Assembly: GCA_963674825.1 (NCBI GenBank)
Contig: OY771587.1
Span: forward strand, 160,001-224,000
Reading direction: 5' to 3'
Origin: Candidatus Cloacimonadales bacterium
Lineage (GTDB): Bacteria > Cloacimonadota > Cloacimonadia > Cloacimonadales > JAIOQZ01
Length of the DNA stretch: 64,000 nucleotides
Under the pieces are notes generated by a model. The model had not been told where the DNA came from, ran no database searches, and worked only from the letters and a program-made list of their open reading frames with translations. Every line of letters begins with the position of its first letter. Position 1 is the first letter of the stretch. Below are positions 1-64,000 of this stretch, one piece after another. The position numbers were made by a program, and so were the translations under genes.

Positions 1-230
1 CGAGCGATCGAATAGGCCATGGGATGGAGCTCAGGCTTACTTGCGGGGTCATAATCGAATGAGATGAGCACATATGAGTCTTCGGGCTGGCTATTGACCA
101 GTTCATAGACCATTTTGACGTTCTCGGAAGTCTCAATCGGCAGGCCAAGCTTGATGAGAAGCGGAAGCGCTACACCGAGGATAATCAGCAGAAATAGGAT
201 GCGACGGATATTTGTCGGGCTGATTTTCAT
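1..230 (-). CDS. Membrane protein, DUF6754-operon partner (3' part outside window)
   Basis: Not in the ORF track. ATG at 230-228 overlaps the stop of the upstream gene (TGATG). Reads MKISPTNIRRILFLLIILGVALPLL...LISFDYDPASKPELHPM, open to the window edge. Confidence 0.7.
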   Translation of the reverse strand, partial: MKISPTNIRRILFLLIILGVALPLLIKLGLPIETSENVKMVYELVNSQPEDSYVLISFDYDPASKPELHPMAYSIA

Positions 231-925
231 CAATCACCTCCCAGGTATGATCGCTCGATCCCGAGGATGATCCGGAGGCTGCTGCCGATGATACCGAGCC
301 CTGCGCAGATCATGATGGCGCGCTGGCCAGCGGTATTGGGGTATTTCATGATAAATTCGGCGAGATGTGGTAAATGGAAGAAGCTGAGCGCATCAGGAAG
401 CCAACCTGTAAGGAAGCTCCCGAGGCTCGTTCTGCCCAGCATCACCAAGACAGCGGCGATAAGCAGCAGATTCGATTCGGCTGTCCGGCCGATGAACGCC
501 CGATATGCCGCCGAAGCGATAAAGAATGCAAGCAGCGAGAACATCGACGCCGAAAGGTGCTGATATACGTTGTTGAACATATAATCGAATGGCTTGGAAC
601 CGATGCTTTGCACCAGACTGGTTCCGGCGCCGAGGATGCCAGCATTGTCTTCCGTGCCCCAGAAAAGGCCAAAGATTACCATCACGGCGAAGCTGATTAT
701 AGTTACGATGAAATATTGCCAGCCGGGCTGCCGGAACTTGATCTTGAGCACATGCACCTTGATGAGGTTCATCTGCCCCAATATAATGGCGAAACCGGCG
801 ATGATCATGAACCAGTCTTCCAATCCGCCGGTCATGGAACCGAACGGTTTGTGCGGAATGAATTCGGACGCGATCACCAGTACGCCGACGAAAAACGCGA
901 TGAGAAGTGGTATTCTTCGTTTCAT
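230..925 (-). CDS. Conserved multi-pass membrane protein, function unknown
   Basis: About 6 hydrophobic segments, SASMFSLLAFFIASAAYRAF and C-terminal LRIILGIERSYLG; tightly coupled to neighbours. Start at 925 or 931. Confidence 0.75.
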   Translation of the reverse strand: MKRRIPLLIAFFVGVLVIASEFIPHKPFGSMTGGLEDWFMIIAGFAIILGQMNLIKVHVLKIKFRQPGWQYFIVTIISFAVMVIFGLFWGTEDNAGILGAGTSLVQSIGSKPFDYMFNNVYQHLSASMFSLLAFFIASAAYRAFIGRTAESNLLLIAAVLVMLGRTSLGSFLTGWLPDALSFFHLPHLAEFIMKYPNTAGQRAIMICAGLGIIGSSLRIILGIERSYLGGD

Positions 926-935
926 AGTCAATCCA

Positions 936-2039
936 TCAATGCGCTTCGAGGAAGTTTTTCAAAAAATGTACGCCGGAAATCTCGAGGATAATTCCCACCG
1001 TCAGCACGATCATGAATAAGGCTTTGCCCACATCCTGTCCCTTGAGGCTCCCAAGCTGATGAGGATCCTTTGAGAGATACGCGGAGGCTGCAAACAGTTC
1101 TTCGCCGATCAAGGTGTAGTCGCAGGCGGCTACGAAAAACGGTAGCTGGCTGGGCATCGCGGTTCCGGCTGTCTGGATCGCACCGCTGGTGAAGCCTGTC
1201 TCCGCCAGGATGAGAGATTCCGCATAGAAAGCGCCCATCAGGAAGATCGCAGCCGGCTTCTCCCGCAGGATGATGCCATCCACACCTGCAACGAATCCGA
1301 ACTGGTCATCGGTCAGATAAAAAACCGAATCTGGGTGGAACGAATCCGACCTTCCGGCTTTCATATACGATTCCTTGACCGTCTCGCGTGCTGCCGAGAG
1401 CACCATCGAGCGTGACACAGGAACCAGGAGCTTGGTATCGTATTCCGCAGTACGCTGGGCAAGCTTACCGAGTATGGTCAGACCAGCGATAGTTTGCATG
1501 TCGTCCAGGTCCATTATGCCGGGAACAAACAGGATCGGTTTGCCCATTTCCGTGGCGCGGCCAACGGCTTCTTCCATGGAATCAAGTCCGCTGATGCGTC
1601 GGATGTAGAGGTCCTTGCCGGTGCGTGCCGATAAAATGTAATAGATGATTGCCGCTGAGATGATGAGCGACATGATAAGAAGGGAAATCTTGTCCGTATT
1701 GAACCACTGCGCTTCCGCAACTGCTGCTGCCGATGCCTGATCGATAATACCGTTGGAATCGATGACAGATATCCGGTATTCGTACTGCGTGCCGGTCAGG
1801 ATGTTATCGGTGTCACGGTAAGAATCTTTCACAGGCTCAATGGTGGCGACAACTGAAAACGCTTCTTCTCCGGTCCTGCGTTCGATGCGGATGCTGTCCA
1901 CGGCCATGGTTGGTTTCTCCCATTTAAGGTCGATACCCGAACCATCGTCGTTTGGCTGATCGAACGCCTGGAACTCCAATGCGCCGATCATGACTGCACC
2001 CAAAGCCATCAGCAGGAATAAGATAAGCACCTTTTTCAT
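936..2039 (-). CDS. FN3-like domain + TM + DUF6754-like protein
   Basis: Signal peptide MKKVLILFLL, FN3-like segment, TM helix, IRRISGLDSMEEAVGRATEMGKP and DYTLIGEELFAASAYLS motifs (family name from recall). Confidence 0.7.
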   Translation of the reverse strand: MKKVLILFLLMALGAVMIGALEFQAFDQPNDDGSGIDLKWEKPTMAVDSIRIERRTGEEAFSVVATIEPVKDSYRDTDNILTGTQYEYRISVIDSNGIIDQASAAAVAEAQWFNTDKISLLIMSLIISAAIIYYILSARTGKDLYIRRISGLDSMEEAVGRATEMGKPILFVPGIMDLDDMQTIAGLTILGKLAQRTAEYDTKLLVPVSRSMVLSAARETVKESYMKAGRSDSFHPDSVFYLTDDQFGFVAGVDGIILREKPAAIFLMGAFYAESLILAETGFTSGAIQTAGTAMPSQLPFFVAACDYTLIGEELFAASAYLSKDPHQLGSLKGQDVGKALFMIVLTVGIILEISGVHFLKNFLEAH

Positions 2040-2281
2040 AGAACCCCGCTTGTTTGAATGATATTTTTTAATGTTTGCTTCGCCTTTATTATGTGTCAAG
2101 GAAAATAGTGTTTTGAGTAGAGCGTCTATAATTGTAATCAGCCAACACTTGTCGATTCTCCGAGATCAACTTGAACATCACAGCTCAGAAAATTCCGATA
2201 TCTAAACTAATGATTATACGTACATGATAATTATCTTGACTACTCAACACTTAAAACAATTATGCAGGTAATGGAGGAAAT

Positions 2282-3064
2282 ATGGATCCTATCCGCGAAA
2301 ACGACTTCCTGAAGTATGCAAGATTTAATACAAACACATTGCATTTACTAATCTCAAATGTACTATTCTTTAACCATATATCGAACTATAACGACCCTGC
2401 CGAAGTTTTATTGGACTTCGATTTCTCAGAAAATCACAATGCATACAAAAAACTCCGCAATAGCACTAAATACCTAACATATCATTTATGCTTGGATAAA
2501 ATAATGCGCAGCAAAGAGACCAAGGAAGAATTTAAAAAATCAAGCCCAACAGCGGTTGATCAACAATCAGCTCAAGAGGTCATCACAGATATCCAATCTA
2601 AGTATCGTTGCTGTAGTATGACAAAAGCATTTAGCAGCTTGATGTTCGCTCATTACGCTGACTCACATAAAGGCATCTGCATCGTTCTGGATGGAGACCT
2701 GCAGTATTTTCGAAATGCCAAGCAAGTGAAATACGACTATTACTTCCAAAAAAGTTTTACTGGCTTTGTAAGAAAAACCGAGAGTATTGAGGGAGCATTT
2801 CTTAGGAAGAGCAAAGAATGGAAATACGAAAATGAGTATCGAATACTTAAACTTCCAAGTGAGTTTACTTCAGGTTCTCAATTTGGAAATGGCTATTATG
2901 ATTCAATCCCAAAGAATTCGATCCGAGCTATAATCCTGGGATGTCGCATGAGAGAAAATGATCTAACCATCATACAACAATTAAAGAAGAAAAAATTAAT
3001 TAATTGCAAACTATTTATCTCTGAATTACAGCAATCAAAAATCAAATTAAAGCCATGGCCATAG
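2282..3064 (+). CDS. DUF2971 domain protein (AT-rich, likely acquired)
   Basis: YNDPAE, LMFAHYADSHKGICI, KSKEWKYENEYR and IILG motifs; RBS GGAGG; clearly lower GC than flanks. Confidence 0.8.
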   Translation: MDPIRENDFLKYARFNTNTLHLLISNVLFFNHISNYNDPAEVLLDFDFSENHNAYKKLRNSTKYLTYHLCLDKIMRSKETKEEFKKSSPTAVDQQSAQEVITDIQSKYRCCSMTKAFSSLMFAHYADSHKGICIVLDGDLQYFRNAKQVKYDYYFQKSFTGFVRKTESIEGAFLRKSKEWKYENEYRILKLPSEFTSGSQFGNGYYDSIPKNSIRAIILGCRMRENDLTIIQQLKKKKLINCKLFISELQQSKIKLKPWP

Positions 3065-3148
3065 CCGTATTGGAGATTCATACATTGTATTAACTTTGTT
3101 ATACGACAAGTGTAAAAGCTATATTAGACTTGCCAGTCCTCCATCAGC

Positions 3149-6082
3149 TTATAATCTCATCCTCAACGTCTTTATCTCAAAGGGACGGAAGCGTAGCTCA
3201 GTGCTGTTGCCGGCCGGATAATGCACATCCTTCGGGCGTTCCAGCAGGTCGGTCTCGCGTAGTTCGCTCCACGGCTTGGCGGAATGCAGTATCGCTTCAG
3301 CATTGCGGCCTTGTGTCTCGTACAGGCGCAGAATCACGCCTTGTCCGTCTTCAGCCGGCTTCACGGTCTCCAGCTTCACCGAGGGACTCTCCACCCGGTA
3401 GAACCAGCCCTTTTTTGGTGCGTCGTTAACCTGATGCACAAGTAGCGGGGCATTGAGCGCATGAGCGCGTGGAATCACCTCTTCCAGTCCGCCATGATGA
3501 GGCAGATACGCAAAGGTGAATTCGTGCGAGCCGAGATCGGCCAAGGGGTCCACATCCGCCGGAGAGCGGAGCAGATTAAGCTCCATCAGATTATCCAGAA
3601 CGCTGTGGCCGTACTTGCAATCGTTCATGAGGGCAAAACCTCCGTCCGGCAGACTGACATCCGCATAGCGATGACCGCAGACCTCGAAACGGGCGGCATC
3701 CCAGGAGGTGTTGGCGTGCGTGGGGCGCTTTATCAGGCCAAACTGAATCTCGTAGCTGGCCTCACTGGCATGAACAGCCGGTGCCGCCTGTACGCGCAAC
3801 ATCTTGTGCTTCTCCTGCCAGTTCACGTGGTTGGCGATACGTATCTCGCGGGATCCCTGAACGAGTTCGATACGCTGTTCGATCTTAGACTGCCCGATGG
3901 TCAGAATCTGCTTGCGCACGGTACAGAGATCGGTCCGCGTCGTCTCACAGCTTAGCAGGCGAGCCTGTTCGGGTATCGTTTCGCGGTAGAAATGATTCAC
4001 GTCCCACGCACCCCAGTTATTAGGTAGATCTTCCCAAAGCAGTAACCGGTTAGCAGGACCTTCCAGCCATTCACGGCTGGTCTCGAGGTCGTAGATTGAT
4101 CCGATGGTACCATCATCGTTGAAGGTTACGCGCAGGAGATCGTTTTGCATTTCATAGGAGTCTTCAACAACTTGCGAATTCGCTGGCAAAGAGGTTTCGA
4201 TTGTAACGTAGCCATAAGCTGGAACACGCACCTTATGCTCGCTTCCATCCGGCAGGTGTAACAACTCCTCGCGCTGCCAACCGGTGGTGTTCATCACAAG
4301 ATATCGACCCTGTCCCGATCCGAAATGCCGCGCGAGAAGCTCGTCTCGCATGGCTTCCAGCAGAGAATAATTCTTCTTCGAGAGCATTTCGGCATCCTTA
4401 TAGACCCAGCCAATAGACGATCCGGGCAGAATATCGTGGAACTGGTGCAGCAGCGTGTCTTTCCATAGTTGATCGAGATCGATGGACTCTCCAAACGCTG
4501 CCGCCAGAAACTCAACATCGTGCAATATCTGCTCCAGGCGACGATTCCAGCGTTTGGTTCGCGCCTGTGTCGTGTACGTACCGCGATGCAGTTCCAGGTA
4601 AAGTTCTCCGCGCCAGACAGGAAGGCGATCCGATGGAGTTTCGGCAAGCTTGTCGAAGAAATGAGCGACAGTATCCTGTTTCACTCGCGGCGAGCCTTCC
4701 AGATCGCGTTGACGCAGAGCGTATTCGATGTGAGCCTGACTTGGGCCTCCCCCACCATCGCCGATGCCAAAGAGGTTCGCAAAATCATCGCTGACGTCGT
4801 TTTGGGCGTAGCGCTGCTCTGCCTCAATCAATTGCTTGGGCATGTTCGATCCATTATAGTCATTAGTGGGTATGAAATGCGCCAATACACAAGAGCCATC
4901 GATGCCAACCCAGTTGAAGGTGTGGTGCGGGAACAGATTCGTCTCGTTCCACGACATTTTTTGCGTCAGGAAGAAGGGAATCCCGCTTTGATCAAGTATT
5001 TGAGGCAATGCTGCTGAGAATCCGAAGCAATCCGGCAAAAACAGGTATCGCGGGGACTTGCCGAACTCCTCCGCGAAAAAGCGCAATCCGTGCAGGATTT
5101 GCCGGATAAGCGATTCGCCACCCGTAAGGTTAGTGTCCATCTCCACCCATGAAGCGCCCTGGAATTCCCAGCGGCCTTCTTTCACTCGCGCCTTGATCTG
5201 CTCGTACAGCACGGGGTAATCTTCCTTGATCCACTGATAGAGCTGTGGTTGCGACGCACCGAAAAGATATTCGGGGTTGCGTTCCATCAGGCGCAGCGCG
5301 GTAGCGAAGGTACGCCCTCCCTTACGGTGCGTCTCGCGAACGGGCCAAAGCCAGGCCAGATCGATGTGCGCATGCCCGATCGACCATGCGGTTGGCGAGC
5401 TGGCGTATGCTGGTTTCGAAAGCAACTGCCCCGTAATATTGAGGCAATCCTCGATACCTGCACCATCCCTCCAGGCGTTGGCAGCGTCGTTCAGACCGCG
5501 GAAAATCTTCTGTCTTCTCGGTGAACGCTCAGGCAGGGCATCTGCAAGGGACATCAGCACTCTTAAATCCGCTTCGAGCTTGAATGCACTTCGATCGACC
5601 GTCACCATCTCCGCTCGGCGTAATCGGTAATCTCGCGGTCCCTCGCCGAACAGTGTGTTCGCACCGGCTTCCACCAGTAAATTGACCGCCTCGTCGCCAT
5701 TCGCCTTGTCGAACAGCGGCACAAAGCCCTTGGCGGATTCCGCATAATGATCCAATCGGCCGGATAAACCAAGAAATGGCGTTCCATCCACGAAAACGCA
5801 GCCCTCGCCATCCAGGTCGATCAACGCTCCGACTTCCCAGCCTTTGAAAGCAGCAGGTACATGGCCCGAAAAACGAAACCATGCACATGCCCAAAGCTCG
5901 CCCCAGGGTTCTTCCAATGCAATGGGTTGATACGGTGCAGTCAGGGCTGTCTCGTATGGAATAGGCGTATCCGGGTGGTGGATGTATTCAGCGCTCAACG
6001 GCGCACGATGCGGGTAAACACGGGATTTGACTGCTTCAGCGAAGCGTGCGATACGTCTTTTATATATCTTCTCGTTTTGCAT
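3149..6082 (-). CDS. Alpha-mannosidase, GH38 (cytoplasmic class IIC-like)
   Basis: GHAHIDLAWLWP, LPDCFG, GELYLELHRGTYT, QFHDILPGSSI motifs; no signal peptide. Confidence 0.93.
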   Translation of the reverse strand: MQNEKIYKRRIARFAEAVKSRVYPHRAPLSAEYIHHPDTPIPYETALTAPYQPIALEEPWGELWACAWFRFSGHVPAAFKGWEVGALIDLDGEGCVFVDGTPFLGLSGRLDHYAESAKGFVPLFDKANGDEAVNLLVEAGANTLFGEGPRDYRLRRAEMVTVDRSAFKLEADLRVLMSLADALPERSPRRQKIFRGLNDAANAWRDGAGIEDCLNITGQLLSKPAYASSPTAWSIGHAHIDLAWLWPVRETHRKGGRTFATALRLMERNPEYLFGASQPQLYQWIKEDYPVLYEQIKARVKEGRWEFQGASWVEMDTNLTGGESLIRQILHGLRFFAEEFGKSPRYLFLPDCFGFSAALPQILDQSGIPFFLTQKMSWNETNLFPHHTFNWVGIDGSCVLAHFIPTNDYNGSNMPKQLIEAEQRYAQNDVSDDFANLFGIGDGGGGPSQAHIEYALRQRDLEGSPRVKQDTVAHFFDKLAETPSDRLPVWRGELYLELHRGTYTTQARTKRWNRRLEQILHDVEFLAAAFGESIDLDQLWKDTLLHQFHDILPGSSIGWVYKDAEMLSKKNYSLLEAMRDELLARHFGSGQGRYLVMNTTGWQREELLHLPDGSEHKVRVPAYGYVTIETSLPANSQVVEDSYEMQNDLLRVTFNDDGTIGSIYDLETSREWLEGPANRLLLWEDLPNNWGAWDVNHFYRETIPEQARLLSCETTRTDLCTVRKQILTIGQSKIEQRIELVQGSREIRIANHVNWQEKHKMLRVQAAPAVHASEASYEIQFGLIKRPTHANTSWDAARFEVCGHRYADVSLPDGGFALMNDCKYGHSVLDNLMELNLLRSPADVDPLADLGSHEFTFAYLPHHGGLEEVIPRAHALNAPLLVHQVNDAPKKGWFYRVESPSVKLETVKPAEDGQGVILRLYETQGRNAEAILHSAKPWSELRETDLLERPKDVHYPAGNSTELRFRPFEIKTLRMRL

Positions 6083-6205
6083 GATAACCTCCAGATGATG
6101 CGCTCAAGCGCAGCCAGTAGGTTGATTGGCATCATTGCGGTGTCAAGCGAAATACCTGAAATCTCACAACCTCCGCAAAATAATTGACGGTATGAAATTT
6201 TTTTG

Positions 6206-6233
6206 TTGACGAAATATCTGCGGAATGTATAAT
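6206..6233 (+). promoter_or_regulatory. Sigma70-type promoter of trxA
   Basis: TTGACG-N16-TATAAT upstream of RBS GGAGG and ATG 6265. Confidence 0.65.
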
Positions 6234-6264
6234 ACTTTCTGAAAAATGAAATTTGGAGGACAAT

Positions 6265-6576
6265 ATGGCACTGTCAGCACTGACAAACGATAATTTCGCC
6301 GAATCGATCAAGAGCGGCGTATGTGTGGTGGATTTTTGGGCGCCCTGGTGCGGTCCCTGCCGCATGATCGAACCATCGATCAAGGAACTCGCCGAAGAGG
6401 TCACCGAGGTGAACTTCTTCAAGCTGAACGTTGACGAGGCACAGCAAATCGCGCTGCAATATGGCGTTATGAGCATCCCGACCATCATCATCTTCAAGGA
6501 TGGCGAAGTGAAGGAAACCACCGTCGGCGTATTGCCTAAGGCACAGCTTAAGGACAAGATCAAGGCGCACATCTAA
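6265..6576 (+). CDS. trxA: Thioredoxin
   Basis: DFWAPWCGPC, SIPT; RBS GGAGG. Confidence 0.96.
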   Translation: MALSALTNDNFAESIKSGVCVVDFWAPWCGPCRMIEPSIKELAEEVTEVNFFKLNVDEAQQIALQYGVMSIPTIIIFKDGEVKETTVGVLPKAQLKDKIKAHI

Positions 6577-6591
6577 TCGGATTTTTCGCGT

Positions 6592-6632
6592 AAAAAAAAC
6601 GGAGTCACCGCCTGGCGACTCCGTTTTCTTTT
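6592..6632. terminator. Bidirectional intrinsic terminator
   Basis: A-tract, AAAACGGAGTC...GACTCCGTTTT stem and T-tract between convergent genes. Confidence 0.8.
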
Positions 6633-6642
6633 ATACCAATGT

Positions 6643-7470
6643 CTATTCGTCTTTATTGGTGAGCTGCTTCTTGAAGAAATCCACCGCCCGGTTGATCTCC
6701 GCGATGCCTCGATTGACTGAGCCGATGTAGTAGTTAACCGCAATCTCGGCCGGATCGCCGTCTTTCAGTCCATCGGGGATATCGATGCCGTAGGAGTATA
6801 GCATATCCTGGTCGCCGACCAGGCGCTTGCGCATCTCCAGCGCTCCACGGTGCTCGGGATCGAGCTTTAACACCTGATTGAAGCAAGCGAGCGACTTTTC
6901 CAGTTCCTTCACGCCGAGGTAGGACAATCCCAGATGGTACTGCACGGAGACGATGGAGGGATCTTCTTCCACGATTGCCTCGAAGCACTCGATCGCCTTC
7001 TTGTAATACCCAGCCGCCTTACTGGCGATTCCAAGCTGATAGTAGCCCAGCGTGGCGTTATCCTTTCGTCCCTGAAGCTTCTCGTAGGAAGCGATGCTCT
7101 TCTGAAGCCTGCCGGTGTGGTAGAAGGACAAACCGAGCCAGTAATGTGCCAGGTAGATTTCCGGGTTTAACTCAACGATCCGCTGGAAGATAGCGATCGC
7201 CTTATCGAATCGGGTTGAGCGGAAATAGCCGATACCCAGCCTATAGAGAGCCAGCACATCGTGCGGTTGCTTTTCGATAACGTACTCGTACAGCTTGTTC
7301 GCGTTCTGCATGTCGCCAACAATGTAGTAGAGATCGGCCAGACTGATTCGGATGTCGATACGATCGGGTTGGATTTCGAGGACCTTTTGATAGACCTCTA
7401 CCGCTTCGGATATCTTTCCTTCGATCTTCAATTGCAAGGCTTTTTCGAGAAGTTCGTTGATTTGGCTCAT
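6643..7470 (-). CDS. Tetratricopeptide repeat protein
   Basis: About 6 TPR-like repeats (YRLGIGY, YWLGLSF, YHLGLSY). Start 7470 or 7476. Confidence 0.85.
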   Translation of the reverse strand: MSQINELLEKALQLKIEGKISEAVEVYQKVLEIQPDRIDIRISLADLYYIVGDMQNANKLYEYVIEKQPHDVLALYRLGIGYFRSTRFDKAIAIFQRIVELNPEIYLAHYWLGLSFYHTGRLQKSIASYEKLQGRKDNATLGYYQLGIASKAAGYYKKAIECFEAIVEEDPSIVSVQYHLGLSYLGVKELEKSLACFNQVLKLDPEHRGALEMRKRLVGDQDMLYSYGIDIPDGLKDGDPAEIAVNYYIGSVNRGIAEINRAVDFFKKQLTNKDE

Positions 7471-7742
7471 GGTCATCCGCCTTCCTTTTTATTATATAAT
7501 TTATGAAGCCTGATCAATCCTGTAAAGGAAAAAATATACGGGAAGGCAATATACGATCATCTCCGCGCAGCAGATTGGTTCGATCCCCAGCATTGCCGTG
7601 GTGTTTCGCGGCTTTATTTCCGTGTCCGGTAGTCAGGAAGCCGCGGTATATCCACGGCAAAAGGGGGATCGGGCGAAGATGCGTGCGGATGCCAATCTTT
7701 TCCATTGACGCATTCGGGCATCTCAGCAGGATGGTCATCAAG

Positions 7743-7815
7743 TATCAGGGGTGCTCGTAGCGGCTGAGATTAGACCCTAAGAACCTGATCCGGGTAATGC
7801 CGGCGTAGGGAGGTA
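7743..7815 (+). promoter_or_regulatory. TPP riboswitch aptamer
   Basis: GGGGTGC...GCTGAGA...ACCC...GAACCTGATCCGGGTAATGCCGGCGTAGGGA directly upstream of thiamine genes. Confidence 0.95.
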
Positions 7816-7883
7816 AGCTACTGCATAATTTTTCTCCCCCCTTCGATCCAACCGACTCACGGGCAACCAAAAAAGGGGGAATC

Positions 7884-8657
7884 ATGGAACAACTGGTTTC
7901 ACAAGCAATTCTGGAAACCTTTTTCAAAAAGATGCGCGATGCGCTCAACATCGATGCTGCCATTGTTGGCGGCGGACCATCCGGACTCGTCTGCGCGGAA
8001 ACGCTCGCGAAAAACGGCAAGAAAGTCGCCCTGTTCGAGAAAAAACTTGCACCTGGTGGTGGCATGTGGGGCGGCGCGATGCTTTTCAACCAGATCGTCG
8101 TACAGCACGAAGCCATCCACATCCTGGACGAATATGGCATCTCCTACGAGAAGTATCAGGATGGCTACTACACCGCCGACTCCGTGGAAGCGACCGCAGC
8201 ACTTATCTACCACGCCAAAAAAGCCGGTGTGACAATCTTCAACGGCGTTGCGATCGAAGACGTCGTCTTCCTCAACGAGAAGGTCAGCGGACTGGTCATC
8301 AACTGGACTCCGGTAGCCCATCTGGGCATGCACGTCGATCCTATGGTGATCATGGCGAAAACCGTTCTGGACGGCACTGGTCACCCATGCGAGATTACCA
8401 GCATCCTGGCGAACAAGAACGGCGTCAAGCTGAACACCCCGACCGGCGGAGTTGCCGGCGAACGCTCGCTGGCCGTTGGTGAAGGCGAGAAAGCAACCGT
8501 CGAAAACACCCGCGAAGTATTCCCTGGACTGTTCGTAAGTGGCATGGCCGCAAACGGTGTTCATGGCGCATTCCGTATGGGCCCGATTTTCGGAGGCATG
8601 CTCCTTTCCGGTAAAAAAGCTGCCAAAATCATGGCGGAATCGATCGACAACCAATGA
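7884..8657 (+). CDS. thi4: Sulfide-dependent (non-Cys) thiazole synthase, Thi4 family
   Basis: IVGGGPSGL, GGGMWGG, MHVDP, RMGPIFGGMLLSG. Confidence 0.92.
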   Translation: MEQLVSQAILETFFKKMRDALNIDAAIVGGGPSGLVCAETLAKNGKKVALFEKKLAPGGGMWGGAMLFNQIVVQHEAIHILDEYGISYEKYQDGYYTADSVEATAALIYHAKKAGVTIFNGVAIEDVVFLNEKVSGLVINWTPVAHLGMHVDPMVIMAKTVLDGTGHPCEITSILANKNGVKLNTPTGGVAGERSLAVGEGEKATVENTREVFPGLFVSGMAANGVHGAFRMGPIFGGMLLSGKKAAKIMAESIDNQ

Positions 8658-9271
8658 AAGACGTTGGATTCTACGCAATTATGACCGCACCGCGCGCCGG
8701 GCATCGCAAATTCGCCGAAGCCTGCGTGGAATGCGGCGTGAAAATCCTGCAACTGCGGGAGAAAAATCTGCCGTACCATGAGCTGCTCGCGATTGCGCAC
8801 GAGGTGAGAGCCATCACAAGCGGTACTGACACACTCTTCGTCATCAACGACCGACCGGACATCGCCACGCTGTGCAATGCTGACGGCCTGCATCTGGGTC
8901 AGGACGATATGGATATCGACGAAGCACGCAAACAGTTCAAGGGAATTATCGGGCTCTCCACCCATTCCATCGAACAGGCAAAGGATGCGCTCAAGCGAAA
9001 TCCAGACTACATCGGATTCGGACCCATCCACCCCACGCCAACCAAGGCCATCCCCGATCCCGCTGTGGGAACGGTGAACCTCGGCAAGGTGATGCAGTAC
9101 GCCGACGTTCCGGTTATCGCCATCGGCGGTTTATTCCCGGAGAATCTGTCCGACGTACTCGCAGCCGGCGCACGCAACATCGCGCTGGTTCGCTACTTGA
9201 TGGAAATGGAAGACCCGCGAGATCGTATCCGACAGATTCAGGAGATCATCGTAAATCACACAGAGAGGTAA
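8654..9271 (+). CDS. thiE: Thiamine-phosphate synthase
   Basis: QLREK, INDR, GLHLGQDD, GLSTH, PTPTK, AIGG. Confidence 0.93.
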   Translation: MKDVGFYAIMTAPRAGHRKFAEACVECGVKILQLREKNLPYHELLAIAHEVRAITSGTDTLFVINDRPDIATLCNADGLHLGQDDMDIDEARKQFKGIIGLSTHSIEQAKDALKRNPDYIGFGPIHPTPTKAIPDPAVGTVNLGKVMQYADVPVIAIGGLFPENLSDVLAAGARNIALVRYLMEMEDPRDRIRQIQEIIVNHTER

Positions 9272-9274
9272 TCA

Positions 9275-10564
9275 ATGACACAAATAGAAAACGCACGAAA
9301 GGGCATCGTAACAGACGAGATGCGGCACATCGCATCCGAGGAACACCTCGATCCCGAATTCATCAGACAAGGTGTCGCCAACGGCACCATCGTTATCCCG
9401 AAAAACATCAACCACAAATTCCCTGCGCGTGGCGTAGGAAAAGGGCTTAAGACCAAGACCAATGCCAACATCGGCACTTCCGCGGATCACTGTAACCTCC
9501 GCGAAGAGATCGACAAGATACACATCGCCATCAAGCACGGCGTGGACAGTATCATGGATCTCTCGACCGCTGGGAAACTCGATTTCGCGCTCGAATCGAT
9601 GCTCGCTGCGTCCAGCGTGATGGTCGGCACAGTGCCAATCTACTCCGTCGTGGCCAAGCTGGCGCAAGACGGAAAAGACATCCTCGCTATGACCAGCGAC
9701 ATGCTCTTCGAGGAGATCGAAATGCAGGCAAAGATGGGGGTCGATTTCTTCACTGTCCACTGCGGCATTACCCGTCGCTCAATCTCGTTCTTCGATAACG
9801 ACCCGCGCATATTGGGCGTGGTGAGTCGAGGCGGTTCTCTGCTCAAGCGTTGGATGGTTTACCACGACCGTGAGAACCCGTTGTTCGAGGAATTCGACAG
9901 GCTGCTTGATATCTGCCGTAAATACGATGTTACGCTCAGTCTCGGCGACGGCTTCAGGCCCGGCGCACAGGCAGACGCGACCGATCGCGGTCAGATAGCC
10001 GAACTGCTCGTTCTGGGCGAGCTTGTCGATCGTGCCCGTGAAGGCGGCGTACAGGCGATGGTGGAAGGTCCTGGACACGTTCCGCTCAACGAAATCGTCA
10101 GCAACGTGCAGATCCAGAAGAAGATATGCAACGACGCGCCCTTCTACGTACTCGGACCACTGGCGACCGATATCGCCTCCGGGTACGACCACATCACCAG
10201 CGCCATCGGCGGAGCAATCGCAGCATCAGCCGGTGCGGATTTCCTCTGCTACGTCACACCGTCCGAACATCTCTGCCTCCCCACCGAGGACGATGTTCGC
10301 AAGGGTGTTATTGCAGCCCGTCTGGCAGGCCATTGCGCGGATATCGCCAAAGGTGTCAAAGGTGCGATCGAAAAGGATCACATCGTCTCAAAAGCCCGAC
10401 GTGAATTCGACTGGGAAACCATCTATAAATATTCGCTTGATCCCGAACTGGCACGCGACCGTAAGGAAAATTCCGAGAGTGGCGGAGAAGACCACTGCTC
10501 CATGTGCGGCGAGCTTTGCGCCGTTAAAACGGATCGTAAATCACAGGAAGAATCCAAGAAATGA
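9275..10564 (+). CDS. thiC: Phosphomethylpyrimidine synthase
   Basis: NANIGTS, MDLS, SRGGS, EGPGHVP, YVTPSEHL, C-terminal CSMCGELC; thi operon context. Confidence 0.93.
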   Translation: MTQIENARKGIVTDEMRHIASEEHLDPEFIRQGVANGTIVIPKNINHKFPARGVGKGLKTKTNANIGTSADHCNLREEIDKIHIAIKHGVDSIMDLSTAGKLDFALESMLAASSVMVGTVPIYSVVAKLAQDGKDILAMTSDMLFEEIEMQAKMGVDFFTVHCGITRRSISFFDNDPRILGVVSRGGSLLKRWMVYHDRENPLFEEFDRLLDICRKYDVTLSLGDGFRPGAQADATDRGQIAELLVLGELVDRAREGGVQAMVEGPGHVPLNEIVSNVQIQKKICNDAPFYVLGPLATDIASGYDHITSAIGGAIAASAGADFLCYVTPSEHLCLPTEDDVRKGVIAARLAGHCADIAKGVKGAIEKDHIVSKARREFDWETIYKYSLDPELARDRKENSESGGEDHCSMCGELCAVKTDRKSQEESKK

Positions 10565-11298
10565 CTCCATACCTCCTGTCCATCGCAGCGAGCGATAGCT
10601 CGGGCGGAGCCGGTATCCAGCGCGACCTGCGTACCGCGATCGACTTCGATTGCTGGATGCTTAGTGCGGTAACCGGCGTAACGGTACAGGATTTCAAGGG
10701 ATTACATGGAATCGAACCCGTCTCGTCCGACATCATCCAGCGACAGATCGATAAATCGCTCCACAGCTTCGACGTCAAGGCTGTAAAGATCGGCGCAATC
10801 TGCTCCAGCGAGTCTTTCGCCGCTATTGCACGGTCACTTCGCAACGCGAAGAACATCGTTGTGGATCCTGTCATTGCGCCGACGGTCGGCAAGGCTTTCG
10901 TGGAAGACGCAGCGATCGAGCTGTATCAGCCACTGCTTGAGATCGCACGATTGATCACTCCGAATCGCAATGAATTGGAAACCATCTGTGGCAGAAAGAT
11001 CACCGATTACAGTCAAGCGACTGACGCAGCGACTGAGCTGAACAAGCGCTTCGGTTGTAGCGTTCTGATCAAAGGTGGCCACTTCGAAGGCGAAGACTTA
11101 CGTGACGTGCTGATCGATGAGGGACGGGAAATCCATATTGGCAAGAAACGACACAACTGGCACTATTCCCACGGAACAGGCTGCACGCTATCCACGGCGA
11201 TTGCAGCCTGTCTCGCGCGGGGCATGAATCTCCCTGATGCGGTCAAAGCGGCTTCGCTCTACCTGGAAAAGGAATACGAGCGATTGAATCGGAAGTGA
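10561..11298 (+). CDS. thiD: HMP/HMP-P kinase
   Basis: DSSGGAGIQRDL, VVDPV, TPN, KGGH, HGTGCTLS. Confidence 0.93.
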   Translation: MTPYLLSIAASDSSGGAGIQRDLRTAIDFDCWMLSAVTGVTVQDFKGLHGIEPVSSDIIQRQIDKSLHSFDVKAVKIGAICSSESFAAIARSLRNAKNIVVDPVIAPTVGKAFVEDAAIELYQPLLEIARLITPNRNELETICGRKITDYSQATDAATELNKRFGCSVLIKGGHFEGEDLRDVLIDEGREIHIGKKRHNWHYSHGTGCTLSTAIAACLARGMNLPDAVKAASLYLEKEYERLNRK

Positions 11299-11322
11299 GT
11301 TCTTTATTACTAAAGGCGCAGG

Positions 11323-12204
11323 CTACCAGCAGCTCTTGAGAAAGGTATCGACGTGCTCCACAAAGCGCGGGAAATCGCTGTAAACAGGGCCTGTTTCGCC
11401 TCCGTGCGTCGCACCGGGGACGACCCACAACTCCTTCTCTCCAGTCAGCAAACCAAAGATCTTCTCGCTCATCCAGACCGGTGTAACTTCGTCGTTCTCT
11501 CCGACAATCAGCATCACGGGACGCTTGAATTCCGGGGCGATATTAACAGGAAGGAGCTCATCGGGATAGCCTTCCGGAGCCGTCAGATCGCGATCCGGCT
11601 TCTTGGCTCTGAGAATGGGCAGGACATCGTCGAAGCTTGTCAATAGCGCTCGCAGTACGCAAGCAGTTACTCGCTCGTCCCGCACCGCAGCAGCGAATGA
11701 CAGGTACGCGCCTGTAGAGCCGCCGTATACAGCAACTTTCTTCGGATCCACTTCCGGCTGCTCGAATACCGCATCCAGTACCGCCATGTAATCTTCGATG
11801 TACTCACTGTACGATAGGTGATCTCGGTCGGTGGACCAGTCATCGCTTTCACCGAATCCACGCCAGTCAAACAGCACGACATTATAGCCCATTGGGCAGA
11901 ACGGAACCACGAAGTTGATTTGATTCGCCATATTACCGGCATCGCCGTTGGCAATGACGATCGTGGGATTGGGCTCGATGTTTGCGATGTACCCTTTTCC
12001 AGCTATCTCCCATGTCTCAGGGGTTGGCATCTGCTGCGGAGGGAAGAACCAGCATGCGATATGCAAGCTGTCCGATGTCACGACGTCGAGTTCCTTATAG
12101 AATAGACGCAATCCTTTCGGGTGTCTTTCGTATTCGCGTGTTGGCAGCAGCGAGAAAAGGGTCGCGGCTGATGCTATAATGATGAGAACAAGAATTTTCC
12201 GCAT
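11323..12204 (-). CDS. Exported alpha/beta hydrolase
   Basis: Signal peptide MRKILVLIII, FDWRGFGES, GGSTG nucleophile elbow, GEND, H near C-terminus. Confidence 0.8.
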   Translation of the reverse strand: MRKILVLIIIASAATLFSLLPTREYERHPKGLRLFYKELDVVTSDSLHIACWFFPPQQMPTPETWEIAGKGYIANIEPNPTIVIANGDAGNMANQINFVVPFCPMGYNVVLFDWRGFGESDDWSTDRDHLSYSEYIEDYMAVLDAVFEQPEVDPKKVAVYGGSTGAYLSFAAAVRDERVTACVLRALLTSFDDVLPILRAKKPDRDLTAPEGYPDELLPVNIAPEFKRPVMLIVGENDEVTPVWMSEKIFGLLTGEKELWVVPGATHGGETGPVYSDFPRFVEHVDTFLKSCW

Positions 12205-12324
12205 AGTCCTTCCTTTCTGGAATTGGGCAAGTTTGGAATCATGAATTTTAATGTCAATTTCGAAATAATCCGCAGGAAAGTACAAGCCGAAGTGTCTTAA
12301 GTGCAAAAGGAACAGGAGGAGAAC

Positions 12325-12843
12325 ATGACACGAATCGTCATCCTGATAACGAGCCTGCTGGCACTATCCAGCCTAGCATTACTCGCACAACCCGCGGACT
12401 TCGAGAGGGGAAGAGGTTCTGGACAGATGTCTTTCAAAAACACAGAAACAATAGAGAAAGTCGGCCTTATCCAGGGTGTTGTCACCGAGACACCGGAACA
12501 ACCCGGCATGATGCGAAACGAATCGAATGATACACGGCGAGGCGGATCCGGTAGAGGACAATTCCAGCCGGAAGAGCATATGTTTGTTAAACTTTATTCC
12601 GGAGAGAGCGTCGATATCGGTACCGAATCCTATTGGAAGTCGAAAAAGCTGAATCTCGAAACAAACAAAGCCATCAAATTTCAGGTGATCCAGCGTGGAG
12701 AATCCGAGGATTACATGGCAGTCAACATGGAATATGAGAATGTCGAATACAAGCTTCTCGACGACAACGGACGCCCAGTCTGGATGAAAGCGATGTCCGG
12801 AATGGGTGGACGCGGAGACGGACCACCCTCGAGACGGAATTAA
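12325..12843 (+). CDS. Exported hypothetical protein (Gly/Arg-rich segments)
   Basis: RBS AGGAGG, signal peptide MTRIVILITSLLAL. Confidence 0.7.
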   Translation: MTRIVILITSLLALSSLALLAQPADFERGRGSGQMSFKNTETIEKVGLIQGVVTETPEQPGMMRNESNDTRRGGSGRGQFQPEEHMFVKLYSGESVDIGTESYWKSKKLNLETNKAIKFQVIQRGESEDYMAVNMEYENVEYKLLDDNGRPVWMKAMSGMGGRGDGPPSRRN

Positions 12844-12969
12844 TACGATCAACTGCGAAGTGTTGTCCTCATGGCGCTTCATGCGGGTAATCGTTGATCC
12901 AGGCAGTTCCTGGTGTGCGTCAAGTGCTTAGTAATATCGATGCCGGGGATTGCTCCATACATCTCATAT

Positions 12970-13003
12970 AACCTCCTTCGGACATGACCGGGGGAGGTTT
13001 TTT
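12970..13003 (+). terminator. Intrinsic terminator
   Basis: AACCTCCTTCGG...CCGGGGGAGGTT hairpin followed by T-run. Confidence 0.7.
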
Positions 13004-13053
13004 GTGTAGCAGTTGAGATGAGGTTCGAGTATCTTATTCTTGAGGTGAATCTT

Positions 13054-13503
13054 ATGAAAGACGTACTTTCCCTTATGATTCAATTGGAAGAGGACGTATC
13101 GGAGTTTTATGAGAAACTATCCCGCATCGAGAAGCTGGAAGCATATCATAAAATCTTTTCCTACATGAGCAAGCACTCACTCGAGCATAGTAGAGAAATA
13201 CGTGAGGTTGCTGATCATTTCACCGATGCTCCCCTCAATATGCATAAATACATGGCCTTACAGGACAAACTCAAACAGAATCTCCTGAAACAGATGAAAG
13301 ATATTCAGGATGTCGAGCGACTGGGCGAGATGTTGGGTGAATCGGAAGGAATCATGGGCTATGCATACGATCAGATCGCCGGTCACATGGAAGTGAGAGG
13401 AAATCAGATTCTGAACGCCGCCAAAATGATCCGAAAAATCGCCGCCGAAGAGAGGCAGCACAAGAAACAAGTGCTCGATATGGGCCACGCGTTCGTGAAA
13501 TGA
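13054..13503 (+). CDS. Ferritin-like (rubrerythrin-like) protein
   Basis: QLEEDVSEFYE...SLEH...IAAEERQH four-helix pattern; RBS GAGGTG. Confidence 0.6.
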   Translation: MKDVLSLMIQLEEDVSEFYEKLSRIEKLEAYHKIFSYMSKHSLEHSREIREVADHFTDAPLNMHKYMALQDKLKQNLLKQMKDIQDVERLGEMLGESEGIMGYAYDQIAGHMEVRGNQILNAAKMIRKIAAEERQHKKQVLDMGHAFVK

Positions 13504-13507
13504 TCCC

Positions 13508-14062
13508 CTATTGCATCGCGTACTCGACCATCACATAAACGGTTTCACCATCGCTGGTCATCGAAAGGCCAATTAACGTCTTGGGTGTTTCCCAATAACT
13601 CGAGACTGCCAGATCCTGATTATCAAGTGCTTCTGGCCAGTTCTCCGGTTTATGATATCGCTCCGTAGATGATGACACATCGTCAATATCCGGTTCGCCA
13701 TAACGTGTTATCAGCTGTTTTTTAATATCATTGAAAGCCTTGATGTAATTGCTGACATCGGGATTTTCCTCATAAACGAAAAACGATCCCTGGATAAGCT
13801 TGTCATCCTCGAAAAGGTAATAGATAGCTACCGTATGCCCGAACGCACTACCGATATAATATAAAGAACCCTCTTCGCTTTCCGCAAGGGCAGCTTCTTC
13901 GCTCAGGATCACCATTTCCTGCGTATCTCCCCAGTTCACCAGTCTGAAATCACAACCCGTTTCCTGTTCGAAGTTCCGGCCTATTGATACATCGTCCTCA
14001 GCTTGTGCACAGAGAGAGAGGGTAAATACAAGAAAGAATAGTGCAATAACACGTGTTTTCAT
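13508..14062 (-). CDS. Exported hypothetical protein
   Basis: Signal peptide; DFRLVNWGD...RYGEP pattern. Confidence 0.7.
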   Translation of the reverse strand: MKTRVIALFFLVFTLSLCAQAEDDVSIGRNFEQETGCDFRLVNWGDTQEMVILSEEAALAESEEGSLYYIGSAFGHTVAIYYLFEDDKLIQGSFFVYEENPDVSNYIKAFNDIKKQLITRYGEPDIDDVSSSTERYHKPENWPEALDNQDLAVSSYWETPKTLIGLSMTSDGETVYVMVEYAMQ

Positions 14063-14210
14063 GAATCCTCCATTTCAAATAAACCCGGTTCAGCACGAAA
14101 CTTGTATGGCGTTGGAATCGCTGTCAATATGTTTATCGTGTCGGCTTGTTCGAAAATTTCCTTGCAAGGAATTGCACATCCCGAGTAAGTTAGAGAAAAG
14201 GAGTACAATC

Positions 14211-14687
14211 ATGGGAATACCAGTAAAAGATACACAAGCGCCTGCGTTCGCGCTCAAAAATCAGGACGATAAAGAAGTGAAGATAGAGGATTTCCGTGGC
14301 AAGTGGGTGGTGCTCTACTTCTATCCGAAGGATAACACCTCCGGCTGCACACTGGAGGCAAAGGATTTCACCTGCATGGTAGGAGAATTCGAAAAACTCG
14401 ACGCCGTCATCCTCGGGGTTAGTCCCGATTCAATATCCAGCCACCAGAAATTCATCGCCAAGCAGGAGTTAAACCTCGACCTGCTCAGCGACCCGGACAA
14501 AGTCGTACTGGAAGCTTACGGAGCATGGCGCATGAAAAAGAACTATGGCCGTGAATATATGGGCGTCGTGCGCTCGACCTTCCTTATCGACCCGAAAGGA
14601 ATCATCCGTCAGGTCTGGGACAACGTCCGCGCCAAAGGCCACGCCGAGAAAGTACTGCAAACCCTGAAAGAGCTTCAAGCCTCATAA
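14211..14687 (+). CDS. bcp: Peroxiredoxin BCP/PrxQ
   Basis: YFYPKDNTSGCTLEA, GVSPD, RSTFLID; RBS AAGGAG. Confidence 0.93.
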   Translation: MGIPVKDTQAPAFALKNQDDKEVKIEDFRGKWVVLYFYPKDNTSGCTLEAKDFTCMVGEFEKLDAVILGVSPDSISSHQKFIAKQELNLDLLSDPDKVVLEAYGAWRMKKNYGREYMGVVRSTFLIDPKGIIRQVWDNVRAKGHAEKVLQTLKELQAS

Positions 14688-14695
14688 GGACAATC

Positions 14696-17600
14696 ATGGG
14701 AGGAATGATGAAAAGTGGATTTATACTGTTAATGATTCTATTCACGACCCTGCTGGCTGCGTATCCGTCCAACCAGCCCTACGCCTCGTACTGGCATCCG
14801 AATACGCTGCTGAACTGGACACCGGAAGGCGATCCCGACGCACCATATAACCGTTGTATCGTTCCGCTTCAGGATCGGACCATCGATCCCGATCACATCG
14901 TGAATCCCAACGCACGTCCCAACGAAGGCCGGGTAGCGAACCTCTACATCAGCGCCGGTACCAGCAACAATCCATCGCAGGGCTGGACACAGATCGAAGG
15001 ACCCGCTTTTCATTTCTGGCAGTACATCGATCTGTTCGTCTTCTGGGGTGGTTCAGCCGGTGAAGGGCTCATTCTCGCTCCCACCACGGATATTATTGCC
15101 GCAGCGCACCGTAATGGCGTTCCCATCCTCGGAACCATCTTCTTCCCACCCACCGCTTATGGTGGACAAATCCAGTGGGTGAACGACCTCCTCCAAACCG
15201 ACGGCGGAACCTTCTCCGTTGCGGACAAGCTTATCGAAGTCTGTGAATATTACGGCTTCGACGGATGGTTTATCAACCAGGAAACCGCCGGTGGAAACGC
15301 TTCTACAGCCACATCCATGCGCGATTTCATGATCTATTTTCAGCAGAATTCCGATCTCGAACTGATGTGGTATGACGCCATGACCGAGTCGGGATCCGTA
15401 TCATGGCAGGAACAGCTCAACGGCAATAACGACATGTTCTTCCAGTACGACGGGCAGCTTGTTTCAGAGACAATGTTCCTCGATTTCGGCTGGAACGCCA
15501 ACGACCTCATCACATCGCAGAATAACGCAGACGCTCTCGGAAGAAGCGTTTATGACCTCTACGCCGGTGTCGATGTGCAGGCAAACGGATACAACACATC
15601 CCTCGGATGGGCGAACCTCTTTCCCGACGACGAACCGCACCGGGCCTCGCTCGGATTTTACTGCCCGAGTTGGTGCTATGAGAGCTCTTCCAACGTGCAA
15701 GATTATTTCGAGCGCGCAAACCGCTTCTGGGTCGGCGCAAACCGCAATCCCGCCAATACCGAGACGACATCCAACTGGAAAGGCGTCGCGAACTATATCC
15801 CCGCCTCCACAGCCATTACCGAGCTTCCGTTCGTAACCAATTTCAACACCGGAATGGGCGATGGTTGGGCATTAGACGGTGAAGACGTCTCCAATAGAGA
15901 ATGGTACAACCGCAGTCTGCAAGATATCCTCCCCACCTGGCAATGGATTGTCGAAGGTAACGGAGAGACACTTTACCCGCAATTCATCTTCACCGATGGA
16001 TATCAGGGGAGCAATTGCCTCTGGATCTCGGGTACTTCCAGCATCGAAAACCGCCTGCGCCTGTATCGCACGGCTCTGCCAATTCAATCAGACACACACA
16101 TCGATATCACCTGGCGATATCCAGCAATGGGCGAAACCAGCATGAGCATCGGCCTAACCTTCGCAGATCAGATGGATTCACCTATCGATCTACCCATCGG
16201 TTCCGCACCGAATAACGACTGGCAGACGACTGGCTTCGATCTCGGAAGCTACGCCGGTCGAACCCTGGCGGAGATATCATTCTGCTTCGGTGACGTGAAT
16301 ACCTACCACATGTATATCGGCCAGATTCGCATCTATAACGGCGAGATCTCGCAACCCGCCGCACCCACCAATGTCGTGATCGACAGCAAGGCGGAAGACG
16401 AGCTCGATGAAGCCTCCATCCGGGTGAGTTGGGTCGGTTCGACCGACGATGTTCAAACCTATCACGTATATCGCATCAAGCCGGACGGCAACCGCCAATT
16501 CCTTTGGGGCTGCTGCTCGGATGCCTGCTTCCTGCCCGAGATCAATCGCCTTGGCGACGAGCTTCACACCACGCTGGAAGTCTATGCCATCGGAAAAGAC
16601 GGAGGCCGTTCCGAACCAGCGACCGTGCAATTCGACTGGAACGCCGGGCTCCCACCGGAGCAAGCTTCCACCCCCAATCCCGCTAATGGCGACACGACCG
16701 CGTTCACCAATTGCCTGCTGCTGTGGGGCCCATCACCGAACGCAGATTCATACGATGTCTATTTCGGTACTTCCGAAGAGATGGTGCAGGTAGTAAACAC
16801 CGCAAACGCTTACTACGAGCCGCAAAACGAACTCGATCCGAACACACAGTACTACTGGCGCGTCGATCCGGTGAACGAACAAGCCACGACACTCGGCGAG
16901 ACCTGGACTTTCACCACTACCGAGGGCAACCTGGGCATCTTCACCAACCATGCCGACATCGGTGATGTTTCCACGCCGGGAAGCGTATCCTATCTTGATG
17001 GAGTCTATACGGTTACGGCGTCAGGCAGCGACATCTGGAATTCGTCCGACGAGTTCCACTACGTTTTCAAGAAATTCAGGGGCGACACGCAGTTCAACAT
17101 CCGCTGCACCTCGGTAGAGAGCGAAGACGACTGGACTAAAGCCGGCATCATGATGCGCACCGACTGGAGCGATCCCGGTTCGGCGTTCGCCATCGCGATG
17201 CAGATCACTGACAACCACGTGACCCTGCAATACCGCACCGAGGACGGAGAAAGCGCGTCCTGGATCGGCTACACGACGGGCGGAACCAGCGGCCCGAAAT
17301 GGCTGTACTTGCGCCGTATCGGCAATAATATCCGAGCTTACTACTCGGAGGGTGAAGATCCCGTACCGTTCGATGAGCTGATCCTGATGGGTGATATCGA
17401 CATCCCCGGGATGGACTATGAGGCATACGCCGGTATCGCGCTTAACGCACACGACGACTCCATCGTCGCGGAAGCGGTGTTCGACAATGTAACCATCGCC
17501 GAGGATATCGCCAACGACCCCGATGCACCGGTGTACGAAGATCAACTGCTGCAAAACTACCCGAATCCGTTCAACCCCGAAACATCGATCGAATTCGAGC

Positions 17601-17815
17601 TCAAGCAGGAATCTCGCGTGAAGCTGCACATCTACAACGTCCGCGGCCAACGCGTGAGAACGATCGTCGATGACAGGCTGGAAGCCGGACGCCACACCCT
17701 TCTCTGGCGTGGCGACGATGAAGTGGGCAGCGATGTGGCAAGCGGTGTTTACCTCTATCGACTCTCGATCGATGGGCGCACACTGCCGATCCGGAAGTGC
17801 TTGTTGATTAAATAA
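14696..17815 (+). CDS. Secreted GH85 endo-beta-N-acetylglucosaminidase with accessory domains and FlgD-Ig/T9SS-like tail
   Basis: FWQYIDLFVFWGGSAGEG, AAHRNGVPILGT, YGFDGWFINQE, WYDAM; C-terminal QNYPNPFNP...LLIK. Start may be 14705 or 14708. Confidence 0.88.
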   Translation: MGGMMKSGFILLMILFTTLLAAYPSNQPYASYWHPNTLLNWTPEGDPDAPYNRCIVPLQDRTIDPDHIVNPNARPNEGRVANLYISAGTSNNPSQGWTQIEGPAFHFWQYIDLFVFWGGSAGEGLILAPTTDIIAAAHRNGVPILGTIFFPPTAYGGQIQWVNDLLQTDGGTFSVADKLIEVCEYYGFDGWFINQETAGGNASTATSMRDFMIYFQQNSDLELMWYDAMTESGSVSWQEQLNGNNDMFFQYDGQLVSETMFLDFGWNANDLITSQNNADALGRSVYDLYAGVDVQANGYNTSLGWANLFPDDEPHRASLGFYCPSWCYESSSNVQDYFERANRFWVGANRNPANTETTSNWKGVANYIPASTAITELPFVTNFNTGMGDGWALDGEDVSNREWYNRSLQDILPTWQWIVEGNGETLYPQFIFTDGYQGSNCLWISGTSSIENRLRLYRTALPIQSDTHIDITWRYPAMGETSMSIGLTFADQMDSPIDLPIGSAPNNDWQTTGFDLGSYAGRTLAEISFCFGDVNTYHMYIGQIRIYNGEISQPAAPTNVVIDSKAEDELDEASIRVSWVGSTDDVQTYHVYRIKPDGNRQFLWGCCSDACFLPEINRLGDELHTTLEVYAIGKDGGRSEPATVQFDWNAGLPPEQASTPNPANGDTTAFTNCLLLWGPSPNADSYDVYFGTSEEMVQVVNTANAYYEPQNELDPNTQYYWRVDPVNEQATTLGETWTFTTTEGNLGIFTNHADIGDVSTPGSVSYLDGVYTVTASGSDIWNSSDEFHYVFKKFRGDTQFNIRCTSVESEDDWTKAGIMMRTDWSDPGSAFAIAMQITDNHVTLQYRTEDGESASWIGYTTGGTSGPKWLYLRRIGNNIRAYYSEGEDPVPFDELILMGDIDIPGMDYEAYAGIALNAHDDSIVAEAVFDNVTIAEDIANDPDAPVYEDQLLQNYPNPFNPETSIEFELKQESRVKLHIYNVRGQRVRTIVDDRLEAGRHTLLWRGDDEVGSDVASGVYLYRLSIDGRTLPIRKCLLIK

Positions 17816-17941
17816 AACCTCACCTTATCCCTCCAATATCATGGTTAAGGGGACGGCATATTGCGGGATTAACCCACTTAATCCTTGACACGAGGTTGCA
17901 ATCTCAATTGTTTGAATTAGCTTATTTTCGGATCTTTGAAA

Positions 17942-18296
<355 letters not shown>

Positions 18297-18502
18297 TCAA
18301 AGGATTCTCGTAAATGTCGGAATGAATGCTAATACCCTGCAATCAACGAACACTGGACTGTGCATGCAGCCTGACGAATCTGTTATAGTGATGATCCTAA
18401 AATTATACCCAACATCCATTCGAATGATTACCATCAAGTACGATTCGATATAATGATAAACCAAATCAGAACCGTTAGGATTTTTTCAATCTTAGGAGAA
18501 TT

Positions 18503-19750
18503 ATGAAACCTGCTACATTTATCTTGATCGGAGCTGGCGACCGTGGAAACACCTATGCCACTTATGCTGAGCATTTTCCAGAAAAAATGAAAATAGTCGG
18601 GGTGGCTGAACCACGCGAAGAACACCGTGAAGCCATGATGAGAAAGCACAACATCCCTGTTGAAAATGTATTCACCGATTGGCGACAAGTAGCAATGAAA
18701 CCGCGCTTCGCCGATGCCGTCATTATCGCCACGCAAGATAAAATGCACACCGAACCAGCCATCAAGTTCGCAGAACTCGGTTATCATATGATGCTTGAGA
18801 AACCCATGGCCCCTACGCCAATTGAGTGTGAGCAGATTGTTGAAGCGGTTGAAAGGAACAAGATCATTTTTGCTGTATGCCATGTTCTGCGATATACAAG
18901 CTACACAAAGAATCTGAAGCAACTCCTCGATGCTGGCAGAGTAGGCGATATTGTGAGTGTCCAGCGCTTGGAGCCAGTGGGTTACTGGCATCAGGCGCAT
19001 TCGTATGTACGTGGAAACTGGCGAAACGAAGCCGAATCCAATTTCATGTTGCTGGCAAAATCGTGCCATGATCTGGATTGGATCCGCTACATCGTCGGTC
19101 AGCCTTTTACGAAGCTATCCTCCTTTGGTAATCTGAAGCACTTTCGCAAGGAGAATCAACCGGCGTGGGCTGCTTCCCGATGCCTGAGCTGTCCTGAAGA
19201 GGTTGAGCAAAACTGTCCATATTCGGCAGTAAAGATTTATCTGGGATTTCTGGAAAAAGGCGTGACAGGCTGGCCGGTTTCCGTCCTAACGCCAAACCCA
19301 AGCCGGGAAAAGATTTTGCATGAACTGGCTAATGGCCCATATGGCAGATGCGTGTATGATTGCGACAACGACGTCGTCGATCACCAGGTTGTGAACATGG
19401 AATTCGAAAACGGATGCACTGCCGGTTTCACGATGACGGCCTTCACAAAATCCGGCGGAAGACGCACGCGCATCTTCGGAACGCGCGGTGAGATCGAAGG
19501 CGACGGCAGGTTCATCAAGATCCACGATTTCATGACCAACGAAGACGAGACCATCGACACGCAGATCGCCGGCGGGATCATGAAACAGCATGGTGGCGGC
19601 GATTTCGGATTGATGGAAAATTTCGTGAATGCCCTGCTCGCAGGCGATCCGTCTCTCGTCATCACCGGAGCACGCGAAAGCCTCGAAACCCATCTGGCAG
19701 TCTTTGCAGCCGAAAAAGCGAGAAGAGAAAACCGCATTGTGGAGATGTAG
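18503..19750 (+). CDS. Gfo/Idh/MocA family oxidoreductase
   Basis: IGAGDRG, LEKPMA, HSYVRGNW, KSCHDLD, HGGGD. Confidence 0.9.
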   Translation: MKPATFILIGAGDRGNTYATYAEHFPEKMKIVGVAEPREEHREAMMRKHNIPVENVFTDWRQVAMKPRFADAVIIATQDKMHTEPAIKFAELGYHMMLEKPMAPTPIECEQIVEAVERNKIIFAVCHVLRYTSYTKNLKQLLDAGRVGDIVSVQRLEPVGYWHQAHSYVRGNWRNEAESNFMLLAKSCHDLDWIRYIVGQPFTKLSSFGNLKHFRKENQPAWAASRCLSCPEEVEQNCPYSAVKIYLGFLEKGVTGWPVSVLTPNPSREKILHELANGPYGRCVYDCDNDVVDHQVVNMEFENGCTAGFTMTAFTKSGGRRTRIFGTRGEIEGDGRFIKIHDFMTNEDETIDTQIAGGIMKQHGGGDFGLMENFVNALLAGDPSLVITGARESLETHLAVFAAEKARRENRIVEM

Positions 19751-19753
19751 TTC

Positions 19754-20635
19754 ATGACCGTGTCCTGGAGAATGCAGCACTACAACAATAGTTGCGCGTC
19801 CGCGTGCATGGCGATGCTGCTGAGTCAGCACAGTATCGATAAACAGGACCGCGACGTGATCATCGAGACGCAGATGCCCTGGCTTGTACGGCTGGACACG
19901 AGCAGCATGTCCTATCGGGCCGGCGTGCTGGTTCAGGACAAGGAAACATTCGACCTCATGCTGAACCGCTATGGCCTGGAGTTCATCGAGTACCAGCACG
20001 CTGACTGGCAGGAATACATCGACCGGGCAGACAATCTACTTTCCCGCGGCACGCCCTTCATGACCGGCATCATGAGCTCTTCGCATTCGGGATCGCACGC
20101 TGTGGTGTTTTACGATGCATACCGTGCACTGAATCCCGATACCGGCCTGGACAGAGCGCAGGAATACGCGTTCGAGGATGTGCGGGAGCATGTTGAAATG
20201 AGCTTCACCCTTGAGCAATTCGAGGAAATGGCAAATCCGAACCTGGTCATCGGGTGCCTGGCGGAGGCTTCGGGGAAGACTGCCGACCGCGACGTAGCCT
20301 TGCAGCGTAGCCGGAAGGCCATGAGCGTTTACGCGGATATCGTCCGGCAGCGCTTGAGCAGCATCGCGACACCCGACTACGACGCCTTTTTCCGCTTCAT
20401 CATCGACGTGGTGAAGCCCATCGCGCTCGACCTCTGCACCGCCATCCAGATCAGCGGCACCAATCCAGAGTTCGTCCGCACCCTGACCCACTACAAACAA
20501 GAGGTTATCGCCATCCAGCAGCAGATCAAGTCCGGCCAGCTACAGGACTGGGAAGCTGCGAAGGAGAGAATTGCTGAGGAGGCGGATTTTATTGGAAGCA
20601 ACATAGTACGGCAACCTATTCAAGATGACTATTAG
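19754..20635 (+). CDS. Papain-like (peptidase C39-like) domain protein
   Basis: QHYNNSCASACMAMLL, later GSHAVV and LNPD. Confidence 0.55.
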   Translation: MTVSWRMQHYNNSCASACMAMLLSQHSIDKQDRDVIIETQMPWLVRLDTSSMSYRAGVLVQDKETFDLMLNRYGLEFIEYQHADWQEYIDRADNLLSRGTPFMTGIMSSSHSGSHAVVFYDAYRALNPDTGLDRAQEYAFEDVREHVEMSFTLEQFEEMANPNLVIGCLAEASGKTADRDVALQRSRKAMSVYADIVRQRLSSIATPDYDAFFRFIIDVVKPIALDLCTAIQISGTNPEFVRTLTHYKQEVIAIQQQIKSGQLQDWEAAKERIAEEADFIGSNIVRQPIQDDY

Positions 20636-20658
20636 TTACATACCATGCGGGAGACAAT

Positions 20659-22621
20659 ATGGAAAAAGTTACGTTTCTTCCAACCAATGATTTAGCAAGA
20701 GGATACTACCTTGAGATTTTATATAAAGTAGTCACAGAATTCGACAAGAAGAAGTCTCGACGTACTATAAATGATTTTATTGAGATGCATCATATTGTTC
20801 AATACATGAATGAAAATGTTTTTCTCCTCAAATGGACCGATAGTGAGAAAGATATCATTCGAAGAAAAGCAAAAATTTTCCCAGCGATGATCTGTAAATA
20901 CTTCAAGAGTATTAGGTTTCGACAAATAGGAAGACTCTACAAAAAGACGTTGAACGAATATCGGTATGATTTTTGGTTCTTAATGGATAAATATGAGTGT
21001 TTTAATAACATTCCAGAGAAATACTTCCTACGCTATTTGCTTAGATACCAACCAAGATTACTCGACATATTATCACATAAGAAGCTTGTTAGACACTTCG
21101 ATCATGCCTTAAGGAGTTACTTAATTGTTTCAATGGAGACTGCAGAAAAGCTAATTGAGCGGTTTGCATTTGTTAATCATGGCAATCTCTATTTCCCTGC
21201 CTGTCTCACAATTCAAGACAAAGAAAATATTATCCAGAAATACATTATATCAAAGAAAGCAAGCTCAAACTATACTAGTGCAATTGAAAGCATCAGGAAT
21301 TGTTCTAAAGAACTTGAGATATCAGATAAAACACGCCTTGCTGCCAAAAAACGATCTATCCAATTGAATAATGACCTTTTCTCCAAGTCGCAGGTGATAT
21401 CTAATAAAATACGAGTATTGTTTCAAGAACAAGAGATAGAAGTCCATACAAGAAATGAAGGACTGAACCACACCTATTCTTACAGTACGAGCTGGATAGT
21501 TAATCATCTAGACTTCGAAACCCTTTTTAAATAATTTCATCCATTTATTCAACTTCGCTGACTTACAGATGAGGATATCACTTGTGAATAACCCGATTGA
21601 ACCTGGATTATTCCGATACTTACTTCCTCAAGGTAGTACAACGTATAATACAGGATTATCATATCAATACGTAGACCGACTTTCATCCCATCAATTCTAT
21701 CTATATTATAACATCCTTAGAGATTGCAACATTGCTACCGAAGATATGATCGAATGGTTTTTTACTCAATATCTCCCACGCGAGTTTGGAGCTAACGGAT
21801 TTCGTATTATTATGCCTTCATCAAATTCTCGATATTTTGAAAAATGCAGAACCGTTTTACCTGAAATTGAAAGTATATTGAAGCAATTTAATCTATATAT
21901 TAATGATGGCAAGATCGACCATGAATTAATGCAAATAGCATCAAATCCACTTCCTCTGAGCCACTGCTCAAGTTTCCTGCAAAATAAATACATATATCCC
22001 AATACTGATGAAAGCCAAGAATACCGAAATGTAGTCCATCTTCTTTTCTCAGACCAATGCATGCTCAAATACCTAAAACGCGCGAAAAGGAATTATAGAC
22101 ATTTTACAGAATTAATACTGTCTGAGACTGTCAGATACAACGACTACTCCGACTATCTACATAGTAGCTTGGACTGGTTGCAAAGGCATGGCTACATTGC
22201 ACTCCGTAACGATTCGCTATGCTTTTCCAACATAAATCAAGTACAAGTATTGTTTGATCTACACAAGAATCAGACAATAAATTACTGGCGATGCTCTCCT
22301 CAACTTCGCACAGAAATTGACAAACTCATCCAGAAAAGATTGCTGAAAGCTGGAAATAGTCTATTCTCAGCACCAGAACAAGATTACTTTGACTATCACT
22401 TAAATAGAAGAACTTTTAGCAATTCCTTGGACTTGAGAAACAAGTACTTGCACGGCACACAGCCTGATCCCGAAGACGACAAACAACATGAAGCCAACTA
22501 TATGATCATCTTGAAGCTATTGATTCTTATCATTATCAAAATTAACGATGAATTTTGCTTACATGATGATAAAAAAAAAGGAAATCCTTCTCACCCATAT
22601 ATGACATTACCATATGAATAG
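20659..22621 (+). pseudogene. AT-rich gene of about 650 aa with C-terminal HEPN-like RxxxxH motif, split by +1 frameshift near 21524-21534
   Basis: ORFs 20659-21534 and 21569-22621 join into ...ETLLNNFIHLFNFADLQMRISL if one T is removed from CCCTTTTTAAATAA; FSNSLDLRNKYLHG near the C-terminus. Confidence 0.7.
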
Positions 22622-22627
22622 ATACTC

Positions 22628-24607
22628 TCACTTCACCAGCAGGGCTTTGCTGACTATCTCCTTCTCGTCGGTGGCGAGCTTGAGCAGATAGACGCCGGAG
22701 GCGACCTCTTCCCCATGCGCGTCGGTACCGTTCCACACAACCTGGTGCTGCCCGGCGGCGTAGCGCTCGTTGGCGAGAGTGCGCACCTTGCGGCCTCGGA
22801 CGTCGTACACCTCCAGCCGGGCACGGGAATCGTGCTTCAGGCTGAACGTAACCGTCGTGGACGGGTTGAATGGATTGGGGTAGTTGGTCAGACACCAGGA
22901 ATATTCCGGCGCGCTGGGGTCGTCGGTGGCGTTGCTCACGATTATCGACCAGTTCACTTGCGCAGCCTCGAAACCATCCGATATGACGCACTGCATCGTG
23001 TATTCGCACATTTCCGTGAACTGCGCTTGAACCGACGCGGTGGAATCGGCGTATAACTCTCCGTCCAGGTACCACTCGTAGAAGAGCGAATCGCCATCTT
23101 CATCAGTCGCTTCGACCGCGAACTCGATCTCCTCGTTCGGATAGACGTAGATCTCCTGCATTTCTGGAATGATCGTCAGCACCACCGGCTCGTGGTTGAC
23201 GACGGTAATGTAGTCTTCGAACACCACCGAAACGCTGTCGCCGTCGTTGTAAGCCGTCATTTTCACCGAGAAAGTACCCTCAGCGCCGTAAGCATGTGCG
23301 GGATTCTGTTCCTGCGAATCGTAAACGCCGTCATTTTCGAAGTCCCAGTTATAGCTCGCCGGACCATGCAGGGTCATGTCCGTGAACTGCACAGCTCGTG
23401 ACGGGGAAGGCTCGGTGTCGTCGGCTACGAAATTCGCAACCATCAGGGTATCGACAGTCACGCTCATCAGGAAATCGTAGGCATCGGTCGCCATCGCCTG
23501 TTGTGCTTCGAGAATCACCTGATCTTCAGGCATAAACGAGGTCCAGCTATCAAAATAGGTGTCGAATGTATCAAAGAGCTCCTCTTCCATGGGGAAAACC
23601 TGTTCCCAGATGCCGGTTTCATCGTTGTTCACAAGCTTGTAACTATCGGCATAGAGCGTGCTGCCGGGGCAGTCGTAGATCATCCCCTTGAGCTCGATCG
23701 CCCTTTCGCAGAGGGCAGAGGAATCATCGGTGTTGGTCTCTTCCGGTGGTAATCCCACAGGAAAGACCGGCACAGCGATCGCGCCGGCAGGCTGTCCGAG
23801 CAGCGCCCACATGACGGTCAGTTCGGCTGGCTCGTACGGGAGCACGCCGCGGAAAACAGCCGTCGAACCGTTTCCGGGATTGCTGATGCTCTGGTTGGCG
23901 CGGACATAACCCCAGGGCTTTCCGGGCTCATATTGGGCAAGATAGGGGATTTCATAGGGGATGCTTTGGGAATCGGAGAGATCCCGCGAGTGAATCTGAA
24001 GGATGGAGCGGTAGTTGATATTGTTGTCCGCCTGAAGCTCTTCCATGATCGCGTTGCTGCGGTTATAGCGCTCAATACCGCTGCTACCTTCGCCATTGAA
24101 GGAGAAATTCGCGCGCACGATGTAGCCATTGGGGTCGTCTTGCGTATCGAATTTCCAGTACTCCGTGGTTCCCACCTCATACATGGCGGCACCGCCTTCT
24201 GCGTCGATCACAGCGTAATTTGTGTGGGTATCGCGTCCCTCAGCGTTGGTGCTGTCCAGAATCGCCTCGAAGTCGGCGAGTGTTTCGCACCGCGCCAGGC
24301 AATACAGCATCAGATCGCCGTTTCCCATGGGACGGTCAAGATCGCTGGAGAGGGCGTTTCCGATAGCGAAGCCTTTCTCATTGACCCCCATCCAGAAGTA
24401 ACTCGAGCCAACGCTGCCGATGCCGATGAAGTCGTTGCGGCCTTCGTCGTTGAACTTGACCACCTGACTACCGCCGACATCGCGGCTCTTCCACATCAGT
24501 GGCCGTCCGTCGTTCGTCACGCTGCCCGATGCAACGCCGATGGTGCAGGCAAATCCGTGCATCATGGCAAATAATAACAATATCGTGAGTAATATCTTCG
24601 CGTTCAT
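22628..24607 (-). CDS. Secreted Ntn-hydrolase (peptidase C45-like) + PKD + FlgD-Ig/T9SS-like tail
   Basis: Signal peptide then CTIGVASG...DGRPLMWKSRD, GVNEKGF; PKD WDFENDG...NPAHAY; NYPNPFNP...LLVK. The longer N-terminus in the ORF track is translated repeat DNA. Confidence 0.82.
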   Translation of the reverse strand: MNAKILLTILLLFAMMHGFACTIGVASGSVTNDGRPLMWKSRDVGGSQVVKFNDEGRNDFIGIGSVGSSYFWMGVNEKGFAIGNALSSDLDRPMGNGDLMLYCLARCETLADFEAILDSTNAEGRDTHTNYAVIDAEGGAAMYEVGTTEYWKFDTQDDPNGYIVRANFSFNGEGSSGIERYNRSNAIMEELQADNNINYRSILQIHSRDLSDSQSIPYEIPYLAQYEPGKPWGYVRANQSISNPGNGSTAVFRGVLPYEPAELTVMWALLGQPAGAIAVPVFPVGLPPEETNTDDSSALCERAIELKGMIYDCPGSTLYADSYKLVNNDETGIWEQVFPMEEELFDTFDTYFDSWTSFMPEDQVILEAQQAMATDAYDFLMSVTVDTLMVANFVADDTEPSPSRAVQFTDMTLHGPASYNWDFENDGVYDSQEQNPAHAYGAEGTFSVKMTAYNDGDSVSVVFEDYITVVNHEPVVLTIIPEMQEIYVYPNEEIEFAVEATDEDGDSLFYEWYLDGELYADSTASVQAQFTEMCEYTMQCVISDGFEAAQVNWSIIVSNATDDPSAPEYSWCLTNYPNPFNPSTTVTFSLKHDSRARLEVYDVRGRKVRTLANERYAAGQHQVVWNGTDAHGEEVASGVYLLKLATDEKEIVSKALLVK

Positions 24608-24843
24608 GGAATCCCCCTTATCAAAACCGATGATGCCGATGGATTTAAATGATGGCAAGGAAAATCTGTGATGCAAGTGGATCGTAATCCATCGTGTCAT
24701 GCTGCGTACAACGCAAAAGCGTATCGAAGCTCGACACGACGAACCATGTGATCCAGCATCGCTTTGTAGCGCTCGATCTCCTGTGTGTTTGCATGCAAAC
24801 ACGAATCCCGAGTGAAACGATAGCGAGCCAGGTGTGCGTTCTC

Positions 24844-25096
24844 CATGGAACGCGGACGTCCCCGTCCGCCTCCACATCTCCATCAACCTTCCACGATCCA
24901 TGAAATCAACATTCGGAAGATGATTTCTTGAAGAAAAGGGCAGGCACAGGGACCTGCCCCTACAGCGCACCCGGTACTCCGGGTCTTCTTTCCCCTTGGA
25001 TCGCCAAGCCCCAGCTTGGCAATTCTCCATGAAATCAACATTCGGAAGATGATTTCTTGAAGAAAAGGGCAGACACAGTGGTCTGCCCCCTACAGC
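24844..25096. repeat. Composite REP-like cluster 1
   Basis: GGAACGCGGACGTCCCCGTCCGC; two ~70-bp copies (24897-24966, 25026-25096) of TCCATGAAATCAACATTCGGAAGATGATTTC + GGGCAG...CTGCCCCTAC; GCCAAGCCCCAGCTTGGC. Confidence 0.85.
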
Positions 25097-25220
25097 TAGG
25101 TAGGCGACAAGTATTCTTTCGCGCAGGAATTGGGGATAAATCATTTTCATTGACAAAATACAAGTTTGGAACAATAAGTATAATCTCTGACCCAGTGGAT
25201 TTGATGAAAGGTGTAATGTA

Positions 25221-26849
25221 ATGGCTTACAGAGTTTTAGCAAGAAAGTACAGACCGCAGCGCTTCGAAGATGTCTATGCACAGGAGCATATCACCCGTAC
25301 GCTGTCCAACGCGATCAACCTCAATCGCATCGCGCACGCATACCTGTTTACAGGACCGCGCGGCGTCGGGAAAACCTCCATGGCACGTATCTTCTCAAAA
25401 AGCCTCAACTGCGTGCACGGACCGACTCCCGAGCCCTGCAACGTCTGCGACAACTGCGTCGAGATCACCGCTGGGACATCCTCGGATGTGATCGAGATCG
25501 ACGGCGCTTCCAACACCAGCGTGGAGGATGTCCGCGACTTGCAACGCGAGCTGATGTACGCCACCTCGAAATCAAAGTACAAGATTTATATCATCGACGA
25601 AGTCCACATGCTCTCTAAAAGCGCATTCAACGCGCTGCTCAAGACGCTCGAGGAACCACCCGAGAACGTGATTTTCATCTTCGCGACCACCGAGCCACAC
25701 AAGATTCTGCCTACCATCATCTCGAGATGCCAGCGCTACGATTGCCGCCGTATTCCGGTGGAAGACATCGTCAAGCAGATGCAATCCATCGCCGATTCGG
25801 AGGAAATATCGTTCGACGAGGATGCGCTCTATACCGTTGCACGAAAAGCGGATGGTTCCATGCGTGACGCGCTTTCGCTGATGGACCAGGTCATTTCCTA
25901 CGGCAGCCAGGAAATCACCGGCGAGCTGGTACAATCCATCTTCGGCATTCTTCCCGCAGAAACTTACATCGAGATGCTCGATCACGTTCAGAAGCGTGAC
26001 TCGACCGGCCTGCTGGTCAAGCTTCGCCAGATTCTGGACAGCGGAAACGACCTGCAGGAATTCCTCAACGGCTACCTCGACACCCTGCGCAACCTGCTTC
26101 TGCTCAAGGTCGGTGTCGACCTTCACGAACTCCCCGCAAGTATCATCAATGAGCTCAAGCTCCGTTCGCAGCAGTTCACAGAAAACGACCTGCTCTACAT
26201 GATTTCGCTGCTCATAAAGGCAAAGACCGACGCCCGGTTCGGAAGCGATCCCGTGCTACTCACCGAGATGGTCTTCATCAAGCTGACGCGCATCTCCGAA
26301 ATCCAGTCGCTGGACACGATGATCGAGATGCTGAACAAGCAACCGGTGGAAAGCCGCCAGGAGACCGAGGCATTCTCCGGCATCCAGAAAGAAATCCTGC
26401 ACTACACCCGAGACCGCGAGACCGAAAAGATCGTTCAGGAAGTGAAGAAGCAAAAACCTGAGGTAGAGAACCTCGATCTGGCATACGTTCAGGGCAGATG
26501 GGAAGACTTCATCAAGAAACTGCAACGCGAAAAGTTACAATTATCCGCAATCTACCTGCAAGAAGGCAAGATCCTCACCGTTCGCGACAATCTGATTGAA
26601 GTGGAGCTGAAGAGCCCTACCGCGATGTCGTCCATGCAGCGCAACCTGGAAGATATTCAGGCATGCGCGCAGAAGCACTTCGGGATCAAGCCGCGATTCA
26701 AATTCACCGTCTGCGAACCGGAGCAGGAGCAATACATCTTGAACCCAACACTCGAGCAGATTCGTGAAGAGACACCCGAGCTCGCCGAATTCATCGAGAT
26801 GACCAAGTCAAAAGTCGAATCCCGCACGCCAACGAAACTGAACCAATGA
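25221..26849 (+). CDS. dnaX: DNA polymerase III subunit gamma/tau
   Basis: LARKYRPQ, GPRGVGKT, EIDGAS, IDEVHMLS, LKTLEEPP, SRCQ. Confidence 0.97.
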   Translation: MAYRVLARKYRPQRFEDVYAQEHITRTLSNAINLNRIAHAYLFTGPRGVGKTSMARIFSKSLNCVHGPTPEPCNVCDNCVEITAGTSSDVIEIDGASNTSVEDVRDLQRELMYATSKSKYKIYIIDEVHMLSKSAFNALLKTLEEPPENVIFIFATTEPHKILPTIISRCQRYDCRRIPVEDIVKQMQSIADSEEISFDEDALYTVARKADGSMRDALSLMDQVISYGSQEITGELVQSIFGILPAETYIEMLDHVQKRDSTGLLVKLRQILDSGNDLQEFLNGYLDTLRNLLLLKVGVDLHELPASIINELKLRSQQFTENDLLYMISLLIKAKTDARFGSDPVLLTEMVFIKLTRISEIQSLDTMIEMLNKQPVESRQETEAFSGIQKEILHYTRDRETEKIVQEVKKQKPEVENLDLAYVQGRWEDFIKKLQREKLQLSAIYLQEGKILTVRDNLIEVELKSPTAMSSMQRNLEDIQACAQKHFGIKPRFKFTVCEPEQEQYILNPTLEQIREETPELAEFIEMTKSKVESRTPTKLNQ

Positions 26850-27940
26850 TCCTCGCTTATGCTCTGACCGGCTTTTATTGCCTGCTGCTGCTATTCCTGA
26901 CCATCGGTGTGCTGCTCCATCGCAAGCCAAACTGGCATCCACACCGCACCATCAGCGTTATCGTTGCCGCGCGTAACGAAGAGAAAAGCCTGCCACAACT
27001 GCTCGAAGCCCTCGCCAAACAGGATTATCCAGCCGATCACTTCGAGATCGTTCTGGCAGACGACCGCTCCACCGACGGGACATGGCAGATCATGCAGGAT
27101 TTCTGCGAATCTCATCAGCATGTCATTGCCCTACAAGTCCTCGAAACCGACGACGGCCATCCAGGCAAGAAACGAGCCCTCGCCAGAGCCATCGAAGCAT
27201 CTTCCGGTCACATCCTGGCCTTTACCGACGCCGACTGCCGACCCGGGCCCAACTGGCTTACCGAGATCGACCGGCACATCACCGAAAAAATCGACTTCGT
27301 AGCTGGCTACTCCCCGCTGATTACTGCTTCGGGAACTATCATCGATGGACTGAAAAACCTTGAGCGCGCATCCATCTTCGCCGTCACATCCGGCAGTCTC
27401 GGCTGGAACTGGGGCCTGACCTGCACCGCACGCAACATGGCCTATACACGTGAGCTGTACGACAGCGCGGACGGCTTCAGCGGAATCGATCATATCCGTT
27501 CCGGCGACGACGACCTCATGCTGCAAAAGCTTCATCACTTCTCGAAAGGCATGCGCTTTATCTTCTCACAGGATTCCATTGTGCCCTCTTACGAAAACGA
27601 CGATGTTGCCACGCAGATCAACCGCGAAACACGACGAGCCTCGAAATGGCGTTACTACCCGGCGTCCCTGAAGATCATCACCCTGCTGGTCATGCTCTTC
27701 TATCTCTGCCTGGCGTGCTGCCTCACTGGCGCGATCATCCATCTCGTCAGTTGGCCCGTCTTCCTGAGCATACTGGCCGCGAAGATATGCAGCGAATTCC
27801 TGATCCTCCTGACCTTCCTGATCCGCATGAAGCGGACACCCCTACTCCTGTGGTTCCCGCTCGCGGAAACCCTCTACGTACCCTACTTCATTTACTTCGG
27901 AATACGCGGCACCTTCGGCGCGTATCGCTGGAAGAGCTAA
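26846..27940 (+). CDS. Membrane glycosyltransferase family 2
   Basis: VAARNEE, DDRSTD, FTDADC, SGDDD; TM helices at both ends. Confidence 0.9.
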   Translation: MILAYALTGFYCLLLLFLTIGVLLHRKPNWHPHRTISVIVAARNEEKSLPQLLEALAKQDYPADHFEIVLADDRSTDGTWQIMQDFCESHQHVIALQVLETDDGHPGKKRALARAIEASSGHILAFTDADCRPGPNWLTEIDRHITEKIDFVAGYSPLITASGTIIDGLKNLERASIFAVTSGSLGWNWGLTCTARNMAYTRELYDSADGFSGIDHIRSGDDDLMLQKLHHFSKGMRFIFSQDSIVPSYENDDVATQINRETRRASKWRYYPASLKIITLLVMLFYLCLACCLTGAIIHLVSWPVFLSILAAKICSEFLILLTFLIRMKRTPLLLWFPLAETLYVPYFIYFGIRGTFGAYRWKS

Positions 27941-28008
27941 GCCTGCAAGAAGTACTTTAACCACACATAAACTATCCCAACCCCGCTCCTAAATTTTAGT
28001 TAATTATC

Positions 28009-28036
28009 TTGACATCGCTTTCATTTTCCGTACATT
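28009..28036 (+). promoter_or_regulatory. Sigma70-type promoter of the terS-terL-portal unit
   Basis: TTGACA-N16-TACATT with AT-rich upstream tract, then RBS GGAGGG and ATG 28055. Confidence 0.6.
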
Positions 28037-28054
28037 CAGTCGCGGAGGGTGACT

Positions 28055-28480
28055 ATGTCAGAAAAGAAAACCGTACGGTACAATCCAAAGCTCCATCCGC
28101 ACATGATCTATATCTACAGAAAGCAGGGGTGCGATCAGAAGGAACTGGCGGAGATGCTCGGGATTGAGATCAAGCAATTGAACGGGTGGCTCAAGCGTTA
28201 TCCAGAAGCAAAACAGGCATATCGTATCGAACCAGGAGAGATGGATCGGATCATCCAGCAAGCGCTGATGAAGATGGTGGACGGATATGAAAAGAAAGAG
28301 ACCGTCGAGACCTACAAGAAGAACAAAGACGGTGAAGAGGAGCTTGTCGAGCGCAAGGTAACTACGCGGCACGTGGAGGGTAATCCGGCCGCGCTGAAAC
28401 TGTGGCTGGAGAAGTTCTTGAAGAATAATGAAGATGACGACGAAAGCGCCGATTATGAGGACAAGGAGTTTCTGGATTGA
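28055..28480 (+). CDS. Phage terminase small subunit-like HTH protein
   Basis: GCDQKELAEMLGI...LNGWLKRYPE HTH, ALMKMVDGY, NPAALKLWL; stop overlaps terL start. Confidence 0.75.
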   Translation: MSEKKTVRYNPKLHPHMIYIYRKQGCDQKELAEMLGIEIKQLNGWLKRYPEAKQAYRIEPGEMDRIIQQALMKMVDGYEKKETVETYKKNKDGEEELVERKVTTRHVEGNPAALKLWLEKFLKNNEDDDESADYEDKEFLD

Positions 28481-29712
28481 TTCTGAAGCTGCGGCGTAGC
28501 GACTACCTCCCACATCAGTGGGAGTTCCTGACCAGCGAAAATCCATTCAAAGCGCTGGTGAGCGGCTTCGGTGGCGGGAAGACCCATGTCTTCCTGCGTG
28601 AAACGCTCCTGAACCACCTGTTTATGAAAAACAAGCAGGGAAAATCCAACGGCTGGATCGTCTATCCCACCTACGCGCTTGCGGAAGAACTCTTCTGCGA
28701 GCCGTTCAAGGAGCTCCTGGACAAACAGCGGATCAAATACGATTACAAAGCGACCCGCCTGAAGTTCGAGAGCAGATTCGGCACGATCAGGGTTTACCAA
28801 CTGCAAACGCCGCAGCGCATGGTCGGCACAGAGCTGACCTACATCGGCTTCGATGAATTCGACATCGGCAGCTACAAAAACTGCGAGATGGCCTACCGGA
28901 AAGCGATTGGCCGTCTGCGGGGCTGTGAAAACGCCAAACTGTATATTGTAACCACGCCGGAAGGCTTCCACTACACACACAAGCTCTTCGTTGAGGAAGG
29001 GGCCGATAAACATCTGATCAAGGCGAAAACAACTGATAATCCCCACCTTCCGGCGAGTTACATCCACTATCTTAAAAGCCAGTACGACGCCGTCCTGCTC
29101 AGGCGGTATATGGACGGTGAATTCGTGAACTTGAACACAGCGCAGGCGTATTACAGCTTTGATCGTGAGCGCCACACGGGAAATCCCGAGATCACAAGCG
29201 CGCAGGAGTACTACGTCGGCATGGACTTCAATATCGATCCCATGACAGCCATCATCGGCGTCATGCAGGGGGAAAAATTCGTCATCCTGGACGAGTTCTG
29301 GCTCAAGAACAGCAACACCGAGCGAATGTGCCAGGTGATAGCGCAGAAGTACGCCCCCCGCAAGGTGGTCGTATATCCAGATATGACCGGCATCAAACGC
29401 TCCACGAGTGCTGCGGTGGGCATCACCGACATCAAGATATTGAAAGCGCAAGGCTTCCAGGTTAAGGCCACGCGCAATCCACTGGTTCGCGACCGCATCA
29501 ACGCAGTCAACAACTCGCTGGCAAAGAATAATCTGCTCATTGCGCAGCATTGCAAGCACCTGATTCGCGATCTCGAGCAGGTCTGCCGCGACAGCCACGG
29601 AGAACTCGACAAATCGAACCCGGATCTCACCCACATCTCCGATGCGATGGGCTACGCGGTGTGGAACCTCTTCCCCATCGTCAGTCAACCGGACTGGAGG
29701 ACCTCAGCATGA
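28477..29712 (+). CDS. Phage terminase large subunit (PBSX/Terminase_6-like)
   Basis: Walker A SGFGGGKT, Walker B YIGFDE, coupling motif VTTP, nuclease VGMDFNIDPM and HISDAMGY; TTG start with RBS AAGGAG. Confidence 0.92.
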   Translation: MILKLRRSDYLPHQWEFLTSENPFKALVSGFGGGKTHVFLRETLLNHLFMKNKQGKSNGWIVYPTYALAEELFCEPFKELLDKQRIKYDYKATRLKFESRFGTIRVYQLQTPQRMVGTELTYIGFDEFDIGSYKNCEMAYRKAIGRLRGCENAKLYIVTTPEGFHYTHKLFVEEGADKHLIKAKTTDNPHLPASYIHYLKSQYDAVLLRRYMDGEFVNLNTAQAYYSFDRERHTGNPEITSAQEYYVGMDFNIDPMTAIIGVMQGEKFVILDEFWLKNSNTERMCQVIAQKYAPRKVVVYPDMTGIKRSTSAAVGITDIKILKAQGFQVKATRNPLVRDRINAVNNSLAKNNLLIAQHCKHLIRDLEQVCRDSHGELDKSNPDLTHISDAMGYAVWNLFPIVSQPDWRTSA

Positions 29713-29716
29713 GAAA

Positions 29717-29829
29717 AAGAAATCATCTTCCGAATGTTGATTTCATGAGGCGGTGTGTCGTCCATCGCTACGTCTCGGCAAGTCGGGCCACACGGCAAGG
29801 AGATGCGGACGTCTCGTCCGCGTTCCATG
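29717..29829. repeat. Composite REP-like cluster 2 (inverted relative to cluster 1)
   Basis: 29717-29747 is the exact reverse complement of CATGAAATCAACATTCGGAAGATGATTTCTT; 29805-29829 GCGGACGTCTCGTCCGCGTTCCATG matches the 24844 element. Confidence 0.8.
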
Positions 29830-29900
29830 AGGGAAGTGCGACCGCCGGAACCTTTCTCAACTCGTAACTCGTAACATATAAGTTATTTAAGGAGGGTAAA

Positions 29901-31274
29901 ATGGAAACCATGATCAGAAACATGCAGGCGGTGGCTCGCTGGAATGAGGATATCCAGCGTCGTCTGCGCATCCAGAAATATCTGGATTATTACCGCAACC
30001 GGTGCGGAAATTACATCGCGGAGCGGATTGACGGGATGGTCGATACCGAGGAGGCCAAAGAGCTCAAGAAGTATATCGAGCACGACAACATCACTGAGCG
30101 TTTCATCGAGGAGATCAGCCTGGTGTTCGCAGAAAAGGTACGAATCACCGCGCGACGTCAGCAATCCGATGGACAGCTCGTTAATGACACCGACGCCCAG
30201 AAGCAGCTCGACCGGCTTTTGCGGCTCTCAAGATTCCAAGTAACCATGAAAGAAGTGGAGCGGCTCAGCAAGCTCATCTTCGATGTGGCGGTGTTACCGC
30301 AGGTTCGCGATGGCAAAATTGAGCTGGATATCATCACCGGCGACAAGGCATTTGTAGTACAGCAGGAGAAGAATCCGCTCATGGCTGAGCAATTCTACTA
30401 TCAGGTGGGAGTCCGGGAAAACACCGCACTTGCGGACCGCGTGGATGTATACCACTACTGGACATCCGAAGGCCGAAAATACCAATGCGAAATCATGCTC
30501 AACGGTCGTCCCGACCCGCAGAGCGTCCAGCACCTGAATCACATTCCTTACGATCACATGCCGGTCATCATGTTCCGCAGCTATCTGCCCATCGACGCAT
30601 TCTGGTACGACGGCGAGAACGCGATCGTAGAAAAGAATATCGCCATCGATCTCAAACGCACCGACCTCGCCATGGCGGAGGCATACAACATCCCACAGCT
30701 CCTAACCACAGGCACACGCGAGAATCAGGACCTCAAAAAAGGCCGCACCTTCAAGATCGATATCCCGCGCAACGACATGGGAGAGGCTGTCGGCGACGCT
30801 AAGTACCTTGCTCCAAAGGAGCCGCTCGAGGAGCTTAACGAGATGATCCTGAGCCGCATCGAGCAACTTGGATTGTCGAAGGGGCTCTCACGCTCGATGA
30901 TTACCGGAGCAAACGCATCTTCGGGGTACGAACTTGCGCTTTCGAAGTATGAGATTGTGGAGCGTAACCGCAGGCAGCGCGATTACTATTATGATTCGGT
31001 GGTGGAGCTGGTGCAGACGATGATCGTTACCGCCAACCGAGGACTTGGTTGGGAAATCCCGGAAGACCTGGTTCTGGGTGTCGATTTCGGCGAGATTCGC
31101 TTTGCAGTCTCTGACGAAGAGCGCGAAAAGACACGCCAGATGAAACTGGAAAATGGAACGGTATCGCGCATTGACCTGATGATGGAAGATAATCCGGAGC
31201 TTGATCGCCAAACGGCAATCGAAGAAGCGAAACGGATCGACGGAGAGAATTGGAAGTTCAGCGCGGTAAGTTGA
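29901..31274 (+). CDS. Phage portal protein (SPP1 gp6-like)
   Basis: 457 aa after terL; LDYYR, NITERFIEE, PVIMF, DAKYL, SSGYELAL, VDFGE, NPELD...EAKRI; RBS AAGGAGG. Confidence 0.8.
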   Translation: METMIRNMQAVARWNEDIQRRLRIQKYLDYYRNRCGNYIAERIDGMVDTEEAKELKKYIEHDNITERFIEEISLVFAEKVRITARRQQSDGQLVNDTDAQKQLDRLLRLSRFQVTMKEVERLSKLIFDVAVLPQVRDGKIELDIITGDKAFVVQQEKNPLMAEQFYYQVGVRENTALADRVDVYHYWTSEGRKYQCEIMLNGRPDPQSVQHLNHIPYDHMPVIMFRSYLPIDAFWYDGENAIVEKNIAIDLKRTDLAMAEAYNIPQLLTTGTRENQDLKKGRTFKIDIPRNDMGEAVGDAKYLAPKEPLEELNEMILSRIEQLGLSKGLSRSMITGANASSGYELALSKYEIVERNRRQRDYYYDSVVELVQTMIVTANRGLGWEIPEDLVLGVDFGEIRFAVSDEEREKTRQMKLENGTVSRIDLMMEDNPELDRQTAIEEAKRIDGENWKFSAVS

Positions 31275-32115
31275 CCATTACATCACCATATCCGTAATAT
31301 TGCTCGGACTCTTCCACTATGTAATAAATGACGCGCAGCAATTCGCCTGCTTCGGCATCGACGCCGGTCACAGAAACATTGTGGAAACCGGTAACAAGTT
31401 GGCTGTTCATGATCTCATGGACAACCTCGCCGTCTTGATCGACCAGAATCATGATGACACGTGCCGGAGCATTAATCGAAAAGCTGATGGTGAAGGAATC
31501 CTGGAAGCTATTCGGATAGGCTGGATAAACCCTTGGATACCCGGACGGATTCTGGTCCGTGCCGACTTCAATCGACGCGGGACCTGTTCTCTCCGGGTTT
31601 TCTTCATCCACTGAATAAGCGAGTAACCAGTAGTAATAGGTGAAGCCTTCCATCAAGTTTTCGTCGATATAGCGATAGGGACATGGCGTTGCCTGGTTTT
31701 CGGAAGCGATTATTTCTGATGTTATCCGATGGGATGATTCGAACTCCGGTTTTATGCTGCGATTCAAATGGTAACCGAGCATATCAACTTCATAGGTTGT
31801 CGTCCATTCCACAGCGAAATAGTCTTCGGATAGCGCCGTGACGCTGAAAGTATCGATATATGCATAACGATCGGGGCTAACAGGTACCACGCCTGACATG
31901 GTAGTCATGCGCCAGTCGAGGGTATCGACAGGAGTCTGGGGATCGCCGAAATCGTCGGTCTTGGTGTAGTAATAAAAATCACCAATATAAGCCTGGAAGT
32001 CATAGCCGTCGATATCCACCCAGTCCGATTGGGTGGTTGGGTTGGTCGAGTCGTCCTCACAGCCTGCCATCATTGCAAGCAGTACAACTATCACAAATAA
32101 GCCGATATACTTCAT
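31258..32115 (-). CDS. Lipoprotein with FN3-like and degenerate FlgD-Ig-like domains
   Basis: Lipobox MAGC; WTTTYE..GYHL..YYYWL; YPAYPNSF. Confidence 0.7.
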   Translation of the reverse strand: MKYIGLFVIVVLLAMMAGCEDDSTNPTTQSDWVDIDGYDFQAYIGDFYYYTKTDDFGDPQTPVDTLDWRMTTMSGVVPVSPDRYAYIDTFSVTALSEDYFAVEWTTTYEVDMLGYHLNRSIKPEFESSHRITSEIIASENQATPCPYRYIDENLMEGFTYYYWLLAYSVDEENPERTGPASIEVGTDQNPSGYPRVYPAYPNSFQDSFTISFSINAPARVIMILVDQDGEVVHEIMNSQLVTGFHNVSVTGVDAEAGELLRVIYYIVEESEQYYGYGDVMVNLPR

Positions 32116-32167
32116 GTCGTCCCCTCTATATTCGTGTGCTCAATAGATATCAGGAAAATATATGTAC

Positions 32168-34183
32168 TTAATACGCTATACGTTTCATTACCGCGCCGGA
32201 TTTGTCAAATAAAACCCATTCGCCGGTTTTTTTGCCATCAACATAAACGCCTTTCGCGTATAATCTACCCATCGAATCGATCAGCGACCACTCACCTTCG
32301 CGTTCACCATTGATGTATATTCCCTGCAGAACATTCCCATCCGGTGTACGCTCAATCCAGAAACCTTGCCGAAGCCCGTGCTCGAGATTTCCTTCCGCGA
32401 CAGGCTTGTTTGCACTACTGTAGTAGCTCCACTTGCCGTGCTTCTTGCCTGCGACATACATGCCAACCGCATAGTTATTATCCACGTAGGTTTCCAGCCA
32501 AATGCCATCTTTCTTGCCTGCCTTGTAGTCACCCTCGGCAACCACCGCTCCCGTTTCATCTAATAACTGCCAATGTCCCACCCGCAGACCGTGAATGATC
32601 GAACCTTTTTCCCATAGGTTTCGAGTCTTATCGAATCGCAGAAATTCACCGTCCGGCTTACCAGTATCGTACTTCTGCATGATCATCTGCGGTTCGAATG
32701 CCCACCAACCGATGCGGAGGCTATCATAAACCACACCTGTCTCGACTGAGCCATCAGCGTTTTCATAACAAGAAAGCCCCATTTGCTTATCATCCAGCCA
32801 TAACGCTGTCAGCATTGAATCGGCAATCGCGTCGTATTCTTTCCATACACCATTGCGCTTGCTATTATAGATCTTTCCCTCGCACCATGAGCTGTCGTCA
32901 TCCAAGCGATAGTAATAGCCGTAAACCGAACCGAGATCGTATTCAACTTCTGTCCGAACGGTACCATCCTGTAAGTAATAACTTGAAACACCCTGCTTCA
33001 ATCCGTTGCGATATGGGATCTTGCATAGCAATGTACTGTCGGGATAATATATGCTGGATTCACCTTCCAGAATGGAAGCATCATCTTGCAGCGCGATGTC
33101 ATCGAATGGCGTCCACATGCGATAATGATGCACTTCGCGAAGTGAACCTGATTCGTCGTAGATCAGGCTTTCGCCCACTTGCTGACCTTCTTCGAACTCG
33201 CATTGCTTCAGCAAGATTCCGTTTCGATTATACCAACGCCAGATACCCTGCCGGAGTCCTCCCCAGATGATACCTTCGCAATAGGAGCCATCAGACTGGT
33301 AATCGACCCACTGTCCACGCGGAACGCCTCGCTTGTACTCATGGAGCCAGATCAGTTTCCCGTTAGCATCACGAGCCATCCAGTTACCTTCACGGACGTC
33401 GTTGATATATTTTCCTCTAATGGTCGTATCATCATGCTGATATAAACGCCACACACCGTCTCGCCGGCCATGAAGATAGTCTCCCTCAGCGACCATGAAA
33501 TCGGTAGAATCCCATTCAGTCCAATAGCCCGTGCGAAGATCATTGTCGTACTCGCCCTCATCGCGGTTGCCCAGTTCGTCCCATTCCTTCCAGATGCCTT
33601 GCTTTCGCTCAAGACGGATCACACCTTCAGAGCGTTTCTTGCCGTCTGGATACCACATGATCCACTTTCCGTCGGCGAAGTTGTTTTTATATGCGCCCTT
33701 ACCTTCTGGTGTCCCGTCCGGGTACCACTTCTGCCAATCGCCGTTGAGTTTGCCATCGATATAAAAGCCCTCGCTGCTCTTGTTGCCATTATCGTGCCAG
33801 GTGATCCATACGCCATTCTGTTTGCCACCACGGAAAGCTCCCTGAGCTTGCTTCATCCCATTTTCATGGAAGAGTGTGACGGTCGTATCGGCAAAGGCAT
33901 CAGGGTCGATCGATTCAAGGCGGGTTTTCATGCGGAGGGTACCGTTGCGATAATAGTCGCTGACCAAGCCCTTCGGCTTGCCGTTCTCGTAATCCAGTAC
34001 GCGGTAGAAAACGCAATCTTCTTCGTGGCGTACTGGCTTCCAGTAGCGATCGAACATCTGCACCCAGCGACCAGTGCGTTTTCCACTGTCGTCCAATTTA
34101 TTGGGTGCGTCGGGGATCTCGGCAAATAGCTGGAAAACGGTGCAAAGCAGCAGAGCTGCGAGAAGAGGCACGCTATATCTCAT
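32168..34183 (-). CDS. Exported MORN-variant (YwqK-like) repeat protein
   Basis: Signal peptide and many G.W..W..NG....EG.Y repeats. Confidence 0.82.
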   Translation of the reverse strand: MRYSVPLLAALLLCTVFQLFAEIPDAPNKLDDSGKRTGRWVQMFDRYWKPVRHEEDCVFYRVLDYENGKPKGLVSDYYRNGTLRMKTRLESIDPDAFADTTVTLFHENGMKQAQGAFRGGKQNGVWITWHDNGNKSSEGFYIDGKLNGDWQKWYPDGTPEGKGAYKNNFADGKWIMWYPDGKKRSEGVIRLERKQGIWKEWDELGNRDEGEYDNDLRTGYWTEWDSTDFMVAEGDYLHGRRDGVWRLYQHDDTTIRGKYINDVREGNWMARDANGKLIWLHEYKRGVPRGQWVDYQSDGSYCEGIIWGGLRQGIWRWYNRNGILLKQCEFEEGQQVGESLIYDESGSLREVHHYRMWTPFDDIALQDDASILEGESSIYYPDSTLLCKIPYRNGLKQGVSSYYLQDGTVRTEVEYDLGSVYGYYYRLDDDSSWCEGKIYNSKRNGVWKEYDAIADSMLTALWLDDKQMGLSCYENADGSVETGVVYDSLRIGWWAFEPQMIMQKYDTGKPDGEFLRFDKTRNLWEKGSIIHGLRVGHWQLLDETGAVVAEGDYKAGKKDGIWLETYVDNNYAVGMYVAGKKHGKWSYYSSANKPVAEGNLEHGLRQGFWIERTPDGNVLQGIYINGEREGEWSLIDSMGRLYAKGVYVDGKKTGEWVLFDKSGAVMKRIAY

Positions 34184-34190
34184 GAGTGGT

Positions 34191-34763
34191 TCAGAAGGCC
34201 AGTCCAGCGGTTATCTGCAGACCTGCGATATCAATGTTCTCTGCATCATTCCAATAGTGGACGTTTTCGTTGTAATAGAAACGGGTGAACATGTATTTGG
34301 CCTGCACACGTAAAATGGATGTCTGGAATCCTAACACGAAATGGAAGCCGATCGTGTTGCTGGTGGCAGTGCTGCTACCTTCAGAGTTACCGCCCTTCCA
34401 GACGGCATGCTCTCGCTGGAAATAATAACCCGAGCCCATACCGGAATACACGAAAGAACCACCGAGATACGAACGCACAAGGATGGTTGTGGTCAGTGGA
34501 ATCAATCTGTACTCGTAGTCGATTACACCGAAATTTTCGTCGCGATACTTCGAATTCTCCGCGAAAATATAATCAATGCATATTTCAGTTCCATACCCGT
34601 TTTCGCCCCAGTTGCGTACTTCCATTCCTGCCGAAAAGACGTCGTCGTATGCATTGTCGAAATGGTGCTGCGGGAGCATATAGCCCACGTGGAAGCCGAC
34701 CAGGCCATGCAGCGCGGTAAGAAATCCGAGAGTGAACACAAGGAAAACAATCCGCATCTTCAT
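34191..34763 (-). CDS. Small outer-membrane beta-barrel protein
   Basis: Signal peptide, amphipathic strands, terminal Phe (AGLAF). Confidence 0.7.
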   Translation of the reverse strand: MKMRIVFLVFTLGFLTALHGLVGFHVGYMLPQHHFDNAYDDVFSAGMEVRNWGENGYGTEICIDYIFAENSKYRDENFGVIDYEYRLIPLTTTILVRSYLGGSFVYSGMGSGYYFQREHAVWKGGNSEGSSTATSNTIGFHFVLGFQTSILRVQAKYMFTRFYYNENVHYWNDAENIDIAGLQITAGLAF

Positions 34764-35371
34764 ATCATATCCTCAAGCGATTTCGGTTCTTCGGACTTAT
34801 CAACTGGAACATCCGTTACGGGGTGAATCATTATCGATTCCGAGAGGATGCGCCATCCGTAAGGTGTTTGGATAACCTTATCTATGGAGAGCAGGTATTT
34901 TTTGCTCTCACAGGCTAGACGGATATTCAGCTTATAGATGGGCTGATGATCAAAATCCTCTTCTGTAAATAGCGACTCGACTTTTAATACTGTGGCGGCA
35001 TGCCAGTCGATCCCAAGCTTGTTCTGCCCCAAATTGAGAAGCGTCCAGAACTCTGTCTCAAAAGTTTCGTCTAGGTGTTTTACGTACTGCTGAAGTACTA
35101 CAACCTGCTCATCGTACTCTCTCTTCTCGCTGCGGTTGAGATTGCGATAGTGCTCATCAAGCTTACGCTGCATTATGATGCGATGCAACTCGATATCGGA
35201 GAGCAGATTGCCTTTCATCGCGGTGTAGTCACTCGTAGCCAGCGCACTCAAGATCGATTCTGCTAGCTCATCGGCCGTGATATTACGCGGCTCCAGGTTT
35301 GCATCCCGTTGCACGCAACCAGCTATAAGAAGGACTAATAAAAGTATGTTCAGATAGATTGTTTTTTGCAT
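34760..35371 (-). CDS. Hypothetical lipoprotein
   Basis: Lipobox IAGC; coupled to neighbours. Start 35371 or 35377. Confidence 0.65.
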   Translation of the reverse strand: MQKTIYLNILLLVLLIAGCVQRDANLEPRNITADELAESILSALATSDYTAMKGNLLSDIELHRIIMQRKLDEHYRNLNRSEKREYDEQVVVLQQYVKHLDETFETEFWTLLNLGQNKLGIDWHAATVLKVESLFTEEDFDHQPIYKLNIRLACESKKYLLSIDKVIQTPYGWRILSESIMIHPVTDVPVDKSEEPKSLEDMI

Positions 35372-35373
35372 AG

Positions 35374-35748
35374 TCACTCTTTCATTTGCCTTTGAAAATA
35401 GTATTTCTCACCCATCGAATTGGTGATTTCCATCTCGTCGCGACGCAAGAAAAGATAGTCCATCTGCTCCGTTGGTTTTTCCTTGGGATTGAAAATGATC
35501 GATTTGTGGTCGAATCGATAGATTCCGGTATTCTCTTCTCGCATGATCGTACCTTCCGCTTCCGACTGCACCAGCATGGTGTAAGTACCGTCTTCGCGGA
35601 GATCAAACCGGATCAGGTCGCCGTTCTGGCGTGGGCTCTCCCATACCCAGACACCGTAGATAGGGCGTTCCGATATTGCGGGAGGTTCCTTCGCACATGC
35701 GGCAAAAAGAATCAGTGTAAGTAACATCAGAGAAATGTGAAGCTTCAT
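35374..35748 (-). CDS. Lipoprotein, lipocalin-like
   Basis: Lipobox FAAC, IYGVW, DGTY. Confidence 0.65.
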   Translation of the reverse strand: MKLHISLMLLTLILFAACAKEPPAISERPIYGVWVWESPRQNGDLIRFDLREDGTYTMLVQSEAEGTIMREENTGIYRFDHKSIIFNPKEKPTEQMDYLFLRRDEMEITNSMGEKYYFQRQMKE

Positions 35749-36206
35749 CGTGCCTTTCCAACCACTCCTTTTGCCCAGTCGATCACCTCCGAGGGATCTT
35801 TCATCGGAGTCTTGACGCTGATTGTGTCCAGAATACGGGCATTGGGGAAATTTCGCTGCATCTGCTCAAGCGATTTACCGGGATCGTTGCCACAAGTACA
35901 GAACAGTGCTACATTTCTACCAGCCAGAGGAAACGAATTCGCCAGAGAATTCATCCACGGCGCTGCATGACCGACCCAAACCGGACAGCCAACAAAGATC
36001 AGGTCATATTCAGCCGGTTCCACATTGAGCGGATCAATCTTTGGACTTGCTTTAAATACAGCCTGGAAAGCTCCGATAGGCAGGATGACTTTCTTATTGC
36101 CTATGGGCTGAATCCTTACGATATCAGCATTTACAGTAGAACCAATTGTATTGGCAACCGCTTCCGTGTTGCCGCCAACCGAGAAGTATAGAACAAGTGA
36201 TTTCAT
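35745..36206 (-). CDS. Flavodoxin family protein
   Basis: YFSVGGNTEAVA, YDLIFVGCPVW, FCTCG; RBS GGAGG. Confidence 0.88.
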   Translation of the reverse strand: MKSLVLYFSVGGNTEAVANTIGSTVNADIVRIQPIGNKKVILPIGAFQAVFKASPKIDPLNVEPAEYDLIFVGCPVWVGHAAPWMNSLANSFPLAGRNVALFCTCGNDPGKSLEQMQRNFPNARILDTISVKTPMKDPSEVIDWAKGVVGKAR

Positions 36207-36469
36207 GCTCAACCTCCTTGATAGCCGCAATTTATGAGCTATACAAATGTTGTCAATCAAAGAGTAGTACGAATGCGCTCGAAATCAGCGGTCCCCGTCG
36301 AACCTCGCTTTGTAACGGAATTTGCTTTGGCGCTGAAACCAGAACGCATCTTGCATCGAATCAGATTTTCTCCGCATGAGGATATCGAGCCATGGATGAG
36401 GCAAATTCCTTTCCAAAGCGGTTTCTCCGATCCCACCCACCCGCTGTACGAGCGCATCCTCCCGGGTGA

Positions 36470-36496
36470 TTAGCAGTCTTTGCGCATGAGTGCTAA
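36470..36496 (+). promoter_or_regulatory. CIRCE element (HrcA operator)
   Basis: TTAGCAGTC-N9-GAGTGCTAA, one mismatch to consensus, 8 bp upstream of TTGACA (36505) in front of two Hsp20 genes. Confidence 0.85.
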
Positions 36497-36579
36497 AAAA
36501 ATATTTGACATCCATAGCGCCTTCGAATAATTTATCCATAAACGATCAACATCCGGTTCGCCGGATAAGGAGGAAAACG

Positions 36580-37011
36580 ATGATACTCATACCGAAAAAG
36601 GTTATGACAGAACGAGATCCGATTTCGATGCTGCCCTTGTACGACCGGTATGCCAGAGGGTTTTTCAACGAACTGAATCCAGAAAAGAATTCCCGCACGC
36701 TGCCCATGGACATCATCGAACGTGACGACAGCTATGTGATCATGGCAAACCTGCCTGGGTTCGACAAGCAGGAGGTCAAACTGACCACCCGTAAAGACCA
36801 CCTCATCATCGAGGCGAAGATAGCTGAGCAGGAAAAAGCCGACGACATGAAAGTGCGCTATTCGGAGCGCTTCAACGGAAGCTATTCCCGCGCCGTGCAC
36901 CTGCCCGAAACCATTGATCGCGAGAATATCAAGGCATCCATGGAAGACGGCGTTTTGATGATCAACATACCCAAGAACAGCAATAACAAGAAAGAAATCG
37001 TGGTGGAATAA
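36580..37011 (+). CDS. Small heat-shock protein, Hsp20 family
   Basis: MDIIE, ANLPG, ERFNGSYSR, LPE, DGVLMINIPK. Confidence 0.92.
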   Translation: MILIPKKVMTERDPISMLPLYDRYARGFFNELNPEKNSRTLPMDIIERDDSYVIMANLPGFDKQEVKLTTRKDHLIIEAKIAEQEKADDMKVRYSERFNGSYSRAVHLPETIDRENIKASMEDGVLMINIPKNSNNKKEIVVE

Positions 37012-37024
37012 AAAGGAGGACGCG

Positions 37025-37432
37025 ATGAGACTCTTACGAAGAGACAGTGACTGGTCGCTTTTCGACGACTTTCTCAACAGCTTCACCAACGACCGGATAT
37101 CTCACGACAGCCGACTCATGGCAGTGGATGTTCTGGAAAATGACGAGCGATTCCTGATTAAGGCGAACCTGCCCGGTGTGAAGCGCGAAAATTTGAAGAT
37201 CACCATCAAGGCAAACGAGCTCTTGCTCGAGTCATGTCCTGATGCGGCCCAGACCGAGGACAAGCAGATCGTTCACATGAAAGAACGCTACGACGGCTGC
37301 TACCAACGCGTGATCAAGCTGCCGGAGAATTGCGACGCGGACGCGATCAAGGCCAACCTCAAGAACGGCGTCCTGACGATCAGCATCCCGAAAGCCGAAC
37401 CGAAGCCCGATAAGACCATTACCATCGAGTAA
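37025..37432 (+). CDS. Small heat-shock protein, Hsp20 family
   Basis: VDVLE, ANLPG, ERYDGCYQR, NGVLTISIPK. Confidence 0.92.
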   Translation: MRLLRRDSDWSLFDDFLNSFTNDRISHDSRLMAVDVLENDERFLIKANLPGVKRENLKITIKANELLLESCPDAAQTEDKQIVHMKERYDGCYQRVIKLPENCDADAIKANLKNGVLTISIPKAEPKPDKTITIE

Positions 37433-37466
37433 CCCAGCCGGCATCGTCCGGTGACGAAATAGATAC

Positions 37467-37496
37467 AAGCCACCTTCATCCGAGGGTGGCTTTTTT
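37467..37496 (+). terminator. Intrinsic terminator
   Basis: AAGCCACCTTC-ATCC-GAGGGTGGCTTTTTT. Confidence 0.8.
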
Positions 37497-37810
37497 CCTG
37501 GGTACGCAGAGCTCCAGCTCTGCATCTCCTTGCTCTCATGGATCGCCAAGCCCCAGCTTGGCATCCCTATTTCTTCCTCAATAATCCACAATCCATGAAA
37601 TCAACATTTGGAAGATGATTTCATGGGAAACGGGCAATCACAGTGGATTGCCCCGACAGCTCTCCCTGGGTACGCAGAGCTCCAGCTCTGCATTCTCTTT
37701 TCCCTTACCCTCACCCCGACCCTCTCCCACAAGTGGGCGAGGGAGCTAGGAGGAATCGCCATTCTGCGTGTACCCTCTTCCCGCTTGCGGGAGAGGGACA
37801 GGGTGAGGGT
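37497..37810. repeat. Composite REP-like cluster 3
   Basis: Two CCTGGGTACGCAGAGCTCCAGCTCTGCAT copies; TGGATCGCCAAGCCCCAGCTTGGCA identical to 24997-25021; the ~70-bp unit at 37592-37660; a CCCTCACCCC..CCCTCTCCC / GGGAGAGGG..GGGTGAGGG palindrome. Confidence 0.85.
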
Positions 37811-37812
37811 TT

Positions 37813-39432
37813 CTATTTCAATAACGTCACCTTCTGTGTTCTGAGCGTCTTATCTCCTGCATTCAGTTTACAGAAGTAAATGCCGCTCGAAAAGTCTTCG
37901 GCGTTCCAGGAGATGGATGAGGGAAACCCCCTTTTATTCCCCCTTATCAGGGGGATAGGGACTGAGTCCACCTTTTGCCCTCGTATATTATAGATTTCTA
38001 TCGTCAAATCGTGGTATTCGGTATCCGTCTTGATCTCGAACGACACCTCCGGATTAAACGGATTCGGATAGGCATTGAATGTGATATCCGCTGGTGGCAC
38101 TGTTTCGTCATCGACCGGATCGGGGTCCAGTTCTTCCAAATCCTCGTGTCCACCATATACATAGACATCACCCCAGTTGTTCGGATAGGTTGAGCTTTCT
38201 CCATAAGCGCCTACAGCGATATCGTCATAACCATCGTTGTTAAAATCACCTACGGCATTGCATGCTCCATATCCGTAATGACCATTTTGTTCATCGTAGT
38301 CTTTGGTTCCATTCTGATTGCCTATATAAAAATACAGGAAACCACAATAGCCAACCATGCTGTAGCTATCAACTAGATCCGTTTTCCCATCTCCATTCAA
38401 ATCTCCACTATGTGGATGAAAACCATTGTAATTATCGATATACGTGTATCGATCCCAGTCGATGGTCTCGCCTCCGCGCCATAATCGGCAGCCTAAGGCT
38501 TCATTTTCCTCACTTACATCGCAGCCTGTAAAAGCAAAATCATCGTAACCATCACCATCCCAGTCACCTGCCGGCATTAACTCGAACCAACTGTTAATAT
38601 TGATCTGGTAGTTAAAAGCTGCATCCGGGATTGAATCTTGAACCGTATTGCCCCAGAAAAAACGATTATAATGGAAAAAGGTAACCGTTTCATCCGGTTG
38701 CTGTACCGGTTGTCCCTCATAATAGTAACTGAAGTCGTCATAGCCGTCGTTATTTACATCTCCCAATCCTCGGAATCCACGCCCGTTGCGTGTATAAATA
38801 CCATCAGCAAAAACCACTTTCTCAAAGCTACCACCGTAGATGATCGAGTAGGTAAGCCAGCCTGGATAATCATATTCAGTTACACCCGCGTCGTCGTACC
38901 CGTCGCCGTTGATATCGCCGAGAGGGTGGATTTCACAGGTTGATGAATTAGTCTGAAAGGAATAATCTTGAATTGTATCGTTTATGGTACTGCCTAAAAG
39001 AATTCCGATAAAATTATTAAAAGTGTAATTCCCATCATTCGTGCCATATGCATGGCGAAATCCCAATTCATCGCAATTATCACCGTTCATATCACCAAGA
39101 TTATCCAGAAATATCCATGAATCAATGTATGTTTTACTTGTATCAATGGGGGTGGAGATTGTGATATCTGAAGTATCTGCCAAACCGTCATTAGAGCCGA
39201 AATAAATATATAATCGCCCCCGCTGATTCGTATGCTCCTCATCGATGTGGTAACGGTAAGCTGTCACTGCCAGATCGTCAATGTTGTCACCGTTGAAATC
39301 AAGAGCTACGACATTCATTCCAAAATTGTCGTTGGCTTGTTCGCCGTGTTGTTCCCATACCACTTCGAGTTCGTTGTCGGCGTATAGAAGCGCGCTAACG
39401 GTGAGCAAGATGGATATAATGAGGTATCTCAT
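37813..39432 (-). CDS. Secreted FG-GAP repeat protein with FlgD-Ig/T9SS-like tail
   Basis: Signal peptide; repeated GD.NGDG.DD; NAYPNPFNP...TLLK. Confidence 0.88.
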   Translation of the reverse strand: MRYLIISILLTVSALLYADNELEVVWEQHGEQANDNFGMNVVALDFNGDNIDDLAVTAYRYHIDEEHTNQRGRLYIYFGSNDGLADTSDITISTPIDTSKTYIDSWIFLDNLGDMNGDNCDELGFRHAYGTNDGNYTFNNFIGILLGSTINDTIQDYSFQTNSSTCEIHPLGDINGDGYDDAGVTEYDYPGWLTYSIIYGGSFEKVVFADGIYTRNGRGFRGLGDVNNDGYDDFSYYYEGQPVQQPDETVTFFHYNRFFWGNTVQDSIPDAAFNYQININSWFELMPAGDWDGDGYDDFAFTGCDVSEENEALGCRLWRGGETIDWDRYTYIDNYNGFHPHSGDLNGDGKTDLVDSYSMVGYCGFLYFYIGNQNGTKDYDEQNGHYGYGACNAVGDFNNDGYDDIAVGAYGESSTYPNNWGDVYVYGGHEDLEELDPDPVDDETVPPADITFNAYPNPFNPEVSFEIKTDTEYHDLTIEIYNIRGQKVDSVPIPLIRGNKRGFPSSISWNAEDFSSGIYFCKLNAGDKTLRTQKVTLLK

Positions 39433-40285
39433 GGTACCCTCCCTATAATCAATTAAATTCTATGTAGATTTAATGCACATTTTGTTCCCATTACTTCAAC
39501 AACGTAACCTTCCTTAGACTAAGCTCTTTGCCCTGAGCCGACAGCTTGCAGGAATATACTCCGCTTGCTTTGTTTATCGGCTTCCAGACTATGGTCTCAC
39601 CGGCATGATCGACCGCAATCGTTTTCACCTTTTGCCCTCGTATATTATAAATTTCTATCTTCAAATCATGATATTTCCTATCTGTCACGATTTCAAACGA
39701 TATCTCTGGATTGAACGGATTCGGGTAGGCATTGAATGTGATATCCGCTGGTGGCACTGTTTCGTCATCGACCGGATCGGGGTCCAGTTCTTCCAAATCC
39801 TCGTGTCCACCATATACATAGACATCCCCCCAGTTGTTCGGATAGGTTGAGCTTTCTCCATAAGCGCCTACAGCGATATCGTCATAACCATCGTTGTTAA
39901 AATCACCTACGGCATTGCATGCTCCATATCCGTAATGACCATTTTGTTCATCGTAGTCTTTGGTTCCATTCTGATTGCCTATATAAAAATACAGGAAACC
40001 ACAATAGCCAACCATGCTGTAGCTATCAACTAGATCCGTTTTCCCATCTCCATTCAAATCTCCACTATGTGGATGAAAACCATTGTAATTATCGATATAC
40101 GTGTATCGATCCCAGTCGATGGTCTCGCCTCCGCGCCATAATCGGCAGCCTAAGGCTTCATTTTCCTCACTTACATCGCAGCCTGTAAAAGCAAAATCAT
40201 CGTAACCATCACCATCCCAGTCACCTGCCGGCATTAACTCGAACCAACTGTTAACATTGATCTGGTAGTTAAAAGCTGCATCCGG
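38069..40285. repeat. About 560-bp near-identical direct repeat: 38069-38628 and 39726-40285
   Basis: Offset 1657 bp; two mismatches seen by eye; identical shadow ORFs at 38262 and 39919. Confidence 0.9.
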
Positions 40286-41097
40286 AATGGTGTCCTGTAC
40301 CGTTCCACCCCAGAAAAAGCGGTTATGATGAAAAAATGTGAATGTCTCATCAGGATTCTCGATTGCATCACTTTCGTAATAATAAGTAAAATCGTCATAG
40401 CCATCATTGTTCACATCTCCCAGTCCGCGGAAGCCGCGTCCGTTACGAGTGTAGATACTATCAACGAACACAACCTTCTCGAAGCTGCCGCCGTAGATAA
40501 TGGAATAGGTGAGGTAGTCGCTTCTTTCTTCCGTTACGCCTGCGTCGTCGTACCCGTCACCGTTGATATCGCCGAGAGGGTGGATTTCTATGTCATAATA
40601 GGGCGCACTGGAAATAAAGTTATAATCAGGGATTGTATCCATTACTGTGTTTCCCAACAGAATACTTATATAATTGTGATAAATGTAGCTTCCAGAGCCA
40701 TCTGGAATTCTATCACGTTTTAAAAATCCAATTTCATCGCAATTATCACCATTCATATCTCCGATGTTTTCAAGAACAATCCATGAAAAGTTCCAATTCA
40801 ATGTTGTGTCAATAACAGTTGTAGCTGTATATCCGGTTCCGCCGGTAATCCTTCTTCTGAACCCATATATATATATATCTTTCCTCTTTGGTTAGTTAAA
40901 TCAGGATTATTTGTATATCTCCACGCATTCACAGCAAGATCATCAATGTTGTCGCCATTAAAGTCCAGTGAGATTATATTTCTACCGAAATTATCGTTTG
41001 CTTGTTCACCGTGTTGCTGCCATACAATATCGAGCTGGTTGTTGGCAAATAAAAAAACGCTAATAGTGAGTAAGATGGCTATACAAAGGTATCGCAT
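39491..41097 (-). pseudogene. FG-GAP repeat paralog with 1-nt deletion near 40829
   Basis: ORFs 40798-41097 and 39491-40801 together align end to end with 37813-39432 (EPDI/TATTVIDT vs TSDITISTPIDT). Confidence 0.82.
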
Positions 41098-41264
41098 GGT
41101 ACCCTCCCATACTAACTGAATCCATTTGTGAAGAATTTTACGATTCTGTAAAAAATGTCAAGTAACTCCACCAGGTTAGAAATACCATTTCCTGCAAAGT
41201 GCTTCCCACATTCTTCACACACTTTTGATTTGACAGAAACCTCCGCCCGCAAGACGCTGCAAGC

Positions 41265-42083
41265 ATGGGAAAGATTGATTATCACATTCATGGAACGTTC
41301 AGCTCGGACAGCCAGATCGAGACGGAAGCCTTGATCCAGCTCGCCATCGAGCGAGGCTATCAGAGCATCGCCATCACCGAGCATTTCGACTTCAAGCCTG
41401 CCGAGATCGCCGAATACGGCGTCCCCGCCTACCTGAAGTACCATCGCCACATGACGCAGCTTCGCGAAAAATACGGTGATCGTATCGACATCGTCATCGG
41501 CGTGGAAGCCGGTGAGTACAACCGCTACGGGGACATCGCGGACGAGGTGTTCCGGTTCGCGCCACCGGAGCTGATTATTGGCTCCATCCACTCCACCAGC
41601 GATATGACCAATTTCTCGCTCCGGCTCAAGTGGGCCATCAACCGCGAAAACCTCATCGAGTACTACAGCGAGAATCTGGACATGGTAAAGCGCTGCAACA
41701 TCGACATCCTCGGTCACCTCGGCATCCATAAGCGCTATATGAAAGAGCTGCCCGATGAATCGTTCTGCATGGAGATCATCGACGAGATTTTTACGACCGT
41801 TATCGATCGAGGCATCATGCTGGAGGTGAATTATTCTCCGCTCCGGCGCGATATGCAGAATATCCTGCCCGAGCCGGCTCTGCTAAAGCGTTTCCGCGAA
41901 CTTGGCGGAGAGCGGATCACCATCGGATCGGACAGCCATAGGTTGCAAGACTTTGATTTGCATAACCTTCAAGTAATTTCGATGTTGGATACACTCGGTT
42001 TTAAATATATATTCTATTTGGAACAGAGCGATTCGCGCTCGGAACGAGGGTGGGTCGGCAAACCTATAAGTGAATTTAGTTAA
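41265..42083 (+). CDS. PHP-family histidinol-phosphatase-like protein
   Basis: DYHIH..FSSDS, ITEH, GVE, GSIH, ILGHL, IGSDSH. Confidence 0.85.
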   Translation: MGKIDYHIHGTFSSDSQIETEALIQLAIERGYQSIAITEHFDFKPAEIAEYGVPAYLKYHRHMTQLREKYGDRIDIVIGVEAGEYNRYGDIADEVFRFAPPELIIGSIHSTSDMTNFSLRLKWAINRENLIEYYSENLDMVKRCNIDILGHLGIHKRYMKELPDESFCMEIIDEIFTTVIDRGIMLEVNYSPLRRDMQNILPEPALLKRFRELGGERITIGSDSHRLQDFDLHNLQVISMLDTLGFKYIFYLEQSDSRSERGWVGKPISEFS

Positions 42084-42209
42084 TTGATATTCAATCAGTT
42101 ACAACATTCTATCAAATGAAGAAAAATAGGTTGACGGTTTTACCGGACTGCCTTTTTTTTGCCTCGTAGCCCCCAAAAGTAAGATAACCTACGATAAAGG
42201 AAGGTAACT

Positions 42210-45200
42210 ATGAAAGAATTACGCAAGGAGACAATGGACGGAAACGCGTGCGCGACTCATGTAGCTTACGCGTTCAGTGATGTTGCCGCTATTTATCCAA
42301 TCACACCTTCTTCTACGATGGGCGAGTATGCAGACGCCTGGTCATCCGCCGGACGCAAAAACTTATTCGGTCAGGTAGTGGATGTCATCGAAATGCAGTC
42401 GGAAGGCGGCGCAGCGGGTGCGGTTCACGGATCGCTCTCGGCAGGTGCACTCACAACCACCTTCACCGCGTCACAGGGCCTCATGCTGATGCTTCCCAAC
42501 ATGCACAAGATAGCCGGCGAAATGCTGCCGACCGTGTTCCACGTATCAGCTCGCTCCCTGGCATGCCAGTCACTCTCGATCTTTGGCGATCACTCAGATG
42601 TCATGTCAGCCCGTAACACCGGCTGGGCAATGATGGCAGCAAACTCGCTGCAGGAAATTATGGACCTCGCCATCGTATCCCACCTGGCTACCCTGAAATC
42701 GAAGATCCCGTTCCTGAACTTCTTTGATGGATTCCGCAGCTCCAGCGAAATCCAGAAAGTTGAAGTTATCGATTACGATACCATCAACGAAATGATCGAA
42801 ATGCAATACATCGAAGACTTCCGCAGCCGCGCCATGAACCCGGAAAATCCGCGGCTCAAAGTCGGTGCACAGAACCCGGATGTCTACTTCCAGGGTCGCG
42901 AGACGGTCAATCCGTACTACATCGCCACACCGGAAATCGTTCAGGAATACATGAACAAGCTTTTTAAAGTCATCGGACGCCAGTACAACTTATTCGATTA
43001 TGTTGGCGCACCAGATGCAGACAAAGTTATCGTCGCAATGGGTAGCGGTTGCGAAACCGTCGAAGAGACGATCAACTACCTCAACAAGAAGGGCGAAAAG
43101 CTTGGCCTGATCAAGGTCCGGCTCTATCGTCCGTTCGCTGAAGAAGCCTTCCGCAACGTGCTGCCGGCAACCGTGAAGAAGATCGCGGTTCTGGATCGCA
43201 CCAAGGAACCGGGCGCTATCGGCGAGCCGCTTTACCTCGACGTCGTTGCAGCTCTCAAGGATCGTTGCGACACCACCATCATCGGCGGACGTTACGGCCT
43301 TTCCTCGAAGGAATTTACTCCTTCGATGGTCAAAGCAGTTTACGACAACCTCGACGGAGCCTGCAAGCACGGCTTCACCGTCGGTATCAACGACGACGTC
43401 ACCAACACCTCCATTCCTGTGGCCGAACACATCAACACCATTCCGGAAGGAACGGTCAGCTGTAAGTTCTGGGGCCTTGGTTCCGACGGTACAGTCGGCG
43501 CTAACAAGAATAGCATCAAGATCATCGGTAACAACACCGACCTCTATGCTCAGGGATACTTCCAGTACGACTCCAAGAAATCCGGCGGTATCACCCGTAG
43601 CCATCTGCGCTTCGGCAAGTCCCCGATTCAGTCGGAATACCTGGTTCAGAACGCTGACTTCATCGCCTGCCACAATCAGGCGTTCATCGGCCGTTATGAC
43701 ATCCTTGAAGGCATTAAGGAAGGCGGCGTCTTCCTGCTGAACTCCAATTGGAGCAAAGAAGAAGCCTTCAACAACCTCACAGAAGACATGCAGAAGACCT
43801 TGATCGAAAAGAAGGTCAAGTTCTATAACATCGACGCGCTCGAAATCGCGACCGGTGTCGGCCTTGGCGGACGCATCAACACCGTCATGCAGACCGCATT
43901 CTTCCTGATCTCCGGCGTGCTGGAACGTCAGGAAGCCATCAAGATGATCAAGAAAGCGATCGAGAAATCGTTCTTCAAGAAGGGCGAAGAGGTCGTGAAG
44001 ATGAACTGGGCCGCTGTCGATCGTACAGACGAAGCGCTTGTCGAGATTCCCGTACCCGCAGCACTCCCGGGTGCCGCCCTGGAACCACACAAGCTCATTC
44101 CGGATGATGCTGACGACTTCACTAAAAACGTCATCGAGAAAATCATGCGCGAGAAAGGCGACGATATCCCTGTATCGCACATGCCGTTCGACGGATTCGT
44201 TCCCACCGGCACGACCGCACTGGAAAAACGCGGTGTAGCTCCGCTCGTACCGCAGTGGATCCCCGAAAACTGTATCCAGTGTAACCAGTGCTCGTTTGTT
44301 TGCCCTCACGCAGCCATCCGCGCCAAACTGATCGACCGCGACAACCTCAAGGACGCGCCGGAAAGCTTCAAGACACTCAAAGCGATGGGCAAAGACGGCG
44401 AAAAATTCGACTACAAGGTTCAGGTCTACATCGAAGATTGCCAGAGCTGCTGGAACTGCGTCAACGTATGTCCGAAGGAAGCCCTGGTCATGAAGCCGAT
44501 CGCTGAAGAACGCGAAGCCGGTGAAGTCGAGAACCAGAAGTTCTTCACCAGCCTTCCAGAAGATGTGATGAGCGAAATGGTGAAAGAAGGAACCGTCAAG
44601 GGTAGCCAGTTCAAGCAGCCGCTTCTCGAGTTCTCGGGTGCATGCGCAGGCTGCGGTGAGACACCGTACGTCAAGCTGATCACCCAGCTCTACGGTGACC
44701 GCATGATCGTTGCCAACGCAACCGGTTGCTCCTCCATCTGGGGCGGAACGTTCCCGACTATCCCGTATTGCAAGAACAAAGACGGCCACGGTCCTACCTG
44801 GGCAAACTCATTGTTCGAAGACAACGCGGAATACGGATTCGGTATGCGCCTGGCTGTCGATGCCAACCGTAAGCAACTGAAATCCAATGTCGAGAAGCTC
44901 GTTGCCGACATGAATGGCGAAGAATTCAAGCAATTCGCAGCCGAAGCTGAAAAAGCTGGCGGCGAGATGCTTCAGAAAGTAGAAAAAATCCGTGAATTCG
45001 GCAATTGCCTGCAATATGCGCTGGATCACTGGAAAGATACCGATCAGGCAGCTAAAGACAACGCTGCGAAGATCAAAGAACTTCTGGCCCTGATGCTCGA
45101 AAACTGCGTCGTCGAAGAACGCAAGGCCGTTCTGAAGAAACTCGTGGAACTCCAGAGCTACTTCATCGAGAAGAGCGTCTGGTGCTTCGGCGGTGACGGC

Positions 45201-45812
45201 TGGGCATACGATATCGGTTACGGCGGCCTGGACCACGTCCTCGCTTCCGGCAAGAACATCAACGTGCTCGTGATGGATACCGAGGTTTACTCGAACACCG
45301 GCGGTCAGGCTTCCAAGTCAACCCCGCTGGGATCCGTCGCCAAGTTCGCTGAATCCGGTAAGAAGACGGTCAAAAAAGACCTCGGCATGATGATGATGAG
45401 CTACGGCTACATCTACGTCGCGTCCGTGGCTATGGGCTCGAACAAGAACCAGCTGGTCAAGGCGATCCAGGAAGCGGAAGCTTACGACGGACCGTCCATC
45501 GTGATCGCATACGCACCGTGTATCAACCACGGAATCGACATGCATCAGACCCAGCAGGAAGAGCAAAAAGCTGTCGATACAGGCTACTGGCTGCTTTATC
45601 GCCACAATCCGGAATTGAAAGCAGAAGGCAAGAACCCGTTCATCCTCGATTCGAAAGAACCGAAGATCGAAGTTACCAAGTTCCTCGAAGGCGAAAAGCG
45701 CTACACCACACTCAAGCAGACGTTCCCGGAAGTTGTGGATGGATACTGGGAGCATGTGGTCAAGTTCGTAAACGAACGCTACCTCAAGTATAAAAAGATG
45801 TCTGAAGAATAA
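42210..45812 (+). CDS. nifJ: Pyruvate:ferredoxin (flavodoxin) oxidoreductase, single chain
   Basis: YPITPSS, MQSEGGAAG, GLGSDGTVGANK, two CxxCxxCxxxCP, FSGACAGCGE, GDGWAYDIG. Confidence 0.97.
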   Translation: MKELRKETMDGNACATHVAYAFSDVAAIYPITPSSTMGEYADAWSSAGRKNLFGQVVDVIEMQSEGGAAGAVHGSLSAGALTTTFTASQGLMLMLPNMHKIAGEMLPTVFHVSARSLACQSLSIFGDHSDVMSARNTGWAMMAANSLQEIMDLAIVSHLATLKSKIPFLNFFDGFRSSSEIQKVEVIDYDTINEMIEMQYIEDFRSRAMNPENPRLKVGAQNPDVYFQGRETVNPYYIATPEIVQEYMNKLFKVIGRQYNLFDYVGAPDADKVIVAMGSGCETVEETINYLNKKGEKLGLIKVRLYRPFAEEAFRNVLPATVKKIAVLDRTKEPGAIGEPLYLDVVAALKDRCDTTIIGGRYGLSSKEFTPSMVKAVYDNLDGACKHGFTVGINDDVTNTSIPVAEHINTIPEGTVSCKFWGLGSDGTVGANKNSIKIIGNNTDLYAQGYFQYDSKKSGGITRSHLRFGKSPIQSEYLVQNADFIACHNQAFIGRYDILEGIKEGGVFLLNSNWSKEEAFNNLTEDMQKTLIEKKVKFYNIDALEIATGVGLGGRINTVMQTAFFLISGVLERQEAIKMIKKAIEKSFFKKGEEVVKMNWAAVDRTDEALVEIPVPAALPGAALEPHKLIPDDADDFTKNVIEKIMREKGDDIPVSHMPFDGFVPTGTTALEKRGVAPLVPQWIPENCIQCNQCSFVCPHAAIRAKLIDRDNLKDAPESFKTLKAMGKDGEKFDYKVQVYIEDCQSCWNCVNVCPKEALVMKPIAEEREAGEVENQKFFTSLPEDVMSEMVKEGTVKGSQFKQPLLEFSGACAGCGETPYVKLITQLYGDRMIVANATGCSSIWGGTFPTIPYCKNKDGHGPTWANSLFEDNAEYGFGMRLAVDANRKQLKSNVEKLVADMNGEEFKQFAAEAEKAGGEMLQKVEKIREFGNCLQYALDHWKDTDQAAKDNAAKIKELLALMLENCVVEERKAVLKKLVELQSYFIEKSVWCFGGDGWAYDIGYGGLDHVLASGKNINVLVMDTEVYSNTGGQASKSTPLGSVAKFAESGKKTVKKDLGMMMMSYGYIYVASVAMGSNKNQLVKAIQEAEAYDGPSIVIAYAPCINHGIDMHQTQQEEQKAVDTGYWLLYRHNPELKAEGKNPFILDSKEPKIEVTKFLEGEKRYTTLKQTFPEVVDGYWEHVVKFVNERYLKYKKMSEE

Positions 45813-45832
45813 ACCGGATATCTCACAATAAT

Positions 45833-45861
45833 AAAAGGGCGGCCAGATGGTCGCCCTTTTT
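45833..45861. terminator. Bidirectional intrinsic terminator
   Basis: AAAAGGGCGGCC-AGAT-GGTCGCCCTTTTT. Confidence 0.85.
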
Positions 45862-45879
45862 GTATAGGTAAACCCGAGC

Positions 45880-46126
45880 TTTTTTCAGCAACATGACCTT
45901 GCGAATCTCAGTCTTTATATTAACGAAATACACGCCCTAAGGTTGACGATCGGCGTTCCAGGTAAGCGTATTGTCGCCGACAACGCGCTGTACGACAAAT
46001 GTCCTGCACCTTCATACCGCGTACGTTGCAGATATCGATCTGGACAGTTTGCGCATAGGCAAGGCTGAAGCAGAAATAGGTTTGAGGATTGAACGGATTG
46101 GGATAGACCGATTTCAGCGCTGTAAC
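45880..46126 (-). pseudogene. Decayed orphan FlgD-Ig/T9SS-like C-terminal domain
   Basis: Hand translation: VTALKSVYPNPFNPQTYFCFSLAYAQTVQIDICNVRGMKV / frameshift / GDNTLTWNADRQP*GVYFVNIKTEIRKVMLLK. Confidence 0.8.
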
Positions 46127-46137
46127 GCTTAACCTAT

Positions 46138-48642
46138 CTAATGTTTATGGTCGGAGGTAGTGAACTTGAGTGCGTCGGGAAGTTTGATTGCAAAGAGTGA
46201 CAAACGATAATCCCAGAAATCGCCTTCCTTGGTCCATCGGAAGGTCAGCTTCCAACAGTGCAGCATGCGGGTAAGAATCAGCTCATGAGAGATGAATTCG
46301 CTTTCCTGAAGATCGATGTAATTGCTATAGCTTACAGTCCAGTTGGTGGTAAGGCGAAACTCCGATCTGATGCGCAGATTACTGGTGAAGTCATCAATTC
46401 CGCGCCGCTGCGAATAGTCATGGGTTACGCCGATACTCCATTGCTCGGAATTGGAAAGCTGTTCGACTTTATCGATGGTATCCAATGTACCACGGCCCTC
46501 ATCCTCAGTTGCAAGGGAGTCTTTAAGGAAGAACTTACTGGTCTCGAACCGATTTAGTGGTTCGGGAAAATACTCAGTGAAGGATGCATCGCCAGAAATC
46601 GTGAAGCCGGTGGATACCGACCAGGAATTTAGATTGAAATCGTAAGGATCTTCGTAGATCGAGCCTGAATTGGTCCACTTGAAATTGAAAGAACCTACTT
46701 CCGCCGTTGCTGGCTTGAACGAGAGCCGATGTGAGATCGTACCGAACTTCTTTCCTTCTCCTTCGAGGTTGTAAGATACCGCCGAATCGATCTTGAAGAA
46801 GTCGTTCAACTTGCGTTCGCTTCCACCGTCTTTGCCGCGCAGTTTCAATTGCCAGGTGTTGCTCAGTGCATAGCGAAGCGTTCTGCTTTTCTTGCTGCTA
46901 TTGACACCCACACTACCGAAGGAATAGAGATCGCTGTTTTCCTGGAAATCAGGTTTGTAGGTAAACGCAACCGAAGGTGTCATAATATGCCTGACCGCCC
47001 GAACGTACATTGCCGGCATCTGACGTGTGCCATACAGAGAAAAGGACGCCTTCGAACTCGTGCTGTAATCGTATCCGGCAGCAGCCTTGTTATTATCACG
47101 ATCGCGGTCGATGACCACAGCATTCGTCGTTAGACTCTGGGTGAGGTCCAGCCAGCCGGCAGCCTTCCAGCTGTATCGCAAGCCTGCCGTGTTGAGAACC
47201 CCGGCATGATGTTCACTGACATATGCACCGGTTGAGTCGCGGTGACTCTCCCACAACACCTCCTCGAGATCAGGATCCTCATCTACAATCGTCCCGGTGT
47301 GAACACCCTTGAATGAGTATGAATACGATAGCGGTTCCCACCATTTCTGGGTATCGTCGTCGTCCGCGCTAATCTCCTCGAGGTCTTCCGTGCCGATAAA
47401 AAGCTCATAGACCGGTTTGGAAGGAAGCGAATAGGAGACACTGGGCAGCGTGATGCTCTTCTCGTCGGTCGAAAGGTTCTCGGTATAGCTGCTGCTTGCG
47501 CTCAAAAGACGATCGAAAACATATGTCTTATACGACATGCTCGAAGTGATCTCTTCCTTGAGTCGCTCGTTGATATCATCGCTGTTTTCGAAAATATTCT
47601 TATTACTGACAAATTTCAGATCGGACTCGAATGTTGTCTTGTAAGCAATTTCATGGTGGTGGTGCGAATAGAAGTACCATTGATAAGAATCGCTGGAATT
47701 CAATCCTCCATTCCGCTCAGTAAGCCGCGCATCGTAGTTTCCATTGAAATCGTATTGTTTGGTGTAATCGCCTTCGACGCGCGTCTCCCAGCCGGAAAGC
47801 TCCATATAATCAAGTGTCGTGGTCAGGTTAGCGTAATCGCTTATCGCGATGAAATAGGCGATATTCTTGAGGTATTTACCGTCACTGCTGTTGTATCCAG
47901 GCTCGGCAACCAGAAAACCGCTCTGGCGACCGCGTTTGATGGTAAACGTCGCATAAGGAAGCGCTAGAACCGGGAAGTAATTTACATAGAACACGACAGG
48001 CTTGGCTACGATTTTATCGTCTCTGTATAGCCGCATATCGCGCGAATAGATGTAATAGTGTGGTTCCTGGCTGTCGCAGGTGGTGAAATATCCGTTATCG
48101 ATATCGAACACTTCCTTGCCTACCTTGCGCACCTCTTCCCCATAGTAATAGCCTTTGTCGAATTTGGTCGCCCCTTGCTTGATCATACCATCCTGATCGG
48201 CGATATCAAAACGAATCTCGTCGCCAAGAAGCTGATGCGAGCCTTCTTTCATCAGAGCCTGACCTTCGGATGCGGCTTTTTCCTGCTGCATATCAACGCT
48301 GATCGTATCGGAGCTAATCGTGGCTGTCTGGTAGCGCAGGAAGGCATTTCCAGCCAGCATGATGCGCTCTTCCTGCACATAGTAGTAGATGCTGTCGGCC
48401 TTGTAGTATATCGAATCGATTACGATGGTGTCCTGCAGTGTAAAGAGGCTGTCCAGTGAATCTGAAAAGGCAAATGCGCTCGAATCGCTGAATGTATAGA
48501 GGCTATCCAATGAATCTGCGACCACAGCGAGGCTGTCGATCTCCCCGACAGGGTGATCCTGTGCGCGCTGCGGAAGCGCAATCAGGAGGATCGCCAGTGC
48601 GATCAGTATGGGTATGAATTTCGATTGGACCGTCTTTATCAT
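46138..48642 (-). CDS. lptD: Putative LPS-assembly protein LptD
   Basis: YKADSI, FTTCD..PHY, RQSGFL..PG, HIMTPSV, terminal RMLHCW beta-barrel pattern. Confidence 0.75.
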   Translation of the reverse strand: MIKTVQSKFIPILIALAILLIALPQRAQDHPVGEIDSLAVVADSLDSLYTFSDSSAFAFSDSLDSLFTLQDTIVIDSIYYKADSIYYYVQEERIMLAGNAFLRYQTATISSDTISVDMQQEKAASEGQALMKEGSHQLLGDEIRFDIADQDGMIKQGATKFDKGYYYGEEVRKVGKEVFDIDNGYFTTCDSQEPHYYIYSRDMRLYRDDKIVAKPVVFYVNYFPVLALPYATFTIKRGRQSGFLVAEPGYNSSDGKYLKNIAYFIAISDYANLTTTLDYMELSGWETRVEGDYTKQYDFNGNYDARLTERNGGLNSSDSYQWYFYSHHHHEIAYKTTFESDLKFVSNKNIFENSDDINERLKEEITSSMSYKTYVFDRLLSASSSYTENLSTDEKSITLPSVSYSLPSKPVYELFIGTEDLEEISADDDDTQKWWEPLSYSYSFKGVHTGTIVDEDPDLEEVLWESHRDSTGAYVSEHHAGVLNTAGLRYSWKAAGWLDLTQSLTTNAVVIDRDRDNNKAAAGYDYSTSSKASFSLYGTRQMPAMYVRAVRHIMTPSVAFTYKPDFQENSDLYSFGSVGVNSSKKSRTLRYALSNTWQLKLRGKDGGSERKLNDFFKIDSAVSYNLEGEGKKFGTISHRLSFKPATAEVGSFNFKWTNSGSIYEDPYDFNLNSWSVSTGFTISGDASFTEYFPEPLNRFETSKFFLKDSLATEDEGRGTLDTIDKVEQLSNSEQWSIGVTHDYSQRRGIDDFTSNLRIRSEFRLTTNWTVSYSNYIDLQESEFISHELILTRMLHCWKLTFRWTKEGDFWDYRLSLFAIKLPDALKFTTSDHKH

Positions 48643-48767
48643 TTGATGCGTATCATTTTGTCGGTCTGGATTCGTGTCAAGAAAAGAGCTTGGCATATAT
48701 TTTCTTGACAACCTCAACCCAAGAGCCTCTTTGAAAATGTACCAGCAAAAAAACATGGAGAGCCATT

Positions 48768-49316
48768 ATGCGAAAACTACTGCTACTACTCATGATTACG
48801 ATTGTAACTGTATCCGCATCTGCCCAGACCTTTCTGGCTCACAACGTTTGGTTTGAAAAACCACAGGCAATGTACGCCTGTAACTACAAACGCGGCACAA
48901 TGATTCCCGCCGGGATCGATGTTGATCATGTTGAGCTGCGAACGGATCGCAGAAACAGAACCATCCTCTATTTCGAAGTACCGGAATACGACAAAGGCTT
49001 TCAGGTCTATATCCAGGAACGGCTACAGGGCTCCGATTTCACCTTCGATCAGCTAAAAGAGCAGATGTTTACAACAAAGAGCTTTGAGGAGATGGTAAAG
49101 GGATTACCGCAGAATTTTATCGATGCGATCGAAAAAGGTGAAATTGTACAGGGAATGCCCAAAGAGGTCGTACTGATCTCATGGGGATATCCACCACATG
49201 GCACGACCTTCACCACCAACTTGAACACGTGGGTGTACCCGATGAACCGCTGGAAAACCCGAGAGGTTATCTTCGATAAGAACGGACTGACAATTTCGGG
49301 ATCGAATACCGATTGA
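48768..49316 (+). CDS. Exported hypothetical protein
   Basis: Signal peptide; IVQGMPKEVVLISWGYPP (SmpA/BamE-like C-terminal motif). Confidence 0.7.
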   Translation: MRKLLLLLMITIVTVSASAQTFLAHNVWFEKPQAMYACNYKRGTMIPAGIDVDHVELRTDRRNRTILYFEVPEYDKGFQVYIQERLQGSDFTFDQLKEQMFTTKSFEEMVKGLPQNFIDAIEKGEIVQGMPKEVVLISWGYPPHGTTFTTNLNTWVYPMNRWKTREVIFDKNGLTISGSNTD

Positions 49317-49763
49317 TCAGACTTCTTCCAAATCTCCCGGTTCTTTCAGCTCGTCGTGGCCGTTATTGAAAACAAGCTTTCTGCCGCGATAAAAAGCTTC
49401 GACGCATTGACGCGCATACTGGGTTGCATTGTTCATAAATTCGCCATCGAACATGAAGAACTTATCGATGCGATCCAGAAGCCGCTTTTCCTGTGATTGC
49501 AGGTGTTTGTCCATGAACATCAAGGTCGCGATCTCAAGAAACAAGACCCGACGTGATTGCTCGTTATCGAAGATCTCAAGCTCTTTTTCCAGATCGAAAT
49601 CGCCCAAGTCGAGTTCGTCATAGCAGATTTCCATTTCGTGGCACTGGTTGCGCAGCATGTTTTCTTCGCATACGGAGAAATCATAATCGATATTCAGTGC
49701 GTATTGCGCTATTCTCAGATAGGCTTGTTTTTCCCGATCACTCAGGGTATGAAGGAACATCAT
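49317..49763 (-). CDS. TerB-like helical protein
   Basis: MFLHTLSDREKQAYL...ID...E...D.....EKRLL pattern; RBS GGAGG. Confidence 0.55.
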   Translation of the reverse strand: MMFLHTLSDREKQAYLRIAQYALNIDYDFSVCEENMLRNQCHEMEICYDELDLGDFDLEKELEIFDNEQSRRVLFLEIATLMFMDKHLQSQEKRLLDRIDKFFMFDGEFMNNATQYARQCVEAFYRGRKLVFNNGHDELKEPGDLEEV

Positions 49764-50072
49764 GCCTCCAAAGTCCTCGGCAGCAATTACGCTTGCCGGA
49801 AATAAAGGTTCTCTTTTGCCGAGTCACAGGAAAATGTCAATCTTTCTTTCTGGAATCGAGTCCTTCACACACGCACAGCACATGGAATTGATGATCCTTG
49901 GGGACAAATCCCATAGCACTACCAGGCTCGCAATCTATTGAAACATATTTCATTATGAGATCGCCGCGTTCGCTCGACCCCGAATTTCGCTGTAATAACG
50001 TGACAGTTATTGAGTTAAATATATCAATGGCTTCTTATAGATAGCCTTTGCATAAACGCTCCCGGAGGTTAC

Positions 50073-52874
50073 ATGCGCAATCTCGTATTATTTGCCGTTT
50101 TACTGACGCTTCTCGCCTGTTCGACTGCGCCAAAAACGCAACCCGTCGCGGAAGGTAAACAGCCGCCAGCCAAAGAATCGGAAGTCCTTTTCATTTCCGA
50201 CCAACGTGCCATCCCGCTCAATTTTCCCGATGTCGATTTCTCCAGTTGGCTCGATACAACCATCGTGCAGTTGGAATCGCAACTTCCCAAAGACGATATC
50301 CCGCGTAATGTCTGGATTTCTGTCGTTCTCAAGACCGACGGAAACCATACTATAGATTGGACAGTAAACCCGAAGATAGATGGATTCAGGCCGCATCTGG
50401 AACCAGGCGTACCGCTCCCGCAATACAAAGATTTCAAGCTTTTATACGTCTATAATCGCTACGGAGTCGCAGCGGCAAGACCACCGCAGAACTACATCGA
50501 ACTACCGAAAGAAATCGAAAAAACCGACTTCTTTCTCTTGGATCTCGCCGGGCAGAACCAAGCGCTCCAGCGATGGTGCAACAACAAAGCCATGCCCATC
50601 TTCGAGAAACAGATGCAGGAAGTGGTGGAGCAAGTACCCGCCCTGAAAGACTATATGGATTACATCGGGCAATTACCCGATTCCGCTTCCGTGGAAGAGA
50701 TGACTGAGCGTGAGAAATTGTTCTGGTTGGCAGACGCCGAATTCAAGTCGGACCGCCCTCTCATGCAATATTACCGCCTCATGTTGCACATTCAGCACGG
50801 CGAATACGATAAAGCCAGCAGCCTCTACTCATCTATCCAGTACGTCGCGGGATTCGTTACACCTCTTTCGCTGGTCGTTCAGGATGCAGTCGATTATGTC
50901 AACATTATGATGCGTCAGGTCTCCAGCGACTTGAATCCTATCACCACCGATATTGAATCGGGTGAATCCGACGGAGCTACCGAACGTCTGAAAAAGGTGC
51001 TGAGCGACTACCCGAAATCACCGCTGACCTGGCATTACCTTCTCTTTCAGCAGTACCCCCAGTATTACCGCGAACACCGCGAAGAAGATTTCGCTCAGCT
51101 CTACCGTGAGAAGGTCTATCAGGAATGCGATCCACTCTTCATGGATAGCTATCCAGCCATGAATGTACGCGAATTGTTCCTCACACTACGTTATCGCCTG
51201 AACCTGTTCACCCCACCAAATCAGTTTAACTCCGAGATCGAATACCTTTTTGTCCACGGTCAGATGTGCCTGCTTCTGGACGCACCTGGTTATGCGGCAC
51301 CTGCGTTCAGACGTGGAATGGACAATGCGCCGAATGATGAGATTCACAAAAATTTCTACTTGCTCTACATCTACTGCCTGGACCAGCTCGGGATCGACGA
51401 GATGAACTATGATTCCGCGGCTTTCCCAATCCCGGAGACGCTCATTCAGGAAGCAAGCCAGTATTATCAAGACGATATTCTTTCCATTGTGGATGCTGAT
51501 ATCGATTCGCTTAGAGAGAACTACGAGCCTGTTATTCACCTGAGTAAAGGGCTTTCGCTCTTCCAGGCTGAAGCAAATGAGGAAGCCAAAAAGGAACTCA
51601 ATCAATGCATTGAGATGAATCCGGACATTCCGGAAGCCTTCACCAGTCGTGGCAAGATATACTTCGAAGAAGAGAAATACGACCTTGCTGAGCGCGATTA
51701 CACCCGCGCAATCGAACTCGGATCTCAGAAACCAAGCATTTACTATGTTCGAAGCACCATTTACGCCATGCAAAGCAAATGGCCAGAGGCGATCCAGGAC
51801 ATCAACACCTACCTTGGTCTCGAAGAGGATAACTACTATGCTCTCTTCCTGCGCGGTGTCTATTACCAGAACGCCCAACGCTATGAAGAATCGATCCGCG
51901 ATTTCAGCTGGCTTATCAATCAGGTTCCCGACCTCACCGATGCCTGGCTCAAAAGAGGCATCAGCTACTACCTGAATGGCGAGAACGGTTTCGCACTCAA
52001 GGATTTCGATCACTATCTCTACATCCAGCCAGAAGACGACTTCGGATATGCCCAGCGAGCGATTGTCCGTATGCGCCTCGACCAGATCGATCAGGCATTG
52101 ATGGACATCGATACCGCCATCGAAATCAATGGAGATGCGGGTTTCTACTACAAAGCCAAAGGCGATATTCTTTCTCGTAAGAGCCAGTTCCCGGAAGCGA
52201 TTGCGGCCTACAAATCAGCGCTTCAAAAAAATGATTTTCCACTTCATCTGATCTACTATTTCATGGCGAATGCGTACTTCCAGATGGAAGACTACAACAA
52301 CGCAATCCGGACAATCGATCTGGCTATCGGTCAACAACCGGATGAAGCGGATTATTACCGTGCCAAAGCCAGCTATTTGAACGCTATGGGTAATCTCGAC
52401 CAGGCAATAACTGTCATCGATAAAGCGATTGAGCTCGACCCGGAAAATCCGCAATACTACTCCTACAAAGCAGCCTATCTCTATGACAACGGCATGACGG
52501 AAAAAGCGCTTGAGGTTTATCGCTACGGCTGTGCGCTCGATCCCGATGACATGAGCACTCTGCTGAGCTACGCAGAGCTCCTGATTCTCACCGGGCATTA
52601 CGCTGAAGCGGAACCGCAGATCGATATCGCGATCCAGAAATCGGCCGGTGACCACGAAACGGTCATTGCACTGTTCCTGAAGGTAATTGCGTTGAAGCTG
52701 CAGGGCAAGCCTTACGATACGACCGAGTTGGAAAAGTATATGTATCCGGGATTGAAGCTGTATTGGTGGTCGTTCGATCTCATGGAAGACTGGCTTGACG
52801 AGAAGAAGATATCAGACGCGGACGCTCAGTACATTCGCAGCCTGATCGAGCAGTTGAAGGCTTACAAGGAATAG
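50073..52874 (+). CDS. Large TPR-repeat lipoprotein
   Basis: Lipobox LLAC; about 10 C-terminal TPRs. Confidence 0.82.
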   Translation: MRNLVLFAVLLTLLACSTAPKTQPVAEGKQPPAKESEVLFISDQRAIPLNFPDVDFSSWLDTTIVQLESQLPKDDIPRNVWISVVLKTDGNHTIDWTVNPKIDGFRPHLEPGVPLPQYKDFKLLYVYNRYGVAAARPPQNYIELPKEIEKTDFFLLDLAGQNQALQRWCNNKAMPIFEKQMQEVVEQVPALKDYMDYIGQLPDSASVEEMTEREKLFWLADAEFKSDRPLMQYYRLMLHIQHGEYDKASSLYSSIQYVAGFVTPLSLVVQDAVDYVNIMMRQVSSDLNPITTDIESGESDGATERLKKVLSDYPKSPLTWHYLLFQQYPQYYREHREEDFAQLYREKVYQECDPLFMDSYPAMNVRELFLTLRYRLNLFTPPNQFNSEIEYLFVHGQMCLLLDAPGYAAPAFRRGMDNAPNDEIHKNFYLLYIYCLDQLGIDEMNYDSAAFPIPETLIQEASQYYQDDILSIVDADIDSLRENYEPVIHLSKGLSLFQAEANEEAKKELNQCIEMNPDIPEAFTSRGKIYFEEEKYDLAERDYTRAIELGSQKPSIYYVRSTIYAMQSKWPEAIQDINTYLGLEEDNYYALFLRGVYYQNAQRYEESIRDFSWLINQVPDLTDAWLKRGISYYLNGENGFALKDFDHYLYIQPEDDFGYAQRAIVRMRLDQIDQALMDIDTAIEINGDAGFYYKAKGDILSRKSQFPEAIAAYKSALQKNDFPLHLIYYFMANAYFQMEDYNNAIRTIDLAIGQQPDEADYYRAKASYLNAMGNLDQAITVIDKAIELDPENPQYYSYKAAYLYDNGMTEKALEVYRYGCALDPDDMSTLLSYAELLILTGHYAEAEPQIDIAIQKSAGDHETVIALFLKVIALKLQGKPYDTTELEKYMYPGLKLYWWSFDLMEDWLDEKKISDADAQYIRSLIEQLKAYKE

Positions 52875-55054
52875 GGCTTCACGAAGTACATCCGCATCGA
52901 ACCCTTCCCTTTTACTTCGTAGGACTCGCGTTCGATGAATTCCACCGTTTCCAGAAGTGCGGGATCGGTTCTGACGATATTGTAAGTATCCTCTGAGATG
53001 TTGATATTCATTGGCTCGGAGAGACCTTCCATACGCGACGCGGTGTTGATCGTGTCACCGAATACATCGTAGATATACTTCCTCGTTCCAACGATTCCGC
53101 CCACCACTTTGCCTGTATGAATACCGATCCTTATTTTCCATTGGATCGGCGATTTCTCGTTTCTTTTCTTGAGATGATCGATGATCTGAAGAGACGCATT
53201 GATGATGTTCACAGCGTGCCTTGGATTCGGTGCCGGCATTCCACACACCGCAAGATATGCATCACCGATTGTTTTAATTCGTTCGCAGTCGTTCATGGCC
53301 ATGATATCATCGAATGCGGTGAAAAGATCGTTCAATTCCGAGATTAGTTTTTTCGGCTCCAGTTCGGAGGACTTTTGCGTGAATCCTACAATATCCGAGA
53401 AATAGACGGTCACGTTGTGATATGATTCCGGTTCGGTTTTTCCGCGCTGGCGGAGATCATCCGCAACACGAACAGGCAGGATATTCAGAAGAAGCCGTTC
53501 GGTTCTGGCCTTTTCCTCGCGGATGGTACGATTATCCTTCATCTTGCGGCGCAGTCCCCAGAAGGTAACCAGCGCCAGAAGCAATACCATCAGGATACCG
53601 CCTATCAAGGAATAGCGCACTATCTTTTGTCGCTTCAGGTTAAGCTCCTGAATGCGGGAACGTTGCTCCAGAATCTCGATCTGCTGCTGGTTGAGTTCGT
53701 TTTCATGCGTTGTCTGCATGAGTGTGATCTTCTGCTTAAGCTGCTCTTCGCGTAAGTCGCGGATTTGCAGTTCCTTCTGTCGTGATTCTTCACGTGTACG
53801 TTCAAGTTCCTGTGTCTGCGCCCCCATTACCTCCTGCAATTCCAGGATCTTACGTTCTTTCTTCGCAGTCTCGTAACGGGTTTCCATCTCGGCAACCTGC
53901 TGCCGGGCCTCGCTGGTTGTGATGCTGTCTTTAATGCTTGCCAGACGCTTGTGATACGCCAGCGATTTCTCGTAATTACCCATCTTGGAATAGGTTTCCG
54001 AAAGAACCTCAAGTCCGCTTCTCACCAGGTCGAACGCGTCGATCTCTTCAGCGACGGCGATTCCTTTCTCGATCTGCGCGATCGCTTCTTCGTAACATTG
54101 CTCCTTGAAATGCACGTAGCCGATGTTGATCAGCGTTGATGCAATACCGTATTGGTCGCCGTTCTTCTCTTTCAGTTCCAGCGATTTCCGGTAGTATTCA
54201 ATCGCTTTGTCGTATTGCTGCTGGCTGTCATAGACATTGCCGATATTGTTCAGCGTTTTGGTGATCAGTTCAGGCTTACCAATCTCCTCACCGATCTGTA
54301 ACGCCTGTCCGAAGTAATCGAGTGCCTTTTCGAAATCGCCTTGCCTGCGGTAAAGCGTGCCGATGTTGTTCAGCGTCAGCGCGATTTCGTCCTTGCAGCC
54401 TTGCCTGCGATTAATTTCGAGCACTTCCTGATAATACTTCATCGCTTTTTCAGGCTGATTCAGCTTCTGGTAGGCTACACCGATATTATTCAGACTCTGG
54501 ATAATCTGCTGATCGTTCTCGATGGCCTGCGATTCCTCCAGCGCTTTGAAATAGCATGACAGCGCTTGGTCGTAGTTCCCCTTGCGAGTATAGACAGCAC
54601 CCATATTCTTGAGCGTCGCAATGATTCCAAGACTGCTGGGCAGTTTTTGATAGATATCCAGCGCTTCCTGATAATGTTGTATGGAAGTATCGAGTTGTTG
54701 GAGGCGGTCGAAGACATTGCCGAGGTTGTAGTGTACAATAGCTGAATTTTCGGGGTCAAAAAGCTGTTCGTATATCTCCAGAGCTTTACCATAAAACGTC
54801 GCAGCTTCCTGATAACGCTTCATGAGAAAAAGCCTGCGCGCAATCCGGCTGTTGGCTCGGGCTATCTCTTGATTATTCTTCAGATCCTGCGCCTTGTAGA
54901 GCGCTTGCATCTCATACTGGAGGCTTTTATCTCCGGAAGTCTCCCACGCCTTATCAGCCATTCGGTTGAGCTGCTGAATATGCTGCGGTACCTGCGCACC
55001 GAGCGATGCGATCATCAGCAAAATCAACAAGATAAAGGCTGTCTTCGTAGACAT
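52862..55054 (-). CDS. TPR sensor + TM + class III adenylate cyclase
   Basis: N-terminal signal, LNNIG TPRs, coiled coil, TM, FSDIVGFT, KTIGDAY, YDVFGDTINTASRME. Confidence 0.9.
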   Translation of the reverse strand: MSTKTAFILLILLMIASLGAQVPQHIQQLNRMADKAWETSGDKSLQYEMQALYKAQDLKNNQEIARANSRIARRLFLMKRYQEAATFYGKALEIYEQLFDPENSAIVHYNLGNVFDRLQQLDTSIQHYQEALDIYQKLPSSLGIIATLKNMGAVYTRKGNYDQALSCYFKALEESQAIENDQQIIQSLNNIGVAYQKLNQPEKAMKYYQEVLEINRRQGCKDEIALTLNNIGTLYRRQGDFEKALDYFGQALQIGEEIGKPELITKTLNNIGNVYDSQQQYDKAIEYYRKSLELKEKNGDQYGIASTLINIGYVHFKEQCYEEAIAQIEKGIAVAEEIDAFDLVRSGLEVLSETYSKMGNYEKSLAYHKRLASIKDSITTSEARQQVAEMETRYETAKKERKILELQEVMGAQTQELERTREESRQKELQIRDLREEQLKQKITLMQTTHENELNQQQIEILEQRSRIQELNLKRQKIVRYSLIGGILMVLLLALVTFWGLRRKMKDNRTIREEKARTERLLLNILPVRVADDLRQRGKTEPESYHNVTVYFSDIVGFTQKSSELEPKKLISELNDLFTAFDDIMAMNDCERIKTIGDAYLAVCGMPAPNPRHAVNIINASLQIIDHLKKRNEKSPIQWKIRIGIHTGKVVGGIVGTRKYIYDVFGDTINTASRMEGLSEPMNINISEDTYNIVRTDPALLETVEFIERESYEVKGKGSMRMYFVKPYSL

Positions 55055-55060
55055 AACTTC

Positions 55061-55753
55061 TTATTTCGTCTCCTGCTTACTTTCGTGAACCAGTTCAGCT
55101 TGCGATTTGCGAAGATACCAGGGCTCCAGTATGCCGATCGTATCAAGATCGTAAACCGGCATCGGATCCATCTGCTCCACGAATGTGATCAGTCCTGAAG
55201 CCATCGGATAGCGAAGATGCAGCGGAGCAGGAATGTAGTCAATACCCATATCGTCGAGTATCGAGCTATATTCGTCCAAGCCGCTTCCCAGTGCGACAAC
55301 CGGTACATCGATCAGTTTGAGGAAGTCTTCCGGCTTCGCGCAGCGTGGTTCTATCAGCGTTTTACCATACTTGTCGTACAGCGCACCATAGATTTCATTC
55401 ATGCGCGCGTCGATGATCGGCATCACGGCACGCTCCATCCCAAAGGCGTTGCCTGCCAGCAATTCAAGGGTGCTGACGGGAACCAAAGGGATTTCCAGGC
55501 TCATCGCGATGCCTTTGGCAGTGGCTAACCCGATACGTACACCGGTAAAAGAACCCGGGCCATTCGAGATCGCAATGCAATCGAAGTCCTTCATCTCCAT
55601 GCCCAACGCTTTTCGCAATCTATCGATCTCCGGCATAACCCGCTCGGAGTGGGTTACCTGGATATCCATCGAGGTCGAGGCGAGCAGCTTGCCATCTTTT
55701 CCAATCGCAATGCTGCCAAACGAGGATGTTGTTTCAAGCGCAAGGATAGTCAT
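55061..55753 (-). CDS. tsaB: t6A biosynthesis protein TsaB
   Basis: ILALETT, HSE, GPGSFTGVRIG, IDARMNEIY, PWYLR. Confidence 0.95.
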   Translation of the reverse strand: MTILALETTSSFGSIAIGKDGKLLASTSMDIQVTHSERVMPEIDRLRKALGMEMKDFDCIAISNGPGSFTGVRIGLATAKGIAMSLEIPLVPVSTLELLAGNAFGMERAVMPIIDARMNEIYGALYDKYGKTLIEPRCAKPEDFLKLIDVPVVALGSGLDEYSSILDDMGIDYIPAPLHLRYPMASGLITFVEQMDPMPVYDLDTIGILEPWYLRKSQAELVHESKQETK

Positions 55754-55755
55754 TA

Positions 55756-56901
55756 CTATTTGATCCCCAGTTTTTCATAAAGCTCCGCGACTTCCTTCAT
55801 CATGTTCGGGATCGCGATTTGTTGTGGACAGGCATCGGAGCACTTACCACATTCGATGCAATCCATCGGACGCTTGCCTTCAGGTTGCATGCGCAGTGCG
55901 AACGATGTTTTCCCCTCATTCTTATAACTGTGCCAGTCATTGTATATCGATAGAATCCATGGAATTGAGATTCCTACTGGACAGGGCAGGCAATAGCGGC
56001 ATCCGGTACAAGGCACCGGGCGCATTTCGCAATATAGATCCCGAACTTTCGCGATCATCTCCTGATCGGACTCGCTCAGGCTGTTTGTCTCGGCCGCAGA
56101 GGCAAACACGATGTCTTCTTCCACTTCCTGCATGGTGTTCATACCGCTGAGAACGAACCAAACCTTCTCCTGATCCCAAAGCCAGCTGAAAGCCCAATCA
56201 ACCGGTGAGCGCTTCGTTTCGTGGTTGTTGATGATGTCCATGATCGGTTCCGGCAGGTTCTTGACGAGGTCTCCCCCACGAAGCGGCTCCATGATGATCA
56301 CCGCGATTCCCTTTTCATGGGCGCGGTCGAGACCTTTGCGTCCGGCTTGATGCTCTTCGTCCATGTAGTTGTATTGAATCTGGCAGAAATCCCAATCGTG
56401 GGCGTCCAATATCTCCATGAAAAGGTTCTGGTCGTCGTGGAACGAGAAGCCAAAGAACCTGATTTTGCCTTCCTTGCGCTTCTGCTCTCCCCATTGGATG
56501 AGATCGAATTTCTGCACAGTTTTCCAGAAGCCACCATTCAGGGCATGCAACAGATAAAAATCGAAGTAGTCAACTTGCACCCGTTCGAGCTGTTCATTGA
56601 GCAGTCGATCCGCGTCTTCTTCCGTCTTGACTTCCCAGATCGGAAGCTTGTCAGCAACCATCACTTTCTCACGATAGCCATCTTTGAGCGCTTTGCCCAG
56701 AACAAATTCGCTGTTTCCACGGTGATAGGCGTACGCGGTATCCACGTAGTTCACGCCGTTGTCGATGGCATGACGAATCATCTTGATTGCCTCTGGTTCG
56801 TTGATATTGCCAAAATCATCGCCGATTATCGGAAGTCTCATGCATCCGAAGCCCAATGCGGAAGGCGCTACGCCCAGTTTATCAAATTGTCTATATTTCA
56901 T
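55756..56901 (-). CDS. Aldo/keto reductase with C-terminal 4Fe-4S domain
   Basis: LGFGCMRLP, DTAYAY, MEPLRGG, CTGCRYCLPCP, CIECGKC...CPQ. Confidence 0.9.
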   Translation of the reverse strand: MKYRQFDKLGVAPSALGFGCMRLPIIGDDFGNINEPEAIKMIRHAIDNGVNYVDTAYAYHRGNSEFVLGKALKDGYREKVMVADKLPIWEVKTEEDADRLLNEQLERVQVDYFDFYLLHALNGGFWKTVQKFDLIQWGEQKRKEGKIRFFGFSFHDDQNLFMEILDAHDWDFCQIQYNYMDEEHQAGRKGLDRAHEKGIAVIIMEPLRGGDLVKNLPEPIMDIINNHETKRSPVDWAFSWLWDQEKVWFVLSGMNTMQEVEEDIVFASAAETNSLSESDQEMIAKVRDLYCEMRPVPCTGCRYCLPCPVGISIPWILSIYNDWHSYKNEGKTSFALRMQPEGKRPMDCIECGKCSDACPQQIAIPNMMKEVAELYEKLGIK

Positions 56902-56961
56902 ATCAAATCCTCCATTTGTAAATAAGCGATCGGCCCGTCACAGGGCAAGAAAAAAAGTATG

Positions 56962-57966
56962 TCAACAAAACATTATATTCTGTTTCTTGCGATACTCCCG
57001 CAGGATGTCATCCATGATGCGATTGGTTCTCGCGGCATCTTCAGCCGTGCAAACAGCCGGTGTTCCATCTAGAAGATTCGCCACAATTCGTTCCACCATC
57101 GGGAGTTGGACAGGATCCGTTCGAGGAATCTCGAAATGCTGAATGATGCCATTCTTCCGGAGCTCCACTGGCGTGAACTTGAACGACGAGAATCGTATTT
57201 CGCCCTCGCTTCCCACGATGATCGCTTCATCCACATCCGTTCCGGCAGGTTCGCAGTACGACCACTCACCTGTCAGTGGAGTACCGTTCGTAAGCTCCAT
57301 CTCAGCCTGAATATAGTCCTCTGCCGGGTAGTGCCCCAAGCGGTTTTCCGCCCTGGCTCGAATGACCTTCAACGGACCGAAGTAGTCATCGAGAATATCC
57401 AGCGTGTGCGACCCCACATCCACGAAAAGGCCTCCGCCGGAAATCTCGGGGATATAGCGCCAAGGGAGGTTTTCTGAGTCGAGCTCGCGAGGCGTCCGCA
57501 GCATTTTCACGTCGATTGACCGAATTTTTCCAATCACACCAGCTTCGAGCAGCTCCTTTACCTTCAGGAAATACGGCATGACACGTCGATAGTACGCCAC
57601 GAAGAGCGGAACGCCCGTCTCGCGCTGCTTGTCGAGCATGCGCAGGCATTCGTCATAGGTTCGGGCCATCGGCTTCTCAACATAAACCGGTTTACCGGCT
57701 TCCAGAGCTGCTATAGCATAATACGCGTGAGAATCGGGAGCTGTTGCGATATAGACAGCGTCCACATCCTCGCAAGTTATCACGTCCAGCGGATTCTCAA
57801 AGCACAGCGGGATACCCTTGCGGCTTGCATATTCTTTCGCCTTTGCGTACGTTCTGGACGCGACCGCCACCAGCTCCGAACGTGCTGCCTGTTGCAATGC
57901 AGGCGCACTTTTCTTTTCAGTCACCGACCCGCATCCGATCATTCCCCACCGTATTTTATCAGACAT
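56962..57966 (-). CDS. Gfo/Idh/MocA family oxidoreductase
   Basis: WGMIGCG, VEKPMA, SGGGLFVDVGSH. Confidence 0.9.
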   Translation of the reverse strand: MSDKIRWGMIGCGSVTEKKSAPALQQAARSELVAVASRTYAKAKEYASRKGIPLCFENPLDVITCEDVDAVYIATAPDSHAYYAIAALEAGKPVYVEKPMARTYDECLRMLDKQRETGVPLFVAYYRRVMPYFLKVKELLEAGVIGKIRSIDVKMLRTPRELDSENLPWRYIPEISGGGLFVDVGSHTLDILDDYFGPLKVIRARAENRLGHYPAEDYIQAEMELTNGTPLTGEWSYCEPAGTDVDEAIIVGSEGEIRFSSFKFTPVELRKNGIIQHFEIPRTDPVQLPMVERIVANLLDGTPAVCTAEDAARTNRIMDDILREYRKKQNIMFC

Positions 57967-59536
57967 TGGAATAAACCACCTCGCCATCGACAATTGTCAT
58001 GCAAGAACGAGCATCGAGCCAAAACTCGTCCGGTTGCTGCGTGAAGTCGTCCAAAACGATCAGATCGGCCCTCTTGCCCACCTTGATCGAACCCAATGAA
58101 TCCTCGCTACACGAGCCCTTCGCTGCGTCGATCGTGAACGCACGTAGCGCTTCCATCACGGAAATTCGCTGTTCGGGATACCAGGACGGATTCTTGGGAT
58201 CGTTGCGGAACTTGCGTTGCAGTGCTGCGTAGATGCACTCGAACGGGTTGATGCTCTCCACCGGTGCATCCGATCCGAAACCGATCGGGATATCGTTGTC
58301 CAACAGCGTTCTAAAAACGTATGAATACTTTGCGGCCTCGCCCCAATAGTGATCGGTGTTGCCGGCATCCATCTTGATGTGAACCGGTTGCATGGCGCAA
58401 TAAGCTGCGGTTTTCTTTAAAAGCGGAATATCGTCGGGGTCGATGCATTGCAGATGCTCGATGCGGTGGAAGAGATTATAACCATATTGATCTCGCGCTC
58501 TCTGGAGAATCCTGATCACCAGATGCACCGCCTCATCGCCTATTGCGTGGATGGAAGACGCAATATCATGCTCTGCCGCACCCAGAACCAGCTCTTCCAG
58601 CTCCTGCGGCTCGATTGTGAAATCACCGCGACCACCATTTGGATAGGGATGATACATGCGTGCGGTCTGGGAGCCGATGGAGCCATCGAAGAAGAGTTTT
58701 TGTCCACATATTTTAAACCATTCGTCACCGGTGTAGGATTTCACTCCATCTTCGATCATCTTGTCGGTGATGGCGTACGGAAAATGCCAGAAGAACCTGA
58801 ATTTATACTCGTGGTCAACACACATTCTGAATAACTCGGCTGCGCGTTCCGAATCCATAAAATGGACCCCCGAAAGCCCAAGTGTCCACATTTCGCGGAT
58901 GGTTTCCTTTGCTGCAACAAGCATCTTCTCGTGATCGTACGGAGGCCTGGTCTGCTCAATCAGCTTCCACGCCTTCTCAAAAAGGAAGCCGGTTGGTTCG
59001 CCATCGGGATCATGATCGATCTTCCCACCGGGCGGGTCGGGTGTATTGCGATCGATACCGGCCGCTTCGAGGGCTTTGGTGTTGCACCACAATGAGTGCA
59101 GATCCTTGCTCTTCAGCGTTACAGGCGTATCGGGAAAGAGATCATCCAGCATGGTGCGATCGAATCCTGTCAGGTCGGAATAGACATTACGGTCCCACCC
59201 GCTTCCGCCAATCCATTCCGGTAGCGGATCGTGCCTTTCTTTGTAAGCGACGAGGATATCCTTGACCTCGTCCAATGAGCGCGCGCTGTCTAAATCAACG
59301 TCGAATTTCAGACGCACGACATTATAAAAGTGAGTGTGTGTGTCGATCAGTGCAGGCATGAGAACACGTCCGCCGAGATCGATCTTCTCACAATCGGATG
59401 ATGTCATCTTCTCCACCTCTGTCAGGCTACCAACAGCCGCGATTGCTCCATCGCGCACCAGCACGCACTCAATCGGCTTTTCGTCCGTTTCCATCGTCAG
59501 TATTTTTCCACCATAGATCAGCAAATCCTTTTTCAC
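57959..59536 (-). CDS. Amidohydrolase family 3 (YtcJ-like)
   Basis: PALIDTHTH, KLFFDGSIG, HAIGD, RIEH, GSDAP; GTG start with RBS AAGGAG. Confidence 0.9.
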   Translation of the reverse strand: MKKDLLIYGGKILTMETDEKPIECVLVRDGAIAAVGSLTEVEKMTSSDCEKIDLGGRVLMPALIDTHTHFYNVVRLKFDVDLDSARSLDEVKDILVAYKERHDPLPEWIGGSGWDRNVYSDLTGFDRTMLDDLFPDTPVTLKSKDLHSLWCNTKALEAAGIDRNTPDPPGGKIDHDPDGEPTGFLFEKAWKLIEQTRPPYDHEKMLVAAKETIREMWTLGLSGVHFMDSERAAELFRMCVDHEYKFRFFWHFPYAITDKMIEDGVKSYTGDEWFKICGQKLFFDGSIGSQTARMYHPYPNGGRGDFTIEPQELEELVLGAAEHDIASSIHAIGDEAVHLVIRILQRARDQYGYNLFHRIEHLQCIDPDDIPLLKKTAAYCAMQPVHIKMDAGNTDHYWGEAAKYSYVFRTLLDNDIPIGFGSDAPVESINPFECIYAALQRKFRNDPKNPSWYPEQRISVMEALRAFTIDAAKGSCSEDSLGSIKVGKRADLIVLDDFTQQPDEFWLDARSCMTIVDGEVVYSNV

Positions 59537-59682
59537 CAGTAACTCCTTGTGGTTGTAGCTCTCGTCGCATCCCTCGCCTATCGATCGTAAAGACACCGGG
59601 CAAATTTTCCCTTTACCGGATATTTTCATTGACTGAACATCCGCGCTATCGATTTAGTGAAGAAAAAAATGAAAGGGTGCTT

Positions 59683-60918
59683 ATGTCAATTCAGAATTTG
59701 TTCTCGAGCCTGACCGTCAATATGAAATCGTCAATGATCAGGGATCTTGTGCATCAAACAAAGGGTGTTCCGGGTATGATTTCTTTTGCCGGAGGATTCC
59801 CGAATCCGGTAACTTTCCCCTGCCAGGAACTCGCCGACGTGTTCCATGAAGTAGTAGCGAATGAAGGCGTGGATGTCCTTCAATACGGCGCCAGCGAAGG
59901 CGACGCGCTGCTCAAAGAGCAGATACTCAAGCACGAAGGAATCGAAGGCCTCACCAACAACGAACTTCTGGTCTCATCCGGTTCCACCAACGGTCTTTAC
60001 CTCTTCACACGGACGTTCATCGATATCGGAGACGTGATCTTCACCGAAGCCCCCAGCTTCGTAGGCTCTCTTGTAGCCTTCGAAGGCGCTGGCGCAGAAC
60101 TCGCGCCCGTCGAGATGGACGAACAAGGCATGCGCATCGACCTGCTGAAAGAATCGTACGAGAAAACGATCGCAGCAGGCAAAACACCAAAATTCATCTA
60201 CCTGATTCCCGAATTTCAGAACCCGACAGGCAGCAGCATGGGCCTCGAACGTAAGCGCGAGATCATCAAGTTTGCCATCGAAAAGGGAATTCTTATCCTC
60301 GAAGACGATCCCTATGGCGAACTCCGCTATGCCGGCGAGAAAATCCCCTCCTTGTTCGAAATTGCTCGCAAGGAATTCGGTAACACCGAGACCGTCACAT
60401 TGGTCAAATCGTTCTCGAAGCTTCTGGGACCCGGACTGCGCCTTGCCTACGTGATTAGCTGCGAACCGGCAATCAAGAAAATGTGCTCCTGGATACAGAA
60501 AGTGAGCGTTACTCCCGAATGCATCGTGCAGCGCGTTATCGCTCGCTACATGGAGAAGGGCCTTTTCGCACCACACGTTAACCGCGTTCGCGCGTTTTAC
60601 AAAAAGCAGTGCCAGGCAATGCTCGACACGCTCGAAGAGACCATGCCGTCCTACATCAAGTGGACCATCCCCGAAGGCGGAATGTTCATCTGGATAACCC
60701 TACCGGAAAATATGAACGGCGACGAGCTCTTCACCGAAGCGCTCAAGCACAAAGTCGCATTCGTCCCGGGAAGCAAGTTCTACCCGAGCGGCTGCGAGAA
60801 ATTCAATTCGATCCGCCTGAACTATTCCTACGCAACCGCCGATCAAATCATCGAAGGCGTGCACCGACTCGCAGGACTGATCCGCGAAAAAGGCGGCGAA
60901 GAACTTTTAAGCAACTAA
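59683..60918 (+). CDS. PLP-dependent aminotransferase class I (2-aminoadipate/aromatic type)
   Basis: ISFAGGFP, LQYG, PEFQNPTG, EDDPY, SFSKLLGPGLR, GGMFIW. Confidence 0.9.
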   Translation: MSIQNLFSSLTVNMKSSMIRDLVHQTKGVPGMISFAGGFPNPVTFPCQELADVFHEVVANEGVDVLQYGASEGDALLKEQILKHEGIEGLTNNELLVSSGSTNGLYLFTRTFIDIGDVIFTEAPSFVGSLVAFEGAGAELAPVEMDEQGMRIDLLKESYEKTIAAGKTPKFIYLIPEFQNPTGSSMGLERKREIIKFAIEKGILILEDDPYGELRYAGEKIPSLFEIARKEFGNTETVTLVKSFSKLLGPGLRLAYVISCEPAIKKMCSWIQKVSVTPECIVQRVIARYMEKGLFAPHVNRVRAFYKKQCQAMLDTLEETMPSYIKWTIPEGGMFIWITLPENMNGDELFTEALKHKVAFVPGSKFYPSGCEKFNSIRLNYSYATADQIIEGVHRLAGLIREKGGEELLSN

Positions 60919-60928
60919 GGAGGAAGCG

Positions 60929-62233
60929 ATGTATAACCCGGTTGAATTGATCATTCGCAAGCGCATGGGAGGCGAACTGACAGAAGACGAAATCCGCTGG
61001 TTCATCGGTGGATATCTGTCGGAAGAGATCCCGGAATACCAGATGTCAGCGCTGCTGATGGCAATCTTTTTCCAAAGCATGAAACCGGAAGAAGCCCGGA
61101 CGCTCACACGCGTCTATATTGAATCGGGTAAACGCATCTCCTTCCCGGAAGACTGGCATACAGTCGATAAACATTCAACCGGCGGCGTTGGCGATAAGAT
61201 CACTCTTCCCCTGGCGCCGCTGGTCGCTGCTTGCGGCGTAAAGATCCCCATGATCAGCGGTCGAGGTCTTGGCCACACTGGCGGAACTCTGGACAAGCTC
61301 GATTCCATCGCGGGTATGCGCACCGATTTCTCGGAAGCGGAGTTCAAGAAGATGGTCGAGGAAGTCGGATTCGCGATCATCAGCCAGTCGAAAGAACTGG
61401 TTCCCGCAGACCGACGCATTTACGCGCTGCGCGATGTCACCGGCACAGTTGAAAGCCTTCCGCTCATCACCGCCAGCATCATGAGCAAGAAAATCGCCGA
61501 AGGCGCGCAGAATCTGGTGATCGACCTCAAGGTCGGAACCGGCGCGTTCATCAAGACCATCGAGCAAGCCGAGGTGCTTGCCGAACTGATGATCTCGGTT
61601 GGCAACCAACTCGGACAAAAGATTTCGGTAGTGTTCACCGACATGAATTCACCCATCGGCTGGTATGCGGGTAATGCGCTGGAAATTCGCGAAACCATCG
61701 AATACCTCAAGGGCGAGCCTAACGAGGATGTCGATCTGATAACCAAGGCGCTTGCTGAGCAGATGCTTCTGCTTTGTGGTAAGGCCGAAACGCGCGAAGA
61801 AGCGCGCAAGCAGCTCGACGAAGTCCACCAGAACGGTAAAGCGCTGGAGAAATTCCGCGCGTTCATCCAGATTCAGGGTGGTGATCCCCGAATTTGCGAC
61901 GATGTTGATCTGCTCCCGCAAGCAAAGTATGAGATTCCCATCATTGCAGAAGCGACCGGATGGATCGAAGCAATCGACAGCCAGGCGATCGGCTACGCGC
62001 TGGTCGAACTGGGCGCCGGACGCAGAACGCTCGATTCGAAGCTCGATTACAGCACCGGAGCTTATCTTCCCAAGAAAATCGGCTGCGAAACCGATCAGGG
62101 CGACCCCATGGGCCTCGTATATGCCAACGACGAAGCGGCCGGAATCGAGGTCGCGAAGAAGATCGCGGCAGCCTATCGCATCAGCGAAACACAGATCGAA
62201 CCCAACAACCGCATTATCAAGATCCGGGATTGA
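60929..62233 (+). CDS. pdp: Pyrimidine-nucleoside/thymidine phosphorylase
   Basis: DKHSTGGVGDK, SGRGLGHTGGTLDKL, YALRDVT, SIMSKKIA. Confidence 0.93.
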   Translation: MYNPVELIIRKRMGGELTEDEIRWFIGGYLSEEIPEYQMSALLMAIFFQSMKPEEARTLTRVYIESGKRISFPEDWHTVDKHSTGGVGDKITLPLAPLVAACGVKIPMISGRGLGHTGGTLDKLDSIAGMRTDFSEAEFKKMVEEVGFAIISQSKELVPADRRIYALRDVTGTVESLPLITASIMSKKIAEGAQNLVIDLKVGTGAFIKTIEQAEVLAELMISVGNQLGQKISVVFTDMNSPIGWYAGNALEIRETIEYLKGEPNEDVDLITKALAEQMLLLCGKAETREEARKQLDEVHQNGKALEKFRAFIQIQGGDPRICDDVDLLPQAKYEIPIIAEATGWIEAIDSQAIGYALVELGAGRRTLDSKLDYSTGAYLPKKIGCETDQGDPMGLVYANDEAAGIEVAKKIAAAYRISETQIEPNNRIIKIRD

Positions 62234-62236
62234 TCC

Positions 62237-62824
62237 TTGAGACGGCTGATCCTTCTCGTCATCCTGCTCCTGTGCGTTACGCTCGGGGCCGAAATCAAAT
62301 TCATCCCCGGCTTTGAATTCGATATCCGCACCGCGCCGGTGGTCGATGTTATTCGCATTGAACACACGGACGGTCGCAAGGACGTACTGGAAGGGAACGG
62401 ATCGCTTGGATTCCTCTTCGAGCCCGGATTCCAACTCATGAAAGAGAGCTACGAGGCCAGGCTTTCATCCGGCATCGGATTCCTGCACAACAATCTCTTC
62501 AACAGCGTTTATTTCTCGCTGGAAGGCAGTGTGTATTTCGACACCGGCTCACACCTGATGGTAGGCCCGCATCTGGGTACGTTCTATCTACTGTCCGCCT
62601 GGGATGGAGACAAGACCAGCCAGGACGATATCTCCATGCAGATGAACAGCCCCGGCATTATCGTCGGCGTCAGCATCACATCGGCAGGATTCGGTGCACG
62701 CATGATCGGTTCGCTCGACTACGTCAGCGGAAAGATCGACCTGGATGGAAAGAACGGATGGGTTCCCGGCGACGACCAGATAGACTATCAGGGACTCTCG
62801 CTCCGGATGGGCCTGGGGTTCTGA
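62237..62824 (+). CDS. Small outer-membrane beta-barrel-like protein
   Basis: Signal peptide, terminal MGLGF. Confidence 0.65.
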   Translation: MRRLILLVILLLCVTLGAEIKFIPGFEFDIRTAPVVDVIRIEHTDGRKDVLEGNGSLGFLFEPGFQLMKESYEARLSSGIGFLHNNLFNSVYFSLEGSVYFDTGSHLMVGPHLGTFYLLSAWDGDKTSQDDISMQMNSPGIIVGVSITSAGFGARMIGSLDYVSGKIDLDGKNGWVPGDDQIDYQGLSLRMGLGF

Positions 62825-62912
62825 TTCGTTAGCACAGCGCCGGATAATCTTGACATTTCCTAATCAATAGCCATACTTTGCCATTATGCAACGTTTTAAC
62901 ATTGGGCGGCGC

Positions 62913-63539
62913 ATGAGGCAATTTGTACTGATCGTCATCATGGTTCTCATAGGAGCTTCTTCTTTGCTATCCATTTCCGGTGAGGTGCATCTCGGGCTCA
63001 AGCCTCTCTTTTATTCGCCGGAGAATAGCGACTTCGAAGTGAAGCAGAAAGAGGAATCGCACTCCATGTTCGACCTATCGGGATTTGACGTCGGACCGGA
63101 TTTCTCCGGACTCGGGATCATGTTCTACACAATGTACAGCATTACAGACACAACCTTCTATCTCAACGCCACCACTTCGATGGGCGGGTTCACCGCGCAG
63201 GATTACGGCGTATGGATGTGGGCAAACGAGCTCGCAGCGCTCTATTCACTCACCGATTCTGTTCAAGCGGGATTTGTCGCCGGAATCAGCATCAGTAGCG
63301 GGAGAGTCATGGGAGACAACCCGTCCAACCTCCAATTGAGTTCGCAAGATCCCGGGACTTACTTCGGCATCCGGTTCCAGATGAAATGGACACAGGCACG
63401 TGCGGAATTCAGCATCGTTCATCATCGCCTCGTGTTCGATTACACCATAGACGACGAGTGGTACGCGAATAAGGACGAGCTGGATCTCTCGGGAACTTGC
63501 GTAAGCTTCGGCGTATCCTTCCCTCTGTTCGGGCATTGA
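62913..63539 (+). CDS. Small outer-membrane beta-barrel-like protein
   Basis: Signal peptide; C-terminal W...D.LD.SG..V.FGV.F similar to the upstream gene. Confidence 0.6.
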   Translation: MRQFVLIVIMVLIGASSLLSISGEVHLGLKPLFYSPENSDFEVKQKEESHSMFDLSGFDVGPDFSGLGIMFYTMYSITDTTFYLNATTSMGGFTAQDYGVWMWANELAALYSLTDSVQAGFVAGISISSGRVMGDNPSNLQLSSQDPGTYFGIRFQMKWTQARAEFSIVHHRLVFDYTIDDEWYANKDELDLSGTCVSFGVSFPLFGH

Positions 63540-63678
63540 TAATGAAAGAAATGTCCGGTATTCGCATGACGCTGGCGATATCGTTCCGCTTATTCGGCAA
63601 ATAAAGTTAACTCACCATAATTCTTGACAAGATGTACGGCCCTATCGCCAATGCCGATATTATAAAACAGGAGTGCTT

Positions 63679-64000
63679 ATGAAGCGAAATCACCTATTTT
63701 TATTAATCCTGCTACTCGTCCCCATGTTCTGTTTCGCAGAAGTGGACTTTATTCTCGGAATCAAAGAATGCACCCTCATCAGTCCTGACATTGATGGTTT
63801 CAAAGTAGAATCCGGTTACTCGGGAAGCTATTATTCGTACGAAGAATCGGTGGAGATCGAAGGTGCGTCTTCGGTTGGTTTTATTCTCAACACAGGCCTT
63901 GGCATCGATACCGATGTATTGGCGATTCACCTTACCGGCGGCGCAGGTTATATGTTCAACGCCGCATTCGGCACCGGTGTATTCACCGGTGAGACGGATC
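63679..64000 (+). CDS. Probable third beta-barrel-like paralog (partial)
   Basis: Not in the ORF track. RBS AGGAG; MKRNHLFLLILLLVPMFCFAEVDFILGIK..., open to the window end. Confidence 0.65.
   Translation, partial: MKRNHLFLLILLLVPMFCFAEVDFILGIKECTLISPDIDGFKVESGYSGSYYSYEESVEIEGASSVGFILNTGLGIDTDVLAIHLTGGAGYMFNAAFGTGVFTGETD

Follow-up and report, generated by a model that had tools for sequence, protein, structure and literature searches.

Tailocins consist of tail genes without head or terminase genes, and phage satellites such as PICI and cf-PICI are mobile islands with an integrase and a primase or replicase. PBSX of Bacillus subtilis, one prophage that has a contractile tail, responds to damage and encodes a repressor of its own, is a domesticated phage particle which packages host DNA without self-propagation. 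The genes are known for only a few gene transfer agents (GTAs), most of them from Alphaproteobacteria. As outlined in PMC9662315, a GTA viriform is made of tailed-phage particle proteins which have been endogenized, often over several loci, and are mostly inherited vertically; its genome cannot be packaged completely, and mostly random host DNA is packaged and delivered to cells. RcGTA and the other alphaproteobacterial type I GTAs (Rhodogtaviriformidae) are described in the available text of PMC9662315 and PMC7296036 as vertically inherited phage head-tail genes over several loci, with no replication module, a short tape measure and a siphovirus-like short tail. The available part of PMC7296036 lists no tail-completion protein in the RcGTA tail tube, and ejection occurs into the periplasm. 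FpGTA of Faecalibacterium prausnitzii, in the account available from PMC12946183, occupies two distant operons, is near-universal in its taxon and has no replication genes.

A terminase-portal triad in a Cloacimonadota genome can be set beside these systems. Judged from sequence, it would be, at a probability of roughly 0.6, the packaging half of a domesticated, split, GTA-like particle system (hereafter the kit). The kit appears to share the listed features of RcGTA, vertical inheritance in part, with no common GTA ancestry: its capsid is of another subfamily (GP7 type), its portal is SPP1-like and the helix-turn-helix (HTH) of its small terminase subunit (TerS) is retained, which places it outside Rhodogtaviriformidae; moreover, its separate locus holds terminase and portal, not accessory genes. 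The listed features of FpGTA are likewise shared, but FpGTA resembles podoviruses, its terminase, portal and capsid genes sit together in one operon, and its TerS lacks a DNA-binding domain (PMC12946183, in the part available). Particles with approximately 9 kb of DNA have been shown for FpGTA in that source. In the kit, particle proteins derived from a tailed phage are predicted from genes (PHROG and Pfam matches, HK97-like fold, phage homologues), and the similarity to PBSX would lie in host-DNA packaging without self-propagation.

Packaging genes in the window

The window is a stretch of 64,000 nucleotides of the single-contig chromosome (C1) of the source genome, G000, and contained the following features.

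28009..28036, + strand: sigma-70-type promoter TTGACA-N16-TACATT, 47 nt from promoter start to the terS ATG
28055..28480, + strand: terS, terminase small subunit, 141 aa from ATG; phrog_309, E 9e-15
28477..29712, + strand: terL, terminase large subunit, 411 aa, TTG start overlapping the terS stop
29713..29900, no strand: spacer of 188 nt with one copy of a short dispersed host repeat
29901..31274, + strand: portal, SPP1 gp6-like, 457 aa; phrog_533, E 7e-7; last gene of the packaging half

The first-pass annotation, made from the letters of the window, had described three intact packaging genes with ATPase and nuclease motifs, coupled terS-terL, host-like GC and a convergent lipoprotein gene overlapping the portal stop. 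Each of these points held. The three open frames on the + strand gave PHROG or Pfam matches, terL starts at 28477 inside the terS end at 28480, the GC content of the triad was 0.51-0.54 against 0.50 for the genome, and the lipoprotein overlap was 17 nt. The stretches that we take to be the P-loop, Walker B, coupling motif and nuclease aspartates (D250 and D389) of TerL align with phage relatives. The same annotation had called the module an orphan, which is correct within the 64-kb window and incorrect genome-wide, as a head-tail-lysis operon lies on the same chromosome.

TerL matched Terminase_6N (E 2e-12), Terminase_6C (E 2e-8) and phrog_2 (E 1e-39), scored 35% to Salmonella and Escherichia siphophage terminases, was the sole PF03237 match in G000 and is likely of the headful type; its match to a PBSX-family model was weak (34.9 bits, cut-off 105). 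The Atlas neighbours of TerS were viral HTH and terminase proteins. The portal itself had no portal Pfam match, and a 53%-identical relative (P0010) exceeded the SPP1_portal cut-off. PDB sequence searches with the portal profile and TerL gave no match. When 1,956 ORFs from related phage-like loci were compared with the window by BLAST, terL and portal alone were matched.

The repeat in the terL-portal spacer had 20 other blastn matches in G000, and the spacer, which is only about 20 nt in G001 and G006, is evidently outside the phage kit. An assembly join at the boundaries of the triad was also considered; none was seen, as Logan contigs from one study run across both edges with flat depth, and the sole break falls in the spacer repeat. 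Three runs, all of one study, were listed as containing the triad, and no RNA run was among them, which speaks neither for nor against expression.

Head-tail-lysis operon

The search for unlinked capsid and tail genes that had been suggested for this genome revealed a scaffold-capsid-tail-lysin operon on C1, 2.3 Mb from the triad. Its genes, in order, are given below; labels without a family match (e.g. terminator) were assigned by position.

C1:2,506,185-2,516,619, first part: promoter, scaffold, GP7-family major capsid, decoration, adaptor, terminator, tail tube, two chaperones
Second part: 361-aa tape measure, LamG-containing hub, Dit-like, 95-aa and 299-aa fibre-like genes
End: 98-aa, 58-aa holin-like and M15 endolysin genes

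The kit thus defined has approximately 17 genes, including lysis genes. The capsid structure was predicted with an alignment at pLDDT 79 (34 from the single sequence) and revealed an HK97-like fold of the BPP-1/epsilon15 GP7 type; the GTA capsid entry 6tb9 ranked only 20th, with 8% identity. No stopper gene, toxin gene or sheath gene could be recognised in the kit, which also differs from PBSX in its split layout and in having no recognised regulator.

No integrase or replication gene was seen beside either half, the flanking genes being judged by BLAST against their own genome and the phage loci rather than by a family scan of each. No att-like repeat was found at the kit flanks, where just two single 11-mers occurred. 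The particle genes are thus endogenized over several loci. A functional temperate prophage would have an uninterrupted genome that includes integrase, repressor and replication genes as well as att sites; no such arrangement was found, nor does either locus show the integrase or primase/replicase of a satellite. The capsid, portal and terminase, kept under selection, separate the kit from R- and F-type tailocins.

Distribution, selection and phylogeny

The family set comprised eight genomes. The capsid gene was present in all eight, compared with 2 of 224 other genomes of the phylum, and the kit was single copy in every family genome. The presence of the triad in close relatives, raised by the earlier annotation, was borne out for terL in seven of the eight and for portal in six. 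In G002 the triad is missing together with its downstream neighbours, and contig C5 ends inside the tmRNA gene, which adjoins terS in G003; the absence of terL there looks like an assembly gap. A second terminase type (G004, G005, G007) was missed by the single-protein TerL query and PF03237 and could be found by alignment. G011 was excluded from the family members: it falls among phages in the tree, its tail-completion gene is still present and its tape measure is longer.

In five genomes the triad and the head genes are separated (by 2.3 Mb in G000 and 0.38 Mb in G001). In G004 and G007, both halves form one block of approximately 12.5 kb between the same host genes, in the order scaffold-to-tail and then terS-terL-portal; no endolysin or fibre gene was recognised in this cluster. 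A suggested check, whether relatives keep the triad at the dnaX locus, came out negative for the dnaX-GT2 neighbourhood: GT2 is far from the triad in G001, G003, G004 and G007, and the conserved neighbours are the downstream ones, the lipoprotein and a MORN protein.

Purifying selection on the triad was evident, with dN/dS of 0.09 and 0.15 for terS, 0.07 and 0.10 for terL, and 0.07 and 0.09 for portal, at dS of about 0.9-1.9, which is near saturation and therefore makes the ratios rough. The earlier option of a cleanly trimmed, neutral prophage remnant does not agree with this range of 0.07-0.15, and neutral decay of the kit is largely refuted. For G000-G003, dN/dS was 0.07-0.09 for the triad and 0.04-0.15 for ten head-tail genes (scaffold to Dit-like), and kit dS was 0.4-1.7 against 0.2-2.1 for ten host genes. 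The GC content of the kit tracks that of host genes from 0.38 to 0.63.

A four-gene tree placed the eight kit copies in one clade (100/99) with the phages L110/L111 as sister, while the capsid-only tree placed L110 inside the family clade. The terminase type fits the kit tree with one swap. Comparison of kit and host trees, which had been recommended, supported monophyly and agreement at family, genus and species-pair level; the order among the four genera differed. The kit tree rejects the host-tree grouping of genus g1 with G004/G007 (p-AU 0.013), whereas the host data, from a tree without G119, do not reject the branch order of the kit (p-AU 0.14 and 0.16).

Phage relatives

The nearest relatives were uncultured siphophages from IMG/VR, namely L110/L111, followed by L113, L114, L134-L136, L165 and L172, together with phage-like contigs of G119. 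They share with the kit the terminase, portal, scaffold, capsid, decoration, adaptor, terminator and tube genes in the same order, and L110 also has its hub and Dit-like genes. The longest phage contigs are 36-40 kb and include early genes. The 16 portal loci from a metagenome scan served as BLAST queries only.

Unlike in the kit, the phage portal adjoins the head genes with a minor-head (MuF) gene between them, and a tail-completion gene is kept. The MuF gene was absent from the kit in all six genomes with a portal, and a minor-head profile found nothing in G000 (best E 0.13). No tail-completion gene was recognisable at its usual place in seven of the eight family genomes. PF04233 (MuF) matches did occur in seven of the eight; the two in G000 lie in Mu-like remnants, and one match each in G006 and G007 resembles these. 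Tape measures are about halved, at approximately 320-360 aa in the kit against 582-962 aa in the phages, and the short proteins of G006 and G004/G007 align end to end. SPP1 particles without MuF or the tail-completion protein are reported, in the source material available, to be infectious at about 25% and about 4%, respectively; by these defects, the two losses argue against phage-style DNA delivery. A comparison of 98 CRISPR spacers (50 from G000, 48 from a G006 locus) with the kit and phage loci gave no match.

Proposed origin and function

A split domesticated particle system had been the first option of the first-pass annotation, and it gained from the finding of a second operon which is conserved, under purifying selection and joined to the triad in G004/G007. 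A single taming event, in the ancestor of this Cloacimonadota family, is likely. The break in the siphophage genome may have fallen in or close to MuF, which separates portal from scaffold; this would yield the order scaffold-to-tail and then terS-terL-portal of G004 and G007. The early region would have been lost and the tape measure shortened; later rearrangements would have separated the halves, with one swap of the terminase pair.

The kit probably builds short-tailed particles filled with host DNA. In the proposed mechanism, portal, scaffold and capsid would form a procapsid, and TerS/TerL would cut and pump chromosomal DNA by headfuls, given that a replicating phage genome is lacking. 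The head would then receive a short non-contractile tail, holin and endolysin would free the particles, and recipients may take up the DNA via ComEC and DprA. Both proteins are encoded in all eight family genomes, which is weak evidence given their presence in 10 and 11 of 14 control genomes, respectively. Full packaging of the kit is impossible by geometry where the halves lie 0.4-2.3 Mb apart; against a GTA-like reading, the contiguous kit of G004/G007 might fit one head.

No paper on a GTA in Cloacimonadota was found in the literature search. A family-wide candidate there would, if true, add an independent origin. Because close canonical phage relatives are at hand, the changes that accompany taming can be spelled out: MuF and tail completion are lost, the tape measure is short, and the gene order is first permuted and then split, in parallel with RcGTA. 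These form a testable signature for finding tamed particles in genomes, and they caution that 'orphan terminase-portal' loci can be host genes.

A somewhat unlikely variant is that an independently tamed particle packages the host chromosome, perhaps from a fixed start, and drops the DNA at the surface or in the periplasm for competence uptake instead of injecting it. The phage would then have been opened at MuF, lost two cytoplasm-routing proteins, halved its tail ruler and yet kept, even by replacement, a DNA-binding terminase.

We consider it rather unlikely that DNA-filled particles form without gene transfer, whether to kill relatives in the manner of PBSX or an F-type tailocin, to act as a receptor decoy or to release DNA outside the cell. 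Such a particle would suit the loss of the two proteins which, in SPP1, direct DNA to the cytoplasm. It would also suit the fibre-like gene, which changes fastest (44-46% identity, dN/dS 0.27-0.39) and is absent from the G001 kit, with homologues in G001 and G006 sitting elsewhere beside different tail genes. However, a tail-only weapon needs no terminase, portal or capsid, all of which rank with the best-conserved genes; the terminase was exchanged instead of disappearing, neither sheath nor toxin was recognised, and the tape measure retains the C-terminal part common to the phage protein.

It is improbable that an HTH-bearing TerS starts packaging at a pac-like site in or near terS, giving successive headfuls and regional transfer. 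The N-terminal HTH is kept in G000, G001, G003 and G006 (HTH_23 exceeds the cut-off in the ortholog of G001 and is weaker in that of G003), and it is under some purifying selection, with an uncorrected pN/pS of 0.23-0.51. In the part of PMC6316719 available, SPP1 gp1 and gp2 alone cut pac in vivo. As the HTH is absent from RcGTA and FpGTA TerS, packaging in the kit may not be random. On the other side, the HTH evolves 2-6 times faster than the C-terminus, the protein at the terS position of G004/G007 has no detectable HTH, and a pac-like block of synonymous-site conservation was sought in terS and not found.

Anti-phage interference, in which host-encoded head and tail proteins poison the assembly of related phages through short tails or altered heads, appears quite improbable. 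Related phages do occur in the Cloacimonadota assemblies G119 and G011, so subunits could mix, and a shortened tape measure could corrupt tails. Yet all of the approximately 17 genes are kept, including lysis genes, where one or two would suffice; catalytic motifs are intact, and none of nine kit proteins matched PADLOC.

It is very unlikely that the kit is a prophage which still moves or simply decays, or that related phages integrated several times independently. Terminase, endolysin and fibre modules and insertion sites differ among genera, and the capsid-only tree and inner branching conflict with a strictly vertical history. Against this stand the single copy, the same break point and losses, monophyly on four genes, host-like dS and GC, lack of att-like repeats and flat depth, whereas the Mu-like remnants of the same genome are broken and GC-foreign (GC3 0.63-0.89 in G000).

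A capsid-independent DNA translocase or helper-phage capsid hijacker, both floated earlier from the separate triad with its own promoter, is hardly credible. Neither is needed, since the same genomes retain the cognate capsid and tail, which are co-selected with the triad and linked to it in G004/G007; the resident prophage remnants are unrelated Mu-like elements.

Promoters

No regulator was found for a strong promoter before the lysis genes, which counts against the GTA-like reading. Co-regulation of the two halves is not supported by promoter cross-training, in which ranks depended on flank length: the terS model ranked the head promoter 2nd, 3rd or 65th, and the head model ranked the terS promoter 14th, 419th or 4928th. 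A pattern built post hoc from both promoters matches those two sites alone. The palindrome that precedes the head -35 box occurs nowhere else in G000, and no regulon emerged; an Rfam scan of the head leader gave two sub-threshold matches alone. The terS promoter has an identical core and distance in G001 and G003, and a similar box occurs in G006 and G005. Its earlier description as host-like stands as far as the TTGACA-N16-TACATT motif is present, but the type is common, and a similar -35 box precedes the scaffold gene of the nearest phage, so the promoter need not be a host acquisition.

Packaging genes of the window

The genome under study (G000), which named homologues assign to Cloacimonadota, consisted of one contig (C1) of 3.89 Mb with 99.6% completeness; the window spans C1:160,001-224,000. 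The three packaging genes proposed in the first-pass annotation could be confirmed by profile matches:

28055-28480, terS, terminase small subunit (phrog_309, E 9e-15)
28477-29712, terL, terminase large subunit (Terminase_6N/6C)
29901-31274, portal (phrog_533, E 7e-7)

In support of the portal assignment, SPP1_portal was matched by 5 of 12 scanned relatives, 4 of them above the cut-off. The TerL motifs aligned with those of phage terminases. The promoter, the terS-terL coupling and the host-like GC described earlier were all evident on the window sequence, and the overlap with the convergent gene was 17 nt. Logan contigs covered 25043-29746 and 29718-37000 with zero differences, in runs of a single study, possibly the source sample. 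Since these contigs cross both edges at flat depth, there is no assembly join at either one.

A short palindromic intergenic repeat was located at 29713-29900 and 24,899-25,058, with about 20 similar copies across the genome; the terL-portal spacer of the relative G003 also carries one. Low-GC genes matched two PADLOC candidates: PDC-S56 at 20659-22621, where two ORFs each cover one half of a single model, and PDC-S31 at 2282-3064. The former lies on a variable island, at 2.4 kb downstream from the tmRNA (17942-18294).

Head-tail-lysis operon at a second locus

The genes immediately upstream of the portal in G004 and G007, two of the eight genomes of the family (G000-G007), matched a second G000 locus, annotated by Pfam and phrog matches and by position:

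C1:2,506,262-2,516,619, co-oriented head-tail-lysis operon, including:
scaffold (weak match)
major capsid, GP7 family (Pfam E 1e-23)
tail tube
tape measure (phrog E 2e-17)
M15 endolysin

The remaining genes were named by position. The best matches of the predicted capsid structure (pLDDT 79) were the capsids of BPP-1, Carin1 and epsilon15. When 1,956 ORFs of related loci were compared with the genome by BLAST, no third structural locus emerged. The search for unlinked capsid and tail genes suggested earlier yielded one locus, and the three window genes (the triad), which had been regarded as an orphan module, are not orphan in the genome; the earlier interpretation is supported in part. In G004 and G007, the order was scaffold to Dit-like, four small ORFs, terS, terL and portal, with the same host genes on either side in both.

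The operon leader (L063:6186-6360) contains two short inverted repeats, located downstream of the promoter and ahead of the scaffold start. Six genomes, belonging to three genera, conserve them, whereas the nearest phage lacks them; they correspond to no Rfam family and may serve as operators or as translational hairpins. Two tandem 133-aa pilin-like genes (L063:4786-5807) lie directly upstream of the operon in G000, G002 and G003, and its divergent neighbour in G001 encodes a YifB/ComM-like ATPase. Homologues of the 95-aa, fibre-like, 58-aa and M15 genes occur elsewhere in G001, G004 and G006 (L206, L208, L212, L214), some at least within Mu-like prophages, which suggests exchange of tail-tip and lysis modules.

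Distribution and phylogeny

Among 232 genomes of the phylum, the capsid was present in 8/8 family members and 2/224 others, whether searched as a protein or as a Pfam family, G004 having an extra, distant copy inside a Mu-like prophage. The portal was present in 6/8 and 3/224, and TerL in seven family genomes with an alignment query (four with a single-protein query). G005 (81% complete) carries terS and a terL fragment at a contig end. G002 (90% complete) lacks the triad and its downstream neighbours, which are common to G000, G001, G003 and in part G006; its contig ends inside the tmRNA, about 200 bp from the terS start position in G003, and the absence was read as an assembly gap. The triad's place beside dnaX-GT2 is not conserved; GT2 adjoins terS only in G000. 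Two other Cloacimonadota assemblies, G119 (L024, L059, L021) and G011 (L005, L056), contain phage-like contigs of the same family in canonical order; in G119 the capsid is nearly identical to those in one IMG/VR virus cluster, and in G011 the tail-tube gene is duplicated.

The kit tree was built on a 1,228-column alignment of portal, capsid, decoration and tube, with 9 rows from host genomes and 11 from phages, the latter selected among 68 viral loci. All eight copies of the family formed a single clade (100/99), sister to the IMG/VR siphophages L110/L111 (100/99), and G011 grouped with phages. A quick capsid-only tree conflicted, placing L110 inside the family clade with inner branches open. 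The host tree (RpoC, S12, S7; 22 genomes) supported the family (98/99), genus g1 (100/100), G004+G007 (100/100) and G002+G003 (99/99), all recovered by the kit tree as well. These groups agreed between the two trees, whereas the order among genera differed: the host tree joins g1 with G004/G007 (84/90), and the kit tree joins g1 with G006 (96/94). The host order was rejected by the kit data (p-AU 0.013; composition flagged for G004, G006 and G007), while the kit order was not rejected by the host data (p-AU 0.14 and 0.16). One swap suffices to fit the terminase type to the kit tree; it is type 2 in L111, G004, G007 and G005 and type 1 in G006 and g1.

Changes relative to phages

IMG/VR scans (55 + 15 loci; 68 distinct, partly redundant) gave a minor-head match in 36/36 loci having both portal and capsid and a tail-completion match in 29/29 having adaptor and tube, counts that are partly circular as the profiles were built from those same loci; one minor-head protein reaches the Phage_Mu_F cut-off, and there are phrog_26 matches for two tail-completion proteins. 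No minor-head gene followed the portal in the six family genomes showing that place, and the profile found none in G000 (best E 0.13). The tail-completion gene was seen in G006 only; at its place the gap measured 4-9 nt in five genomes that were checked, against 126 nt in G005. Automatically picked phage tape measures (25 loci) were 582-962 aa in 19 and 447 aa in one, five picks of 116-131 aa being set aside as probable chaperones; the kit protein ranges from 317 to 361 aa (at most 402 if upstream starts are used), and those of G006 and G004/G007 align end to end.

Opening of a circular phage genome at the minor-head gene, with loss of the early region, would give the G004/G007 order. The break point coincides with a TTGACA-type promoter, also present before the scaffold gene in the nearest phage; this placement may account for the head half having remained expressible. 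The terS-position protein of G004 and G007 (L022:7332-7658, L023:7194-7520) is 108 aa long with a fast-changing N-terminus and no detectable HTH, so that this one genus may have lost the DNA-binding domain as RcGTA did; its G005 homologue has 134 aa.

Selection and residence

Nei-Gojobori dN/dS, rough as many dS exceed 1, was 0.089, 0.067 and 0.069 for terS, terL and portal between G000 and G003, and 0.148, 0.101 and 0.093 between G000 and G001, which speaks against the neutral evolution raised earlier. Against G003, ten genes from scaffold to Dit-like gave 0.04-0.15, the fibre-like gene 0.34 and the lysin 0.22. The dS ranges of kit (0.4-1.7) and ten host genes (0.2-2.1) overlapped. The G004-G007 pN/pS was 0.088/0.763 for portal and 0.092/0.748 for terL. 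Kit GC tracks host-gene GC from 0.38 to 0.63. Unlike the kit, the Mu-like remnants in G000 are interrupted; GC3 was 0.63-0.89 in the one that was measured, the genome median being 0.60.

Three such related remnants (C1:990,900-1,025,200; 2,869,000-2,902,500; 3,775,400-3,779,800) share near-identical repressor and transposase genes, and low-GC insertions break them up; within the first is a block of five genes, about 12 kb long, resembling a defence system. Two CRISPR arrays with differing repeats (C1:1,823,588-1,824,624 and 2,000,398-2,002,383) were found, one spacer matching another part of the genome over 19 nt, and tRNA-SeC lies at C1:1,971,717.

Proposed function and alternatives

The kit is real, family-wide, under selection, phage-derived and of independent origin, and it is most likely GTA-like. 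It agrees with two points of a six-point GTA definition (PMC9662315), and on the evidence available it would work like a GTA. With no replicating genome, the chromosome would be the sole packaging substrate of an active terminase. Portal, scaffold and capsid are all that SPP1 needs to form packaging-competent procapsids, and assembly can do without the minor head protein (PMC6316719). At about 350 aa, the kit's tape measure would give a short tail; that of RcGTA (about 216 aa) accompanies a 49-nm tail and ejection into the periplasm (PMC7296036). ComEC and DprA were present in 8/8 family genomes, yet also in most control genomes. The kit does not belong to the RcGTA family. Its TerS keeps an HTH, whereas the TerS of RcGTA (g1; PMC6854486) and of FpGTA (PMC12946183) lack one. 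No paper on a Cloacimonadota or WWE1 gene transfer agent was found in the open literature searched, although tables of large GTA or prophage surveys may list these loci.

Two facts count against a plain GTA and give rise to alternatives: the TerS HTH is kept, and the share of infectious SPP1 particles falls to about 25% without the minor head protein and to about 4% without the tail-completion protein, in the latter case with DNA spilled outside the cell (PMC6316719, PMC11099176). A particle that does not transfer DNA, to which the SPP1 values point, is unlikely. Site-started, regional packaging, consistent with the retained HTH, is less likely again, and anti-phage interference by the kit is improbable. 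A mobile or decaying prophage is very improbable beside the host-like dS and GC. A capsid-free motor can be practically dismissed, the capsid being found in every family genome.
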